A DNA stretch of 11,066 nucleotides from a virus (lineage: Duplodnaviria; Heunggongvirae; Uroviricota; Caudoviricetes), in the IMG/VR virus record IMGVR_UViG_2693429582_000021, positions 1 through 11,066 of that record; one strand, 5' to 3'. How positions within the stretch are numbered: the first letter of the stretch is position 1; each line of letters opens with the position of its first letter. Below are positions 1-11,066 of this stretch, piece by piece. The notes beneath the pieces were generated by a model. The model did no database searches and had not been told where the DNA came from. It worked only from the letters and a program-made list of their open reading frames with translations. Both the position numbers and the translations under genes were made by a program.

Positions 1-34
1 GTATTCGCCGCCCGTATTCGTCAGGAGGTGCGCC

Positions 35-265
35 ATGTGCAATAAAAACACGCCGGACGCAGCAGGCGAAGCATTGAAAGTACTGATACATGCGCTTGTG
101 GATATAAATTGCATGGTAGAGATCATGGAGAGGAAATCACAGTCGGAGTACGACAAAAGAAAATTTAAAACAATAAAAATAATTACCAAAAACTCACTGA
201 CAAAAGCTACAGACATCCTCAATGAGGACACTAAAAGAATCAGGGAGAAACTGTGTGATGCATAA
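35..265 (+). CDS. hypothetical small protein (76 aa), first gene of plus-strand operon
   Basis: ORF with strong Shine-Dalgarno (AGGAGG at about 23-28) 6-8 nt upstream of the ATG at 35; no recognisable family from the translation. Confidence 0.5.
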   Translation: MCNKNTPDAAGEALKVLIHALVDINCMVEIMERKSQSEYDKRKFKTIKIITKNSLTKATDILNEDTKRIREKLCDA

Positions 266-485
266 AATACCTTTTGATGTTCTTATTCATTCTGAGAATG
301 CATTAATCCGCGCAAAGGAAATGGAGGCATTATTACTTAAGTTAATGGAAGTGCCGGAAAATGGCGATGAATCATATCCCATGATGTTTTCTGCCGTGCA
401 CACATTATTAACGCCAGTAATTAACGAATTAAATACGGTGATGGCAATTCACGAGAATAATAAAGCGCATCACACCGGAGAATAA
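258..485 (+). CDS. hypothetical small protein (about 75 aa from the ATG at 258; the ORF is open from 222)
   Basis: In-frame ATG at 258 preceded by GGGAGA about 9 nt upstream; overlaps the stop of the previous ORF (263-265), consistent with coupling. Function unknown. Confidence 0.4.
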   Translation: MHKIPFDVLIHSENALIRAKEMEALLLKLMEVPENGDESYPMMFSAVHTLLTPVINELNTVMAIHENNKAHHTGE

Positions 486-490
486 AAACC

Positions 491-790
491 ATGAAACAGA
501 AAAATTCTGGCTTTACTGCCAGCGGCCTCCCTCGGCCTGAAATCCGCCCCGGCGATATTTTCCGGGATAACTACGGCGGCACAGTAACGATTAAACACGT
601 GGCGGGACGGTGCGTTACTTACCGCCGTGATGGGTACGGCTATGACTGCGTGATGCCTGTTTATCAGTTCCGGCGTGATTTTTCCCTGGTACAGACTGCG
701 CCGCGTAACCAGCCCACCAGCAAAGAGAAGGCACGGGTAAATATTCAGGCCATAAGAAAAATGCTTAACGGATTCAGGGGTAAAAAATGA
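491..790 (+). CDS. hypothetical protein (99 aa), translationally coupled to the downstream primase-like gene
   Basis: GGAGA about 10 nt upstream of the ATG at 491; its stop overlaps the start of the next gene as ATGA (787-790). No family recognised. Confidence 0.5.
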   Translation: MKQKNSGFTASGLPRPEIRPGDIFRDNYGGTVTIKHVAGRCVTYRRDGYGYDCVMPVYQFRRDFSLVQTAPRNQPTSKEKARVNIQAIRKMLNGFRGKK

Positions 791-2919
791 AACTGGCACC
801 GAACGTAAAACTATTGCCGAAAGATAAAGGTGAGGAAGCAGTAATTTTTGTGGGGGATGACGCATACAGCCACGCAGAACATTACAGGCAGGGTGGAGAA
901 GCCGGAAAGCGCGGCGACAAAATACCGCCCGTTTATATCGGACGGCGTGACCTGGGTAATCTGGAAAACCTGCGTATTGTGGATGATGGCCGGTTACGCG
1001 TCATGGTCAGACGTGCCGGAAAGCTGGATGGCAAACAGGCGCTACAGATTGAAACCCTGCTCGCAGTAGCTGGTGTTAAGGAAGTCAGTTTTTGTGACGA
1101 GAACGGCGAACTACTGGAGGACTGGACACCACAGCTTGCCCGACTGAAAGACGAATACGAGCGTGGGGAAAGTCTGGTGTTGCCCTTAAAGAAAAAAATC
1201 ACAGAAAACCATGGCGATGATGAATTAAAGCCCCGCGTTGAAAGCCGCGCCGATGGTGTTTTCTGGGTAACGCCCAAAGTGGATAAGCAGTCAGGCGAAA
1301 TTATCCGGCCTGAGACGTGGTTATGTTCCCCGCTTGAACTACTGGGAACGGGAACAATCGGCAAAGAGCATTACCGCGTGATGCGCTGGAAAAAATTAGC
1401 AAATCATGAAGTCATCACAATGGCGATCCCGTGTGGTGGCATTGGCGACCGTGACGGCTGGCGGTTGCTGAAAGACCACGGTTTGAACGTGACAACCAAC
1501 GGTAAATACAGGGCTGTCCTGGCTGACTGGATGCAGTTAAGCGGAAGCCATGAGGAATGGCAGTTAAGCACAACAACGGGCTGGCATTTTGGCGCGTACA
1601 TCATGCCGGATGGTTCGGTCATTGGTGATTGCGAAAAGCCAGTCCTGTTTACCGGAAAAACGGCTGCCGTTAATGGTTATTCCGTGACAGGAACGGCGGA
1701 GGGCTGGCGCGACAGTGTGGCGCGACTGGCTGGTGGTAATCCGTCCATGATGCTGGGAGTGGCGGTATCGTTATCCGCACCATTAATCGGGCTGGTGGGC
1801 GCTGACGGCTTCGGGGTACATCTTTTCGAACAGTCATCGGCAGGGAAAACCACCACACAGAACATAGCATCAAGTTTATGGGGAGAGCCGGACGCGCAAC
1901 GGCTGACCTGGTACGGAACGGCGTTAGGTATCGCCAACGAGGCAGAGGCACACAACGACGGACTGTTACCACTGGATGAAATAGGCCAGGCCGGAAACGC
2001 GCGGGAGGTGTCCACATCGGCTTATACGCTGTTTAACGGTTCCGGTAAATTGCAGGGGGCGAAGGACGGCGGCAACAGGGAGATAAAACACTGGCGAACG
2101 GTGGCAATCAGTACCGGAGAAATGGACGTTGAGACATTCCTCAAAACGGAGGGGATAAAAGTCAAGGCGGGGCAGCTTGTCCGCCTGCTTAACGTGCCAA
2201 TGGAAAAAGCCACACAATTTCACGAATACAGCACCGGAAAGGCGCACGCAGACGCGTTAAAGGATGCCTGGACAGCAAATCACGGGGCGGCGGGGCGTGA
2301 GTGGGTTAAATGGCTGGCAGACCACCAGCAGGAGGCAAAGGATACAGTAAGGGAATGCCGTGAACGGTGGCGCAACCTGATACCGGAGAGCTACGGCGAG
2401 CAGGTCCACCGCGTGGGTGAGCGTTTCGCCATACTGGAGGCCGCACTTGTGCTTTCCGGTCATGTGACTGGCTGGGATGAGCAGGAATGCCGCGATGCCA
2501 TTCAGCATAATTTTAATGCCTGGGTGAAGGAGTTCGGCACGGGCAACAGGGAACACAGGCAGATTATTGAACAGGCTGAGGCGTTTCTTGCGGCCTATGG
2601 CCTGAGCAGGTTCGCCCCTGTCAATTATGACCCTGCCAGCCTGCCGATTTCAGAACTGTACGGCTACAGGGAAAGCGACGGGCGTTATGACGAGCCTGTT
2701 TTGTTTTACGTGCTGCCGGAGCCGTTTAGCTCACATGTGGCGAAGGGATTTAACAAGGATGCCGTAGCAAAGACCCTTCATGAAGCCGGAATGCTGAGAA
2801 AACCAGCCAGCGGGCGAGGATGGCAAATCAGGACACCACGGCTAAAACACCTGAAAGGGGCGCGGCTAAGAGTGTATGGCCTTTTGCTGACGCAGGACTA
2901 CGATGCTGAAAATGATTAA
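787..2919 (+). CDS. replication protein of integrative element/satellite: primase/helicase-like P-loop NTPase (DUF927/SF3-helicase-like architecture)
   Basis: 710-aa uninterrupted ORF; Walker A-like motif SSAGKTT (about nt 1840-1860) and Walker B-like hhhhDE (LLPLDEIG, about nt 1960-1985) in the middle of the protein; large N-terminal domain; immediately followed by an iteron array. Family assignment from pattern recognition, not a search. Confidence 0.8.
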   Translation: MKLAPNVKLLPKDKGEEAVIFVGDDAYSHAEHYRQGGEAGKRGDKIPPVYIGRRDLGNLENLRIVDDGRLRVMVRRAGKLDGKQALQIETLLAVAGVKEVSFCDENGELLEDWTPQLARLKDEYERGESLVLPLKKKITENHGDDELKPRVESRADGVFWVTPKVDKQSGEIIRPETWLCSPLELLGTGTIGKEHYRVMRWKKLANHEVITMAIPCGGIGDRDGWRLLKDHGLNVTTNGKYRAVLADWMQLSGSHEEWQLSTTTGWHFGAYIMPDGSVIGDCEKPVLFTGKTAAVNGYSVTGTAEGWRDSVARLAGGNPSMMLGVAVSLSAPLIGLVGADGFGVHLFEQSSAGKTTTQNIASSLWGEPDAQRLTWYGTALGIANEAEAHNDGLLPLDEIGQAGNAREVSTSAYTLFNGSGKLQGAKDGGNREIKHWRTVAISTGEMDVETFLKTEGIKVKAGQLVRLLNVPMEKATQFHEYSTGKAHADALKDAWTANHGAAGREWVKWLADHQQEAKDTVRECRERWRNLIPESYGEQVHRVGERFAILEAALVLSGHVTGWDEQECRDAIQHNFNAWVKEFGTGNREHRQIIEQAEAFLAAYGLSRFAPVNYDPASLPISELYGYRESDGRYDEPVLFYVLPEPFSSHVAKGFNKDAVAKTLHEAGMLRKPASGRGWQIRTPRLKHLKGARLRVYGLLLTQDYDAEND

Positions 2920-2944
2920 TCTCGCGTGTAGGCGGTAACAATAT

Positions 2945-3272
2945 GTTGTCCCAGTCGTCCCAGAAAGCAATAAGCAAGCGTAACATATTGAATTTTATAG
3001 ATTTCACTTGCAAAAAGTGGGACAACAGCGGGACAACATTCAGGCATTTTGGGACAACATTGCGGCATTTTGGGACGACACGACACGTATTTTTTACCGT
3101 GCCGAAGGGTGGGACAACGCAAAACCCCTCATGTCGTCCCAAAATCGGTAAATGTCGTCCCACTTTGCGGAGTGTGTTTTTAATAAAATCAATAAGTTAA
3201 CATTAAGTGGGACAACCGGGACAACTGGGACGACGTGTTTTGTATATATATACGAAAAATCGAGATCTGAAC
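2945..3272. repeat. iteron array plus AT-rich tract: putative replication origin
   Basis: About 12 copies of the 8-mer GGGAC(A/G)AC in both orientations (plus copies at 3019, 3030, 3051, 3072, 3111, 3209, 3218, 3227; inverted copies GT(T/C)GTCCC at 2945, 2954, 3133, 3154). Three copies sit in a 21-bp tandem unit CATT..GGCATTTTGGGACAAC (3030/3051/3072). An AT-rich stretch TGTATATATATACGAAAAAT (3241-3260) follows. Position directly 3' of the replication gene matches rep-ori organisation in satellites and plasmids. Confidence 0.7.
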
Positions 3273-3273
3273 T

Positions 3274-3516
3274 ATGAAGTCAAACCGCAAACAACCACAC
3301 TACCGCGCCATTGACCTTACAGAGCACTGGCTGAGAGTGGCGATAAAAATCATCGACCGCAACACGGGGGAAGGATACGCGAAAGCACACCCCGAACTGA
3401 TAAGCGCATTCATGGCAACGGCGGCAGCAAACTTTGCCACGCTGACAGAACGGGAGATTGCCGAATCGGAACAGGTGACAACCATCAACATTAAAACCGG
3501 AGAGCAGACAGCATGA
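3274..3516 (+). CDS. hypothetical protein (80 aa)
   Basis: ORF beginning just after the AT-rich tract; its stop overlaps the next start (ATGA at 3513-3516). No family recognised. Confidence 0.5.
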   Translation: MKSNRKQPHYRAIDLTEHWLRVAIKIIDRNTGEGYAKAHPELISAFMATAAANFATLTEREIAESEQVTTINIKTGEQTA

Positions 3517-3935
3517 CAGCACAGATAGCGGCTTACGGGCGGCTGGTGGCTGACCCGCAGTTAAAGACCACCAGCAAAGGGACACAAATGGCGATGGCGA
3601 GTATGGCGGTTCCCCTGCCGTGCAGCCAGGCCGATGACGGAACGGCGACGATGTGGTTATCCGTCCTGGCGTTTGGCAGACAGGCCGACGCACTGGCCAG
3701 ACACCACAAAGGCGAACTGGTGAGCGTGGCGGGTAACATGCAGGTAAGCCAGTGGACAGGCCAGAACGGCGAAACGCGGCAGGGCTGGCAGGTTATCGCA
3801 GACAGCGTAATCAGTGCGCGAACGGCGCGACCGGGCGGCAAAAAAGGTCAACAGGGCCAGGCTACTGACGCGCTGAACAGGGCAAAACAACAGGCGGGTA
3901 ATGATGATCCGTACGAAGACAACATACCGTTTTAA
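3513..3935 (+). CDS. single-stranded DNA-binding (SSB-like, OB-fold) protein
   Basis: 140-aa translation shows an SSB-like pattern: N-terminal GRLVADPQLK resembling E. coli SSB GNLGQDPEVR, conserved W...FG...A...KG..V...G......W....G..R spacing, and a Gly/Gln-rich tail ending in acidic residues plus DNIPF (SSB tails end D-D-D-I-P-F). Confidence 0.7.
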   Translation: MTAQIAAYGRLVADPQLKTTSKGTQMAMASMAVPLPCSQADDGTATMWLSVLAFGRQADALARHHKGELVSVAGNMQVSQWTGQNGETRQGWQVIADSVISARTARPGGKKGQQGQATDALNRAKQQAGNDDPYEDNIPF

Positions 3936-3971
3936 TTCACAACAGCGAACAGAGTTATTACAGGGGAAAGC

Positions 3972-4496
3972 ATGACAAAGCTGACCATTAACCGAAAACC
4001 GAAAGGCATTTACGGCACGCTGCAGAAAACGACGCAGGCGATACAGCAGCAGGATAAAACCACATCGGCGCATAAAGTGATACCCGGCAATCAGAACGCA
4101 CAGCAGAAGCCCACAGGGGCGACACCGTGGCGGCATATGACCAAACGCCAGCGCAAAAACCGCAGACGCGTTAACCGCCTTACTGAGATGTGGCCTGACT
4201 TATTCAGCCGGGAAGCGCCAAAACCGCTGAAGGTGGGGATATTCGACGACCTGATGCAGGATATCGCCGTCAGGGGGCTGGCATTCGGGCCGGGGGCATT
4301 ACGTGCGACGCTGGCATCTTATGCGCAGTCTCCACGCTATTACCGCGCCTTAATGGCTGGTGGGGTACGCTACGACCTGAAAGGCCAGCCATGTGGCGAG
4401 GTGACATCACAGGAACAACAGGACGCAGAAACGCGGCTGATGATGCTGAATGAGAAGCGTAAACGCCGGACAGCAAAGGAGAAGACAGGCGCATGA
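3972..4496 (+). CDS. FinO/ProQ-family RNA-binding protein (RNA chaperone)
   Basis: 174-aa ORF; the C-terminal two thirds align with the F-plasmid FinO core (WP.LF....P.L..GI.D.L..D.A.R...., Y...M.AG..RYD..G); basic N- and C-terminal tails typical of the family. SD-like GGGGAAA upstream of the ATG. Confidence 0.8.
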   Translation: MTKLTINRKPKGIYGTLQKTTQAIQQQDKTTSAHKVIPGNQNAQQKPTGATPWRHMTKRQRKNRRRVNRLTEMWPDLFSREAPKPLKVGIFDDLMQDIAVRGLAFGPGALRATLASYAQSPRYYRALMAGGVRYDLKGQPCGEVTSQEQQDAETRLMMLNEKRKRRTAKEKTGA

Positions 4497-4780
4497 TTCG
4501 TGACAGCAAAGCGGAAGAACTGGAGGCTAAAGGGCTGTACCGAAGAGCGACGGCGCGGTGGGCTGAGGTTATGCAACTGGTGAACACCGATAAGGAGCGC
4601 GAACAGGCGGCAAAGCGTCGCGCGGAATGTATCCGTAAGGCAGCACGCCCACCCGTTATGGCGGATAACTTCGGAGCGCTGAAAGAGGCTGTAAACCGCA
4701 CTCATGCGGTGATGGGGATGGAAGACGCGGGTAAATCCGTCTGGCGGAACTATCCAAAGCAGCCGGGCAATAATCAGTGA
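4493..4780 (+). CDS. small regulator, possibly PerC/Pch-family transcriptional activator
   Basis: 95-aa ORF coupled to the FinO-like gene (ATGA overlap at 4493-4496). N-terminus MIRDSKAEELEAKGLYRRATARWAEV resembles my recollection of PerC/Pch N-termini; the family call is tentative. Confidence 0.4.
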   Translation: MIRDSKAEELEAKGLYRRATARWAEVMQLVNTDKEREQAAKRRAECIRKAARPPVMADNFGALKEAVNRTHAVMGMEDAGKSVWRNYPKQPGNNQ

Positions 4781-4862
4781 TGCCGGATATTATCCTGAAA
4801 AATGACCATCACTCCCGTGGGCGGATAACATAAAATCCTGCATATACGCAGATACACAGACG

Positions 4863-4887
4863 AAGCCGGAACACTCCGGCTTTTTTT
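4863..4887 (+). terminator. rho-independent terminator ending the plus-strand replication/regulatory operon
   Basis: Stem AAGCCGGA / TCCGGCTT with loop ACAC, followed by a run of seven T (4881-4887). Confidence 0.7.
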
Positions 4888-4965
4888 ACGGGTCCTTCCA
4901 GAGGGGTGGCCTTACCGCGAGGCGACGGACGCGCGGAAATCGCCAAATTTTCGCATTTTTATCGG
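4888..4965 (+). other. cos-like site A (diverged cosQ-cosN-cosB-like sequence)
   Basis: ACGGGTCCTTCCAG (4888-4901) matches the lambda cosQ-region motif ACGGGTCCTTTCCGG. About 32 nt downstream, GAGGCGACGGACG CGCGGAAATCGCC AAATTTTCGCATTTTTATCGG parallels lambda GGGCGGCGACCT CGCGGGTTTTCGC TATTTATGAAAATTTTCCGG, roughly 65-70% identity by eye. Confidence 0.45.
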
Positions 4966-5233
4966 TCATCACCACCAGCGCAATTTATTGATAATGAAGG
5001 TTAAAAAAATTCCTGGTGTCGAAAACGCCTGTTTTTTGTTCACCACTGAATCATGCCGCATCACGATAACCCACAAGGCTGGTGGTGATGCGTTATGGTC
5101 CCTACGTTGCCATCCCCCTGACCTCATGGCATTATCCGGCGTGAACGAGCGGTTATTCTCCGTACTCTTAATCGTTGTTCATGGTTATTTGCTTTGTGGT
5201 AGCTTACATTTCCTGATGGTTATTATCCTTCCG

Positions 5234-5257
5234 CCCCGTAATCACGGGGTTTTTTTT
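5234..5257 (+). terminator. rho-independent terminator inside the non-coding region
   Basis: Perfect hairpin CCCCGT-AATC-ACGGGG followed by eight T (5250-5257). No credible upstream CDS, so it may terminate a small RNA; the 128-aa ORF 4988..5374 reads straight through it. Confidence 0.6.
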
Positions 5258-5295
5258 GTCTGCGATTTGCCGTTCTCCGTTGCGCTGGTGGTAAC

Positions 5296-5331
5296 GTCAC
5301 GATGTGTCACGACATGTCACCATCACGTCAC
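5296..5331. promoter_or_regulatory. phased array of four GTCAC motifs at about 10-bp spacing (putative protein-binding site)
   Basis: GTCAC at 5296, 5306, 5316 and 5327 within aacGTCACgatgtGTCACgacatGTCACcatcacGTCACg; one helical turn apart, which would place all sites on the same face of the DNA. Confidence 0.4.
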
Positions 5332-5720
5332 GCTGATGGCGAAAGTCAGGGTTAACCAGTACCGGAACGGGTAGCCCGATGTACTGTTACCGTTCTGCTG
5401 GCTGGTGGAGTAATTGATAACGGTTATCATCAATGGGAGGGGTGGATCAAATCCCTGTAGTCCTGGCTGTCAGGGACCGCCGCCCAACCCTTCTTCACAT
5501 CGCCGCAGGTTCGAAAACTTTTTTTTGGGAAGGTGCGCACAGACTTGATAGATAAAACCTATCAGACAAAACCACGCCAACCCCGCGCCATTGCTGGCAT
5601 CGTTAAAAAAACTCACTCCACCAGCAGGCTAAAAAACCGTGATTTTTCCGGTTTTATGGGCTGAAAAGGGGCTCCCTAAAAAACACCTCTTACACTGCCG
5701 GACAGGGGCGGTGACTTTTC

Positions 5721-5850
5721 ACGGGTCCTTTCCGGGGATCTGAAACACCACGGGGCGGCAGACGCGCAGATTTTCACTATTTATAAAAATTTTTCAGGGA
5801 AAAAGCATGTCGGTACTTCTTGCATGTAACATTATGTTTTTATTGCAACT
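5721..5850 (+). other. cos: cos site B: lambda-like cosQ, cosN and cosB upstream of terS
   Basis: 5721-5735 ACGGGTCCTTTCCGG is identical to the lambda cosQ-region motif. 5753-5764 GGGCGGCAGACG aligns with lambda cosN GGGCGGCGACCT. The following CGCAGATTTTCAC TATTTATAAAAATTTTTCAGGG ... CTTCTTGCATGTAAC ATTATGTTTTTATT parallels lambda cosB. The cosN-to-terS-start distance (189 nt) is essentially that of lambda cosN to Nu1 (about 190 nt). Confidence 0.75.
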
Positions 5851-5941
5851 AACTATCATAAACATACGACACCATAACGCCGGAAAATCCCGTTTTTCAG
5901 GCGTTTCATGTCGGAGGTGGTTTTTGATGAGGATTTGATAA

Positions 5942-6526
5942 ATGAATGTTAACAAAAAGAGACTGGCGGAGATTTTCGGTGTTGATCCGCGCACAATTGA
6001 GCGCTGGCAGATGCAAGGGCTTCCCCATGTATCTGGTGGCGGAAAAGGTGTGGAGGTGACTTTCGACTCTGCACAGGTGATCGAATGGTATGTACAGAGG
6101 GAGAAGGAGATCGAAAACGAAAAACTCCGCAGGGAGCTTGATGATTTACGTGCTGCTGGTGAATCAGATTTACAGCCAGGCACAACAGAGTACGAACGCT
6201 ACCGTCTCACCAAAGCACAGGCGGACGGGCAGGAACTGAAGAACGCCAGAGAGACAGGGGAAGTTATAGATACTGAGTTCGTACTCTGTGCGCTTCGTGG
6301 ACTGGCGAGTCAGATTTCTTCGATCATGGATAGTTTGCCGCTCACAATGCAAAGGCAGTTCCCCGGGATGACTCCGGCAATGCTCGATGGCCTGAGGAAG
6401 GAAACAGCACGAGCCTGTAATGCGTGCGCTAAAACTGCCGATAACCTACCCCGCATTCTGGAAGACTATCTGATGGAAACAACCGGAAACGTGCCGGAGA
6501 AGTTACGGCAACAGAAAGGTGAGTGA
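5942..6526 (+). CDS. terS: terminase small subunit, lambda Nu1 family (orphan; no terL follows)
   Basis: 194-aa translation closely parallels lambda Nu1 over the N-terminal wHTH and ATP-binding region: [49 protein letters not shown]...LR.A.E.DLQPGT.EYER.RLT.AQAD.QELKNAR. The C-terminal 40 aa diverge. Nothing resembling a large terminase follows on either strand. Confidence 0.9.
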
Positions 6527-6553
6527 CAACCGCGCAATTATTGAACAAAACTG

Positions 6554-6616
6554 AGAAAGGATCTGATAACGTTATTTTTGGCCCAAAATGACCACTGTCA
6601 GATCCTTTCTTTTTCT
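6554..6616. terminator. large palindrome downstream of terS, possible bidirectional terminator or protein-binding site
   Basis: Perfect 13-bp inverted repeat AGAAAGGATCTGA (6554-6566) / TCAGATCCTTTCT (6598-6610) with an inner ATTTTTGG-C-CCAAAAT hairpin, followed by TTTTTC on the plus strand. Confidence 0.45.
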
Positions 6617-6619
6617 GAT

Positions 6620-6753
6620 GATTTTACGATTAAACAATGAGTTACAGAGAAGAAGAACGGATCTGACTTTTCCCGAAAAATTTTCATAAACAGTTAAGAA
6701 TTGCGCGTATCCGTACCCCCGGCGCTCAAGATTCTGGAAAGGACCCGTGACAC
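6620..6753 (-). other. cos-like site C (inverted orientation relative to cos B)
   Basis: Minus strand reads TCACGGGTCCTTTCCAGAATCTTGAGCGCC GGGGGTACGGAT ACGCGCAATTCTTAAC TGTTTATGAAAATTTTTCGGG AAAAG TCAGATCCGTTCTTCTCTGTAACTCATTG. This parallels lambda cosQ / cosN / R3 / TATTTATGAAAATTTTCCGG / CGTTTCCGTTCTTCTTCGTCATAACTTAATG. The cosQ-to-cosN spacing is about 4 nt shorter than in site B. Confidence 0.65.
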
Positions 6754-6760
6754 CTGACCA

Positions 6761-6783
6761 ACAAAAAAGCCCCCGAAGGGGGC
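6761..6783 (-). terminator. rho-independent terminator of the minus-strand toxin-immunity operon
   Basis: Hairpin GCCCCC-GAA-GGGGGC (6768-6782) with an A-run at 6762-6767 on plus, giving a T-run after the stem on minus, immediately 3' of the immunity gene stop at 6788. Confidence 0.7.
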
Positions 6784-6787
6784 TAAA

Positions 6788-7036
6788 TTACGCATCTTTA
6801 AAACTGGATTTGCCATTAGCTAAACGCCAGGTTTTAACTTCTTGTACGATGGCTTCCGGACTATCGTCTTTTCCGTTCTCTGGATAAAAAATTAGATCAG
6901 AGCCTGATGGATGTTCAGAGAGGCGCCTGAATTCTCTGACTAACTGCTCGCTTTCTTTTTCTGTTCCTTCTGCATTACATATTTTTCGAACAAGATCTAA
7001 GAATTCATTTTCAGTATAGTCGTTTATTGTTTTCAC
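6788..7036 (-). CDS. colicin/pyocin DNase immunity protein, Im7/Im9 family
   Basis: 82-aa translation [24 protein letters not shown]....[40 protein letters not shown] matches Im9 (…SDYTEAEFLQLVTTICNA….[40 protein letters not shown]). GTG start 1 nt after the toxin stop, with AGGGGA SD inside the toxin 3' end. Confidence 0.85.
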
Positions 7037-7037
7037 G

Positions 7038-8729
7038 TTATTTTCCCCTGTGAATTTCTATATGCCGCTTTGGTGTTGTGATACCCATATTATCAACGTT
7101 ATAAACTTCGCCCCCCTCACTTATAGGTTTAATATGGTGTATTTCGTAACGTTCCCTCCCACCAACTCGCTCCACTTCCCTTGTGAATGGTGAACGTCCT
7201 TTGCGAATGTTCGTGAGGTTGTGTGCTCTGAACTGTCTTGACAAATCAGCATCGTTTGCCACTTCTGCCCAAAATGCCTCCCTGAATCGATCAAAATTCG
7301 CAAATGTTCGCCCACGCATCCGCTCCGCAATCTGGCTGGGTACTGGTGCACCATTTCCCTTATCGGCATCCACCAGCCACGCCCCGCTAATTTTTTGTCC
7401 TTTCCCTGTTACCTGCCCGGCGTTATTCCTGATGTAAATATAAATCGGCGGTATATCCGGGAATGGCAGGATCAGAATGTAATCCGCAAAATCCTTTTCT
7501 TCCGGGGCCGGGCTGGTTGTGGCGTGTAATCCCGTGTCATCCGGTAACGGGTCCACCATCACCGGATTCGGCAGCACTGGCGGGTACTGATTTCCCGTGT
7601 GGTACGGTACATCAATCCCCGGATTATCCGGCGTCCAGATGAGTGTGATACGCGGGTCTTCCTCCGTGGTGAATGTGTACGCCTTTCGTCTGTCGTCCCA
7701 CTCCATCCGGCGCACGCGCACCCTGTCCTGTCCCGGTGGCGTATGCCAGCCATGCGGAACGGGGTTCCCCCGGCTGTTCGTCTCCCAGGTAAAGCGAACA
7801 CGGGTAGGCACTTCCCTAGCCTGTTCGGCCCTCATACGGTCGATAAAATCCTGTTCCCCGTCATTCAGCCGACCGGGCATCATCCCTATCAGAAACGCCG
7901 CCAGTGGCAGCCCCGCAACCCCGGTCGCAGTTTCACCCACGACGGCCCACGTTCCCCGGATGGCAAAATTCCCCGCCACCGGACGCAGAACGCTCGCCCC
8001 GGCAATTGCCGCTCTGGCCCGTTGTGCGCGCTCCGCTTCTTCAACCGCACGCTGATAATCCATTTCCTCGTGATGGCCGTTCCACCATTTCCACAGTGCA
8101 CTGCGTTTCTTCGGCTTCGGGATATCCTCCGGCGCAACCAGTTTTTTCTTTTTGACCGCCTGTGCACGCTGCGGGGTTTCCGTGTCCGTCACCGGGTCAG
8201 TCTGCGGAACGGCCTGATAAATCCCCATCGGTGCAAAGTTGGTATGCGGCTCCCGCTGGTCGCCCGCGTCGTTGCATCCCTCACCGCGCAGACAGGATTT
8301 TGCAAACACCCGGTTACGTTCCCGTTCTTCCTCCCGGCGTTTTTCTTCAGCTTCCCGTTCTGCCTTGCGTTGTGCTATCAGTTCCGCCTGTTTTTTCTGT
8401 GCAATTTCTGCCGGCGACGGCCCCGCCCCCATCCACTGACCGAGCGGGGCAATAATCCGGTTTGAACCTTCAGGGCAGCCACAGTGAACAACACAGCCAT
8501 CAACGGCAATAGGAATATCTATCACCTTAAAACGGGCTTCTCCTTCTGCCACCATGCCGAGCTTTCCGCACGCCGGGCAGGGGGTGGTTTTGTCCCCCTT
8601 ACGAATAAGACCGTAACCACAGACGTTGTAGTTAGGGACAGGAAGGGAAGTAATCAGCCATGCGCCGGTGGTGGTTTTGTCACAGGAAAGCGCCATTCCC
8701 CTGCCGTGTATATCCGGCCTGTATGTCAT
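7038..8729 (-). CDS. polymorphic nuclease toxin: Cys-rich N-terminal domain, charged coiled-coil linker, pyocin-S-like region, C-terminal colicin E9-type HNH DNase
   Basis: The 563-aa C-terminus ([49 protein letters not shown]…[42 protein letters not shown]) matches the colicin E9/E7 DNase domain including the HNH motif. N-terminal 100 aa carry six Cys in CxxC and CxCGC clusters (possible Zn-binding, PAAR-like GD.T..C..CG pattern). Residues about 115-145 form a Lys/Glu/Arg-rich linker. No signal peptide. Resembles chromosomal bacteriocin-like genotoxins such as Usp, unverified. Confidence 0.9.
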
Positions 8730-9217
8730 GGCTTACACTCCGGCACTACCAGAAAATCCGCTGGCATACTTTCGCCTTCACGACAACAAAGTAATGCTGT
8801 TCGCTGCGGCGTACTGATAATTTCATCCCCGTTATCCAGTTGGCTGCCAACCAGCGCATACCCTTTCCCGTGACAGCTAAACGCACTGCCGGAACCACTG
8901 ACAATACGGGCCGTTGTGCCGTCCTGATAAGTCACCTCATCCCCGACCATCGCCATTTCAGCCATCTCTCCGGTGCTGTCAGCGACTTCGCAGCCGGAAC
9001 TGGCGGAAGACACCACCCCGCCATTACGGGTAAGGCTACCGGTAATGGCATGTCGCCAGATAGCCACTATCGGATGTTGACGGCAAAATTCCTCCTGCTC
9101 CCTGATTATCGCCAGCGCATCATCGGACATATCAGCAAGCGCTTCTTCTGTAAAAGGGGATTTATCCAGTTCTGCCAGTACATCGGCGGTCAGTTCGTTG
9201 GTATATTGCTTCATCAT
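8726..9217 (-). CDS. hypothetical 163-aa protein upstream of the toxin, possibly PAAR-like or adaptor
   Basis: Start MM at 9217 with AGGAAA SD-like upstream; stop overlaps the toxin start (ATGA coupling at 8726-8729). Acidic N-terminal 50 aa, then a Gly/Ser-rich region with repeated VGD and GS motifs (MAMVGDEVTYQDG, IVSGSGSAFSCHGKGYALVGS) reminiscent of PAAR repeats, and a Cys-containing C-terminus. Confidence 0.6.
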   Translation of the reverse strand: MMKQYTNELTADVLAELDKSPFTEEALADMSDDALAIIREQEEFCRQHPIVAIWRHAITGSLTRNGGVVSSASSGCEVADSTGEMAEMAMVGDEVTYQDGTTARIVSGSGSAFSCHGKGYALVGSQLDNGDEIISTPQRTALLCCREGESMPADFLVVPECKP

Positions 9218-10050
9218 GTTTCTGTTTTTCCTGTGGTTAACAATCGACCAGAATCATAATGAAAGGGAATGCAAAAAAATTGATGGATATCAAAATGAAA
9301 AATAAAATCATCCCGGTAAAACAGGATATCTACCCCACCAGCATCCCTGGATTTTCAGATAGTTGCTTTTAGCCTCTGAACAACATCTGCTGGTGGCTGA
9401 TAATTACAATAATTCCTGCCCCCTGGCGTTTCTGAGCATGTTTACCGCGAATTTTGCGCAAAACACCTTAACAATTCTTAAATTTTAAAAACACTTCAGT
9501 GATAAGCATCACCGCTCCCGCTCACATTTGACACAGGCAACTCCATCTGGCAGGTGAAAATCAAATTTATTTATATATTTCAATTGATTGTAAACTGGTC
9601 TAATGACAGGGGAGAAAAAAGACTGTACAGGTGAAAACAGAAATAATTTTTAATTATCAATGAATTATCACACATGCTGCCGCCGCCATGAAAATGCAAA
9701 AACTAGCCGTTTTCTGCGCATCCGTCGCCCCGCGGTAAGGGGCACCCCACCGGGAGGACCCACGACGATCAGGGCGTTTTATCAACGTCGTGTGTTATGC
9801 CGGATTAACTGCGTACGTAATACGTGCACATCCCGAACAGGAGCAGCCAGAATCAGCGCCGCTGACGTTGTTTTGTGGTTATCCCCCTGTCATGAATCAT
9901 CGCAATGGTTTTATGTGTTCTGCGTTGCGCTGGTGGGTTATTCCACCATTGGTGGGAAACATGGCACCACATCCACCAGCTTAAACGCGCTTCACCTTCC
10001 CGGCATCAGTCGCCACAATTACGGCATTGCTTTCCATCACCACGGAGGCC

Positions 10051-10341
10051 ATGACCATGACCGAAGCCGAAATGCTCAAAATGATTCGCCGTGCTGCCGG
10101 AATCAGCCAGGCAGCAGGCAAACAGGAGGCCACGCAACCGGACAGCGTGATAGCCGAAAATTACGCGCGTGTGGTGGCTGATGTGATGCGCCGTGACGGT
10201 ATCGAGCTTAACGGCGTGGATATGCGCGATATACGAACCAGAGTTCTCGAGTTGCTGGCATGTCGTCGCCGTTCTCAGCAACGGAGGGAGAGCGCGAAAA
10301 ATACTTACCAGTGGAAGAAGCCGGAGCGGTTACGGCGGTAG
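10051..10341 (+). CDS. hypothetical protein (about 95 aa; the ORF is open from a TTG at 10027)
   Basis: GGAGG at 10044-10048 with ATG at 10051 and 10057; basic C-terminus; no family recognised. Confidence 0.45.
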   Translation: MTMTEAEMLKMIRRAAGISQAAGKQEATQPDSVIAENYARVVADVMRRDGIELNGVDMRDIRTRVLELLACRRRSQQRRESAKNTYQWKKPERLRR

Positions 10342-10577
10342 TGTCAGCATGATTTGCGAGGTAGTAATACTGACTCGCAACAGAGTGACCGATAGCCACC
10401 CTGTTCAACCGTTCCGGCTGGCTGGGCAGATTTTGCGCGGGTCTTATAGTCCCTCACAACAGAGTAAATAAAATTGACTTGGTTACAGAGTAACCAAACC
10501 GGAGATTCCCGGTTTGCTCAAAAAATGACAATGAGTTACGCCCCCTAACCTAAGTAATCCTTACATTCACTGCATCA

Positions 10578-10592
10578 TCACCATGATGGTGA
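10578..10592. promoter_or_regulatory. 7-1-7 palindrome TCACCAT-G-ATGGTGA (candidate operator)
   Basis: Perfect 7-bp inverted arms in an intergenic region. Confidence 0.3.
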
Positions 10593-10706
10593 CGCAGCCC
10601 ACCAGCAACCATAACGATTTCCGTTACAGTTGATGTGCTTTTTTGCTGGTAAGGCGTAACCCGTTGATTGTTCCAGAATCCCCCATTGGGGGAAGCTGAA
10701 AAACTC

Positions 10707-10731
10707 ACCCACCAGATTCTGAATGGTGAAA
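10707..10731. promoter_or_regulatory. 9-7-9 palindrome CTGAATGGT-gaaaatg-ACCATTCAG (hairpin or operator)
   Basis: Perfect 9-bp inverted repeat; shares the ATGGTGA core with the palindrome at 10578; a second hairpin CCCGAAA…TTTCGGG follows at about 10747-10773. Confidence 0.3.
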
Positions 10732-10976
10732 ATGACCATTCAGCTTCATGTGTCCATTTTCCCGAAACAGGAAAACCCGTTTTCGGGAGAAGGTGCGATC
10801 ATGTTCGTCATACCTGTTCCGTTGAAACGGTAATACCCCATTCCGGCGTAGCTGGTGGGTATGATGCCGATGCCGGGATCTCGGTATCGGTTTATCCGTG
10901 ATCATCCACCAGCTTGATAACGGATAACAGGGAGTCATAACGGTTAAAATTGTATACTTTTGCAGCAAACATTTTT

Positions 10977-11021
10977 AGCTACACGTTAAGCTACACGATT
11001 TTTGAGTTGAAATTTTCAACT
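10977..11021. promoter_or_regulatory. direct repeat AGCTACACG x2 followed by palindrome AGTTGAAA/TTTCAACT (candidate regulatory site for a gene beyond the window)
   Basis: AGCTACACGTTAAGCTACACG, then GAGTTGAAATTTTCAACTTCAAC; AT-rich context at the window edge. Confidence 0.3.
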
Positions 11022-11066
11022 TCAACTAAATCAATTAGTTATTGGCATGTTTTGAATACTCTCGTG

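Follow-up and report, generated by a model that had tools for sequence, protein, structure and literature searches.

The window (the whole stretch of DNA that was analysed, 11,066 bp) encodes a 710-amino-acid DUF927 protein together with DUF4222, SSB, ProQ/FinO, PerC, a Nu1-type small terminase and a cargo comprising PAAR, S-type pyocin DNase and immunity functions. In Escherichia coli genomes with the same sequence it belongs to an island of about 14 kb located at tRNA-Pro between yejM and yejO. In two islands sharing the window sequence, one 99% identical to it over the array described below (L001) and the other 95-98% identical in the flanks (L006, some 14 kb long, with its ends at about 2.8 and 16.7 kb), the genes for an integrase and AlpA (PF05930) lie upstream; the window itself starts downstream of them. 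In these relatives int, alpA and pri-rep form a rightward unit at a PICI attachment site, and yejM is among the PICI attachment sites tabulated by Fillol-Salom et al. 2018 (PMC6092414). In size and content the island also agrees with a Gram-negative PICI (about 10-15 kb): it has no full set of phage structural and lysis genes, and apart from cargo only the Nu1-like terS (Pfam Phage_Nu1, 1.9e-68), which together with a cos-like site occupies 5722-6526. The segment 5722-6010 is 70% identical to the cos region and terS start of phi4 CFT073 as printed by Fillol-Salom et al. 2018 (E = 5e-25), and its non-coding part (5722-5940) is directly upstream of terS. The island backbone is shared with the experimentally studied PICI EcCICFT073. 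Judged by gene content and chromosomal context, the element is a Gram-negative PICI at tRNA-Pro.

The features of the replication region are listed below in the order of window coordinates.

787..2919 (+): gene of the initiator-helicase (DUF927, 710 aa), a member of the family of SaPI Rep and SCCmec Cch
787..1176 (+): aa 1-130, N-terminal domain of Toprim-like fold, a mosaic when relatives are compared
2647..2916 (+): C-terminal ~90 aa (aa 621-710), winged helix, proposed determinant of iteron specificity
2945..2961 (-): iterons 1-2 (GGGACAAC, GGGACGAC), starts 2945 and 2954, 9 bp apart, left arm of module 1
2962..3018: AT-rich tract 1 (28% GC over 57 bp), where module 1 may unwind
3019..3079 (+): iterons 3-6, starts 3019, 3030, 3051 and 3072, spacing 11, 21 and 21 bp
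3080..3132 (+): centre, consisting of a T-tract spacer, iteron 7 (3111-3118) and the spacer to iteron 8
3133..3161 (-): iterons 8-9 (both GGGACGAC), starts 3133 and 3154, 21 bp apart
3162..3208: AT-rich tract 2, 47 bp, 26% GC
3209..3234 (+): iterons 10-12, abutting, starts 3209, 3218 and 3227, spacing 9 and 9 bp
3235..3259 (+): conserved element GTGTTTTGTATATATATACGAAAAA (consensus nnnGTTTTGTTTATATATACGAAAA), common to all iteron classes with a full array
after the last iteron, to the ATG at 3274: T-rich/TATATATATA tract, 28% GC
3274..3516 (+): 80-aa ORF, phrog_1231, within the replication module that is exchanged; arrays persist without it
3513..3935 (+): SSB gene (Pfam SSB 8.5e-16; NCBIfam ssb), next replication accessory, outside the exchanged module

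The window contains 13 copies of the octamer GGGACRAC, 12 of them confined to 290 bp (2945-3234); the lone copy outside the array is at 7692. When the whole window was shuffled with preservation of dinucleotides, the mean count was 0.73 and the maximum 4, and none of 200 shuffles reached 13. All array copies match GGGACRAC exactly, eight as GGGACAAC and four as GGGACGAC, the G variant thus making up one third of the sites; allowing one mismatch to GGGACAAC gave no extra site within the array region. A T directly precedes 10 of the 12 copies, so that the unit is really of about 9 bp, TGGGACRAC. The first iteron begins 25 nt past the TAA (2917-2919) of ORF 787-2919. Tandem Repeats Finder reported the 21-bp unit GGGACAACATTCAGGCATTTT at 3030-3080 in 2.4 copies with 90% matches, and the inverted repeats I1 and I2 (34 nt, 79% complementary) reflect the fact that the minus-strand pair mirrors this unit. 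A T4 tract sits 5' of iterons 5 and 6, inside the region of the 21-bp tandem unit. A first-pass annotation of this DNA had described a bidirectional iteron array with a 21-bp tandem unit and an AT-rich tract immediately 3' of a primase/helicase gene; the array, the tandem unit and the position behind the gene were all borne out by these counts, and the AT-rich DNA was indeed present, as three tracts instead of one.

The sites are organized in two six-site modules, in each of which an AT tract separates minus-strand sites on its left from plus-strand sites on its right. Read along the window, the array consists of two minus-strand sites, AT tract 1 and four plus-strand sites, followed by one plus-strand and two minus-strand sites, AT tract 2 and three plus-strand sites. 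Module 1 corresponds to 2945-3079, and module 2 together with the TATATATA element to 3111-3259. The exception to the rule is found in module 2, where plus-strand iteron 7 is located to the left of the minus-strand sites; iteron 8 is inverted relative to it, 22 bp away.

The three AT-rich tracts of the array region are all of low stability (z about 2.3-2.7). The duplex-stability profile showed them to be weak, but other DNA of the window is weaker, and the place of unwinding can therefore not be picked out from stability alone. An exact match to the IHF consensus, AATCAATAAGTTA, is present at 3187-3199 inside AT tract 2. Such exact matches were found in 5 of the 21 arrays compared in this work; four share the position in AT tract 2 (the window, L002, L010 and L024) and the fifth is elsewhere in its array (L019). 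No DnaA box (TTWTNCACA) was found in the array of the window, and the sole match among the 21 arrays scanned belongs to L026, at offset 45. Scanning of 2700-3600 for sigma-70 promoters gave no promoter-like site, and scanning of the same interval for terminators gave one weak terminator-like site inside the gene end. Searches of the window against Rfam (gathering thresholds) and for tRNAs returned no match. The TATATATA element may serve for unwinding or for priming, or may be a promoter -10 region.

The 710-aa protein gave a Pfam match to DUF927 (1.2e-45). It also matched the solved structure of SaPIbov1 Rep (8tch) at 1e-14, or at 1e-18 when the family profile was used, and more weakly the SCCmec helicase Cch (5dgk). 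The protein is a homologue in sequence and fold of the self-loading helicases SaPIbov1 Rep and SCCmec Cch, and as a DUF927, MCM-like AAA+ helicase it falls within the Rep/Cch family. D5_N and SF3 domains are absent from it, DUF927 being the only domain given by Pfam, and nothing was found when the N-terminal 170 aa and C-terminal 110 aa were searched separately against Pfam at E<5. The C-terminal domain was modelled as a winged helix, confidently in only one of five AlphaFold models, and the best structural match of that model is the winged helix of SaPIbov1 Rep; Foldseek gave no match for the C-terminal model. Of the earlier term primase/helicase, the helicase half is upheld by DUF927 and the homology to Rep and Cch; primase activity was not confirmed, the N-terminus being only weakly Toprim-like.

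Relatives of the locus were collected by a scan with one genome per species, which yielded 16 in Enterobacterales, and four further loci were added by protein look-ups; the comparison comprised 21 loci from about 12 genera. In nearly all of them 6 or 12 sites follow right after the gene at near-equal offsets from the stop codon. The octamer itself takes nine forms: GGGACRAC, GGGACAAG, GGGAYAAG, GAGGCRAC, GAACCAAC, GAACCACG, GAACCGRN, TAACCCAC and TAACCCGC. In all related loci iteron 1 is found 22-30 nt and iteron 2 31-39 nt past the stop. The extent of the agreement is illustrated by the offsets in the window (26-, 35-, 100+, 111+, 132+, 153+, 192+, 214-, 235-, 290+, 299+, 308+) and in Cedecea (25-, 34-, 99+, 110+, 131+, 152+, 169+, 192-, 213-, 266+, 275+, 284+), with the sign giving the strand. 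The 11/21/21 spacing of iterons 3-6 recurs in other 8-mer classes, the abutting triple of iterons 10-12 is found in every full array, and in four other classes most loci have an AT tract 1 of 57 bp, although its sequence differs. The distance between the modules is variable, 17-42 bp and in L009 169 bp. A TTTTCTGGCTGG-like motif, independent of class, occupies the centre of many arrays, and nnnGTTTTGTTTATATATACGAAAA is present directly past the last site in full arrays of all iteron classes.

Of the 17 full arrays, 12 show 12 sites inside the array if one mismatch is tolerated; L012 shows 11 plus one isolated match with one mismatch, and the remaining four score lower against the single consensus that was used. 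The four half arrays (L007, L014, L023 and L026) each have six array sites and consist of module 1 alone, and the element past the last site is absent from them. L026 also carries two stray single matches. The rep genes upstream of the half arrays are intact in all four lineages, and one half-array rep allele (P0017) represents a 90%-identity cluster with 1,141 member sequences; homologues of the protein number about 1,800 in all. Since arrays limited to module 1 follow intact rep genes, module 1 would be a sufficient origin, and 2945-3079 is probably the minimal origin.

The form of the octamer follows the C-terminal end of the protein. Over the last 90 residues (aa 621-710) identity is mostly 62-100% within an 8-mer class and 28-58% between most classes. 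The helicase core shows 64-89% identity everywhere without partition by 8-mer class, and the N-terminus is a mosaic independent of class. L009 and L010, for instance, are 85% identical in the core and 43% in the tail, and their 8-mers are GAACCAAC and TAACCCAC, respectively. An exception is L007 (GGGACAAG), whose tail is 86-87% identical to that of the window protein, yet the last base of the 8-mer differs; specificity would then lie in a few residues, or else the protein does not read position 8. The L007 protein is set apart by an R-to-E change in the GRGW motif. The covariation supports the assignment of iteron specificity to the predicted C-terminal winged helix, and the C-terminal domain and the array appear to evolve and to be swapped as one specificity cassette.

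Conservation within E. coli was analyzed in an alignment of six copies (80-99% identity, about three independent lineages). None of the 84 fixed iteron columns is variable, as against 82 of the 258 spacer columns (Fisher p = 2e-12), and the R columns vary in 3 of 12 cases, only by exchange of A and G. Among close relatives 21 of the 57 columns of AT tract 1 are variable, and indels of 1 bp and 6 bp occur in the spacers. A natural exchange of the replication module was found in E. coli C5, which is 95.5% identical to the window over 1-828 and 98.4% identical over 3493-11066, with 829-3492 replaced. The replacement encodes an AAA_25/RepA-type helicase; directly behind it stands a bidirectional AGTGGGG array with an AT-rich tract inside, and next comes an ORF unlike that of the window. 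Between the island with the GGGACRAC array (L001) and the swapped one, AlpA is 99% identical; in C5 the TerS gene with its upstream region is 98% identical and the cos-like site is kept. Helicase and array have thus been exchanged jointly while AlpA and TerS stayed constant, which shows that the array moves together with the helicase and independently of these two proteins. In L004/L005 the 80-aa ORF has suffered an internal deletion, it is missing from L007 and all other genera, and the arrays are complete there, so its product is not the reader of the iterons.

We consider 2945-3259 to be the vegetative replication origin of the Gram-negative PICI at tRNA-Pro between yejM and yejO, with a probability of roughly 85% on the strength of these sequence comparisons. 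The proposal of the first-pass annotation that the array is an origin recognised by the adjacent initiator is favoured by the covariation, the module swap and the constraint on the iterons. Once the island is induced and excised, the 710-aa protein would use its C-terminal winged helix to bind the 9-bp TGGGACRAC sites. As a member of the family of SaPI Rep and SCCmec Cch, it would be a hexameric, MCM-like helicase of 3'-5' polarity that loads itself. Spacings of 9, 11 and 21 bp would put the sites in abutting positions or along one face of the helix, and binding by the tail domains would be ATP-independent, as suggested by the SaPI and SCCmec literature (PMC9371898). By analogy with SaPI Rep and Cch, assemblies of Rep at both arms would melt the AT-rich DNA, and Rep would load itself as the helicase, with no need of DnaA or DnaC. 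The primase and Pol III of the host would take over from there, with help from the SSB of the island and perhaps also from the Toprim-like N-terminal domain. Module 2 with the TATATATA element (3111-3259) may serve as an optional second loading site, as a Rep-controlled promoter for the downstream genes, or as both. The EcCICFT073 origin has been tested but its initiator is unrelated, so the function of a DUF927-type origin in E. coli rests on homology to SaPI.

The defined initiator-loading geometry that had been read from the two orientations of the octamer is matched by the conserved layout across loci; the mechanism behind that geometry is a proposal of ours. In its most specific form, which we put forward tentatively and with more doubt than belief, the array would be a two-module template: the six iterons of each module would engage the six winged helices of one Rep hexamer, the 9/57/11/21/21-bp spacings would orient two MCM-like hexamers, and TATATATA would be read by the helicase core.

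Part of the same evidence can be read in terms of transcription. The array, or its right half (3111-3259), might be chiefly an operator/promoter with the -10 in TATATATA, regulated by Rep or by another protein and driving the 80-aa ORF, ssb, proQ and perC. Such a role would fit the conservation of nnnGTTTTGTTTATATATAC across iteron classes directly upstream of the next gene, the 4/6 match of GGGACA to the -35 hexamer and the structure of the half arrays, which are without the TATATATA element and module 2 and in which the next gene abuts module 1. We nevertheless regard it as unlikely, as the sigma-70 scan was negative over 2700-3600, and module 1, the AT tracts between divergent sites and the homology to SaPI origins would be left unexplained. 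Gram-negative PICIs are described as unidirectionally transcribed (PMC6092414), so that a separate promoter would not be required. A promoter role is moreover compatible with an origin, as a second function instead of a replacement.

Lambda cosB consists of repeated Nu1-binding sites, and since the island encodes a Nu1-like TerS the repeats could be imagined as its packaging recognition site, cosB- or pac-like. This is hardly credible, because C5 has an unrelated array in place of this one and still retains TerS and its upstream region at 98% identity, a cos-like region lies elsewhere (5722-5940), and arrays follow DUF927 genes irrespective of nearby TerS genes; the C5 swap and the separate cos-like region led us to reject it. 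It is very improbable, if somewhat less so, that the repeats are bound by AlpA or the 80-aa ORF product and not by the helicase. The 80-aa ORF does lie inside the exchanged module, and AlpA is presented as the master activator of Gram-negative PICIs (PMC6092414), but islands whose arrays differ entirely have AlpA proteins that are 99% identical, the sites remain intact where the 80-aa ORF has been lost (L004/L005, L007 and other genera), and the 8-mer follows the tail domain of the helicase. As neither protein follows the array across islands, the AlpA operator and the site for the 80-aa product were both rejected. Mechanically called ORFs overlap the array (2943-3200 on the plus strand and 2828-3163 on the minus strand), and the repeats might accordingly be coding, or have arisen by chance or slippage. 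Practically no weight can be given to this reading: the observed count was reached in 0 of 200 shuffles, sites in both orientations stand at fixed positions across genera, the 1-bp and 6-bp spacer indels would break a reading frame, no RefSeq CDS is annotated there in five genomes, and neither an Rfam family nor a tRNA was recognized. The spacer indels and the absence of an annotated CDS rule out coding.

As a replication origin, the array shows where a PICI with PAAR/pyocin-DNase toxin cargo has its replication module and its incompatibility determinant. Satellite origins of this type are already known, so the value of the finding is mainly one of annotation. Modest additions are a layout of 6 or 12 sites that is kept through nine iteron specificities, the mapping of a specificity cassette of about 90 aa and the natural rep-ori exchanges among three unrelated helicase families on one island backbone. 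From the comparison set, chimera and binding work with self-loading MCM-like helicases can be designed directly, in a host with easy genetics. If the template model were true, nine classes with one geometry would be a ready system for the recognition code between winged helix and iteron, and could help to settle the orientation of the helicase at origins, which the SaPI literature describes as unresolved (PMC9371898).

Among known systems, the iteron plasmids (pPS10 RepA, R6K Pi, F RepE, RK2 TrfA) have non-helicase initiators and DnaA boxes. At the present locus the initiator is itself a helicase and the sites occur in both orientations; the array has no DnaA boxes, and there is no rep-promoter operator upstream of the gene. 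The P4 alpha protein binds octamers through its C-terminal part. The likeness of the window to P4 is that of a satellite replicon with short octamer repeats, which in P4 are bound by the C-terminal part of a multidomain primase-helicase (PMC6092414). There is no domain homology, the window protein being of DUF927 type and without the D5_N / DUF5906 / Pox_D5 SF3 domains of P4-type proteins, and the window origin abuts the initiator gene. No crr-like second cluster was found in the 11-kb window, with its one stray 8-mer at 7692. The parallel with SaPI and P4 drawn in the first-pass annotation therefore divides: it reflects true homology for SaPI, and for P4 alpha-ori a functional analogy only, there being neither D5_N/SF3 nor crr.

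For Gram-negative PICIs, the accessible text of Fillol-Salom et al. 2018 (ISME J, PMC6092414) places the origin 3' of pri-rep and describes an AT-rich region flanked by two sets of iterons; it also reports plasmid replication driven by the pri-rep-ori of EcCICFT073, for which pKO3-blue was used. Within that text EcCICFT073 provides the only functional test of an origin from Gram-negative PICIs. A later survey placed the origin downstream of pri and pooled DUF927 proteins with PICI 'primases' (PMC10111431). The iteron strings were not found in the supplements of Fillol-Salom 2018 (the figure with iteron sequences lay outside this search), and a full-text literature search for GGGACAAC returned unrelated papers only. 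EcCICFT073 and the window have the same backbone order (int, alpA, icd-like, DUF4222, rep, ori, small ORF, ssb, perC) and an origin 3' of rep in which iterons of both orientations are placed around AT-rich DNA. They differ in the initiator and its sites: Pri-Rep of EcCICFT073 is a D5_N/DUF5906/Pox_D5 (SF3) protein with GGTAGAYA-type iterons, whereas the window has DUF927 and GGGACRAC.

The closest parallel is the rep-ori of SaPIs (SaPIbov1, SaPI1, SaPI5), whose initiator is homologous in sequence and fold to that of the window. The C-terminal winged helix of SaPI Rep binds 6-12 iterons located downstream of rep around an AT-rich region (PMC9371898). In the window and its relatives, too, the origin comes immediately 3' of rep and is composed of 6 or 12 short iterons, an AT-rich tract having two or more of them on either side in opposite orientations, and the covariation points to a C-terminal determinant of specificity as in SaPI Rep. 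The window differs from SaPIs in its Gram-negative host, in sites of 8-9 bp as compared with penta- or hexanucleotides, in two six-site modules with two AT tracts as compared with one central tract, in the class-independent TATATATA element after the last site and in a short Toprim-like N-terminal domain, where SaPIs have a separate or fused primase. The origin type has already been described for Gram-negative PICIs, and the addition of the GGGACRAC / DUF927 allele to it is well supported; by sequence comparison this allele, unlike the EcCICFT073 initiator, is truly homologous to SaPI Rep.

On one and the same PICI backbone, different strains were found to carry three unrelated replication modules, each with its own iteron array located directly 3' of the replication gene:

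DUF927: carried by the window
AAA_25/RepA-type helicase with AGTGGGG repeats: carried by E. coli C5
D5_N/DUF5906 with GGTAGAYA repeats: carried by EcCICFT073

The swapped segment corresponds to 829-3492 of the window and to 6829-9142 of the E. coli C5 locus (L006), with the left breakpoint approximately 14 codons inside rep and the right one approximately 8 codons short of the 3' end of the small ORF that precedes ssb. The module of DUF927 gene plus array is present both in islands with capsid genes and in islands devoid of them, such as the window, which argues that the replication module moves between capsid-encoding and capsid-less satellites. The capsid-type genes, found downstream of the array in three of the compared loci (L002, L003 and L026), encode a major capsid protein, a decoration protein and a prohead protease-capsid fusion.

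The motif nnnGTTTTGTTTATATATACGAAAA (3235-3259 in the window) comes directly after the final iteron of each full array irrespective of the iteron sequence, as judged by comparison of the window with the same position in loci L008-L021, L024 and L025. It could act as an unwinding site, a priming site or a -10 region. The six-site half arrays, which comprise module 1 of the array only, do not contain nnnGTTTTGTTTATATATACGAAAA and directly abut the next gene (e.g. 4636-4830 in L007 of E. albertii). They occur in four lineages (L007, L023, L026 and L014) with intact rep genes, and the rep allele P0017, which is accompanied by a half array, stands for a 90%-identity cluster that numbers 1,141 sequences. 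An exact IHF consensus, AATCAATAAGTTA, was located at 3187-3199, inside AT tract 2 of the window, against a background rate of 0.17 per kb; L002, L010 and L024 have it too, in the equivalent place, but most other arrays lack it.

The tail domain of the E. albertii protein (L007) is 86-87% identical to that of the window, yet its iteron is GGGACAAG instead of GGGACRAC. Among the changes private to L007 are GRGW to GEGW and KHLKG to KHMKG, both in the predicted wing; the site concerned lies at aa ~676-680 of the 710-aa protein (~2812-2826 in the window). These substitutions are candidate specificity residues.

The 11-kb window has 20 copies of the Chi octamer GCTGGTGG, 10 on each strand, when shuffled sequences predict 0.39 (examples at 1729, 1791, 3542, 3568, 5078, 5284, 5401, 9335, 9389, 9929, 9973, 10851 and 10906). 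This abundance of Chi may shield satellite DNA, in linear or concatemeric form, from RecBCD. The near-identical E. coli island L001 has ~26 copies within its 14.7 kb vs 5 in 15.6 kb of the flanking chromosome, and EcCICFT073 has 11 in 13 kb. The observation extends beyond the window to L001, L006 and L027; a search of the literature yielded no publication that describes an enrichment of Chi in PICIs.

The cargo of the island is a T6SS-type DNase effector on a phage satellite:

6788-9217, minus strand: toxin cassette (cargo)
8726-9217, minus strand: PAAR protein
7038-8729, minus strand: PAAR / S-type pyocin / colicin-DNase fusion
6788-7036, minus strand: colicin/pyocin immunity protein

Packaging-related sequences of the window comprise:

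5722-5940: cos-like region, directly upstream of terS
5942-6526: Nu1-type terS gene

A second, short cosQ-like match is located at 4885-4899, and a 10-bp tandem repeat, GTCACGACAT, is present in 3.6 copies at 5296-5332. The fragment 5722-6010 shows 70% identity (E = 5e-25) to the cos sequence of phi4 CFT073, taken from Fig. S5 of Fillol-Salom 2018, together with the start of its terS gene.

Follow-up and report, generated by a model that had tools for sequence, protein, structure and literature searches.

PICIs of the EcCICFT073 type are islands of 10-15 kb that combine a terminal integrase gene, an AlpA-type HTH regulator and a primase/replicase with its adjacent origin; they occupy a chromosomal attachment site of their own, carry neither lysis nor tail genes, and are induced, replicated and transferred at high frequency by a helper phage. 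Rpp, encoded directly 3' of the island cos, is a mimic (~145 aa) of the DNA-binding domain of TerS that lacks the TerL-binding tail. In a lambda-type cos, cosQ is located ~30 bp 5' of a G+C-rich 12-bp cosN with partial two-fold symmetry, followed by the A+T-rich I2, and cosB has the layout R3-I1-R2-R1 (with R2 inverted), ending just 5' of the small-terminase gene. Terminase nicks such a site in a staggered manner, which leaves 12-nt cohesive ends, and the DNA linked to it is packaged.

EcCICFT073 carries two functional cos sites, cos1 and cos2, which support helper-mediated transfer, and deletion of cos2 results in increased transfer (PMC6092414, PMC6739421). The original prediction, in taking more than one cos to be at odds with simple packaging, overlooks this published work. 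In the CFT073 genome (L011), cos1 (10925-11007, plus strand), rppA (11061-11495, plus strand) and cos2 (11741-11663, minus strand) follow each other, i.e. the two sites form an inverted pair around rppA. Their orientation is not mentioned in PMC6092414, in PMC6739421 or in the Murialdo and Feiss review, and a literature search, which excluded most subscription journals and covered satellites with several or inverted cos sites or with inversions, as well as DUF1441 and cos2, returned only the two EcCICFT073 papers on a second cos in satellites. The TerS-encoding E. coli PICIs IHE3034 and 18098 transfer poorly from their native strains (Fillol-Salom et al. 2018, PMC6092414). In pac-type SaPIs, SaPIbov5 and P4, a small terminase of the satellite itself or a helper cos allows the helper motor to package satellite DNA (background in PMC6092414).

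The window (i.e. the whole stretch of 11,066 nucleotides that was analysed) is the packaging region of an E. coli PICI of the EcCICFT073 family. It encodes a DUF927 primase, ssb, ProQ/FinO and PerC, and contains 10 TGGGACRAC iterons at 2945-3234. The int end of the island lies outside the window; a 98%-identical island of ~14 kb in strain C5 (CP010122) is situated between tRNA-Pro and yejO and includes int and the HTH regulator. With EcCICFT073 the island shares the core set (int, HTH regulator, Icd-like, DUF4222, primase, ssb and PerC), a cos directly 5' of a packaging-specificity gene with a second, inverted cos directly 3' of it, and the same 'right' flank after the last inverted site. However, the specificity gene is here a full-length Nu1-family terS instead of rpp, capsid and decoration genes are absent, the inner sites have unlike cosN 12-mers (cos1 and cos2 share the lambda 12-mer), and an outer inverted cos pair from the DUF1441 small-terminase family is added. 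The relevant features are:

4884..5064, plus strand: site A, a cos of the mEp460/1720a-02/CP-1639 type (profile 38.1 bits, E=1.2e-11), with cosQ at 4888-4899, a predicted cosN 12-mer AGGCGACGGACG at 4920-4931, an I2-like block at 4945-4962 and an 'alpha' cosB at 4963-5064
5065..5712, no strand: segment X, a conserved non-coding spacer with 8-9% divergence among islands
5717..5919, plus strand: site B, a complete phage-21-type cos (74% over 205 bp to phage 21), with cosQ/R4 at 5722-5733, cosN 12-mer GGGCGGCAGACG at 5753-5764, I2 at 5782-5796 and a cosB consisting of R3 (5803-5818), I1 (5825-5839), R2 (5862-5877) and R1 (5904-5919)
5942..6526, plus strand: island terS, 194 aa, Nu1 family (Pfam Phage_Nu1, E=1.9e-68)
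6554..6752, minus strand: site C, a complete, inverted cos of lambda layout and SerU-LTIIb prophage type (74.6% over 206 bp), with cosQ at 6736-6747, cosN 12-mer GGTACGGATACG at 6706-6717, I2 at 6674-6688 and a cosB consisting of R3 (6654-6669), I1 (6632-6646), R2 (6595-6610) and R1 (6554-6569)
6768..6784, minus strand: terminator-like hairpin that closes the toxin/immunity operon, immediately ahead of the cosQ of C
6788..9217, minus strand: cargo between C and D (Pfam assignments, also for the next three lines)
6788-7036, minus strand: colicin/pyocin immunity protein
7038-8729, minus strand: PAAR / S-type pyocin / HNH DNase toxin
8726-9217, minus strand: PAAR protein
9482..9767, minus strand: site D, a cos of the cdtI/Tritos/HannyBb type and inverted partner of A (profile 41.2 bits, E=1.3e-12), with cosQ at 9752-9763, a predicted cosN 12-mer GGGCGACGGATG at 9719-9730, an I2-like block at 9688-9705 and a 'beta' cosB at 9482-9687
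9496..9546, minus strand: dead 5' stub of a DUF1441-family small-terminase gene, 16 codons followed by a stop, homologous to the start of cdtI gp01 (translation compared)

The four sites were found with a profile built from phage sites alone (lambda, 21, cdtI, SerU-LTIIb and mEp460, without any window sequence), which matched A at 4884-4971 (plus), B at 5717-5803 (plus), C at 6752-6665 (minus) and D at 9767-9683 (minus). B scored highest with 66.6 bits, followed by D, A and C (the last with 31.0 bits), with E-values from 1.5e-20 to 1.8e-9, compared to a top score of 9.7 bits among 200 dinucleotide-preserving shuffles of the window. The original prediction had thus located A, B and C correctly, while its total of three sites was too low, D being outside the interval it considered. 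When the lambda cos (last 200 nt plus first 260 nt) was compared to the window by blastn, B was recovered at 5718-6010 (E=4e-30) and C, in reverse, at 6748-6595 (E=1e-13), and of site A only a 13-nt cosQ word was matched. An independent repeat search returned the B/C arms (5710-5802 and 6668-6759), as well as the A/D arms (4910-4962 and 9688-9740, 83% identity). The sites are ordered > > < <, as two nested inverted pairs. The cores of B and C are 78% identical, where ~75% had been estimated by eye. The exact identity shared by the arms is limited to 15 bp for the inner and 10 bp for the outer pair.

All four sites have the cosQ-cosN-I2 layout in register with lambda, 21, cdtI and SerU-LTIIb. 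In the 16-bp cosN frame, 10 positions are symmetric in lambda (as published) and in B, 8 in A and in C, and 6 in D, with ~4 expected by chance. The 12-nt cohesive ends predicted from the alignment to lambda and from the first base of the cdtI and Tritos records are 4920-4931 (A), 5753-5764 (B), 6706-6717 (C, minus strand) and 9719-9730 (D, minus strand); that of C had earlier been placed at 6699-6710. Comparison of the paired 12-mers shows 6 mismatches out of 12 between B and C, and 2 between A and D. An R3-I1-R2-R1 cosB is present in B and C (with no gene behind C), whereas the cosB of A and D is of another type, common to DUF1441-type phages.

Site B could be aligned subsite by subsite with the features annotated in the phage 21 record M81255. 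R4/cosQ, cosN, I2, R3, I1, R2, R1 and the start of gene 1 occur in the same order and at the same spacing, R3 is nearly identical (GTGTCGGTACTT in site B versus ATGTCGGTACTT in phage 21) and R1 is TTTCATGTCGG in both. As in phage 21, terS starts 23 bp 3' of R1, which bears out the earlier description of B as a near-canonical cos at a lambda-like distance from a Nu1-like terS. The likeness has its limits, since the DNA is only 74% and the protein only 61% identical, R2 is poorly conserved, the cosN 12-mer is GGGCGGCAGACG in site B versus GGGCGGCGACCT in phage 21, and no large-terminase gene follows the island terS. The island TerS is 61% identical to phage 21 gp1, 70% to PhiR5_1 Nu1 and 53% to lambda Nu1. 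Its gene is intact and under purifying selection: compared to its relatives, pN is 0.02-0.055 and pS 0.09-0.21 (pN/pS ~0.1-0.3). No rpp gene was found downstream of the island cos, tblastn with RppA, RppB and RppC giving only a match of 26-30 residues to the N-terminus of terS (E=9e-4 for RppA, 2e-3 for RppB), which reflects the shared DNA-binding fold.

Site C abuts the 3' end of the island terS and has no terS behind it. Its R boxes (CAGATCC..TTCT) are unlike those of B, and its inverted R1/R2 and R2/R3 boxes were recovered by the independent repeat search, in line with the earlier view of C as a second full, inverted cos that forms an inverted repeat with B around terS. The 133-bp non-coding cosB of C diverges by only 0.023-0.045 among islands, which makes it ~5-fold more conserved than the synonymous sites of terS (pS 0.09-0.21), although recent spread of one cassette could partly account for this.

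The outer sites belong with phages that have a cos-terS(DUF1441)-terL(gpA) left end (cdtI, Tritos, HannyBb and mEp460). Site A does not derive from B by divergence, as had been supposed, but represents the cos of another group of phages: over the cos core and cosB it matches mEp460 and 1720a-02, with 71-73% identity over ~165 bp to phages 1720a-02, CP-1639, phi458 and mEp460 (blastn). Site D is 87-90% identical to HannyBb, Tritos and cdtI over 237-280 bp, and 89.5% identical at the DNA level to cdtI nt 13-249, the first small-terminase codons included; the cdtI and Tritos records both start at the base that aligns with the left end of lambda. The cosQ word and the 12-mer frame are common with lambda. 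Since cdtI-type phages have the layout cos-DUF1441-GpA, A and D would be sites for gpA-family terminases. The island differs from these left ends in that terS is a dead stub at D and absent at A, that terL is lacking, and that the sites reside in a satellite and face each other. No terS cognate to A, C or D is present in the island.

The cosN of A (4920) lies 833 bp upstream of that of B (5753), close to the ~830 bp given before, and A and B are in direct orientation, so that mismatched ends are possible if one terminase used both. The cosB of A (CATCACCACCAG) resembles CACCACCACCAC of EcCICFT073 cos1, for which reason a decayed rpp gene was sought after site A; tblastn with RppA, RppB and RppC found none there. 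Segment X, which contains a plus-strand terminator-like hairpin (5233-5250), adjoins either inner cos site in relatives, in either orientation. Rfam yielded no structured RNAs in the whole window (segment X included), and a promoter scan of 4700-6900 performed no better than on shuffles.

The cargo between C and D is missing from most related islands, where the same slot is empty or holds other cargo. The toxin cargo had no match in 50,697 phage records, and the only phage matches were in the D-proximal 219 bp, so that a phage moron beside a cos was rejected as its origin. The recombination scar with a toxin-carrying lambdoid prophage arm that the original prediction considered holds in part, in the case of site D, which is at least partly a recombination scar because it carries the terS pseudogene stub.

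Comparison across related genomes, proposed earlier as a check for inversion between B and C, did reveal flips, with both orientations represented. The order > > < < is found in 12 of the 12 complete four-site relatives examined (13 of 13 with the window), and the order > < in five two-site islands, among which EcCICFT073. This constancy alone does not prove selection, because inversion between inverted repeats preserves the order automatically. The inner (B-terS-C) and outer (A-to-D) segments occur in all four combinations of flip states, through clean inversions with breakpoints inside the 80-bp cos cores. An identical terS deletion (window 5959-6464) is present in both orientation states, and at least 10 genomes without terS still keep site B, so that B must either work with a helper TerS or not be needed; terS-less islands in fact retain both inner sites. 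In four relatives (L004, L008, L021 and L022) a full DUF1441 gene directly follows the first outer site, and there two cos-plus-terS units thus face each other. Among the matches listed for a synthetic core-plus-terS query, terS points the same way as the core operon in some islands, and the opposite way in most.

The sites themselves are mosaic. Inner-site chimeras with a 21-type cosN and an S-type cosB occur among the relatives, as does the converse; L006_2 and L016_3 change over from 21-like to S-like sequence 5-6 bp to the left of the predicted nick, and most other switches fall within the 16-bp I2 block. Cargo and flanks vary, whereas cosQ, a cosN-like 12-mer and the I2 block are kept at all four sites in every island, and the outer edge of a cos is often the precise point where homology among islands stops. 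Inversion through terminase cutting and rejoining was rejected for the window, since the 12-mer differences mean that neither the B/C nor the A/D ends would anneal; together with the switch positions, this makes ordinary or relaxed homologous recombination a better fit. Cutting and rejoining survives only for islands with identical paired 12-mers: with shared cohesive ends (L005, L020, L006, L008 and EcCICFT073), cutting of both sites and re-annealing could give inversion without a recombinase.

Taken together, the locus is a variant on the known two-cos EcCICFT073 layout, with four sites and an own TerS. Compared to pac-type SaPIs, SaPIbov5 and P4, it combines both strategies, in that an own TerS and its cognate cos are accompanied by three more sites that differ in specificity, all in a nested inverted arrangement. 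Judging from sequence comparison, it is probably a packaging array for multiple helpers, in which the inverted layout avoids premature termination and deletion and in which inversion occasionally occurs by recombination. The best-supported element is multi-helper use, to which the resemblance of the four sites to four different phage cos types points; together with the conservation of the C cosB beyond the synonymous sites of terS, this favours the earlier suggestion of a satellite using helpers of different cos specificity. We infer that each site is cleaved and used for packaging, with B as the cognate site of the island Nu1-family TerS, which presumably recruits a helper large terminase. 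The SerU-LTIIb-like C, which lacks an associated gene, would directly serve a helper of that specificity, and A and D would serve the terminases of two lambdoid helper groups with a DUF1441 small terminase, so that the array would widen the range of helpers able to package the replicated island. As the paired sites share cosQ/cosN, differ in cosB and are opposed, a motor starting from one may read through the other without termination, and the intervening DNA could not be deleted by recombination. Recombination in the ~80-bp cores would occasionally flip the inner or outer segment and reshuffle cosQ, cosN and cosB.

It seems rather unlikely, by comparison, that the working unit consists of B and terS alone, with the other three sites as inert remnants of past recombination of the island with helper genome ends, carried along since they flank the cargo slot. 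The 89.5% identity of D to the cdtI left end (dead terS stub included) agrees with such an origin, as do the lack of cognate terS genes for A, C and D in the window and the homology ends at cos outer edges, which are expected for recombination joints; in EcCICFT073, transfer does not require cos2 and, with lambda and phi80, is even reduced by its presence (PMC6092414, PMC6739421). Inert leftovers are, however, difficult to reconcile with a site C that keeps every subsite and a cosB ~5-fold less diverged than neighbouring synonymous sites, with the elements kept at all four sites amid varying cargo and flanks, with the retention of both inner sites in terS-less islands, and with the ability of cloned cos2 to support transduction (PMC6092414, PMC6739421). 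An interference device of the kind suggested earlier, in which the amplified island would attract helper terminase and have it cut or start packaging unproductively, so lowering helper yield, is less probable still. PICIs of this family do disturb helper packaging through Rpp (PMC6092414, PMC6739421), motors that start from opposed cos sites of one concatemer would converge, and the effect of the cos2 deletion shows that packaging can suffer from an additional site (PMC6739421, PMC6092414); yet the full-length island TerS could already compete directly, and the conserved, complete cosB architecture fits productive initiation equally well. Interference is moreover hard to separate from piracy, because the capture of terminase by a site also leads to packaging of the island.

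Known invertible systems of the Hin/Gin/Cin or shufflon kind have a dedicated site-specific recombinase gene beside short inverted crossover sites. In the related islands no invertase is annotated, the integrase being the only recombinase, and Pfam detected none in the ten window ORFs scanned. A genuine switch that flips at appreciable frequency (e.g. upon helper infection), and that sets which unit faces the late operon or the packaging direction relative to the chromosome, is improbable, even though both segments are found in either orientation and in each of the four possible combinations, the breakpoints lying inside the cos cores, the identical terS deletion is shared by both states, terS varies in direction relative to the core operon, and paired sites in some islands are identical over 42-73 bp, which is enough for homologous recombination. 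MB06102 and U90 are examples of islands with identical paired cores. Each assembly contains a single state, and islands of differing orientation also differ by 3-10% in sequence, so that no recent flip is seen. The genome comparison supports the invertible or recombinogenic cassette proposed earlier, but as an evolutionary rearrangement and not a demonstrated switch, given the 10-15 bp of exact identity between the window arms and the absence of an annotated invertase. A further reading, which we regard as doubtful, is that the cos sites are a built-in recombination system in addition to packaging signals. Inverted cos pairs would then bound portable cassettes (cos-terS-cos, cos-rpp-cos and a larger one with the cargo slot), and double-strand breaks made by helper terminase at the pairs would drive flipping, exchange and the reshuffling of cosQ, cosN and cosB, so that helper infection would create new packaging specificities and cargo combinations.

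Genes for toxins, virulence and defence are moved among enterobacteria by PICIs, whose spread is restricted by the range of helpers able to package them. If the multi-helper array is real, four cos specificities from two small-terminase families, together with an own TerS, would explain the use of many lambdoid helpers, and a design rule would follow: where sites have termination signals in common, they have to be opposed. The second cos of EcCICFT073, so far unexplained, would find its explanation in this rule. The natural cosQ/cosN/cosB chimeras form a ready-made set for studying the cosN tolerance of the gpA-type nuclease. Finally, since the cargo slot between the inner and outer sites holds a PAAR-pyocin DNase toxin and its immunity gene, the array bears directly on the mobility of interbacterial weapons.

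The window carries one cognate TerS and four cos-type sites, whose four phage-like specificities come from two small-terminase families. The nested inverted order of the sites is conserved among related islands, where inversions and cos chimeras are recurrent. Its open reading frames and Pfam matches are those of a satellite island, and it shares its core gene set with the published phage-inducible chromosomal island EcCICFT073. The closest complete genome is that of E. coli C5 (98% identity across 76% of the window), in which tRNA-Pro and yejO flank the island, whose left end carries an integrase and an HTH regulator. Besides ssb, ProQ/FinO and PerC genes (Pfam/ORF), the window contains the following.

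Features of the window
787-2919: DUF927 primase gene (Pfam/ORF)
2945-3234: ten TGGGACRAC iterons on both strands, just past the primase gene, against 0.2 expected by chance; presumably the origin from which the island replicates
4884-4971, plus strand: cos site A
5065-5712: segment X, a conserved spacer between A and B
5717-5803, plus strand: cos site B
5942-6526: terS, small-terminase gene, Nu1 family (Phage_Nu1, E = 1.9e-68)
6752-6665, minus strand: cos site C
6788-9217, minus strand: cargo operon between C and D (PAAR protein; PAAR / S-type pyocin / HNH DNase toxin; colicin-type immunity protein)
9767-9683, minus strand: cos site D

The cargo operon has no match among phage records; in the related island OkiPb01677 the toxin is the same in its N-terminal region but differs at the C-terminus, and the immunity gene is replaced by a DUF6392 gene. 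Segment X, non-coding by annotation, without an Rfam match and 91-92% conserved, holds a terminator-like hairpin (5233-5250) and a GTCAC(G) repeat cluster near 5296-5335, and in relatives adjoins either inner cos site in either orientation.

In blastn searches, lambda cos aligned to B (5718-6010, E = 4e-30), to C in reverse (6748-6595, E = 1e-13), and to A at the 13-nt cosQ word only. A profile of five phage cos sites, window sequence excluded, matched the window four times (B 66.6, D 41.2, A 38.1 and C 31.0 bits), against a maximum of 9.7 bits for 200 dinucleotide-shuffled versions. The original prediction of three cos sites within 4888-6753 is thus borne out for A, B and C, with A and C well above the shuffled controls, but it had missed D, which lies outside that interval and came to light in comparisons with related islands, where it aligned in reverse with A. 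The B/C and A/D inverted arms, as well as the inverted R boxes within C, were recovered independently by a repeat search.

Site B corresponds subsite by subsite to the annotated phage 21 cos (R4/cosQ, cosN, I2, R3, I1, R2, R1, then the start of gene 1), and the island terS starts at an ATG homologous to that of gene 1, its product being 61% identical to 21 gp1, 70% to PhiR5_1 Nu1 and 53% to lambda Nu1. Among phage sequences, C matches best the cos of prophage SerU-LTIIb (74.6% over 206 bp). Its layout is that of lambda, with R boxes CAGATCC..TTCT rather than CGTTTCC..TTCT; it extends from cosQ (6747) to R1 (6554), beyond which comes the terS 3' end, with no gene of its own behind it. For site A the matching cos regions are those of 1720a-02, CP-1639, phi458 and mEp460, and its inverted partner D (9482-9767, minus strand) matches the left ends of HannyBb, Tritos and cdtI (87-90% over 237-280 bp). 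In cdtI, genes for a DUF1441 protein and a large terminase (GpA_ATPase + GpA_nuclease) come after cos, in that order; D carries a dead stub of this DUF1441 small-terminase gene, i.e. its first 16 codons and then a stop (9546 down to 9496).

Since the cdtI and Tritos records both start at the base aligned with the first base of lambda, the frame of the cohesive ends could be fixed, giving the predicted 12-mers AGGCGACGGACG (A), GGGCGGCAGACG (B), GGTACGGATACG (C) and GGGCGACGGATG (D); in this frame lambda has 10/16 symmetric positions, as published. At its start, the A cosB (4963-4979, CGGTCATCACCACCAGC) is similar to that of EcCICFT073 cos1, which is Rpp-dependent (GGTGACACCACCACCAC, about 11010-11030 of locus L011). 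Most cosB variants of the outer sites begin with the same CATCA(C/T)CA(C/T)C run, the cdtI-like variant being without it.

A census of 19 islands (18 relatives and the window) was made from the cos-profile scan and the tabulated matches. Relative to the core, the sites run > > < < in the window and in each of the 12 complete four-site relatives, and > < in 5/5 two-site islands; in OkiPb01677, which an IS66-type insertion truncates, the first three sites are left.

Order from the core
A X B terS C cargo D: window, C5, OkiPb01677 (D lost)
A cargo C' terS' B' X' D: IGC_RcoliRes, CFIAFB20180511, STEC383, Z1324SEC0014, SA53-3, SW071618
A cargo B terS C X' D: MB06102, A19
A X C' terS' B' cargo D: A36

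In pairwise blastn the inversions were clean, with collinear flanks. The outer segment is inverted between A19 and A36, and the inner one between A19 and STEC383, between CEA224S and U90 (97.2% identity inside, 94% in the flanks), and between the window and A36. Forward and reverse alignments overlap by 70-85 bp, always within cos cores. Among complete genomes with this core, terS points the same way as the core in three, as it does in the window, and the other way in at least ten. At least 10 complete genomes lack terS, yet keep both flanking cos sites. An identical 506-bp internal terS deletion (window 5959-6464; L015 10497/10506 and L022 9423/9415) occurs in OkiPb01677 and SW071618, which differ in cargo and in the direction of the inner module (same as the core in the former, opposite in the latter). 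In some relatives a full DUF1441 small-terminase gene directly follows the first outer cos (L004 14345-14854, L008 10150-10659, L021 7674-8183, L022 8139-8648), and therefore two different cos-plus-terS units face each other in one satellite.

At the inner sites, spacer, cosN 12-mer and cosB types are found in all combinations. MB06102 site 3 joins a 21-type (phage 21) cosN to S-type (SerU-LTIIb) R boxes, and A36 site 3, A19 site 2 and CEA224S site 1 join an S-type cosN to 21-type R boxes. The switches are mostly within the 16-bp I2 block, some being 5-6 bp to the left of the predicted nick, in the spacer. Paired sites are exactly identical over stretches of 8-16 bp (10 and 15 bp in the window) up to 73 bp in MB06102. 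At the second A19 site (L016 8855-8911), unrelated sequence replaces the cosQ word, with cosN, I2 and the 21-type cosB kept; such a site could initiate packaging but, missing cosQ, not terminate it. Compared with ten relatives, terS of the window has a pS of 0.09-0.21 and a pN of 0.02-0.055, and segment X diverges by 0.08-0.09. Judged by divergence, C is not drifting as a scar would, since its cosB (133 bp, non-coding, next to terS) differs by only 0.023-0.045, against the terS pS. The B cosB has two alleles.

The core of this finding, an inverted cos pair around a specificity gene, is already known in kind, because cos1-rppA-cos2 of EcCICFT073 has the same layout as B-terS-C.

EcCICFT073 in CFT073 (locus L011, NC_004431.1 1376599-1398742)
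10925-11007, plus strand: cos1
11061-11495, plus strand: rppA
11741-11663, minus strand: cos2

Both cos sites can support transfer, cos1 being needed for lambda- and phi80-mediated transfer, with RppA promoting its use, and deletion of cos2 gives more transfer (PMC6092414, PMC6739421). The open-access text of these papers and of the Murialdo and Feiss review does not mention the cos1/cos2 orientation. The specificity gene is rppA in EcCICFT073, whereas the window has terS and no rpp gene; CEA224S, PapRG-04-4 and U90 have the EcCICFT073-type capsid module, but terS in place of rppA.

The inversions would be by-products of recombination within the conserved cos cores. Sites of the same family face each other, and a direct second site would shorten the packaged DNA and invite deletion, since cosQ and cosN, encountered in the right order, are all that termination needs. 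This argument rests partly on Feiss-laboratory work that reportedly addressed how terminal cos cleavage depends on polarity and length. It also draws on lambda packaging knowledge summarised in PMC9026076. With its length of about 14 kb, the island would enter capsids in multimeric form, which has also been proposed for EcCICFT073. At each site a different helper would be able to initiate packaging of island concatemers, and at B the island TerS would do this together with the helper TerL.

Follow-up and report, generated by a model that had tools for sequence, protein, structure and literature searches.

What occupies the space between two cos-like sites in a small phage-related element, where no long gene is found? 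The DNA considered here (‘the window’) is a stretch of 11,066 nucleotides of a Caudoviricetes record (IMG/VR IMGVR_UViG_2693429582_000021), in which two direct lambda-type cos-like repeats (4883-4937 and 5716-5770), 833 bp apart, bound the interval. A first-pass annotation had described ∼760 bp of protein-free DNA and proposed a small-RNA or regulatory locus. The interval is real and has no long conserved coding sequence, although relatives keep a 21-codon open reading frame (ORF) at 5141-5206. Within it the sub-segment 5107-5257 does resemble a small independent transcription unit, but the palindrome, the stem at 5472-5496 and the T run that had been read as regulatory features are parts of an HK97-type cos site. 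The interval is probably the middle of a composite packaging cassette of a phage-inducible chromosomal island (PICI), a phage satellite of Escherichia coli, and not primarily an RNA locus: it would combine three co-oriented cos sites taken from different phage lineages.

The sequence content of the element is that by which Gram-negative cos-type PICIs are recognised: an integrase, with integration at a tRNA or other specific att site, a regulator of the AlpA type, a primase-replicase with its ori, a length of ∼10-15 kb and one or more cos sites, with no capsid, tail or lysis genes. IMG/VR contigs of the island family measure 12.3-13.7 kb, and the ori iteron field of the window lies at 2940-3240. 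A copy in strain C5, 97% identical, adjoins tRNA-Pro and encodes an integrase, an HTH regulator, an Icd-like protein, SSB, ProQ, PerC and a small terminase (TerS); it also has a replicative helicase (‘helicase RepA family’), at a place where the window and three other family members carry a DUF927 gene. The cassette occurs in 28-30 of 5426 complete Escherichia coli genomes, as well as in IMG/VR and metagenome contigs, at 83-99% identity, and the spacers between the cos sites are specific to this island family (28 of the same 5426 genomes). In species-representative genomes the DNA pattern had 0 matches, and a protein search with ProQ returned one decayed E. ruysiae element without cos.

The left boundary, cos A (4883-5052, plus strand), has a lambda-like cosQ (ACGGGTCCTTCC, 4888-4899), a cosN-like core at ∼4914-4937 and a cosB-like tail. 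Sites of this type precede small-terminase genes of the DUF1441 family, as in Stx phage 1720a-02, where the stretch directly before the DUF1441 gene and TerL shows 73% identity to cos A over 166-169 nt; in relatives cos A is followed by a gene for a DUF1441 protein, which the window lacks. The right boundary, cos B (5716-5940, plus strand), of which cos A is a direct repeat, is of the phage 21 type, with 74-75% identity to the annotated phage 21 cos (M81255, X02501). Alignment with that site places cosQ/R4 at 5721-5732, a predicted 12-nt cohesive end (GGGCGGCAGACG) at 5753-5764, I2 at 5782-5796, R3 at 5803-5818 and R1 at 5904-5919. R4/cosQ is identical to that of phage 21, the cosN core compares with GGGCGGCGACCT, and I2, R3 and R1 are recognisable, with R2 degenerate. 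Site B shows the hallmarks of a lambda/21-type cos: cosQ and cosN, R boxes and IHF sites in cosB, and a TerS gene of the Nu1 family after it. This gene, the island's own (5942-6526, plus strand), lies directly downstream and matches Pfam Phage_Nu1 (E = 1.9e-68) and the lambda TerS in the PDB (E = 2e-39). Self-BLAST also found partial inverted copies on the minus strand: B′ (6641-6750, 73% over 112 nt, with GGGTCCT on that strand) and A′ (9688-9761, 81% over 74 nt). Several lambda-type copies in one unit (A, B, A′ and B′) might lead to premature cutting; deletion of cos2 raised the transfer of the related island EcCICFT073 (PMC6092414).

Between the two boundaries lies a third site, cos C (5412-5562, plus strand), recognised by its homology to the intergenic region between the HNH and TerS genes of phages. 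Sites of this HK97 type are cleaved by TerL together with the HNH protein, leaving 10-nt 3′ cohesive ends. Over ∼150 nt, cos C is 78-87% identical to the interval from HNH stop to TerS start in phi467, vB_EcoS-640R1 and more than 100 IMG/VR phage contigs, and within the interval the phage blastn matches are confined to 5412-5562. The homology has sharp limits, the phage HNH stop codon at its start and the phage TerS start codon at its end, and in two fetched phage loci the matches fall between the HNH endonuclease and TerS genes. Inside the site are the palindrome at 5415-5429, GGATCAAATC, a predicted cut region GACCGCCGCC-CAA (∼5475-5495) and a presumptive TerS-binding block at 5503-5528 with a run of eight T at its end. 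The HK97 genome ends align with cos C at GACCGCCGCC, and TCGAAAAC followed by the T8 run (5511-5526) aligns with CCCGA and T7 of HK97, the A-tract of its TerS-binding site. Among columns that are at least 95% conserved in 73 unique phage copies, the window agrees with the phage consensus at 104 of 130. By homology, 5412-5562 is a complete HK97-type cos site, one that would be cut and used for packaging.

HK97 itself offers a direct comparison. Its TerS binds from +15 to +29, at a G plus A-tract element downstream of the cut (PMC11331095). The block from GGATCAAATC to GACCGCCGCC at the genome-end junction recurs in cos C, where it is followed by a putative counterpart of the TerS-binding element; the region matched is again the one between HNH and TerS genes. 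The window copy is nearer to the phi467 group (∼80%) than to HK97, and the island, unlike HK97, has no HNH, Terminase_4 TerS or TerL genes of its own. The left edge of the site also differs, being in the window a perfect 7-1-7 palindrome (TGATAAC-G-GTTATCA), exactly where it had first been noted (5415-5429) and invariant in 19 of 19 related sequences. Other structures proposed for this stretch fare less well. The hairpin claimed at 5472-5496 is a 4-pair AGGG/CCCT stem of a kind expected by chance, sitting on the predicted cleavage region; the T8 run is present, but at 5519-5526 and not 5518-5525. Outside cos C, the inverted repeat at 5633-5655 is a doubtful feature: it does form a 7-pair A/T-rich stem, but in 9 of 19 relatives its middle pair cannot form.

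As a group, the island copies of cos C stand apart, being 91-99% identical to one another and at most 83% identical to the phage-type copies among the E. coli genome matches listed. Their predicted cohesive-end bases differ (GCC, CGC, TAC or TGC), and from the alignments the island copies could be either adapted or decayed relative to those of phages. A link with helpers of the HK97 kind is suggested by the spread of the cos C type, found in 1064 of 5426 E. coli genomes and lying under an HNH gene in 17 of the 17 phage-type matches listed (82-83% identity). At least two cos C-type copies are present in 16 of the 28 island-bearing genomes, a count that ignores strain kinship and pools prophage copies with second copies inside the island, as in one family member.

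The most striking property of the spacers, absent from the first-pass annotation, is their Chi sites. Chi sequences restrain the host nuclease RecBCD. The window contains 20 of them against 0.39 expected, a density 8 to 9 times that of the chromosome, and Chi is its commonest octamer. Five lie within the interval, in 654 bp, a clustering with P ∼0.003 when compared with the remainder of the window. Over the island the two orientations are equally represented (10 and 10), and 12 of the 20 sites fall outside the main coding sequences. Because Chi is enriched throughout the island and in both orientations, its position near cos could partly reflect a general enrichment in non-coding DNA. The first site of the interval (4972-4979, minus strand, GCTGGTGG) is ∼45 bp to the right of the cos A core, where the phage counterpart reads CCACCAGT, one base off Chi. 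Two more, at 5078-5085 and 5284-5291 (both plus strand), are each kept in 12 of 15 family sequences.

The remaining two sites bracket cos C. The left one (5401-5408, plus strand) is 76 bp from the predicted cut and in the orientation that RecBCD recognises from that end; it belongs to a perfect 11-nt inverted repeat whose other arm is 5615-5625. The right one (5618-5625, minus strand), invariant in the alignment, is ∼133 bp from the cut and also in the recognised orientation. An active-orientation Chi is present on the left at 76 bp in 19 of 23 island copies and on the right at ∼133 bp in all 23, each flanking site being lost in a few relatives. In phage loci with the same cos, an active Chi within 200 bp is found in 0 of 91 on the left and 0 of 98 on the right. 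P4 has no Chi, nor does a lambdoid prophage of CFT073 that encodes Gam (0 in 46.6 kb). The orientation rule for Chi, and lambdoid phages that are rich in Chi and lack recombination modules, have been described (PMC12315714), as has the dichotomy between Chi and Gam/Red (PMC3784561). The preferred 3′ flanks of Chi (PMC5041463) were uninformative for the sites of the window.

With cos C as a third site besides A and B, and with its Chi bracketing, the satellite is therefore probably equipped for several unrelated helpers. The three sites lie in the same orientation on the island, and the genes that follow their phage counterparts belong to three Pfam families, DUF1441 (A), Terminase_4 (C) and Phage_Nu1 (B). 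Beyond these observed homologies with their exact boundaries, the conservation and the Chi statistics, the proposed mechanism would have four elements: (i) the cos sites would derive from three phage lineages, each having been taken from the stretch that immediately precedes the small-terminase gene (cos A where that TerS is of the DUF1441 type, cos C where, as in HK97/phi467-like phages, a Terminase_4 TerS works with an HNH nuclease, and cos B, which the island's own Nu1-like TerS follows, from the phage 21/lambda type), (ii) the replicated island concatemer would be cut and packaged by the terminase of whichever helper type is present, three copies of the ∼13.4-kb island filling a ∼40-kb head, (iii) the island-specific spacers would supply Chi on both sides of the cut, and (iv) whether it enters injected DNA or a cut concatemer, RecBCD would run into Chi in the proper orientation within ∼80-140 bp of either cohesive end, where degradation would halt and RecA would be loaded.

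The closest described system is EcCICFT073, for which two functional cos sites have been reported (PMC6092414, PMC6739421; Fillol-Salom et al. 2018, 2019). EcCICFT073 and other E. coli cos-type PICIs share with the window an integrated island with an integrase, an AlpA-type regulator, a primase-replicase with ori, and accessory genes; some of them (strains IHE3034 and 18098) encode TerS, as the window island does. The two cos sites of EcCICFT073 are lambda-like, with cosQ and cosN resembling those of the helper and a different cosB. That island is packaged by the helper terminase as multimers in full-size heads, as the window island would be. Judged by the published descriptions, the window island differs in adding a third cos of an unrelated class (HK97-type, with a 3′ overhang and dependent on HNH), and in having its own Nu1-family TerS and no DUF1441 gene. 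HK97 is reported to be insensitive to the Rpp mechanism of EcCICFT073 (PMC6092414, PMC6739421); the DUF1441 protein, considered as Rpp, had no PDB match by sequence. No description of Chi clustering in EcCICFT073-type islands was found in the searchable literature.

Two other systems share single features with the window island. SaPIbov5, an element of Staphylococcus aureus, reportedly combines cos and pac in a dual packaging strategy (Quiles-Puchalt and colleagues, 2014). The likeness is that of a satellite with a cos copied from helpers whose cos is HNH-dependent, which is also packaged by another class of helper; the principle, multiple packaging signals for multiple helpers, would be common to both. 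SaPIbov5 differs in being a Gram-positive element of unrelated sequence, with two systems (cos and TerS/pac) in place of three tandem cos classes, and we know of no report of bracketing by Chi or AddAB sites in it. Passages of PMC8569155 and PMC5052747 cite the work on its dual packaging. Chi-rich lambdoid phages such as LLS (PMC12315714) resemble the window island in having no RecBCD inhibitor or recombination module and many Chi near the end entered by RecBCD; in them the activity of Chi depends on its orientation relative to cos (PMC12315714). LLS is a phage and the window element a satellite, and in such phages the great majority of Chi point one way (20 of 23 in LLS) and gather at the right end, in contrast with the equal orientations of the window island and its Chi on both sides of a captured cos.

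A second reading, compatible with the packaging cassette and about evenly balanced between true and false, places the functional content in 5107-5257. This would be either an RNA of ∼115 nt that stops at the terminator and may work with the ProQ/FinO-domain protein encoded just upstream, or a hydrophobic peptide of 21 residues, of the type I toxin or small membrane protein kind. Upstream of 5230, where promoter prediction had been suggested, there is a sigma-70 promoter-like site (5107-5135, plus strand: TTGCCA, 17 bp, CATTAT, with the extended -10 TG, TGgCATTAT), both hexamers of which are conserved in the family. The intrinsic terminator seen at the outset is confirmed (CCCCGTAATCACGGGG then T8, 5233-5257, plus strand): its stem (5233-5250, 7 pairs of which 5 are G-C, loop of 4) and T8 tail are invariant in 19 related sequences. 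Nowhere else in the interval do the relatives differ so little (mean pairwise difference 0.02-0.03 in the unit, 0.07-0.16 in the flanks), and the body of the unit (5141-5206, plus strand) has the lowest share of variable columns in the interval, 9%, with a mean pairwise difference of 0.026. The predicted RNA folds better than shuffled sequences (z = -2.49), and 5141-5182 forms a 14-pair stem-loop with no pair-breaking change, all 3 substitutions keeping the pairing.

A small RNA is not the sole reading of 5107-5257, because the unit also carries the conserved hydrophobic ORF of 21 codons, MNERLFSVLLIVVHGYLLCGS. Of 19 sequences, 17 keep its stop (TAA or TGA) and 16 begin it with ATG; both substitutions in the first four codons are synonymous. 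Against a peptide, the ORF has no Shine-Dalgarno sequence, and in the window it begins with GTG and its stop reads TTA. This lost stop is also the reason why a 128-aa ORF (4988-5374) is open in the window; it was rejected as a gene, relatives having a stop at 5204. The remaining ORFs, minus-strand ones included, were discarded with frames broken by 28- and 74-bp indels among relatives. For all peptides, Pfam and NCBIfam gave no match and PHROGs one weak match (E = 0.82, a 77-aa ORF); no profile match to a known type I toxin or small membrane protein family (Ibs, Ldr, TisB, Hok and others) resulted.

On the RNA side, cmscan of the whole window against Rfam (E up to 1) had no match in 4780-5942, the family alignment holds no compensatory double base-pair change in the stem, and 5100-5400 has no minus-strand promoter-like site. 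The suggestion of an antisense RNA found no target: shuffled sequences matched the island and 1.1 Mb of helper-like phage DNA just as well. ARAGORN found no tRNA or tmRNA that could account for a GGTTCGAA-like motif. A family member that has lost the left spacer (L022) does without the segment, although cos C, cos B, the spacer between them and the greater part of the TerS gene are retained, and the unit covers only ∼150 of the 760 bp.

It is unlikely that the interval is above all a regulatory region for TerS and the late genes, in which the palindrome, GGTTAT repeats and a GTCACG array would serve as putative operators for PerC, an AlpA-like protein or helper activators and the terminator would insulate TerS from the upstream operon. 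The palindrome is consistent with such a role, being perfect and invariant in the islands and imperfect in phages; GGTTAT occurs 5 times within 360 bp and a PerC-family activator gene ends at 4780. The phased array, noted at first, consists of four GTCAC(G/C) units (5296-5332) starting at 5296, 5306, 5316 and 5327 and so spaced by 10, 10 and 11 bp. The two-unit pattern GTCACNNNNNGTCAC, with one mismatch allowed, has 3 matches in the window against 0.46 expected, and in the family the GTCACG cores are selectively conserved, the spacers vary and the copy number is 3 or 4. The array is real and under selection. Set against control of TerS, no promoter-like site for this gene was found on the plus strand of 5260-5940, and in several relatives TerS is inverted, lost or truncated while the cassette is intact. 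The array was rejected as replication iterons because the ori repeats differ (TGGGACAAC or TGGGAC(A/G)AC in the ori field), and as phage 21 R boxes (CATGTCGG), which it resembles weakly and whose motif is not enriched. A fourth phage cos in the left spacer (5049-5411) was also discarded, with no phage or prophage match at E up to 1.

Least probable of all is that cos C and the spacers are non-functional, hitch-hiking leftovers of recombination with helper prophages, for instance of the imprecise excision of an island that had inserted in TerL of an HK97-like prophage: relatives that share the replication module are found within this gene, ∼1.5 kb from the same cos, a location that also links them to such helpers, the cassette of relatives is rearranged, inverted, duplicated and peppered with indels, and the island cos C has diverged from every phage copy, but the captured piece is exactly the non-coding cos interval, free of flanking HNH or TerS coding DNA, its variability is low (mean pairwise difference 0.062) with the phage-conserved columns largely kept as given above, it is present in every family member examined, L022 included, and satellite-specific Chi whose distances on either side are fixed would be surprising if they had no function.

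The composite packaging cassette is the reading that we prefer; in it the left spacer also carries the conserved unit at 5107-5257 and the phased GTCACG array, which probably binds a protein of the island or the helper. A bolder form of this reading can be put forward tentatively. A general-purpose cassette would offer a cos to three unrelated terminase systems with each cut end guarded by Chi, so that a ∼13-kb satellite without a RecBCD inhibitor could be mobilised by several helper families and survive RecBCD in a new host. Repeats of Chi plus cos would drive the inversions and duplications seen in relatives, and 5107-5257 would provide a ProQ/FinO-linked RNA or a toxin-like peptide acting on the helper or the host.

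In most descriptions a satellite depends on a single helper packaging system. Should all three tandem cos classes prove functional, they would represent a simple way, needing only sequence, to widen the range of helpers, and cos-type PICIs would be able to hijack HK97-like phages, which about one fifth of E. coli genomes contain. A cos bracketed by Chi would likewise protect small elements passively against RecBCD where a Gam-like inhibitor is too costly, and could be put to direct use in designing PICI or cosmid delivery vectors.

The window belongs to a PICI-type phage satellite in integrated form. In Escherichia coli strain C5, an island copy with 97% identity adjoins tRNA-Pro and has the order integrase, HTH regulator, Icd-like, DUF4222, replicative helicase, SSB, ProQ/FinO and PerC, then a 1.1-kb gap, followed by the small terminase and a PAAR / S-type pyocin / immunity cargo. 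The replicative helicase gene is labelled ‘helicase RepA family’ in C5, and a DUF927 gene stands at the same place in the related loci L002–L004; in the window, the DUF927 gene is placed in the helicase position by the position of its ORF. A 13.7-kb IMG/VR contig (L014) is near-identical to the window, and many relatives have a rearranged cassette (inverted, duplicated, or with TerS lost). Directly 3′ of the DUF927 primase-helicase gene lies a replication-origin-like field (2940-3240), in which TGGGAC(A/G)AC recurs at least 12 times, in either orientation, alongside an A/T-rich stretch. The interval of about 760 bp (4960-5720), which a first-pass annotation had read as a protein-free, candidate small-RNA or regulatory locus, occupies most of the gap between the end of perC (4780) and the start of terS (5942).

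In a sensitive blastn search against 50,697 phage records, the perC–terS gap divides into three independent phage matches. The leftmost, cos A (4883-5048), matches DNA immediately 5′ of a DUF1441-family gene and TerL in Stx phage 1720a-02. The rightmost, cos B (5716-5928), matches the annotated phage 21 cos, with cosQ/R4, cosN, I2, R3 and R1 mapped by alignment, and is followed by a Nu1-family TerS gene. The two direct repeats already seen to bound the interval (4883-4937 and 5716-5770, 833 bp apart) lie within these sites. Between them, cos C (5412-5562) matches the 150-bp interval from the HNH endonuclease to the Terminase_4 TerS of phi467, vB_EcoS-640R1 and many others; its 26-nt pattern occurs in at least 119 IMG/VR contigs, with HNH, TerS and TerL on nearly all. 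The homology is limited by the phage HNH stop codon on the left and the phage TerS start codon on the right.

The HK97 genome ends (...GACCGCCGCCAAA / GTTTGAA...) align with GACCGCCGCCCAA / CCC in the window, and the predicted cut in cos C should therefore fall near 5485-5495. The binding site of HK97 TerS, a G plus A-tract element, spans +15 to +29 (PMC11331095), and the T8 run of cos C is aligned with this A-tract. By homology, 5412-5562 is an HK97-type cos site. This changes the meaning of three features previously assigned to an RNA locus: the 7-1-7 palindrome, which lies exactly at 5415-5429; the T8 run, real but displaced by one base (5519-5526); and the ‘hairpin’ at 5472-5496, which has merely a 4-pair stem. 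Given the homology and the alignment of the HK97 ends and A-tract, all are read as parts of the cos site.

Sequence comparison thus shows three conserved cos sites of three classes, in one orientation, each matched to a different TerS family. In L002 (11345-11854) and L003 (11168-11677), a DUF1441 gene of the same family as the TerS-position gene in Stx phage 1720a-02 lies immediately 3′ of cos A, so that two different small-terminase-like proteins are encoded there; in the window this gene was lost or never present. Partial lambda-type cos copies are also found inverted, B′ (6641-6750, minus strand) right after terS and A′ (9688-9761, minus strand) after the cargo, flanking the PAAR / S-type pyocin / immunity module on both sides. 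The terS segment or the entire cassette is inverted or duplicated in the related loci L002, L003, L012, L015 and L139, as expected because recombination between cos repeats would produce such rearrangements.

The cos C type is present in 1064 of 5426 complete E. coli genomes, and lies beneath an HNH gene in all 17 of the phage-type matches listed. Island copies form their own group, with 91-99% mutual identity and at most 83% identity in the phage-type matches listed, and the predicted overhang bases differ among relatives; divergence may have left the island cos C non-functional. The HK97 link is supported by relatives and by co-occurrence. Islands with a 78-96% identical primase and ~87-96% identical SSB and ProQ reside inside the TerL gene of HK97-like prophages (L067 1-14920; also L024, L076 and L100), directly 3′ of HNH, cos C and TerS and ~1.5 kb from cos. 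The L067 island additionally encodes its own capsid, protease, portal and HNH, and is, by gene content, a helper-embedded, capsid-forming relative. At least two cos C copies occur in 16 of 28 island-bearing genomes and any copy in ~19% of other genomes, as raw counts that ignore strain relatedness and include duplicates inside the island.

The spacers between the cos sites (5049-5411 and 5563-5715) returned no phage or prophage match, lenient threshold included, and are confined to this island family (28/5426 genomes). Perfect 11-13-nt inverted repeats detected in them by a repeat finder contain Chi, GCTGGTGG. Chi is the top octamer of the window, with 20 copies (10 per strand) versus 8 for the runner-up and 0.39 expected from shuffles; the chromosomal-average density would give ~2.4. 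Chi sites lie at 714, 1729, 1791, 2322, 3542, 3568, 4356, 4972, 5078, 5284, 5401, 5618, 7370, 9335, 9389, 9929, 9973, 10599, 10851 and 10906; 12 of them lie outside the main CDSs. They often form close opposite-strand pairs. Related islands contain 1.1-2.1 Chi per kb. The octamer is absent from P4 and from the 46.6 kb of a CFT073 lambdoid prophage that encodes Gam, Bet and Exo.

Five Chi fall in the interval: 5078, 5284 and 5401 on the plus strand, 4972 and 5618 on the minus strand. Chi is recognised by RecBCD arriving from its 3′ side (PMC12315714). A cut at cos C would have Chi 5401 76 bp to its left and Chi 5618 ~133 bp to its right, each oriented for recognition. This arrangement is found in island copies on the left in 19/23 and on the right in 23/23, versus 0/91 and 0/98 for an active-orientation Chi within 200 bp at phage loci sharing the cos C type; by this comparison, the bracketing of cos C by Chi is shown to be exclusive to islands. 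Chi 5618 is invariant in an alignment of 15 distinct family sequences, and the other interval Chi are kept in 12-13. The local pattern may be partly due to the island-wide enrichment, which is in both orientations.

The small-RNA proposal survives in part, at 5107-5257. Downstream of the predicted promoter-like site (5107-5135; TTGCCA, 17 bp, TGgCATTAT) come a 66-nt block with almost no variation and an invariant terminator, the one noted earlier (a 7-pair stem at 5233-5250, then T8). Sequences differ pairwise by a mean of 0.026 across the block and 0.020 across the terminator, compared with 0.07-0.16 for the flanks and 0.062 for cos C. The block also reads as a 21-codon ORF, MNERLFSVLLIVVHGYLLCGS, with stop TAA or TGA, in 17/19 distinct relatives (start ATG in 16, GTG in 3); the window version starts with GTG and has its stop changed to TTA. 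The earlier statement that the interval has no credible CDS therefore holds for the long ORF 4988-5374, rejected as a gene since it arises only through a stop kept in relatives that reads TTA in the window, and needs qualifying for this short one, which relatives keep. The predicted RNA has three hairpins (fold z = -2.49). The three substitutions in its 14-pair first stem all keep pairing, two are also synonymous, and none is a double compensatory change, so the RNA and peptide readings are inseparable.

A covariance scan, proposed in the first-pass annotation, gave no convincing match to a known RNA family; searches for a protein family matching the unit gave none that convinced either, and no antisense target of its predicted RNA turned up in the island or in 1.1 Mb of helper-like phage DNA. 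A weak fluoride-riboswitch-like match within the pyocin CDS (8647-8700, minus strand; 18.5 bits vs a gathering score of 34, E = 0.25) is most likely chance. The ProQ/FinO-domain gene (3972-4496) of the island replication and regulation operon implies an RNA partner; it lies just 5′ of the small unit, whose predicted RNA is a plausible candidate. In the related locus L022 the small-unit segment is absent, and cos C, the right spacer, cos B and most of the TerS gene are kept.

The GTCAC array has the four units reported (starts 5296, 5306, 5316 and 5327). Among relatives, GTCACG cores are conserved in 3 or 4 units with variable 4-nt spacers, so that the repeat itself is under selection. A 74-bp indel upstream and, in some relatives, a 61-bp deletion keep the reading frame through it from being conserved. 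The array does not fit replication iterons, since the 2940-3240 repeat differs (TGGGAC(A/G)AC), or phage 21 R boxes, to which the likeness is merely loose. The 74-bp segment, absent from the window, is present in 8 of 15 distinct family sequences in a first alignment (L004 9224-9300, L005 9519-9600; insertion point ~5283 in the window). With it comes a hydrophobic ORF (...AVLVWGVLAMVQAVAFLVRDFLRSLLCWW...) with mixed synonymous and non-synonymous changes and a non-conserved downstream frame. GGTTAT occurs 13 times in the window, five of them within 360 bp (5066-5427), including the right arm of the palindrome; three copies are ~33 bp apart (5151, 5183 and 5218), of which 5218 is not conserved. 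The stem at 5633-5655 exists, but is A/T-rich with its central pair broken in 9/19 relatives.

Parts of this organisation have precedents. SaPIbov5 of staphylococci has two packaging systems, one of them based on the cos of HNH-type helper phages. EcCICFT073 is a PICI with two cos sites of lambda type; its cos1 works with Rpp, to which HK97 is insensitive (PMC6092414, PMC6739421); the present island differs in having three cos classes, including an HK97-type. Chi-rich lambdoid phages without recombination modules exist (PMC12315714, PMC3784561). The literature searched describes neither an E. coli PICI with an HK97-type cos nor a tandem of three cos classes, nor a satellite cos bracketed by Chi.

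None of the island protein families identified is a Gam-like inhibitor. Chi beside the ends would curb degradation by RecBCD and favour the loading of RecA. The concatemer formed by island replication could serve as a cutting and packaging substrate for any of three helper terminase systems, and three ~13.4-kb units would fill a ~40-kb head, multi-unit head filling having been discussed for EcCICFT073 (PMC6092414).

Follow-up and report, generated by a model that had tools for sequence, protein, structure and literature searches.

Phage-inducible chromosomal islands (PICIs) spread virulence and defence genes among E. coli strains, the cargo in the present case being genes of an interbacterial toxin, and the packaging module decides which phages can move an island. 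The small terminase gene terS is listed as a core component in the PICI model of SatelliteFinder (de Sousa et al., bioRxiv 10.1101/2022.09.14.508007). Islands with a TerS were described among the PICIs of E. coli in 2018, with neither a mechanism nor a helper, and resident prophages did not mobilise those of IHE3034 and 18098 (Fillol-Salom et al., ISME J, PMC6092414). In SaPIs, the satellite TerS works together with the phage TerL (Ubeda et al., 2007, as reviewed in PMC6739421). For cos-type E. coli islands, Rpp is the only mechanism worked out in the literature examined (Fillol-Salom et al., 2019, Mol Cell, PMC6739421; Murialdo and Feiss, 2022, PMC9026076): EcCICFT073 has two functional cos sites and is packaged as multimers into full-size lambda and phi80 heads (PMC6092414, PMC6739421), and its transfer is wholly lost when the helper terS is deleted (PMC6092414). 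A summary of satellite packaging from 2022 names cos mimicry, pac-type TerS and Rpp, and a cos-type satellite TerS is absent from its list; in the literature searched, a limited collection, we found no paper characterising such a protein.

Here, we analysed a stretch of 11,066 nucleotides from a Caudoviricetes record (IMG/VR IMGVR_UViG_2693429582_000021, positions 1 to 11,066; called the window for simplicity), in which a cos site and a full-length Nu1-family terS are followed by a second, inverted cos site. TerS-bearing E. coli PICIs are a known kind of element, and the window is a rare cassette variant of this kind, not a new element class. New here are the inverted second cos (cos2), a satellite-specific C-terminal half of TerS, a recombination breakpoint between phage and satellite, and a variable cosN.

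Gene content and chromosomal setting of the island

The genes around the packaging cassette and the candidate right attachment site are as follows.

491-790, plus strand: DUF4222 protein (Pfam)
787-2919, plus strand: DUF927 primase/helicase (Pfam; PHROG 1139 DNA primase, E = 3.5e-164)
2943-3234: origin iterons TGGGACRAC, at least 10 copies in both orientations
3274-3516, plus strand: small ORF in the replication module (491-3935)
3513-3935, plus strand: SSB (Pfam)
3972-4496, plus strand: ProQ/FinO-family protein (PF04352, E = 6e-24)
4493-4780, plus strand: PerC-family transcriptional activator (PF06069, E = 1e-35)
6788-7036, minus strand: Im-type immunity protein, cargo (Pfam)
7038-8729, minus strand: PAAR/S-type-pyocin/HNH-DNase toxin, cargo (Pfam)
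8726-9217, minus strand: PAAR protein, cargo (Pfam)
10972-10987, plus strand: candidate attR TTTTTAGCTACACGTT, present in E. coli C5 as a perfect direct repeat of 16 bp

The replication module that the preliminary description had assigned to this DNA was recovered, with primase/helicase, iteron origin and SSB. The ProQ/FinO and PerC genes are the final backbone genes ahead of the packaging cassette, and the accessory cargo on the minus strand (6788-9217) matches the NCBIfam model of the VPA1263 T6SS effector DNase at E = 4.8e-60, which is under the cut-off of that model. No RNA family was found in the window with Rfam, and promoter and terminator scans of the window stayed at background level.

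The integrase lies outside the window itself and was seen in near-identical copies. One such copy, the IMG/VR contig L015 (13,677 bp), matches window positions 1-10341 at 99.87% identity, and its only extra genes upstream are a tyrosine integrase (413 aa) and an AlpA regulator (contig positions 1768-1974; PF05930 Phage_AlpA, E = 4.5e-8). In E. coli C5 (L001), an island 98% identical to the window except for a swapped replicase is located between tRNA-Pro/yejM and yejO, with the integrase next to tRNA-Pro and housekeeping genes on both sides. One copy of the 16-bp repeat is located there at 11721, 120 nt past tRNA-Pro and immediately ahead of the integrase; the second, at 25610, is the counterpart of window position 10972, and the two repeats bound ~13.9 kb. 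The gene order of the near-identical copies is integrase-AlpA-primase-ori-SSB-ProQ-PerC-cos-terS-cargo between 16-bp repeats. A check of the flanks for an integrase, attachment repeats and terL, portal or capsid genes had been set beforehand; it yielded the integrase in these two copies, the repeats in E. coli C5, and no terL, portal or capsid gene, in E. coli C5 within 15 kb on each side of the island.

Absence of terL and of structural genes from the window, as proposed in the preliminary description, was borne out by tblastn, Pfam and PHROG searches. With lambda gpA, phage 21 gp2 and PhiR5_1 TerL as queries, every true phage locus gave a match to a gpA-type TerL, and neither the window nor any of the island loci did. 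When all plausible ORFs were scanned with Pfam and PHROG, no portal, capsid, tail or lysis gene emerged, so terS is the sole 'head and packaging' gene in an island of 13.7-13.9 kb. The PICI features found comprise an integrase with an att site, AlpA after int, a primase with an iteron origin, and the lack of structural and lysis genes, and the island length lies within the ~10-15 kb expected of Gram-negative PICIs (PMC6092414; de Sousa et al.). Since the flanks are devoid of terL and structural genes and the 194-aa ORF clearly belongs to the Nu1 family, the definition of a Gram-negative PICI fits. These data support assignment of the element to the Gram-negative PICIs of E. coli, with a lambdoid helper supplying TerL and capsids; the dependence on such a helper, already suggested in the preliminary description, agrees with this anatomy, from which the function is deduced.

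Two other satellite classes were considered. cf-PICIs are defined by their own capsid, protease, portal, connectors, HNH, TerS and TerL (bioRxiv 10.1101/2022.09.08.507074); only TerS of this set is present, and a capsid-forming PICI was excluded. A P4-like satellite was rejected by gene content. Pfam and PHROG scans of the window found no Ppi-like or capsid-remodelling gene.

The nearest relatives of the cos and terS outside islands are those of lambdoid phages (70% protein identity for PhiR5_1, 61% for phage 21), as would be expected if the locus were the decayed left end of a lambdoid prophage in which cos and terS persist as fossils. The flank analysis refuted this reading, which we regard as highly improbable: an integrase/AlpA/primase/ori backbone lies between repeats ~13.9 kb apart with chromosomal genes immediately beyond, late and lysis genes of phages other than terS are absent, the terS ORF is intact and under purifying selection, and matches to this backbone occur in 1,954 of the 5,426 complete E. 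coli genomes.

Two convergent cos sites around terS

The packaging cassette contains the following elements. The coordinates of the cos1 sub-sites were transferred by alignment from the annotated phage 21 record OL657228.

5723-5729, plus strand: cos1 cosQ-like core GGGTCCT, inside the conserved block CACGGGTCCTTTCCGG (5720-5735)
5753-5764, plus strand: cos1 cosN-equivalent GGGCGGCAGACG, matched by alignment with bases 1-12 of the cosN annotated in phage 21 and lambda
5803-5920, plus strand: cos1 cosB, with R3 (5803-5818), I1, the IHF site (5827-5839), R2, inverted (5861-5876), and R1 (5904-5920)
5942-6526, plus strand: terS, Nu1-family small terminase, 194 aa (Pfam PF07471, PHROG 57 and PDB matches)
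6551-6746, minus strand: cos2, an inverted complete cos, aligned with the cos of L044 and L075
6740-6746, minus strand: cos2 cosQ
6706-6717, minus strand: cos2 cosN-equivalent GGTACGGATACG
6651-6666, minus strand: cos2 R3
6632-6644, minus strand: cos2 I1
6595-6610, minus strand: cos2 R2
6551-6566, minus strand: cos2 R1

A cos with a Nu1-like terS had been proposed for positions 5721-6526, and these coordinates proved right: 5721 is the start of the cosQ block, all cos sub-sites are present and the gene product matches PF07471 at E = 1.9e-68. The 220 bp upstream of terS align with the cos of lambda, phage 21 and PhiR5_1, column by column for lambda and phage 21. The order of the cos1 sub-sites is that of lambda and phage 21, with a complete cosB (R3-I1-R2-R1) directly upstream of terS. 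cosQ is conserved across every island and phage aligned, and the distance of 30 nt from the cosQ core to cosN position 1 is the same as in phage PhiR5_1 and in PICI cos sites. The R core of cos1 is of the phage-21 type, CATGTCGG, and occurs twice (at 5806 and 5907); the R sites differ at 0-2 positions between sister islands. Between cosN and R3, cos1 has 1 bp more than phage 21; in lambda, this distance is critical (PMC9026076).

The cosN GGGCGGCGACCT is common to lambda, phage 21, PhiR5_1 and EcCIIHE3034. In cos1, for which the nick positions are predicted by alignment, GGGCGGCAGACG differs from it at 4 of 12 positions (8, 9, 10 and 12), with two further differences from phage 21 and lambda at the flanking positions 16 and 18. 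Sister islands whose TerS is 92-96% identical carry GGGACGGGTACG or GGTACGTGTACG as cosN, and phage L044 shares GGTACGTGTACG. The 30-nt cosN segment diverges by 40-43% between sister islands compared with 16-18% in the remaining cosB (Fisher p 0.004-0.014). Because its divergence exceeds that of the other parts of cosB, cosN looks like a separately exchanged piece. No phage carrying the cos1 variant was found among the matches listed from the phage database, IMG/VR, and the genome and metagenome scans; among these matches the variant occurred in satellite-sized contigs only. The exact-pattern scans of genome and metagenome contigs returned chance matches in high-GC organisms and, among the matches listed, three further islands with a real cos context (L203, L229 and L244). 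Scans with 16-mers of other cosN variants also gave mostly chance matches, the real ones being the 44-kb phage L044 and the island L029. Since the nuclease of TerL has little sequence specificity of its own and TerS on cosB sets its position (PMC9026076), the variant cosN may still be cut.

A cosN-like string at 2284 within the primase gene, conserved in sister islands, was also considered. It lacks any cos context and was for this reason taken as coding sequence.

The preliminary description had called the cos standalone. This holds for the lack of terL, portal and capsid genes, but the cos is not alone: cos2 lies on the minus strand at 6551-6746, directly after terS and just outside the interval first described. 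Over its whole length it can be aligned with the cos sites of the viral contig L044 (44 kb) and of the PICI L075. Its R core is AGATCC and its cosB is unlike that of cos1. No terS is found downstream of cos2 and no cognate TerS in the island, and the phage L044 encodes its own terS (recognition helix RTITGWQ) together with a gpA-type terL. Through cos2, the island can probably be packaged by AGATCC-group helpers that use the TerS they encode themselves. The convergent cos pair around terS was also found in seven other loci (L001, L002, L009, L015, L017, L203 and L229), and the cassette (5065-6747) occurs in both orientations relative to the backbone (L002 versus the window; L072 versus L071).

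Modular architecture and conservation of TerS

The profile search of the 194-aa protein identified a clear member of the Nu1 family. The match to Pfam Phage_Nu1 (PF07471) reached 229.6 bits (cut-off 30) and covered profile positions 1-162 of 164, and PHROG 57 'terminase small subunit' was matched at E = 2.9e-64. Residues 1-98 align without gaps to the lambda Nu1 chain 6hn7_B (E = 2e-39) and residues 1-67 to 1j9i_A (E = 6e-24), and the N-terminus is predicted to form a winged helix-turn-helix DNA-binding domain like the solved domain of Nu1. By tblastn, the protein is 70% identical to PhiR5_1 TerS, 61% to phage 21 gp1 and 53% to lambda Nu1. In each of these three phages terS overlaps terL; the island terS is not followed by an overlapping gpA-type terL, and the inverted cos2 is found there instead. 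Given the lack of a TerL match and the adjacent cos2, the gene is assigned to the Nu1 family by homology, outside a phage terminase operon. No relative of TerS was detected when species-representative genomes were scanned with the protein as guide, which likely reflects the inclusion of one genome per species.

Residues 17-23 of the recognition helix (RTIERWQ) are identical to those of phage 21 gp1. Across satellites and phages, the helix co-varies with the R core in the combinations RTIERWQ with CATGTCGG, RTIS/TxWQ with AGATCC, and RTIQNWQ with CGTTTCC. With a DNA-binding domain and R sites that both resemble those of phage 21, the island would not be set apart from a 21-type helper by TerS alone, and since the island DNA-binding domain and cosB are 21-like, the TerS of such a helper could itself use cos1.

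We compared TerS with that of P0034, P0033, P0040 and EcCIIHE3034 after checking the genomic contexts of these PICI comparators: P0034 and P0033 stem from islands at the phoQ site with gpE-like capsid and gpD-like genes, and P0040 from a capsid-gene-free island at cspD/clpS. Residues 1-104 (DNA-binding domain and linker) are 61-86% identical to phage TerS, as close as to other PICI TerS, whereas residues 105-181 show 66-81% identity to PICI TerS versus 22-67% to phage TerS (22-39% for lambda and phage 21), and the C-terminal half is 13 aa longer than in these two. The TerS of the PICIs compared share a tail of 13-14 residues that is absent from phage TerS. The proposal that the C-terminal ~40 aa diverge from lambda was thereby confirmed, residues 141-181 being 22% identical to lambda Nu1 compared with 61-76% for residues 1-104. 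In EcCIIHE3034 the DNA-binding domain is only 24% identical to that of the island TerS, compared with 66-81% for the C-terminal ~90 residues. Judged by these identities, the C-terminal half is a PICI-specific module. A search with the C-terminal 90 residues retrieved only E. coli TerS fragments and revealed no further diversity of attached N-termini.

The extreme C-terminus contains the motif LPxxLxDY, a putative TerL-docking motif that is also found in the TerS of lambda, PhiR5_1 and P0046. In this motif the island protein resembles lambda, PhiR5_1 and P0046 and is unlike phage 21, which points to helpers with a TerL N-terminus of the former types.

The PICI L071 and L073, a bona fide phage with the gene order terS-GpA-gpW-portal, share ~100% DNA identity from cosN to about position +340 of terS (codon ~113), where identity drops abruptly to ~50%. 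Such alignments indicate that cos and the N-terminal half of TerS are exchanged with real phages, the L071/L073 pair being the sharpest evidence.

The close match of the N-terminal 104 residues to phage TerS (61-86%) and the ~100% DNA identity of a sister PICI with a real phage up to codon ~113 also bear on a route resembling that of Rpp, which binds TerS via exactly this region and has a TerS-like DNA-binding domain (PMC6739421, PMC9026076). Here, the island TerS would heterodimerise with the helper TerS through its N-terminal domain and long helix and retarget it to the island cos; packaging of the helper would be blocked and the contact to TerL would come from the helper TerS. A weak match to RppC (6hlk_A, E = 0.0065), limited to the HTH, is in line with such a role. 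However, Rpp proteins have 135-154 aa and no TerL-binding tail, while the island protein is full length, follows the Nu1 profile to position 162 of 164 and retains the C-terminal LPxxLxDY motif; moreover, with the same DNA specificity as its partner, a heterodimer would leave targeting unchanged. We consider this route quite unlikely.

A DUF1441 protein encoded at the terS position in sister islands (e.g. STEC383) was also considered as an Rpp. It showed no similarity to RppC in the PDB search (E ≤ 10), and a DUF1441 protein directly precedes TerL in the real phage L013; the equation with Rpp was dropped.

The exact cos1-terS module (at least ~85% nucleotide identity) is complete in 24 of the 5,426 complete E. 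coli genomes. In 9 further genomes, i.e. 9 of 33 module carriers, codons ~6-175 of terS are cleanly gone and both cos sites are kept, which argues that terS is not indispensable for persistence of the island. DNA homologous to the 3' half of the PICI-type terS is present in ~600-800 of the 5,426 genomes, including Nissle 1917 and O157:H7 strains. Between sister islands, dN/dS of terS is 0.12-0.27 in both halves, and the gene is under purifying selection.

The terS-deleted derivatives with both cos sites (9/33 module-bearing genomes) would be explained by cos mimicry, in which the TerS-TerL of a helper acts on cos1 (21-type) or cos2 (AGATCC-type) and the island terS is dispensable for packaging, mainly interfering by competition for TerL or cosB or being in the process of loss. 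Cos mimicry is documented in P4, SaPIbov5 and PLE, and it would also account for cos1 R sites and a recognition helix that are those of phage 21 and for a cos2 that matches a real phage cos and has no cognate TerS in the island. Yet both halves of terS are under purifying selection, the PICI-specific C-terminal half is kept despite unrelated DNA-binding domains and cos sites, which would be odd for a passenger gene, and the PICI-type terS 3' half is retained in ~600 of 5,426 complete E. coli genomes. As an account of the island terS, cos mimicry is in our view unlikely.

Proposed packaging route and comparison with described systems

We favour, with a probability of about 0.7, a route in which the island TerS binds its own cos1 and docks the helper TerL via its C-terminal half, whereby concatemers are cut and ~3 copies are packaged per head. 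Induction by a lambdoid helper would lead to excision of the island and to its replication from its own origin as concatemers. The winged HTH of TerS would bind the 21-type R sites of cos1, with IHF bending the DNA at I1, and the PICI-specific C-terminal half would recruit the gpA-type TerL of the helper, upon which cosN would be nicked. About three island copies (3 x 13.9 kb) would then enter a helper-made head of lambda size; the capacity of the lambda head is roughly 38-51 kb. The inverted cos2, which lacks a terS and has the R sites of another phage group, would permit cos mimicry with the helper TerS of that group, and the island may in addition interfere with its helper.

Several observations count against this route: no phage with GGGCGGCAGACG occurs among the matches listed, terS-less derivatives exist, the cosN-R3 distance is 1 bp longer, the TerS islands of IHE3034 and 18098 were unmobilised by resident prophages (PMC6092414), and the 21-like DNA-binding domain and cosB are usable by the TerS of a 21-type helper.

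Roughly one in ten complete E. coli genomes contains a TerS-bearing island. The picture that emerges is modular, with a constant C-terminal half, an exchangeable cos/DNA-binding half, two convergent cos sites of differing specificity and a variable cosN; it leads to testable predictions of helper range and provides hints for engineering cos-type satellites as delivery vehicles. Tentatively, cos-type PICIs with a full Nu1-type TerS might use a third packaging strategy, apart from Rpp and plain cos mimicry, in which a C-terminal half of the satellite lineage, serving self-assembly and TerL docking, stays constant, the cos/DNA-binding half is swapped time and again with the lambdoid phages at hand, and an orphan cos and a 'private' cosN widen or partition the helper range.

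Compared with SaPI TerS, the island shares the principle that a satellite retains the DNA-recognition subunit alone and borrows TerL and capsids from the helper. SaPI TerS, however, acts in pac headful packaging, belongs to another TerS family and is helped by Ppi and small-capsid remodelling, whereas the island is cos-type. With lambda gpNu1 and phage 21 gp1 it has in common the protein family, the domain order, and the order and spacing of the cos sub-sites, and with phage 21 gp1 also recognition-helix residues 17-23 and the R core; it differs from both phages, in which terL overlaps terS, by its divergent C-terminal half, cosN and cosN-R3 spacing.

EcCICFT073 belongs to the same island family, is likewise cos-type with a lambdoid helper, has two cos sites per island, and carries a cos directly upstream of a winged-HTH gene for packaging specificity. 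Its Rpp, in contrast, is a protein of 135-154 aa without a TerL-binding tail that works only in a heterocomplex with the helper TerS, and its cosB consists of one R3-like site without I1, R2 and R1 (PMC9026076), whereas the island has a complete cosB and a full-length Nu1 homologue. EcCIIHE3034 has an integrase, AlpA, Icd, DUF4222, primase and SSB backbone like that of the island, lacks terL, has its cos-terS close to the right end, and encodes a Nu1-family TerS (E = 2.3e-23) with the same tail and a lambda-type cosQ-cosN directly upstream. It differs in its unrelated N-terminal DNA-binding domain (24% identity), another cosB and the canonical lambda cosN GGGCGGCGACCT, and it encodes a gpE-like capsid and a gpD-like decoration protein, both missing from the island in the window.

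A second cos site and variation in cosN

Directly adjoining the 3' side of terS, which encodes the Nu1-family small terminase, a complete second cos site (cos2) lies convergent with the first (cos1). Its cosN-equivalent reads GGTACGGATACG and its R sites are of the AGATCC type. A terS of its own is absent for cos2, which matches in sequence the cos of the 44-kb phage contig L044. The features of the window considered here are as follows.

2272-2300, cosN-like string ACGGGGCGGCGGGGCG, inside the primase gene
2943-3234, both orientations, dense array of TGGGACRAC iterons
6551-6746, minus strand, cos2, with cosQ, cosN-equivalent, R3, I1, R2 and R1
6788-9217, minus strand, toxin module carried as island cargo: PAAR protein, toxin and Im-type immunity protein

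Within the otherwise conserved cos sites of the islands, variability was highest in cosN (window 5746-5775; around 3133 in L017 and 8548 in L018, two related island loci; around 8762 in L044). Sister islands carried the forms GGGCGGCAGACG, GGGACGGGTACG and GGTACGTGTACG, the last of which is common to sister island(s) and phage L044. The cosN variant of cos1 in the window was found in no phage among the matches listed from the phage database, IMG/VR and the genome and metagenome scans. The string ACGGGGCGGCGGGGCG in the primase gene is kept in sister islands and has no cosQ or cosB context around it; it is probably mere coding sequence.

Exchange and rearrangement of the terS cassette

Between cosN and nucleotide ~+340 of terS (codon ~113), the PICI L071 (8740-9585) and the bona fide lambdoid phage L073 (4740-5549) have DNA that is ~100% identical; past that point identity is only ~50%. 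The drop marks a sharp recombination breakpoint midway through terS, with the satellite L071 keeping a C-terminal half of its own. Nearly the whole of terS (window 5959-6464) is cleanly deleted in E. coli PSS-15 (L022, 5684-6527) and in eight other genomes, with both cos1 and cos2 kept; islands with this terS-deleted cassette also encode a DUF1441 protein. The cos1-terS-cos2 cassette was seen in both orientations relative to the island backbone (L002 14144-15826; L072 9001-9585, both related islands). In the related island L007, ~440 bp from upstream of cos1 are present again, inverted, past terS, a duplication that could mediate the cassette flip.

In sister islands the terS position of the window is taken by a DUF1441-family protein (L002 13150-13659). 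DUF1441 proteins seem to form a further family of phage TerS, because in the 45-kb phage contig L013 (1111-3841) such a protein is placed between a cos, with cosN GGGCGGCGGACG, and a gpA-like TerL. Similarity of the DUF1441 protein to RppC, the packaging-specificity protein of EcCICFT073-type PICIs, was undetectable in a PDB search, even at E <= 10.

Replication module, boundaries and cargo

The iteron array (at least 10 copies) lies directly 3' of the primase/helicase gene and is the presumed replication origin of the island. The closest genome, E. coli C5, carries the same island with a different replicase (window 787-2919 versus L001 15787-18166), a RepA-type helicase and a hypothetical protein standing where the window has the DUF927 primase. 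The two copies of the island, otherwise 98% identical, differ by this swapped replication module. The C5 island is flanked by an exact 16-bp direct repeat, TTTTTAGCTACACGTT (L001 11721-11736 and 25610-25625; window copy 10972-10987), which supplies candidates for attL and attR; on the left side it lies 120 nt downstream of tRNA-Pro, outside the tRNA gene.

The cargo toxin is a 563-aa PAAR/S-type-pyocin/HNH-DNase protein, whose C-terminal part resembles the VPA1263 T6SS DNase effector, with a score under that model's cut-off. The module has the appearance of an effector and immunity pair of a T6SS, borne by a phage satellite.

Follow-up and report, generated by a model that had tools for sequence, protein, structure and literature searches.

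Toxin with its own PAAR cone, second PAAR protein and immunity protein on a PICI-type satellite of E. coli: a probable orphan T6SS effector-immunity cassette

A three-gene toxin module is the 3' cargo of a PICI-type satellite of about 13.9 kb, which in E. coli occupies the tRNA-Pro yejM/yejO site. The module was studied in a window of 11,066 nucleotides (the whole stretch of DNA analysed; positions 1 to 11,066 of the Caudoviricetes virus record IMGVR_UViG_2693429582_000021). It is probably an 'orphan' T6SS effector-immunity cassette which has been captured by the satellite. A sequence-only reading of the window had offered three options: a T6SS-delivered effector on a mobile element, a bacteriocin released by lysis, and an abortive-infection defence. 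The first is best supported, by the PAAR folds, the payloads of the toxin family, the characterised protein YPK_0952 and the T6SS of a strain that carries the island.

The three genes lie on the minus strand at 8726-9217, 7038-8729 and 6788-7036, where they had been called from the letters, and encode a PAAR protein, a toxin and an immunity protein respectively. They are tightly coupled. The ATG of the toxin gene overlaps the stop of the 163-aa ORF (ATGA), and the 82-aa ORF starts with GTG 1 nt past the toxin stop. A strong intrinsic terminator (AGCCCCCTTCGGGGGCT and then a T run; 6768..6784, minus strand), 4 nt past the immunity stop, closes the operon. The AT-rich region upstream (9218..9494, minus strand) is presumed to be a promoter/regulatory region. 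It travels with the module: it is kept in loci L002 and L003 up to window position 9481, and it is missing from the related PICI L103 up to 9494. A scan of 9220-9660 found no minus-strand sigma-70 promoter with a clear consensus, and Rfam gave no match in the window at gathering thresholds. The search for a LexA box (CTGT-N8-ACAG, at most one mismatch) which had been suggested for 9220-9660 gave 0 matches there; the pattern occurs five times in the whole window, which is not above chance. There is no lysis gene, and no ORF follows the terminator within the operon. With neither a lysis gene nor a LexA box, the module is not a standard colicin operon, as had been claimed. Because it comes with an upstream region and a terminator of its own and lies opposite the packaging gene, the module is probably expressed from the integrated island and not at satellite induction; this timing is deduced from the layout.

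The toxin (563 aa; 7038-8729, minus strand) consists of a PAAR cone, a Pyocin_S domain and an HNH DNase. Its N-terminal 105 residues (8415..8729, minus strand) are modelled as a complete PAAR cone of its own, the second in the operon; the Pfam PAAR_motif match at residues 17-86 (22.6 bits) is below the cutoff. The N-terminal Cys cluster that had been pointed out is real and conserved: among 49 homologs C85 never varies, and C51, C54 and C83 hardly vary. The four Cys presumably bind Zn. Residues 106-300 (7830..8414, minus strand) begin with a long helix (106-138; AF2 pLDDT 82-88), which is followed in the alignment by conserved segments at residues 140-156 (17 letters), at about 202-218 (14 letters) and, hydrophobic and Gly-rich, at about 268-286. 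BLAST matches to this region are found solely in the Pyocin_S subfamily of partners of the small PAAR protein. The remainder of 106-300 is modelled at low confidence, as is everything past residue ~138, unexpectedly including the Pyocin_S region.

The Pyocin_S domain occupies residues 301-432 (7434..7829, minus strand; Pfam 1.9e-29; PDB 3MFB match 2.2e-25) and ends at a PPIYIY junction. Pyocin_S is an inner-membrane translocation (IMT) domain common to nuclease bacteriocins and T6SS nucleases (PMC9040868). Residues 438-563 (7041..7418, minus strand) are a colicin E2/E9-type HNH DNase with the motif EIHHIKPIS (Pfam Col-Pyo_DNase 3e-52, residues 438-561). It aligns end to end with ColE2 (3.6e-50) and ColE9 (3.8e-46), and the HNH motif is intact. 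The NCBIfam VPA1263 model covers residues 238-560. The 82-aa protein (6788..7036, minus strand) is an immunity protein of the Im2/Im9 family (Pfam Colicin_Pyocin 7.4e-33), in which the DNase-binding helix III motif reads SDLIFYP; Im2 is closest (2.2e-31), followed by Im9 (about 4e-27). The domain calls made from letters alone (two PAAR, Pyocin_S, E9-type DNase, Im9-type immunity) are thus borne out by Pfam and by the folds. The kinship with E9/Im9 is correct as to type, but the nearest colicin relatives are E2 and Im2. The toxin itself is ordinary: it is a colicin-type DNase with its immunity protein.

The toxin belongs to a polymorphic family, in which a conserved N-terminal part of ~435 residues is joined to C-termini of differing types: DNase, E3-type rRNase, Ntox21 and Tle1-like lipase. 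Identity to the window toxin is 64-68% for Enterobacter bugandensis proteins of 556-565 aa. A recombination junction at 7417..7426 (toxin residue ~434) marks where the toxin C-terminus and immunity gene have been exchanged: homology between the window and the variant modules L002/L003 ends at 7417/7426 and picks up again at 6781. The variant immunity protein is of the DUF6392/CdiI_5 type, and this second toxin/immunity allele is also carried by a full PICI at the same site. In the Tle1-like lipase modules the third gene encodes a DUF2931 protein; since a lipase of this type acts in the periplasm, it needs export. The module family is mostly found in chromosomal, non-lytic contexts and is not phage-linked. 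No satellite genes are present near the 78 cross-species loci, save for one distant integrase match in L027, so carriage by a satellite is specific to E. coli in this sample. The identification of the Pectobacterium partner in L023 with ECA1669 was rejected; the solved fragment of ECA1669 is a distant relative, and PDB 3MFB is only a distant match, in the Pyocin_S region (E 2.5e-24).

Several features point to delivery by a T6SS. The toxin has the N-terminal PAAR spike-tip fold of a specialised T6SS effector, and its C-terminal toxin domain and the adjoining cognate immunity gene, 1 nt apart, form the pair expected of an effector. [quoted passage not shown] A T6SS had been proposed as something to look for elsewhere in the genome. 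It was sought in E. coli C5, a carrier of the island whose module is 98% identical to that of the window and which stands proxy for the window's own genome; the T6SS cluster of C5 lies at aspV and is complete, and no core gene in it is flagged as a pseudogene. Among 104 loci, tblastn with 16 E. coli T6SS proteins gave one Hcp-like match within 10 kb, and the recurrent neighbours of homologous modules (neighbour clustering and Pfam) are only housekeeping genes, with no T6SS genes. Since it is not linked to vgrG, hcp or a T6SS cluster, the effector is called 'orphan'. Such linkage is common among specialised effectors, but it is not required. As the toxin has no characterised close homolog, we infer T6SS dependence from the architecture.

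Three points speak against the T6SS reading: the modules are not linked to T6SS genes, one operon encodes two full PAAR cones, and the PAAR fold also tops phage tails and eCIS/PVC particles. The PAAR proteins might cap the spike of a phage tail, tailocin or eCIS, for example if the satellite loads the toxin onto helper-phage or tailocin particles; this is considered highly unlikely.

A diffusible bacteriocin is also improbable, although somewhat less so. In that case the toxin-immunity complex would build up, be freed by helper or prophage lysis and enter neighbouring cells like a nuclease colicin or pyocin, by means of Pyocin_S and FtsH. The C-terminal two thirds of the toxin do match klebicin G (residues 241-563; 1.8e-49), ColE2/E9 and pyocin S2 (in the DNase), the immunity protein is Im2/Im9-like, and the life cycle of a satellite closes with lysis. 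Contact-independent killing is also reported for the T6SS-secreted YPK_0952, which has the same architecture (PMC11237486). However, a PAAR cone is present in place of a receptor-binding/outer-membrane translocation domain; Pfam finds no domain of either kind in the toxin, and no TolB-box or TonB-box was noticed in an informal reading by eye. The missing lysis gene and LexA box and the largely non-lytic, chromosomal settings of the family also argue against a bacteriocin, as do sister toxins with the same N-terminus, which bear Tle1-type lipases and other T6SS-type payloads.

If the module is a T6SS effector cassette, the 563-aa protein would dock by its N-terminal PAAR cone on the VgrG spike tip of the host T6SS, which would fire it into a neighbouring Gram-negative cell. 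The Pyocin_S (IMT) domain would ferry the HNH DNase over the inner membrane of the prey. By analogy the route may involve FtsH, which nuclease bacteriocins use to cross the inner membrane. The DNase would then break down the prey chromosome, and the 82-aa Im2/Im9-type protein would protect the producer and its sister cells by binding the DNase. Mobilisation of the island by a helper phage would hand weapon and antidote together to the recipient.

The small PAAR protein (163 aa; 8726..9217, minus strand) has an N-terminal helical extension of ~48 residues, with a near-invariant QYTNELT motif, and a complete PAAR cone which spans about residues 50-136 in the predicted structure; Pfam PAAR_motif matches residues 59-135 with 29.4 bits (cutoff 27). 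It had been described as a Gly/Ser-rich protein with PAAR-like repeats. The PAAR-like call is right, and the composition just mirrors the PAAR repeats. Across 65 homologs there is no Cys or His in the invariant or near-invariant columns, and the protein does not have a conserved His/Cys metal site near the tip; such a site is found in many PAARs, but not in all. At E <= 1e-10 the family of small PAARs comprises 217 cluster representatives.

The small PAAR gene lies directly 5' of the PAAR-toxin gene in 59 of the 62 loci with a full-length partner, and these loci span Enterobacterales and Pseudomonas. Divergence in one PAAR part goes with divergence in the other (Pearson 0.66), and in 16 module pairs both PAARs are similar and the toxin ends are unrelated. 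Recent duplication of one PAAR from the other was rejected, as profile-profile comparison shows no similarity between them (hhalign probability 3%). The small PAAR is an obligate, co-evolving partner of this PAAR-toxin class. In the current model there is one PAAR per VgrG spike (a trimer); two full PAAR cones per operon do not fit a simple spike-tip model. The gene position of the small PAAR is the usual one for T6SS chaperones and adaptors, and its most likely function is to assist in stabilising the toxin or in loading it. More tentatively, the Zn-less small PAAR may be the cognate 'co-PAAR' of Cys4-PAAR polymorphic toxins, in a two-PAAR delivery unit which was captured by a satellite in E. 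coli. It could, for instance, be a PAAR-fold chaperone which caps the VgrG-binding face of the toxin PAAR until loading, or a second tip needed for firing. That two complete PAAR cones are so strictly paired poses a concrete puzzle for T6SS mechanics, and one that can be tested; if the second PAAR is required, this would hint at a loading or chaperoning step in the T6SS that has gone unrecognised.

By Pfam, the window encodes a DUF4222 protein, a DUF927 primase-helicase, an SSB, ProQ/FinO and PerC proteins and a Nu1-type small terminase (terS/Rpp-like; 5942..6526, plus strand; Phage_Nu1 1.9e-68), to which the module is convergent. Full copies of the island add an integrase, AlpA and flanking 26-nt repeats. 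The right-hand direct repeat, a putative attR, is at window positions 10972..10997, which places the module inside the element. In the full copy L001 the repeats are at 4721-4746 and 18610-18635 and flank the ~13.9-kb island. The hallmarks of a PICI are all found: genes for integrase, AlpA, pri-rep and a terS homolog, repeats on both sides, a length (13.9 kb) within the usual ~10-15 kb, and the absence of genes for structure or lysis. Backbone genes, full copies and repeats agree with the sequence-only reading that the module is satellite cargo convergent to terS. Among 5426 complete E. coli genomes, 1954 have the backbone and 3 have the module; related islands at the same site have no module and carry other cargo. 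A Usp/Imu1-3-type locus in a fixed, non-mobile position had been kept in view as a contrary explanation. Usp is followed by three Imu genes and has a fixed position on a pathogenicity island. This candidate was rejected: the window toxin has a PAAR N-terminus, one immunity gene is followed by the terminator, and the module, present in those 3 genomes, lies in a variable satellite slot.

PICIs carry accessory genes after terS (PMC10085698, PMC11364771), and this 3' region is known to house immune systems (PMC11364771). The position of the module, and a Panacea-domain pair among the alleles of its slot, would suit an anti-phage abortive-infection or toxin-antitoxin system, and a nuclease with a tight-binding inhibitor does resemble a TA pair; infection would free the DNase and so lead to cell death or degradation of phage DNA. 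Most of the cargo known from PICI ends is of this anti-phage kind. Such a role is very improbable. PADLOC gives 0 matches for all three proteins (and none for four small satellite ORFs), two PAAR folds and an IMT domain are without a role in intracellular Abi, homologous modules are found off satellites in the 78 loci of other species, and some payloads (Tle1-like) are periplasmic. With no PADLOC match and a mostly chromosomal family, the abortive-infection option finds no support.

The novelty implied by the sequence-only reading was too high. Papers on the PAAR-Pyocin_S-toxin architecture already exist (PMC7813860, PMC11237486, PMC10763514). Because this architecture is known from YPK_0952 and from Ppp1-3, the window toxin would be one more orphan, specialised T6SS effector accompanied by an immunity protein. 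Neither the pairing with a small PAAR nor the carriage by a phage satellite is described in the literature searched; most subscription journals lie outside it, so this is weak evidence. No report of tandem or paired PAARs was found there, and no PICI was reported there to carry a nuclease bacteriocin or a T6SS effector with its immunity gene. If the T6SS reading holds, phage satellites move interbacterial weapons besides virulence genes and defences against phages. One transduction would be enough to make a T6SS-positive E. coli a killer of its former kin, immune to the donor, and the ecology of phage satellites would be tied to strain competition in the gut. If the co-PAAR reading is also true, helper phages would spread a ready-made T6SS weapon and its antidote between strains.

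[quoted passage not shown] Unlike nuclease colicins, the window toxin has no receptor-binding/outer-membrane domain, lysis gene or SOS box; a PAAR cone stands where colicins have their import machinery. Those colicins are encoded on Col plasmids, whereas the present modules are chromosomal or satellite-borne. TseT-PAAR4-TecT of P. aeruginosa (Burkinshaw 2018, as cited in PMC7813860) reportedly has a separately encoded PAAR and chaperones, and an effector with no PAAR of its own. It likewise has a small PAAR gene beside the effector, and the order of helper, effector and immunity genes is the same; here, however, both proteins have complete PAAR cones. VPA1263 (MIX), Hcp-ET, the VgrG-PyocinS-HNH protein of SPI-21 and Usp also combine Pyocin_S and a colicin-type DNase payload with Im-type immunity, and VPA1263 is encoded on a genomic island. 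Their delivery is not by PAAR (it is by MIX, Hcp or VgrG), and they have no paired small PAAR.

The pair YPK_0952/YPK_0953 is similar in its N-terminal PAAR, Pyocin_S region, DNase activity and adjoining immunity gene, and YPK_0952, too, is encoded at a distance from the core genes of the T6SS; it lies in an effector island. It is not a detectably close homolog, however, and it is not on a satellite. A search that started from the Yersinia pekkanenii partner has no Y. pseudotuberculosis protein among its best 120 matches. The papers on YPK_0952 report no small PAAR gene upstream of it (PMC7813860, PMC11237486), and T6SS dependence is an experimental finding on YPK_0952 alone. Ppp1-3 of Enterobacter bugandensis (PAAR Pyocin-S domain-containing Proteins) are predicted in silico to be T6SS effectors (PMC10763514). 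They belong to the same family as the window toxin and are encoded by 'lone' PAAR genes outside T6SS clusters. Their Pyocin_S domain spans about 298-442, and PF09000 is among their variable C-termini; that paper holds no experiments and mentions neither a small PAAR partner nor a satellite. The EcCI-type PICIs of E. coli (PMC10085698, PMC11364771, PMC11773190) have the same int, alpA, pri-rep, SSB, ProQ/FinO, perC and terS genes as the island. They are also about 14 kb in size and tRNA-adjacent, with a variable slot after terS, but the cargo reported for them consists of anti-phage systems and virulence factors.

The ORFs for the 163-aa small PAAR protein (8726-9217), the 563-aa toxin (7038-8729) and the 82-aa immunity protein (6788-7036) lie on the minus strand, exactly where the sequence-only reading had placed them. 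The toxin start overlaps the stop of the 163-aa ORF as ATGA, the immunity gene (GTG start) follows the toxin stop after 1 nt, and a strong intrinsic terminator on the same strand (6784 to 6768) is found 4 nt past the immunity gene, so all three belong to one tight operon. It is convergent with the satellite small-terminase gene terS (5942-6526), as that reading also had it.

Pfam detects a PAAR_motif in the small protein (29.4 bits; cutoff 27) and, sub-threshold, in toxin residues 17-86 (22.6 bits). The toxin also contains Pyocin_S (residues 301-432, 1.9e-29) and Col-Pyo_DNase (residues 438-561, 3e-52), and the 82-aa protein falls in the colicin/pyocin immunity family (7.4e-33). Complete spike-tip folds are present in both the small PAAR protein and the toxin. 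The toxin cone has four conserved cysteines in the alignment (C85 is invariant; C51, C54 and C83 are nearly so); the small-PAAR alignment has no conserved Cys or His. Profile comparison finds no similarity between the two PAAR families, so they are distinct lineages, and a recent duplication as their source is ruled out. Over its full length the DNase domain can be aligned with colicin E2 (3.6e-50) and colicin E9 (3.8e-46), and its HNH motif is intact. Pfam and alignments thus recover the proposed PAAR-like units, N-terminal Cys cluster, Pyocin_S domain, E9-type DNase and Im9-like immunity. The likeness to E9 and Im9 holds at family level, but E2 scores better than E9, and Im2 is the closest immunity protein (2.2e-31; the helix III motif is kept as SDLIFYP). 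Two other strongly conserved toxin segments are confined to the Pyocin_S subfamily of partners. One, residues 140-156 (8262-8312), has two conserved Cys; the other, residues ~268-286 (7872-7928), is a hydrophobic, Gly-rich, glycine-zipper-like stretch directly before Pyocin_S which ends in GMMPG (consensus GLLVGMMPG).

The small-PAAR family comprises 217 cluster representatives at E <= 1e-10, only the closest ~30 of which cover the N-terminal extension. Scanning one genome per species with the small-PAAR alignment gave 78 loci from Enterobacterales, many Pseudomonas species and Acinetobacter baylyi. Most have, no more than 25 nt after the small gene, an ORF of 360-630 aa and then a small third gene. 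The partner starts with the same Cys-cluster PAAR domain in 59 of the 62 loci where it is full-length; partners differ in their C-termini, among which are Tle1-like phospholipases accompanied by a DUF2931 third gene. Small-PAAR identity tracks partner-PAAR identity (Pearson 0.66), also among paralogous modules of the same genome (0.59/0.48, 0.46/0.40, 0.39/0.38), and in 16 module pairs both PAARs are >70% identical while the toxin ends are unrelated. Together, this co-divergence and the unrelated ends argue, at the level of sequence, that the two PAARs are what is conserved as a unit, with an exchangeable payload. Physical interaction of the two PAAR proteins may only be inferred, because adjacency alone could explain their co-divergence.

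Toxin homologs are widespread in Enterobacterales. They have the first ~435 residues in common; past a PPIYIY junction they diverge into DNase, E3-type rRNase, Ntox21 or unknown domains. A variant of the module, with a different C-terminus and a DUF6392/CdiI_5 immunity gene, occurs in two other E. coli genomes and on a full PICI on a metagenome contig. Aligned to the window, the variant loses homology at 7417-7426 (toxin residue ~434) and regains it immediately beyond the terminator: toxin end and immunity gene are exchanged together, a classic exchange. A Cedecea colo locus (L027, 3340-12200) holds three modules in tandem. The first has a small PAAR, a 564-aa DNase toxin and an Im-type immunity protein, the second a small PAAR, a 565-aa toxin and a 155-aa immunity protein, and the third is a truncated copy; the PAAR parts of the first two are 97-99% identical, their C-termini only 32%.

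The window covers most of one PICI-type satellite, with DUF4222, DUF927 primase-helicase, SSB, ProQ/FinO, PerC and Nu1-type small terminase genes (Pfam). The island adjoins tRNA-Pro between yejM and yejO, with an integrase and AlpA at its left end, in E. coli C5 and in eight copies, draft or metagenomic, whose toxin is identical. A 26-nt direct repeat brackets the ~13.9 kb island; its right copy is at 10972-10997, so the module lies inside the element, which bears out the proposed satellite location. Of 5426 complete E. coli genomes, 1954 match the backbone and only 3 have the module. Instead of the module, related islands at this site have other cargo (a Panacea-domain pair, a second PerC, an F4 fimbrial subunit). 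Comparison with them delimits module-specific DNA at ~6751-9494, the position of the known 3' accessory region of PICIs (PMC10085698, PMC11364771).

The replication module of the satellite is mosaic. The 710-aa DUF927 primase-helicase (787-2919) is replaced by a RepA/AAA_25 helicase of ~470 aa in E. coli C5 (L001, 8787-10193) and in the metagenomic PICI L108 (10080-11495), with flanking genes 89-98% identical. Just downstream of the primase-helicase gene, iteron-like tandem repeats based on GGGACAAC (3030-3080, 21 nt x 2.4 copies; 3209-3231, 9 nt x 2.6 copies) probably mark the replication origin. Related PICIs at this chromosomal site have the terS segment (4890-6759) inverted: the whole of it in L102, whose terS lies on the opposite strand, and part of it in L103. 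terS is flanked by inverted repeats of ~90-110 nt with 71-83% complementarity (arms at 5710-5802 and 6668-6759), and the right arm stops where module-specific DNA starts. The packaging segment may be able to invert or recombine. The 1.16-kb perC-terS interval (4781-5941) has no convincing ORF and gave no hit in Rfam; a 10-nt x 3.6-copy repeat lies at 5296-5332, and the interval could hold a cos/packaging site or a regulatory RNA. The satellite also has genes for an RNA chaperone of the ProQ/FinO family and an activator of the PerC family (3972-4780), and PerC occurs a second time among the cargo of related islands (L102, 10064-10366). Since PerC/Pch-type regulators act on the LEE pathogenicity island (PMC11773190), PICIs with these genes may rewire host virulence regulation.

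Homologous modules are found in other settings. None of the 78 cross-species loci shows satellite carriage. In Pectobacterium atrosepticum (L023, 4100-19000), a 161-aa PAAR, a 572-aa PAAR-Pyocin_S toxin and CdiI_5 immunity neighbour AlpA, an H-NS-like gene, a MobA/MobL relaxase and a TraD-like gene; this module seems to be carried by a mobilisable island, not by a satellite. In E. coli OkiPb01677 (L002, 1-26876), the variant module sits beside a PerC remnant in an IS-rich island with an Hhe anti-phage protein, a reverse-transcriptase gene and a cdiA locus with orphan VENN toxin ends; the island is a hotspot gathering several conflict systems.

Three roles had been proposed from sequence: T6SS effector, bacteriocin and abortive-infection system. 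The last, in which the pair would act in phage defence, finds no support in a search for known defence systems. Release as a bacteriocin on lysis is a possible side route, but Pfam finds neither receptor-binding nor outer-membrane translocation domains in the toxin, and the module has no lysis gene or SOS box; it is not a standard colicin operon, as the sequence-only reading had noted. The modules are orphans whose recurrent neighbours are housekeeping genes, and an Hcp-like gene lies within 10 kb in only 1 of 104 loci. This ORF (L063, an Enterobacteriaceae MAG, 7673-7957; 27% identical to E. coli Hcp), ~2 kb upstream of the module, is the sole T6SS-like gene near any homologous module. A phage-tail or eCIS carrier for the PAAR proteins is structurally possible but at odds with the genomic distribution. 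The sequence-only reading had suggested looking for a T6SS elsewhere in the genome; the island carrier E. coli C5, whose module is 98% identical to that of the window, has a complete T6SS cluster at aspV (tssA, B, C, E, F, G, H, J, K and M, icmH/dotU, two hcp, vgrG and an Rhs protein). Some sister payloads need periplasmic export. The same payload has been published on Hcp, VgrG, MIX and PAAR carriers, and secretion of the PAAR-bearing Yersinia protein YPK_0952 is ClpV3-dependent (PMC7813860, PMC11237486, PMC9040868, PMC10763514, PMC12288458, cited jointly). From the two spike-tip folds, the periplasm-bound sister payloads, these published cases and the C5 cluster, we infer T6SS delivery of the module.

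An obligate upstream co-PAAR and satellite carriage are undescribed in the literature searched, which is weak evidence because most subscription-journal papers lie outside that search. The toxin and immunity pair itself belongs to an already published kind, and an identical protein is annotated in E. coli as 'S-type pyocin domain-containing protein'. Homology searches did not place YPK_0952 or the characterised Pectobacterium protein ECA1669 in the exact subfamily of the toxin; the Ppp-type PAAR Pyocin-S proteins of Enterobacter bugandensis are members of it.

Follow-up and report, generated by a model that had tools for sequence, protein, structure and literature searches.

A 163-residue protein encoded in an 11,066-nucleotide stretch of viral DNA (the window) belongs to a distinct subfamily of PAAR-repeat (spike-tip fold) proteins. 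Its gene, here PAAR-T, lies upstream of a toxin gene, and the pair is unusual because the toxin itself opens with a PAAR cone: residues 1-95 of the toxin form a second complete, Cys-rich cone (PAAR-C). Our preferred reading, to which we assign a probability of about 0.5, is that PAAR-T belongs, as a dedicated accessory (an adaptor, a chaperone or a co-tip), to the module that delivers the PAAR-C effector, within an orphan type VI secretion system (T6SS) cassette whose mechanism we infer. Delivery of the toxin by a T6SS is expected from its relatives.

In current T6SS models each VgrG trimer carries a single PAAR protein, and PAAR-fused toxins count as self-sufficient "specialised effectors". 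A second, toxin-less PAAR cone hard-wired before PAAR-toxins departs from this one-PAAR-per-spike picture, and the two-PAAR arrangement appears to be undescribed in the searchable literature. Published surveys record such toxins as "lone" PAAR genes; the likely reason is that the small protein escapes recognition as a PAAR in many pipelines.

The small PAAR protein and its operon

The predicted open reading frame is real. It starts with an ATG that is followed one codon later by a second in-frame ATG, and RefSeq entries are 162 or 163 residues long according to which is used. The protein had been described as unassigned, which was mistaken, as RefSeq already names it 'PAAR domain-containing protein'. 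Its N-terminus is acidic and helical, as had been proposed: residues 1-47 have a pI of 4.05 (12 D/E versus 4 K/R), and the structure model places three helices at residues 11-18, 24-29 and 32-47. The most conserved stretch of the homologue alignment comprises residues 1-10 (mean majority fraction 0.78), with N7 invariant and Q4, Y5, L9, T10 and, further on, F22 nearly so. The extension has no match in Pfam or NCBIfam.

The Gly/Ser-rich, beta-like region was likewise borne out, residues 48-140 being all-beta in the model with 35% Gly/Ser/Thr. To call its repeats PAAR-reminiscent was right and could have been put more strongly: residues 59-135 match Pfam PF05488 at 29.4 bits (cutoff 27) across profile positions 1-70 of 70, many homologues carry precomputed PF05488 hits, and 82-83 residues of the model superpose on solved PAAR proteins at 1.8-1.9 Å. 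The model has the conical, three-fold pseudo-symmetric beta fold, made up of three PAAR-type motifs, that marks PAAR-repeat proteins. With its complete PAAR cone, the protein agrees at the level of fold with the earlier suggestion of a second spike-tip component. A family profile of PAAR-T gave no match to PDB sequences. A metal site of the PAAR type was not found, as no Cys is invariant or nearly invariant among 44 homologues and H48 (84%) is the sole conserved residue of Cys/His type. In the PAAR-repeat family at large, whose members bind the blunt end of a VgrG or gp5-type beta-helix, conserved His/Cys residues close to the tip make up a Zn site in typical stand-alone PAARs such as c1882 and VCA0105, though not in all. 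Distant relatives carry PGLFDPxYVP in place of the C-terminal MPxDFL.

The genes run in the order PAAR-T, PAAR-C toxin, immunity gene and terminator, forming a self-contained, orphan operon (Table 1). The toxin matches the Pfam models Col-Pyo_DNase (3e-52), Pyocin_S (1.9e-29) and, under the cutoff, PAAR_motif (22.6 bits), and has a local NCBIfam match to the model for the VPA1263 T6SS DNase effector. Its cone, which the original prediction had missed, is a canonical PF05488-type Cys-rich PAAR rather than a DUF4150 protein, and it lacks a transmembrane prePAAR region. Operons of S-type pyocins and colicins combine a Pyocin_S translocation-type domain, a nuclease and a cognate immunity gene, and their killing protein is released by lysis and has no domain that targets it to a secretion system. 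The toxin has Pyocin_S and Col-Pyo_DNase domains and an immunity gene, but at its N-terminus the PAAR cone takes the place of a receptor-binding domain, and PAAR-T itself has no counterpart in bacteriocin operons. None of the PADLOC anti-phage defence models matched PAAR-T, the toxin or the immunity protein, and an Rfam scan of the whole window returned no match.

Table 1 Features of the PAAR-T operon and its surroundings in the window
Feature	Position	Strand	Description
Intrinsic terminator	6768..6784	-	AGCCCCCTTCGGGGGCT then T-run, directly after the immunity stop; ends the three-gene operon
Immunity protein	6788..7036	-	82 aa, colicin/pyocin DNase immunity protein; Pfam PF01320, 7.4e-33
Polymorphic toxin	7038..8729	-	563 aa; PAAR-C cone, charged linker, Pyocin_S, colicin/pyocin HNH DNase
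PAAR-C cone of toxin	8445..8729	-	Residues 1-95; C51, C54, C83 and C85 nearly invariant (CxxC...CxC)
PAAR-T gene	8726..9217	-	163 aa; Cys-free PAAR-repeat protein with N-terminal extension
ATGA stop/start overlap, PAAR-T/toxin	8726..8729	-	TGA 8726-8728, toxin ATG 8727-8729; read from the sequence
PAAR-T C-terminal tail	8729..8797	-	Residues 141-163; F155-L156 (MPxDFL) invariant in homologue alignment
Shine-Dalgarno of toxin	8738..8741	-	GGAG, inside the PAAR-T 3' end, 8 nt upstream of the toxin start
PAAR-T cone	8798..9076	-	Residues 48-140; three A-x-(T/V)-G-(S/D) motifs: AITGS, AMVGD, ALVGS
PAAR-T N-terminal extension	9077..9217	-	Residues 1-47; conserved MxxQYTNELT peptide, then three acidic helices
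Putative attR of island	10972..10987	+	16-bp direct repeat; 16-mer shared with E. coli C5

The ATGA overlap between PAAR-T and the toxin was confirmed. It supports co-transcription and possible translational coupling and nothing beyond, so that the stoichiometric co-expression read from it went further than the evidence. A tight junction is the rule among related loci and no chance of one window: among 73 related pairs the genes overlap in 14, lie 0-12 nt apart in 39 and 13-30 nt apart in 5, and are more widely spaced in 15. Such tight or overlapping junctions are kept from gamma- to beta-proteobacteria, and the form CCGGAGxGTAA...ATGGG recurs in other loci. The two genes were also considered as one frameshifted reading frame. 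This was rejected, as the toxin starts from a separate ATG preceded by its own GGAG, and stop codons occur in the 3- to 12-nt spacers of other loci.

The operon is cargo of a phage-satellite-like island of ~13.9 kb. In E. coli C5, one copy of the 16-mer that forms its putative attR is found at L001 2381, in the interval from tRNA-Pro to the integrase, and another at L001 16270; the 16-mer has a single match in the window and none in 200 shuffles. An exact-repeat search found no att repeat of at least 15 nt inside tRNA-Pro, the 16-mer lying further downstream. The small terminase of the island is lambda Nu1-like, which suggests that its helpers are siphoviruses, whose spike is not capped by a PAAR. 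This island, and prophages elsewhere, carry the whole cassette of effector, immunity and accessory genes between strains.

Distribution and modular evolution of the pair

PAAR-T lies directly upstream of a PAAR-C gene in every assessable locus, and the pair spans Enterobacterales, Pseudomonas, Burkholderia, Chromobacterium and prophages. Hundreds of bacterial species have the arrangement, in which the second PAAR carries or recruits a toxin: more than 200 instances were counted in species-representative genomes, and it is seen in 360 sequence clusters. No vgrG or other T6SS family recurs among the 140 upstream neighbours of 72 PAAR-T loci, and the neighbourhoods inspected individually are free of T6SS genes. 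For PAAR genes in general, vgrG has been reported within five upstream genes in 45.6% of cases (PMC8651086).

PAAR-T co-varies with the PAAR module of its partner, and exchange affects the other end of the cassette, with the toxin and immunity parts. Some variants carry two PAAR-T cones in one chain, among them one from Burkholderia that is paired with a PAAR-C of 180 aa. In distant relatives (P0309, P0329 and P0355) the PAAR-T module is joined to an XRE/HigA-type HTH_37 domain, and these too precede a PAAR-C gene; RefSeq names these fusions 'XRE family transcriptional regulator'. Between orders, subtype-specific co-evolution was not seen, as PAAR-T identity between Pseudomonas and Enterobacterales is 0.415 with the same partner subtype and 0.434 with a different one.

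Relatives of the toxin were gathered with the full-length protein as query, its first 105 residues alone giving 2 matches. The original prediction had held that absence of the gene from otherwise identical toxin loci would speak against its reading, and this was found in part. In Enterobacter bugandensis, toxins that share 54% identity across their N-terminal module and as much as 66% over the full length have an intact reading frame in dozens of assemblies without a PAAR-T gene upstream, and their C-terminal domain has nonetheless been exchanged. The gene is present in E. cloacae, E. coli and others. A direct comparison of the ends, where a global DNA alignment with intact PAAR-T is uninformative, is suggestive of a PAAR-T gene reduced to a deletion scar at the E. 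bugandensis locus. These partner-less toxins argue against an absolute requirement for PAAR-T in cis: it is dispensable at least in cis, and the dependence is one-sided, as related PAAR-toxins persist without it.

Possible roles of PAAR-T

An accessory role in delivery is favoured because PAAR-T is always found before a PAAR-toxin and not with vgrG, co-varies with the PAAR module and shows a one-way dependence. PAAR-T and the PAAR cone of the toxin make up the constant 'delivery' half of the cassette, and the toxin tip and immunity gene its exchangeable half. Domains like the Cys-rich PAAR-C cone attach effectors to the T6SS spike formed by VgrG, and the cone would do so here; PAAR-T, made together with the effector, would bind either the effector or the adjacent VgrG tip, and this binding may stabilise the effector or load it onto any VgrG available in the host. 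The chaperone or adaptor mechanism that the original prediction offered, and physical contact between PAAR-T and the toxin, we infer. Several observations count against this reading: the lack of subtype-specific co-evolution between orders, the dispensability of PAAR-T in cis, the Yersinia locus of YPK_0952, where the upstream gene is not a PAAR, and the base-forming motifs with which PAAR-T could cap VgrG itself.

It is possible, though doubtful, that PAAR-T and PAAR-C form a physical two-cone complex, either as a pre-complex or as a spike with two PAAR modules. In a pre-complex the cones would meet base to base or side by side, with PAAR-T as a PAAR-fold placeholder or chaperone for the other PAAR until VgrG takes over. 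The variants with a double cone or an HTH dimerisation domain hint at a 2:1 stoichiometry. Should the cones work together, PAAR-T would represent a new kind of accessory factor, add a new assembly step to spike loading and serve as a marker for finding orphan effectors. A true two-cone complex would amount to a previously unrecognised class of T6SS accessories, widespread in gamma- and beta-proteobacteria, and would explain how portable orphan effector cassettes plug into foreign T6SSs.

Alternatively, PAAR-T could be an independent, toxin-less structural tip that caps VgrG trimers without touching the toxin, and that accompanies the cassette to ensure a compatible tip or to offer an alternative, non-toxic one. 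Its cone is complete, and its three canonical, base-forming A-x-V/T-G-D/S motifs imply that capping of VgrG by PAAR-T itself is possible; a PAAR is required for firing in many T6SSs (PMC10715212); and both the lack of subtype-specific co-evolution and the dispensability in E. bugandensis are compatible with no direct contact. However, a tip of this kind is expected in T6SS clusters or beside vgrG, whereas the subfamily is found only upstream of PAAR-C, with conserved tight junctions. It would also compete with the toxin of its own operon for the single PAAR site of each VgrG trimer, and where a single chain holds two PAAR-T cones, only one of them could sit on a given spike. We regard this alternative as unlikely. 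A regulator that binds or senses the PAAR-toxin and controls operon expression or toxin release, in the manner of an antitoxin or autoregulator, is quite improbable. The HTH_37 fusions occupy the same place upstream of PAAR-C, but the PAAR-T of the window has no DNA-binding domain and a strongly acidic extension, and the toxin is already neutralised by a separate immunity protein. The HTH could moreover be delivered cargo, like the Yersinia T6SS effector CccR, which acts as a transcription factor in recipient cells (PMC9755527). Regulation of toxin activation, as originally suggested, is disfavoured in its toxin-domain-specific version, since the partners of this one small PAAR have toxin domains as different as DNase, Tle1-like lipase and Ntox44, as well as unknown ones.

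A role outside the T6SS, with the PAARs on the spike of a phage, tailocin or other contractile tail, or with PAAR-T aiding export or uptake of an S-type bacteriocin, is very improbable. Phage spike tips are among the best structural matches (P1 UpfC, T4 gp5.4, phiKZ gp163.1), the operon resides on a phage-satellite-like island and in prophages, PAAR-T and the toxin both fall into PHROG families of unknown function, and the toxin has its Pyocin_S domain. Yet tblastn against 50,697 phage genomes gave no match, the terminase of the island is of the Nu1 type, and a phage with a toxin at the tip of its virion would kill the very cell on which it depends. In addition, the partner toxins include typical T6SS payloads (the Tle1-like lipase and Ntox44) with cognate immunity genes, and the closest characterised relative is T6SS-secreted.

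Comparison with known systems

PAAR-T differs from the canonical stand-alone PAARs of PF05488, E. coli c1882 and V. cholerae VCA0105, in having no conserved Cys/His metal site and in adding the 47-residue acidic helical extension and the conserved C-terminal tail. It is also not found beside vgrG or in a T6SS cluster, but always directly upstream of another PAAR gene. The PAAR-Pyocin_S effectors Yersinia YPK_0952 and Enterobacter 'Ppp1-3' are kin of the downstream toxin, not of PAAR-T. From YPK_0952 it is known that a protein of this architecture can be secreted by a T6SS (T6SS-3) and act as a DNase that its immunity protein neutralises (PMC7813860, PMC11237486), and Ppp1-3 are described as lone PAAR-Pyocin_S genes (PMC10763514); a small upstream PAAR is mentioned in neither set of papers. 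YPK_0951 was considered as a PAAR-T homologue and rejected, as the gene upstream of YPK_0952 encodes CccR, a FIC-HTH protein.

Most chaperones and adaptors of PAAR effectors are typically encoded immediately upstream of their effector, and PAAR-T likewise is encoded directly upstream of, and co-inherited with, a PAAR effector. The Pantoea DcrB/Eag gene upstream of a PAAR-Rhs gene is an example of this arrangement. Accessories that engage the PAAR domain ahead of its mounting on VgrG include DUF2169/TvpA, which forms a pre-complex with the VgrG-like TvpC, DUF1795/Eag, and the DUF4123 protein TecT with co-TecT; TvpC resembles a spike component in structure and serves as a placeholder (PMC13373197). 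By analogy, PAAR-T would be a PAAR-fold version of such an accessory. It falls outside DUF1795/Eag, DUF4123/Tap-Tec, DUF2169/TvpA and DUF6484/TvpC, as Pfam and NCBIfam return PAAR_motif only.

A PAAR-like cone with an N-terminal extension is also found in Francisella IglG (DUF4280), whose extension reportedly recruits the partner IglF. Unlike PAAR-T, IglG belongs to the DUF4280 family, has a Cys-based metal site, is encoded inside a secretion-system island and has a partner that is not a PAAR. Its helical extension is functionally required (Rigard et al. 2016). A parallel in modular design is found in the orphan Enterobacterales effectors with the N-terminal delivery domain PIX (also MIX, FIX and RIX), which likewise form polymorphic cassettes with a constant delivery module and exchangeable toxin and immunity ends. 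PIX binds VgrG (preprint 10.1101/2023.07.16.549128). Identity of PAAR-T with PIX was set aside on the basis of the descriptions: PIX lies within the effector protein and has not been described as a PAAR, whereas the PAAR-T/PAAR-C module consists of two genes and two cones.

The PAAR-T operon and its island

PAAR-T, a small, Cys-free PAAR protein, is encoded by a genuine 163-aa ORF on the minus strand. The ATGA overlap with the toxin start described in the original prediction was confirmed, with the PAAR-T TGA and the toxin ATG at positions 8726-8729, and a GGAG can be read 8 nt upstream of the toxin ATG. An immunity gene and then a terminator follow the two genes, so the three genes form one operon. 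The protein had also been accurately described as an acidic helical N-terminus joined to a Gly/Ser-rich beta-like region: the first 47 residues, with a pI of 4.05, are acidic and form three helices in the model, and residues 48-140 are all-beta, with Gly, Ser and Thr making up 35 %. PAAR-T itself is a known kind of protein, a PAAR. In the toxin, the Cys-rich PAAR cone (PAAR-C) matches PAAR_motif below the threshold, at residues 17-86. This cone is followed by a highly charged stretch rich in Glu, Arg and Lys (residues ~100-150), probably a helix judging from its sequence, and a Lys-rich patch lies at residues ~190-215; both stretches are kept in Pyocin_S-type relatives and are missing from Pseudomonas partners.

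Features of the PAAR-T operon and the surrounding island (window coordinates)
Feature	Position	Strand	Remarks
Phage-satellite-like (PICI-type) island	1-10987		most of the island; 2381-16285 in L001 (E. coli C5)
Intrinsic terminator, strong	6784-6768	minus	after immunity gene
Colicin/pyocin immunity gene	6788-7036	minus	directly after toxin
Toxin, 563 aa	7038-8729	minus	Pyocin_S and colicin/pyocin HNH DNase domains
PAAR-T gene	8726-9217	minus	163 aa
104-aa ORF	10027-10341	+	between operon and attR; matches phrog_1561, E 2.7e-49
16-bp direct repeat TTTTTAGCTACACGTT	10972-10987		right copy; repeat at both island ends

The cassette is cargo of an island of ~13.9 kb that adjoins tRNA-Pro between yejM and yejO and is also listed in IMG/VR as viral contigs of 13.2-13.7 kb. 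The island encodes an integrase, AlpA, Icd-like and DUF4222 proteins, a DUF927 primase-helicase, SSB, ProQ/FinO, PerC and a Nu1-like small terminase. The 104-aa ORF is kept in all island copies; related genomes annotate it as a hypothetical protein of 94 aa. Neither the ~1.16 kb between PerC and the small terminase (4781-5941) nor the ~0.8 kb upstream of the operon (9218-10026) contains a convincing ORF, an Rfam match or, on the relevant strand, a strong sigma-70 consensus; the former is possibly a cos or packaging region. No T6SS family recurs among the 140 genes immediately upstream of PAAR-T (72 loci), and T6SS genes were absent from the annotated PAAR-T neighbourhoods examined; the PAAR-T/toxin/immunity cassette is an orphan. 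That a satellite carries a T6SS-type effector cassette may be noteworthy on its own.

Distribution of the PAAR-T/PAAR-C pair

A word-indexed search returned 247 PAAR-T homologues, all from Enterobacterales and 153-176 aa long. Scanning one genome per species with a pattern gave 218 loci from Enterobacterales and Pseudomonas, and a profile search run exhaustively over 1.84 billion cluster representatives yielded 360 clusters. The best 150 of these 360 clusters are all ≤313 aa long, and accordingly no PAAR-T is fused to a toxin. Across 80 fetched loci, the gene 3' of PAAR-T starts by encoding a Cys-rich PAAR module, of which there are at least three sequence subtypes, and its sequence diverges after that; loci lacking a long downstream ORF are contig ends or decayed PAAR-C genes (frameshift or IS insertion). 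Junctions are tight (overlap in 14/73, spacing of 0-12 nt in 39/73). The pair is also present on viral contigs, at five loci; in one of them, a 42.8-kb prophage, it follows a tail-fibre-like gene. Among complete E. coli genomes, the PAAR-T gene occurs in only 3 of 5,426, and two of these three carry another toxin C-terminal domain and another immunity gene (DUF6392). Those two loci (L002 8135-10793; L003 5873-9792) match the window in PAAR-T and in the N-terminal two-thirds of the toxin, and their contexts are IS-rich and non-satellite; in STEC346 the toxin gene is split by an IS3 element.

The pair also recurs in more distant lineages, with its parts in other arrangements. In Chromobacterium (L102 6001-8516), the cassette sits inside a TniB/TniQ transposon-like element. 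It has a fusion of HTH_37 to PAAR-T that overlaps a distinct CPKC-type PAAR of 189 aa; next come a 280-aa protein, whose C-terminus is Gly-rich and hydrophobic, and a DUF7079 gene, taken to be the immunity gene. The HTH fused to the PAAR-T cone (proteins P0309, P0329 and P0355) is of the XRE/HigA-type HTH_37, and RefSeq names such fusions 'XRE family transcriptional regulator'. Double-PAAR-T proteins (P0269, P0273 and P0279) are 220-227 aa long with cones in tandem, and one of their sequence clusters counts 43 members; those with names are all from Burkholderia, mostly B. cepacia. At the B. cepacia locus (L099 6001-7915), such a two-cone chain shares an ATGA overlap with its partner, a 180-aa Cys-rich PAAR-like protein, and an Aspzincin_M35 protease-like gene follows.

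A search of ~8 million full texts, covering tandem, paired or adjacent PAARs, PAAR chaperones and PAAR-pyocin effectors, found no description of the PAAR-T/PAAR-C pair. The new element is the PAAR-T subfamily, paired obligately with another PAAR, and two PAAR cones per effector cassette would be unexpected to a T6SS specialist.

Association of PAAR-T with the delivery module

Among 58 pairs, PAAR-T identity correlates with that of the partner's N-terminal 95 residues (Spearman 0.44, Mantel p=0.001), and its correlation with that of the C-terminal 140 is only weak (0.14). In many comparisons, identity is 80-90 % for PAAR-T and 85-96 % for PAAR-C, with toxin tips only 14-20 % identical; among the tips are DNase, Tle1-like lipase, Ntox44 and unassigned domains. 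No sign of subtype-specific co-evolution of PAAR-T and PAAR-C between orders was seen. Because identity tracks PAAR-C while the tips vary, PAAR-T belongs to the constant delivery module and not to the toxin/immunity module, which disfavours a toxin-specific chaperone, activator or inhibitor.

PAAR-T is absent from part of the otherwise similar toxin loci: among relatives of the toxin, the E. coli and E. cloacae loci have it (in E. cloacae, 3 nt separate the end of the 160-aa gene from the toxin) and those of E. bugandensis and Salmonella do not. In E. bugandensis, where 250 bp lie between the toxin start and a divergent CLC-channel gene, a six-frame HMM search found no PAAR-T. The short upstream stretch (L103 2440-2500; L107 2440-2500) retains an RBS, ATG and AACGAACTCACT, which matches exactly the N-E-L-T codons in a PAAR-T gene of Enterobacter, and then jumps to the conserved CCGGAGxGTAA...ATGGG junction. 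It is an apparent deletion scar of PAAR-T with the toxin intact. Tips at this locus differ by strain, being DNase or CdiI_5-type (L111, DNase with colicin-type immunity and a CdiI_5 remnant; L103, CdiI_5-type), so it has remained evolutionarily active without a cis PAAR-T. In Salmonella enterica (L108 2501-6644), a PAAR-Pyocin_S-DNase toxin of another PAAR subtype (LAKLGDKTTSGG...CPKCKG...CHCP) and its immunity gene adjoin a DUF927 primase-helicase gene, so Salmonella satellite-like islands may hold an analogous effector at the same cargo position. Upstream of the gene for the characterised effector YPK_0952, Yersinia encodes CccR, a FIC-HTH protein. Thus, PAAR-T is not universally essential. 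At assessable loci PAAR-T never occurs without PAAR-C, but PAAR-C does occur without PAAR-T, a one-sided dependence expected of an accessory factor and not of an independent structural tip.

A possible role in effector loading

By analogy, the cassette is probably linked to the T6SS. YPK_0952 (PAAR, Pyocin_S and DNase), a relative of the partner toxin, is exported through T6SS-3 in Yersinia and is lethal to competitors (PMC7813860, PMC11237486), and Enterobacter relatives are the putative effectors Ppp1-3, termed 'lone' PAAR genes (PMC10763514). Partner toxins also carry typical T6SS effector payloads, and we regard a role outside the T6SS, in a contractile tail or bacteriocin, as the least probable explanation. 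Shneider and colleagues are said to have described, in 2013, one PAAR site per VgrG trimer. With one such site, and base-forming motifs kept in both cones, two co-expressed cones would either compete or cooperate.

We favour cooperation, with a probability of about 0.5: PAAR-T may be an accessory that binds PAAR-C, or the spike tip alongside PAAR-C, and this binding would stabilise or load the effector. The invariant upstream position, tight coupling, membership of the delivery module and one-sided dependence all argue for this reading, as do the double-PAAR-T and HTH-PAAR-T variants, which cannot be simple tips. That PAAR-T is an independent, toxin-less tip is unlikely, since it always accompanies PAAR-C and the one-sided dependence better fits an accessory. 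The HTH fusions are the sole pointer to a regulator, which is improbable given that the PAAR-T extension in the window is acidic and domain-less. For a cooperating accessory, precedents exist in DUF2169/TvpA and the VgrG-like placeholder TvpC, which bind PAAR domains before their transfer to VgrG (PMC13373197).
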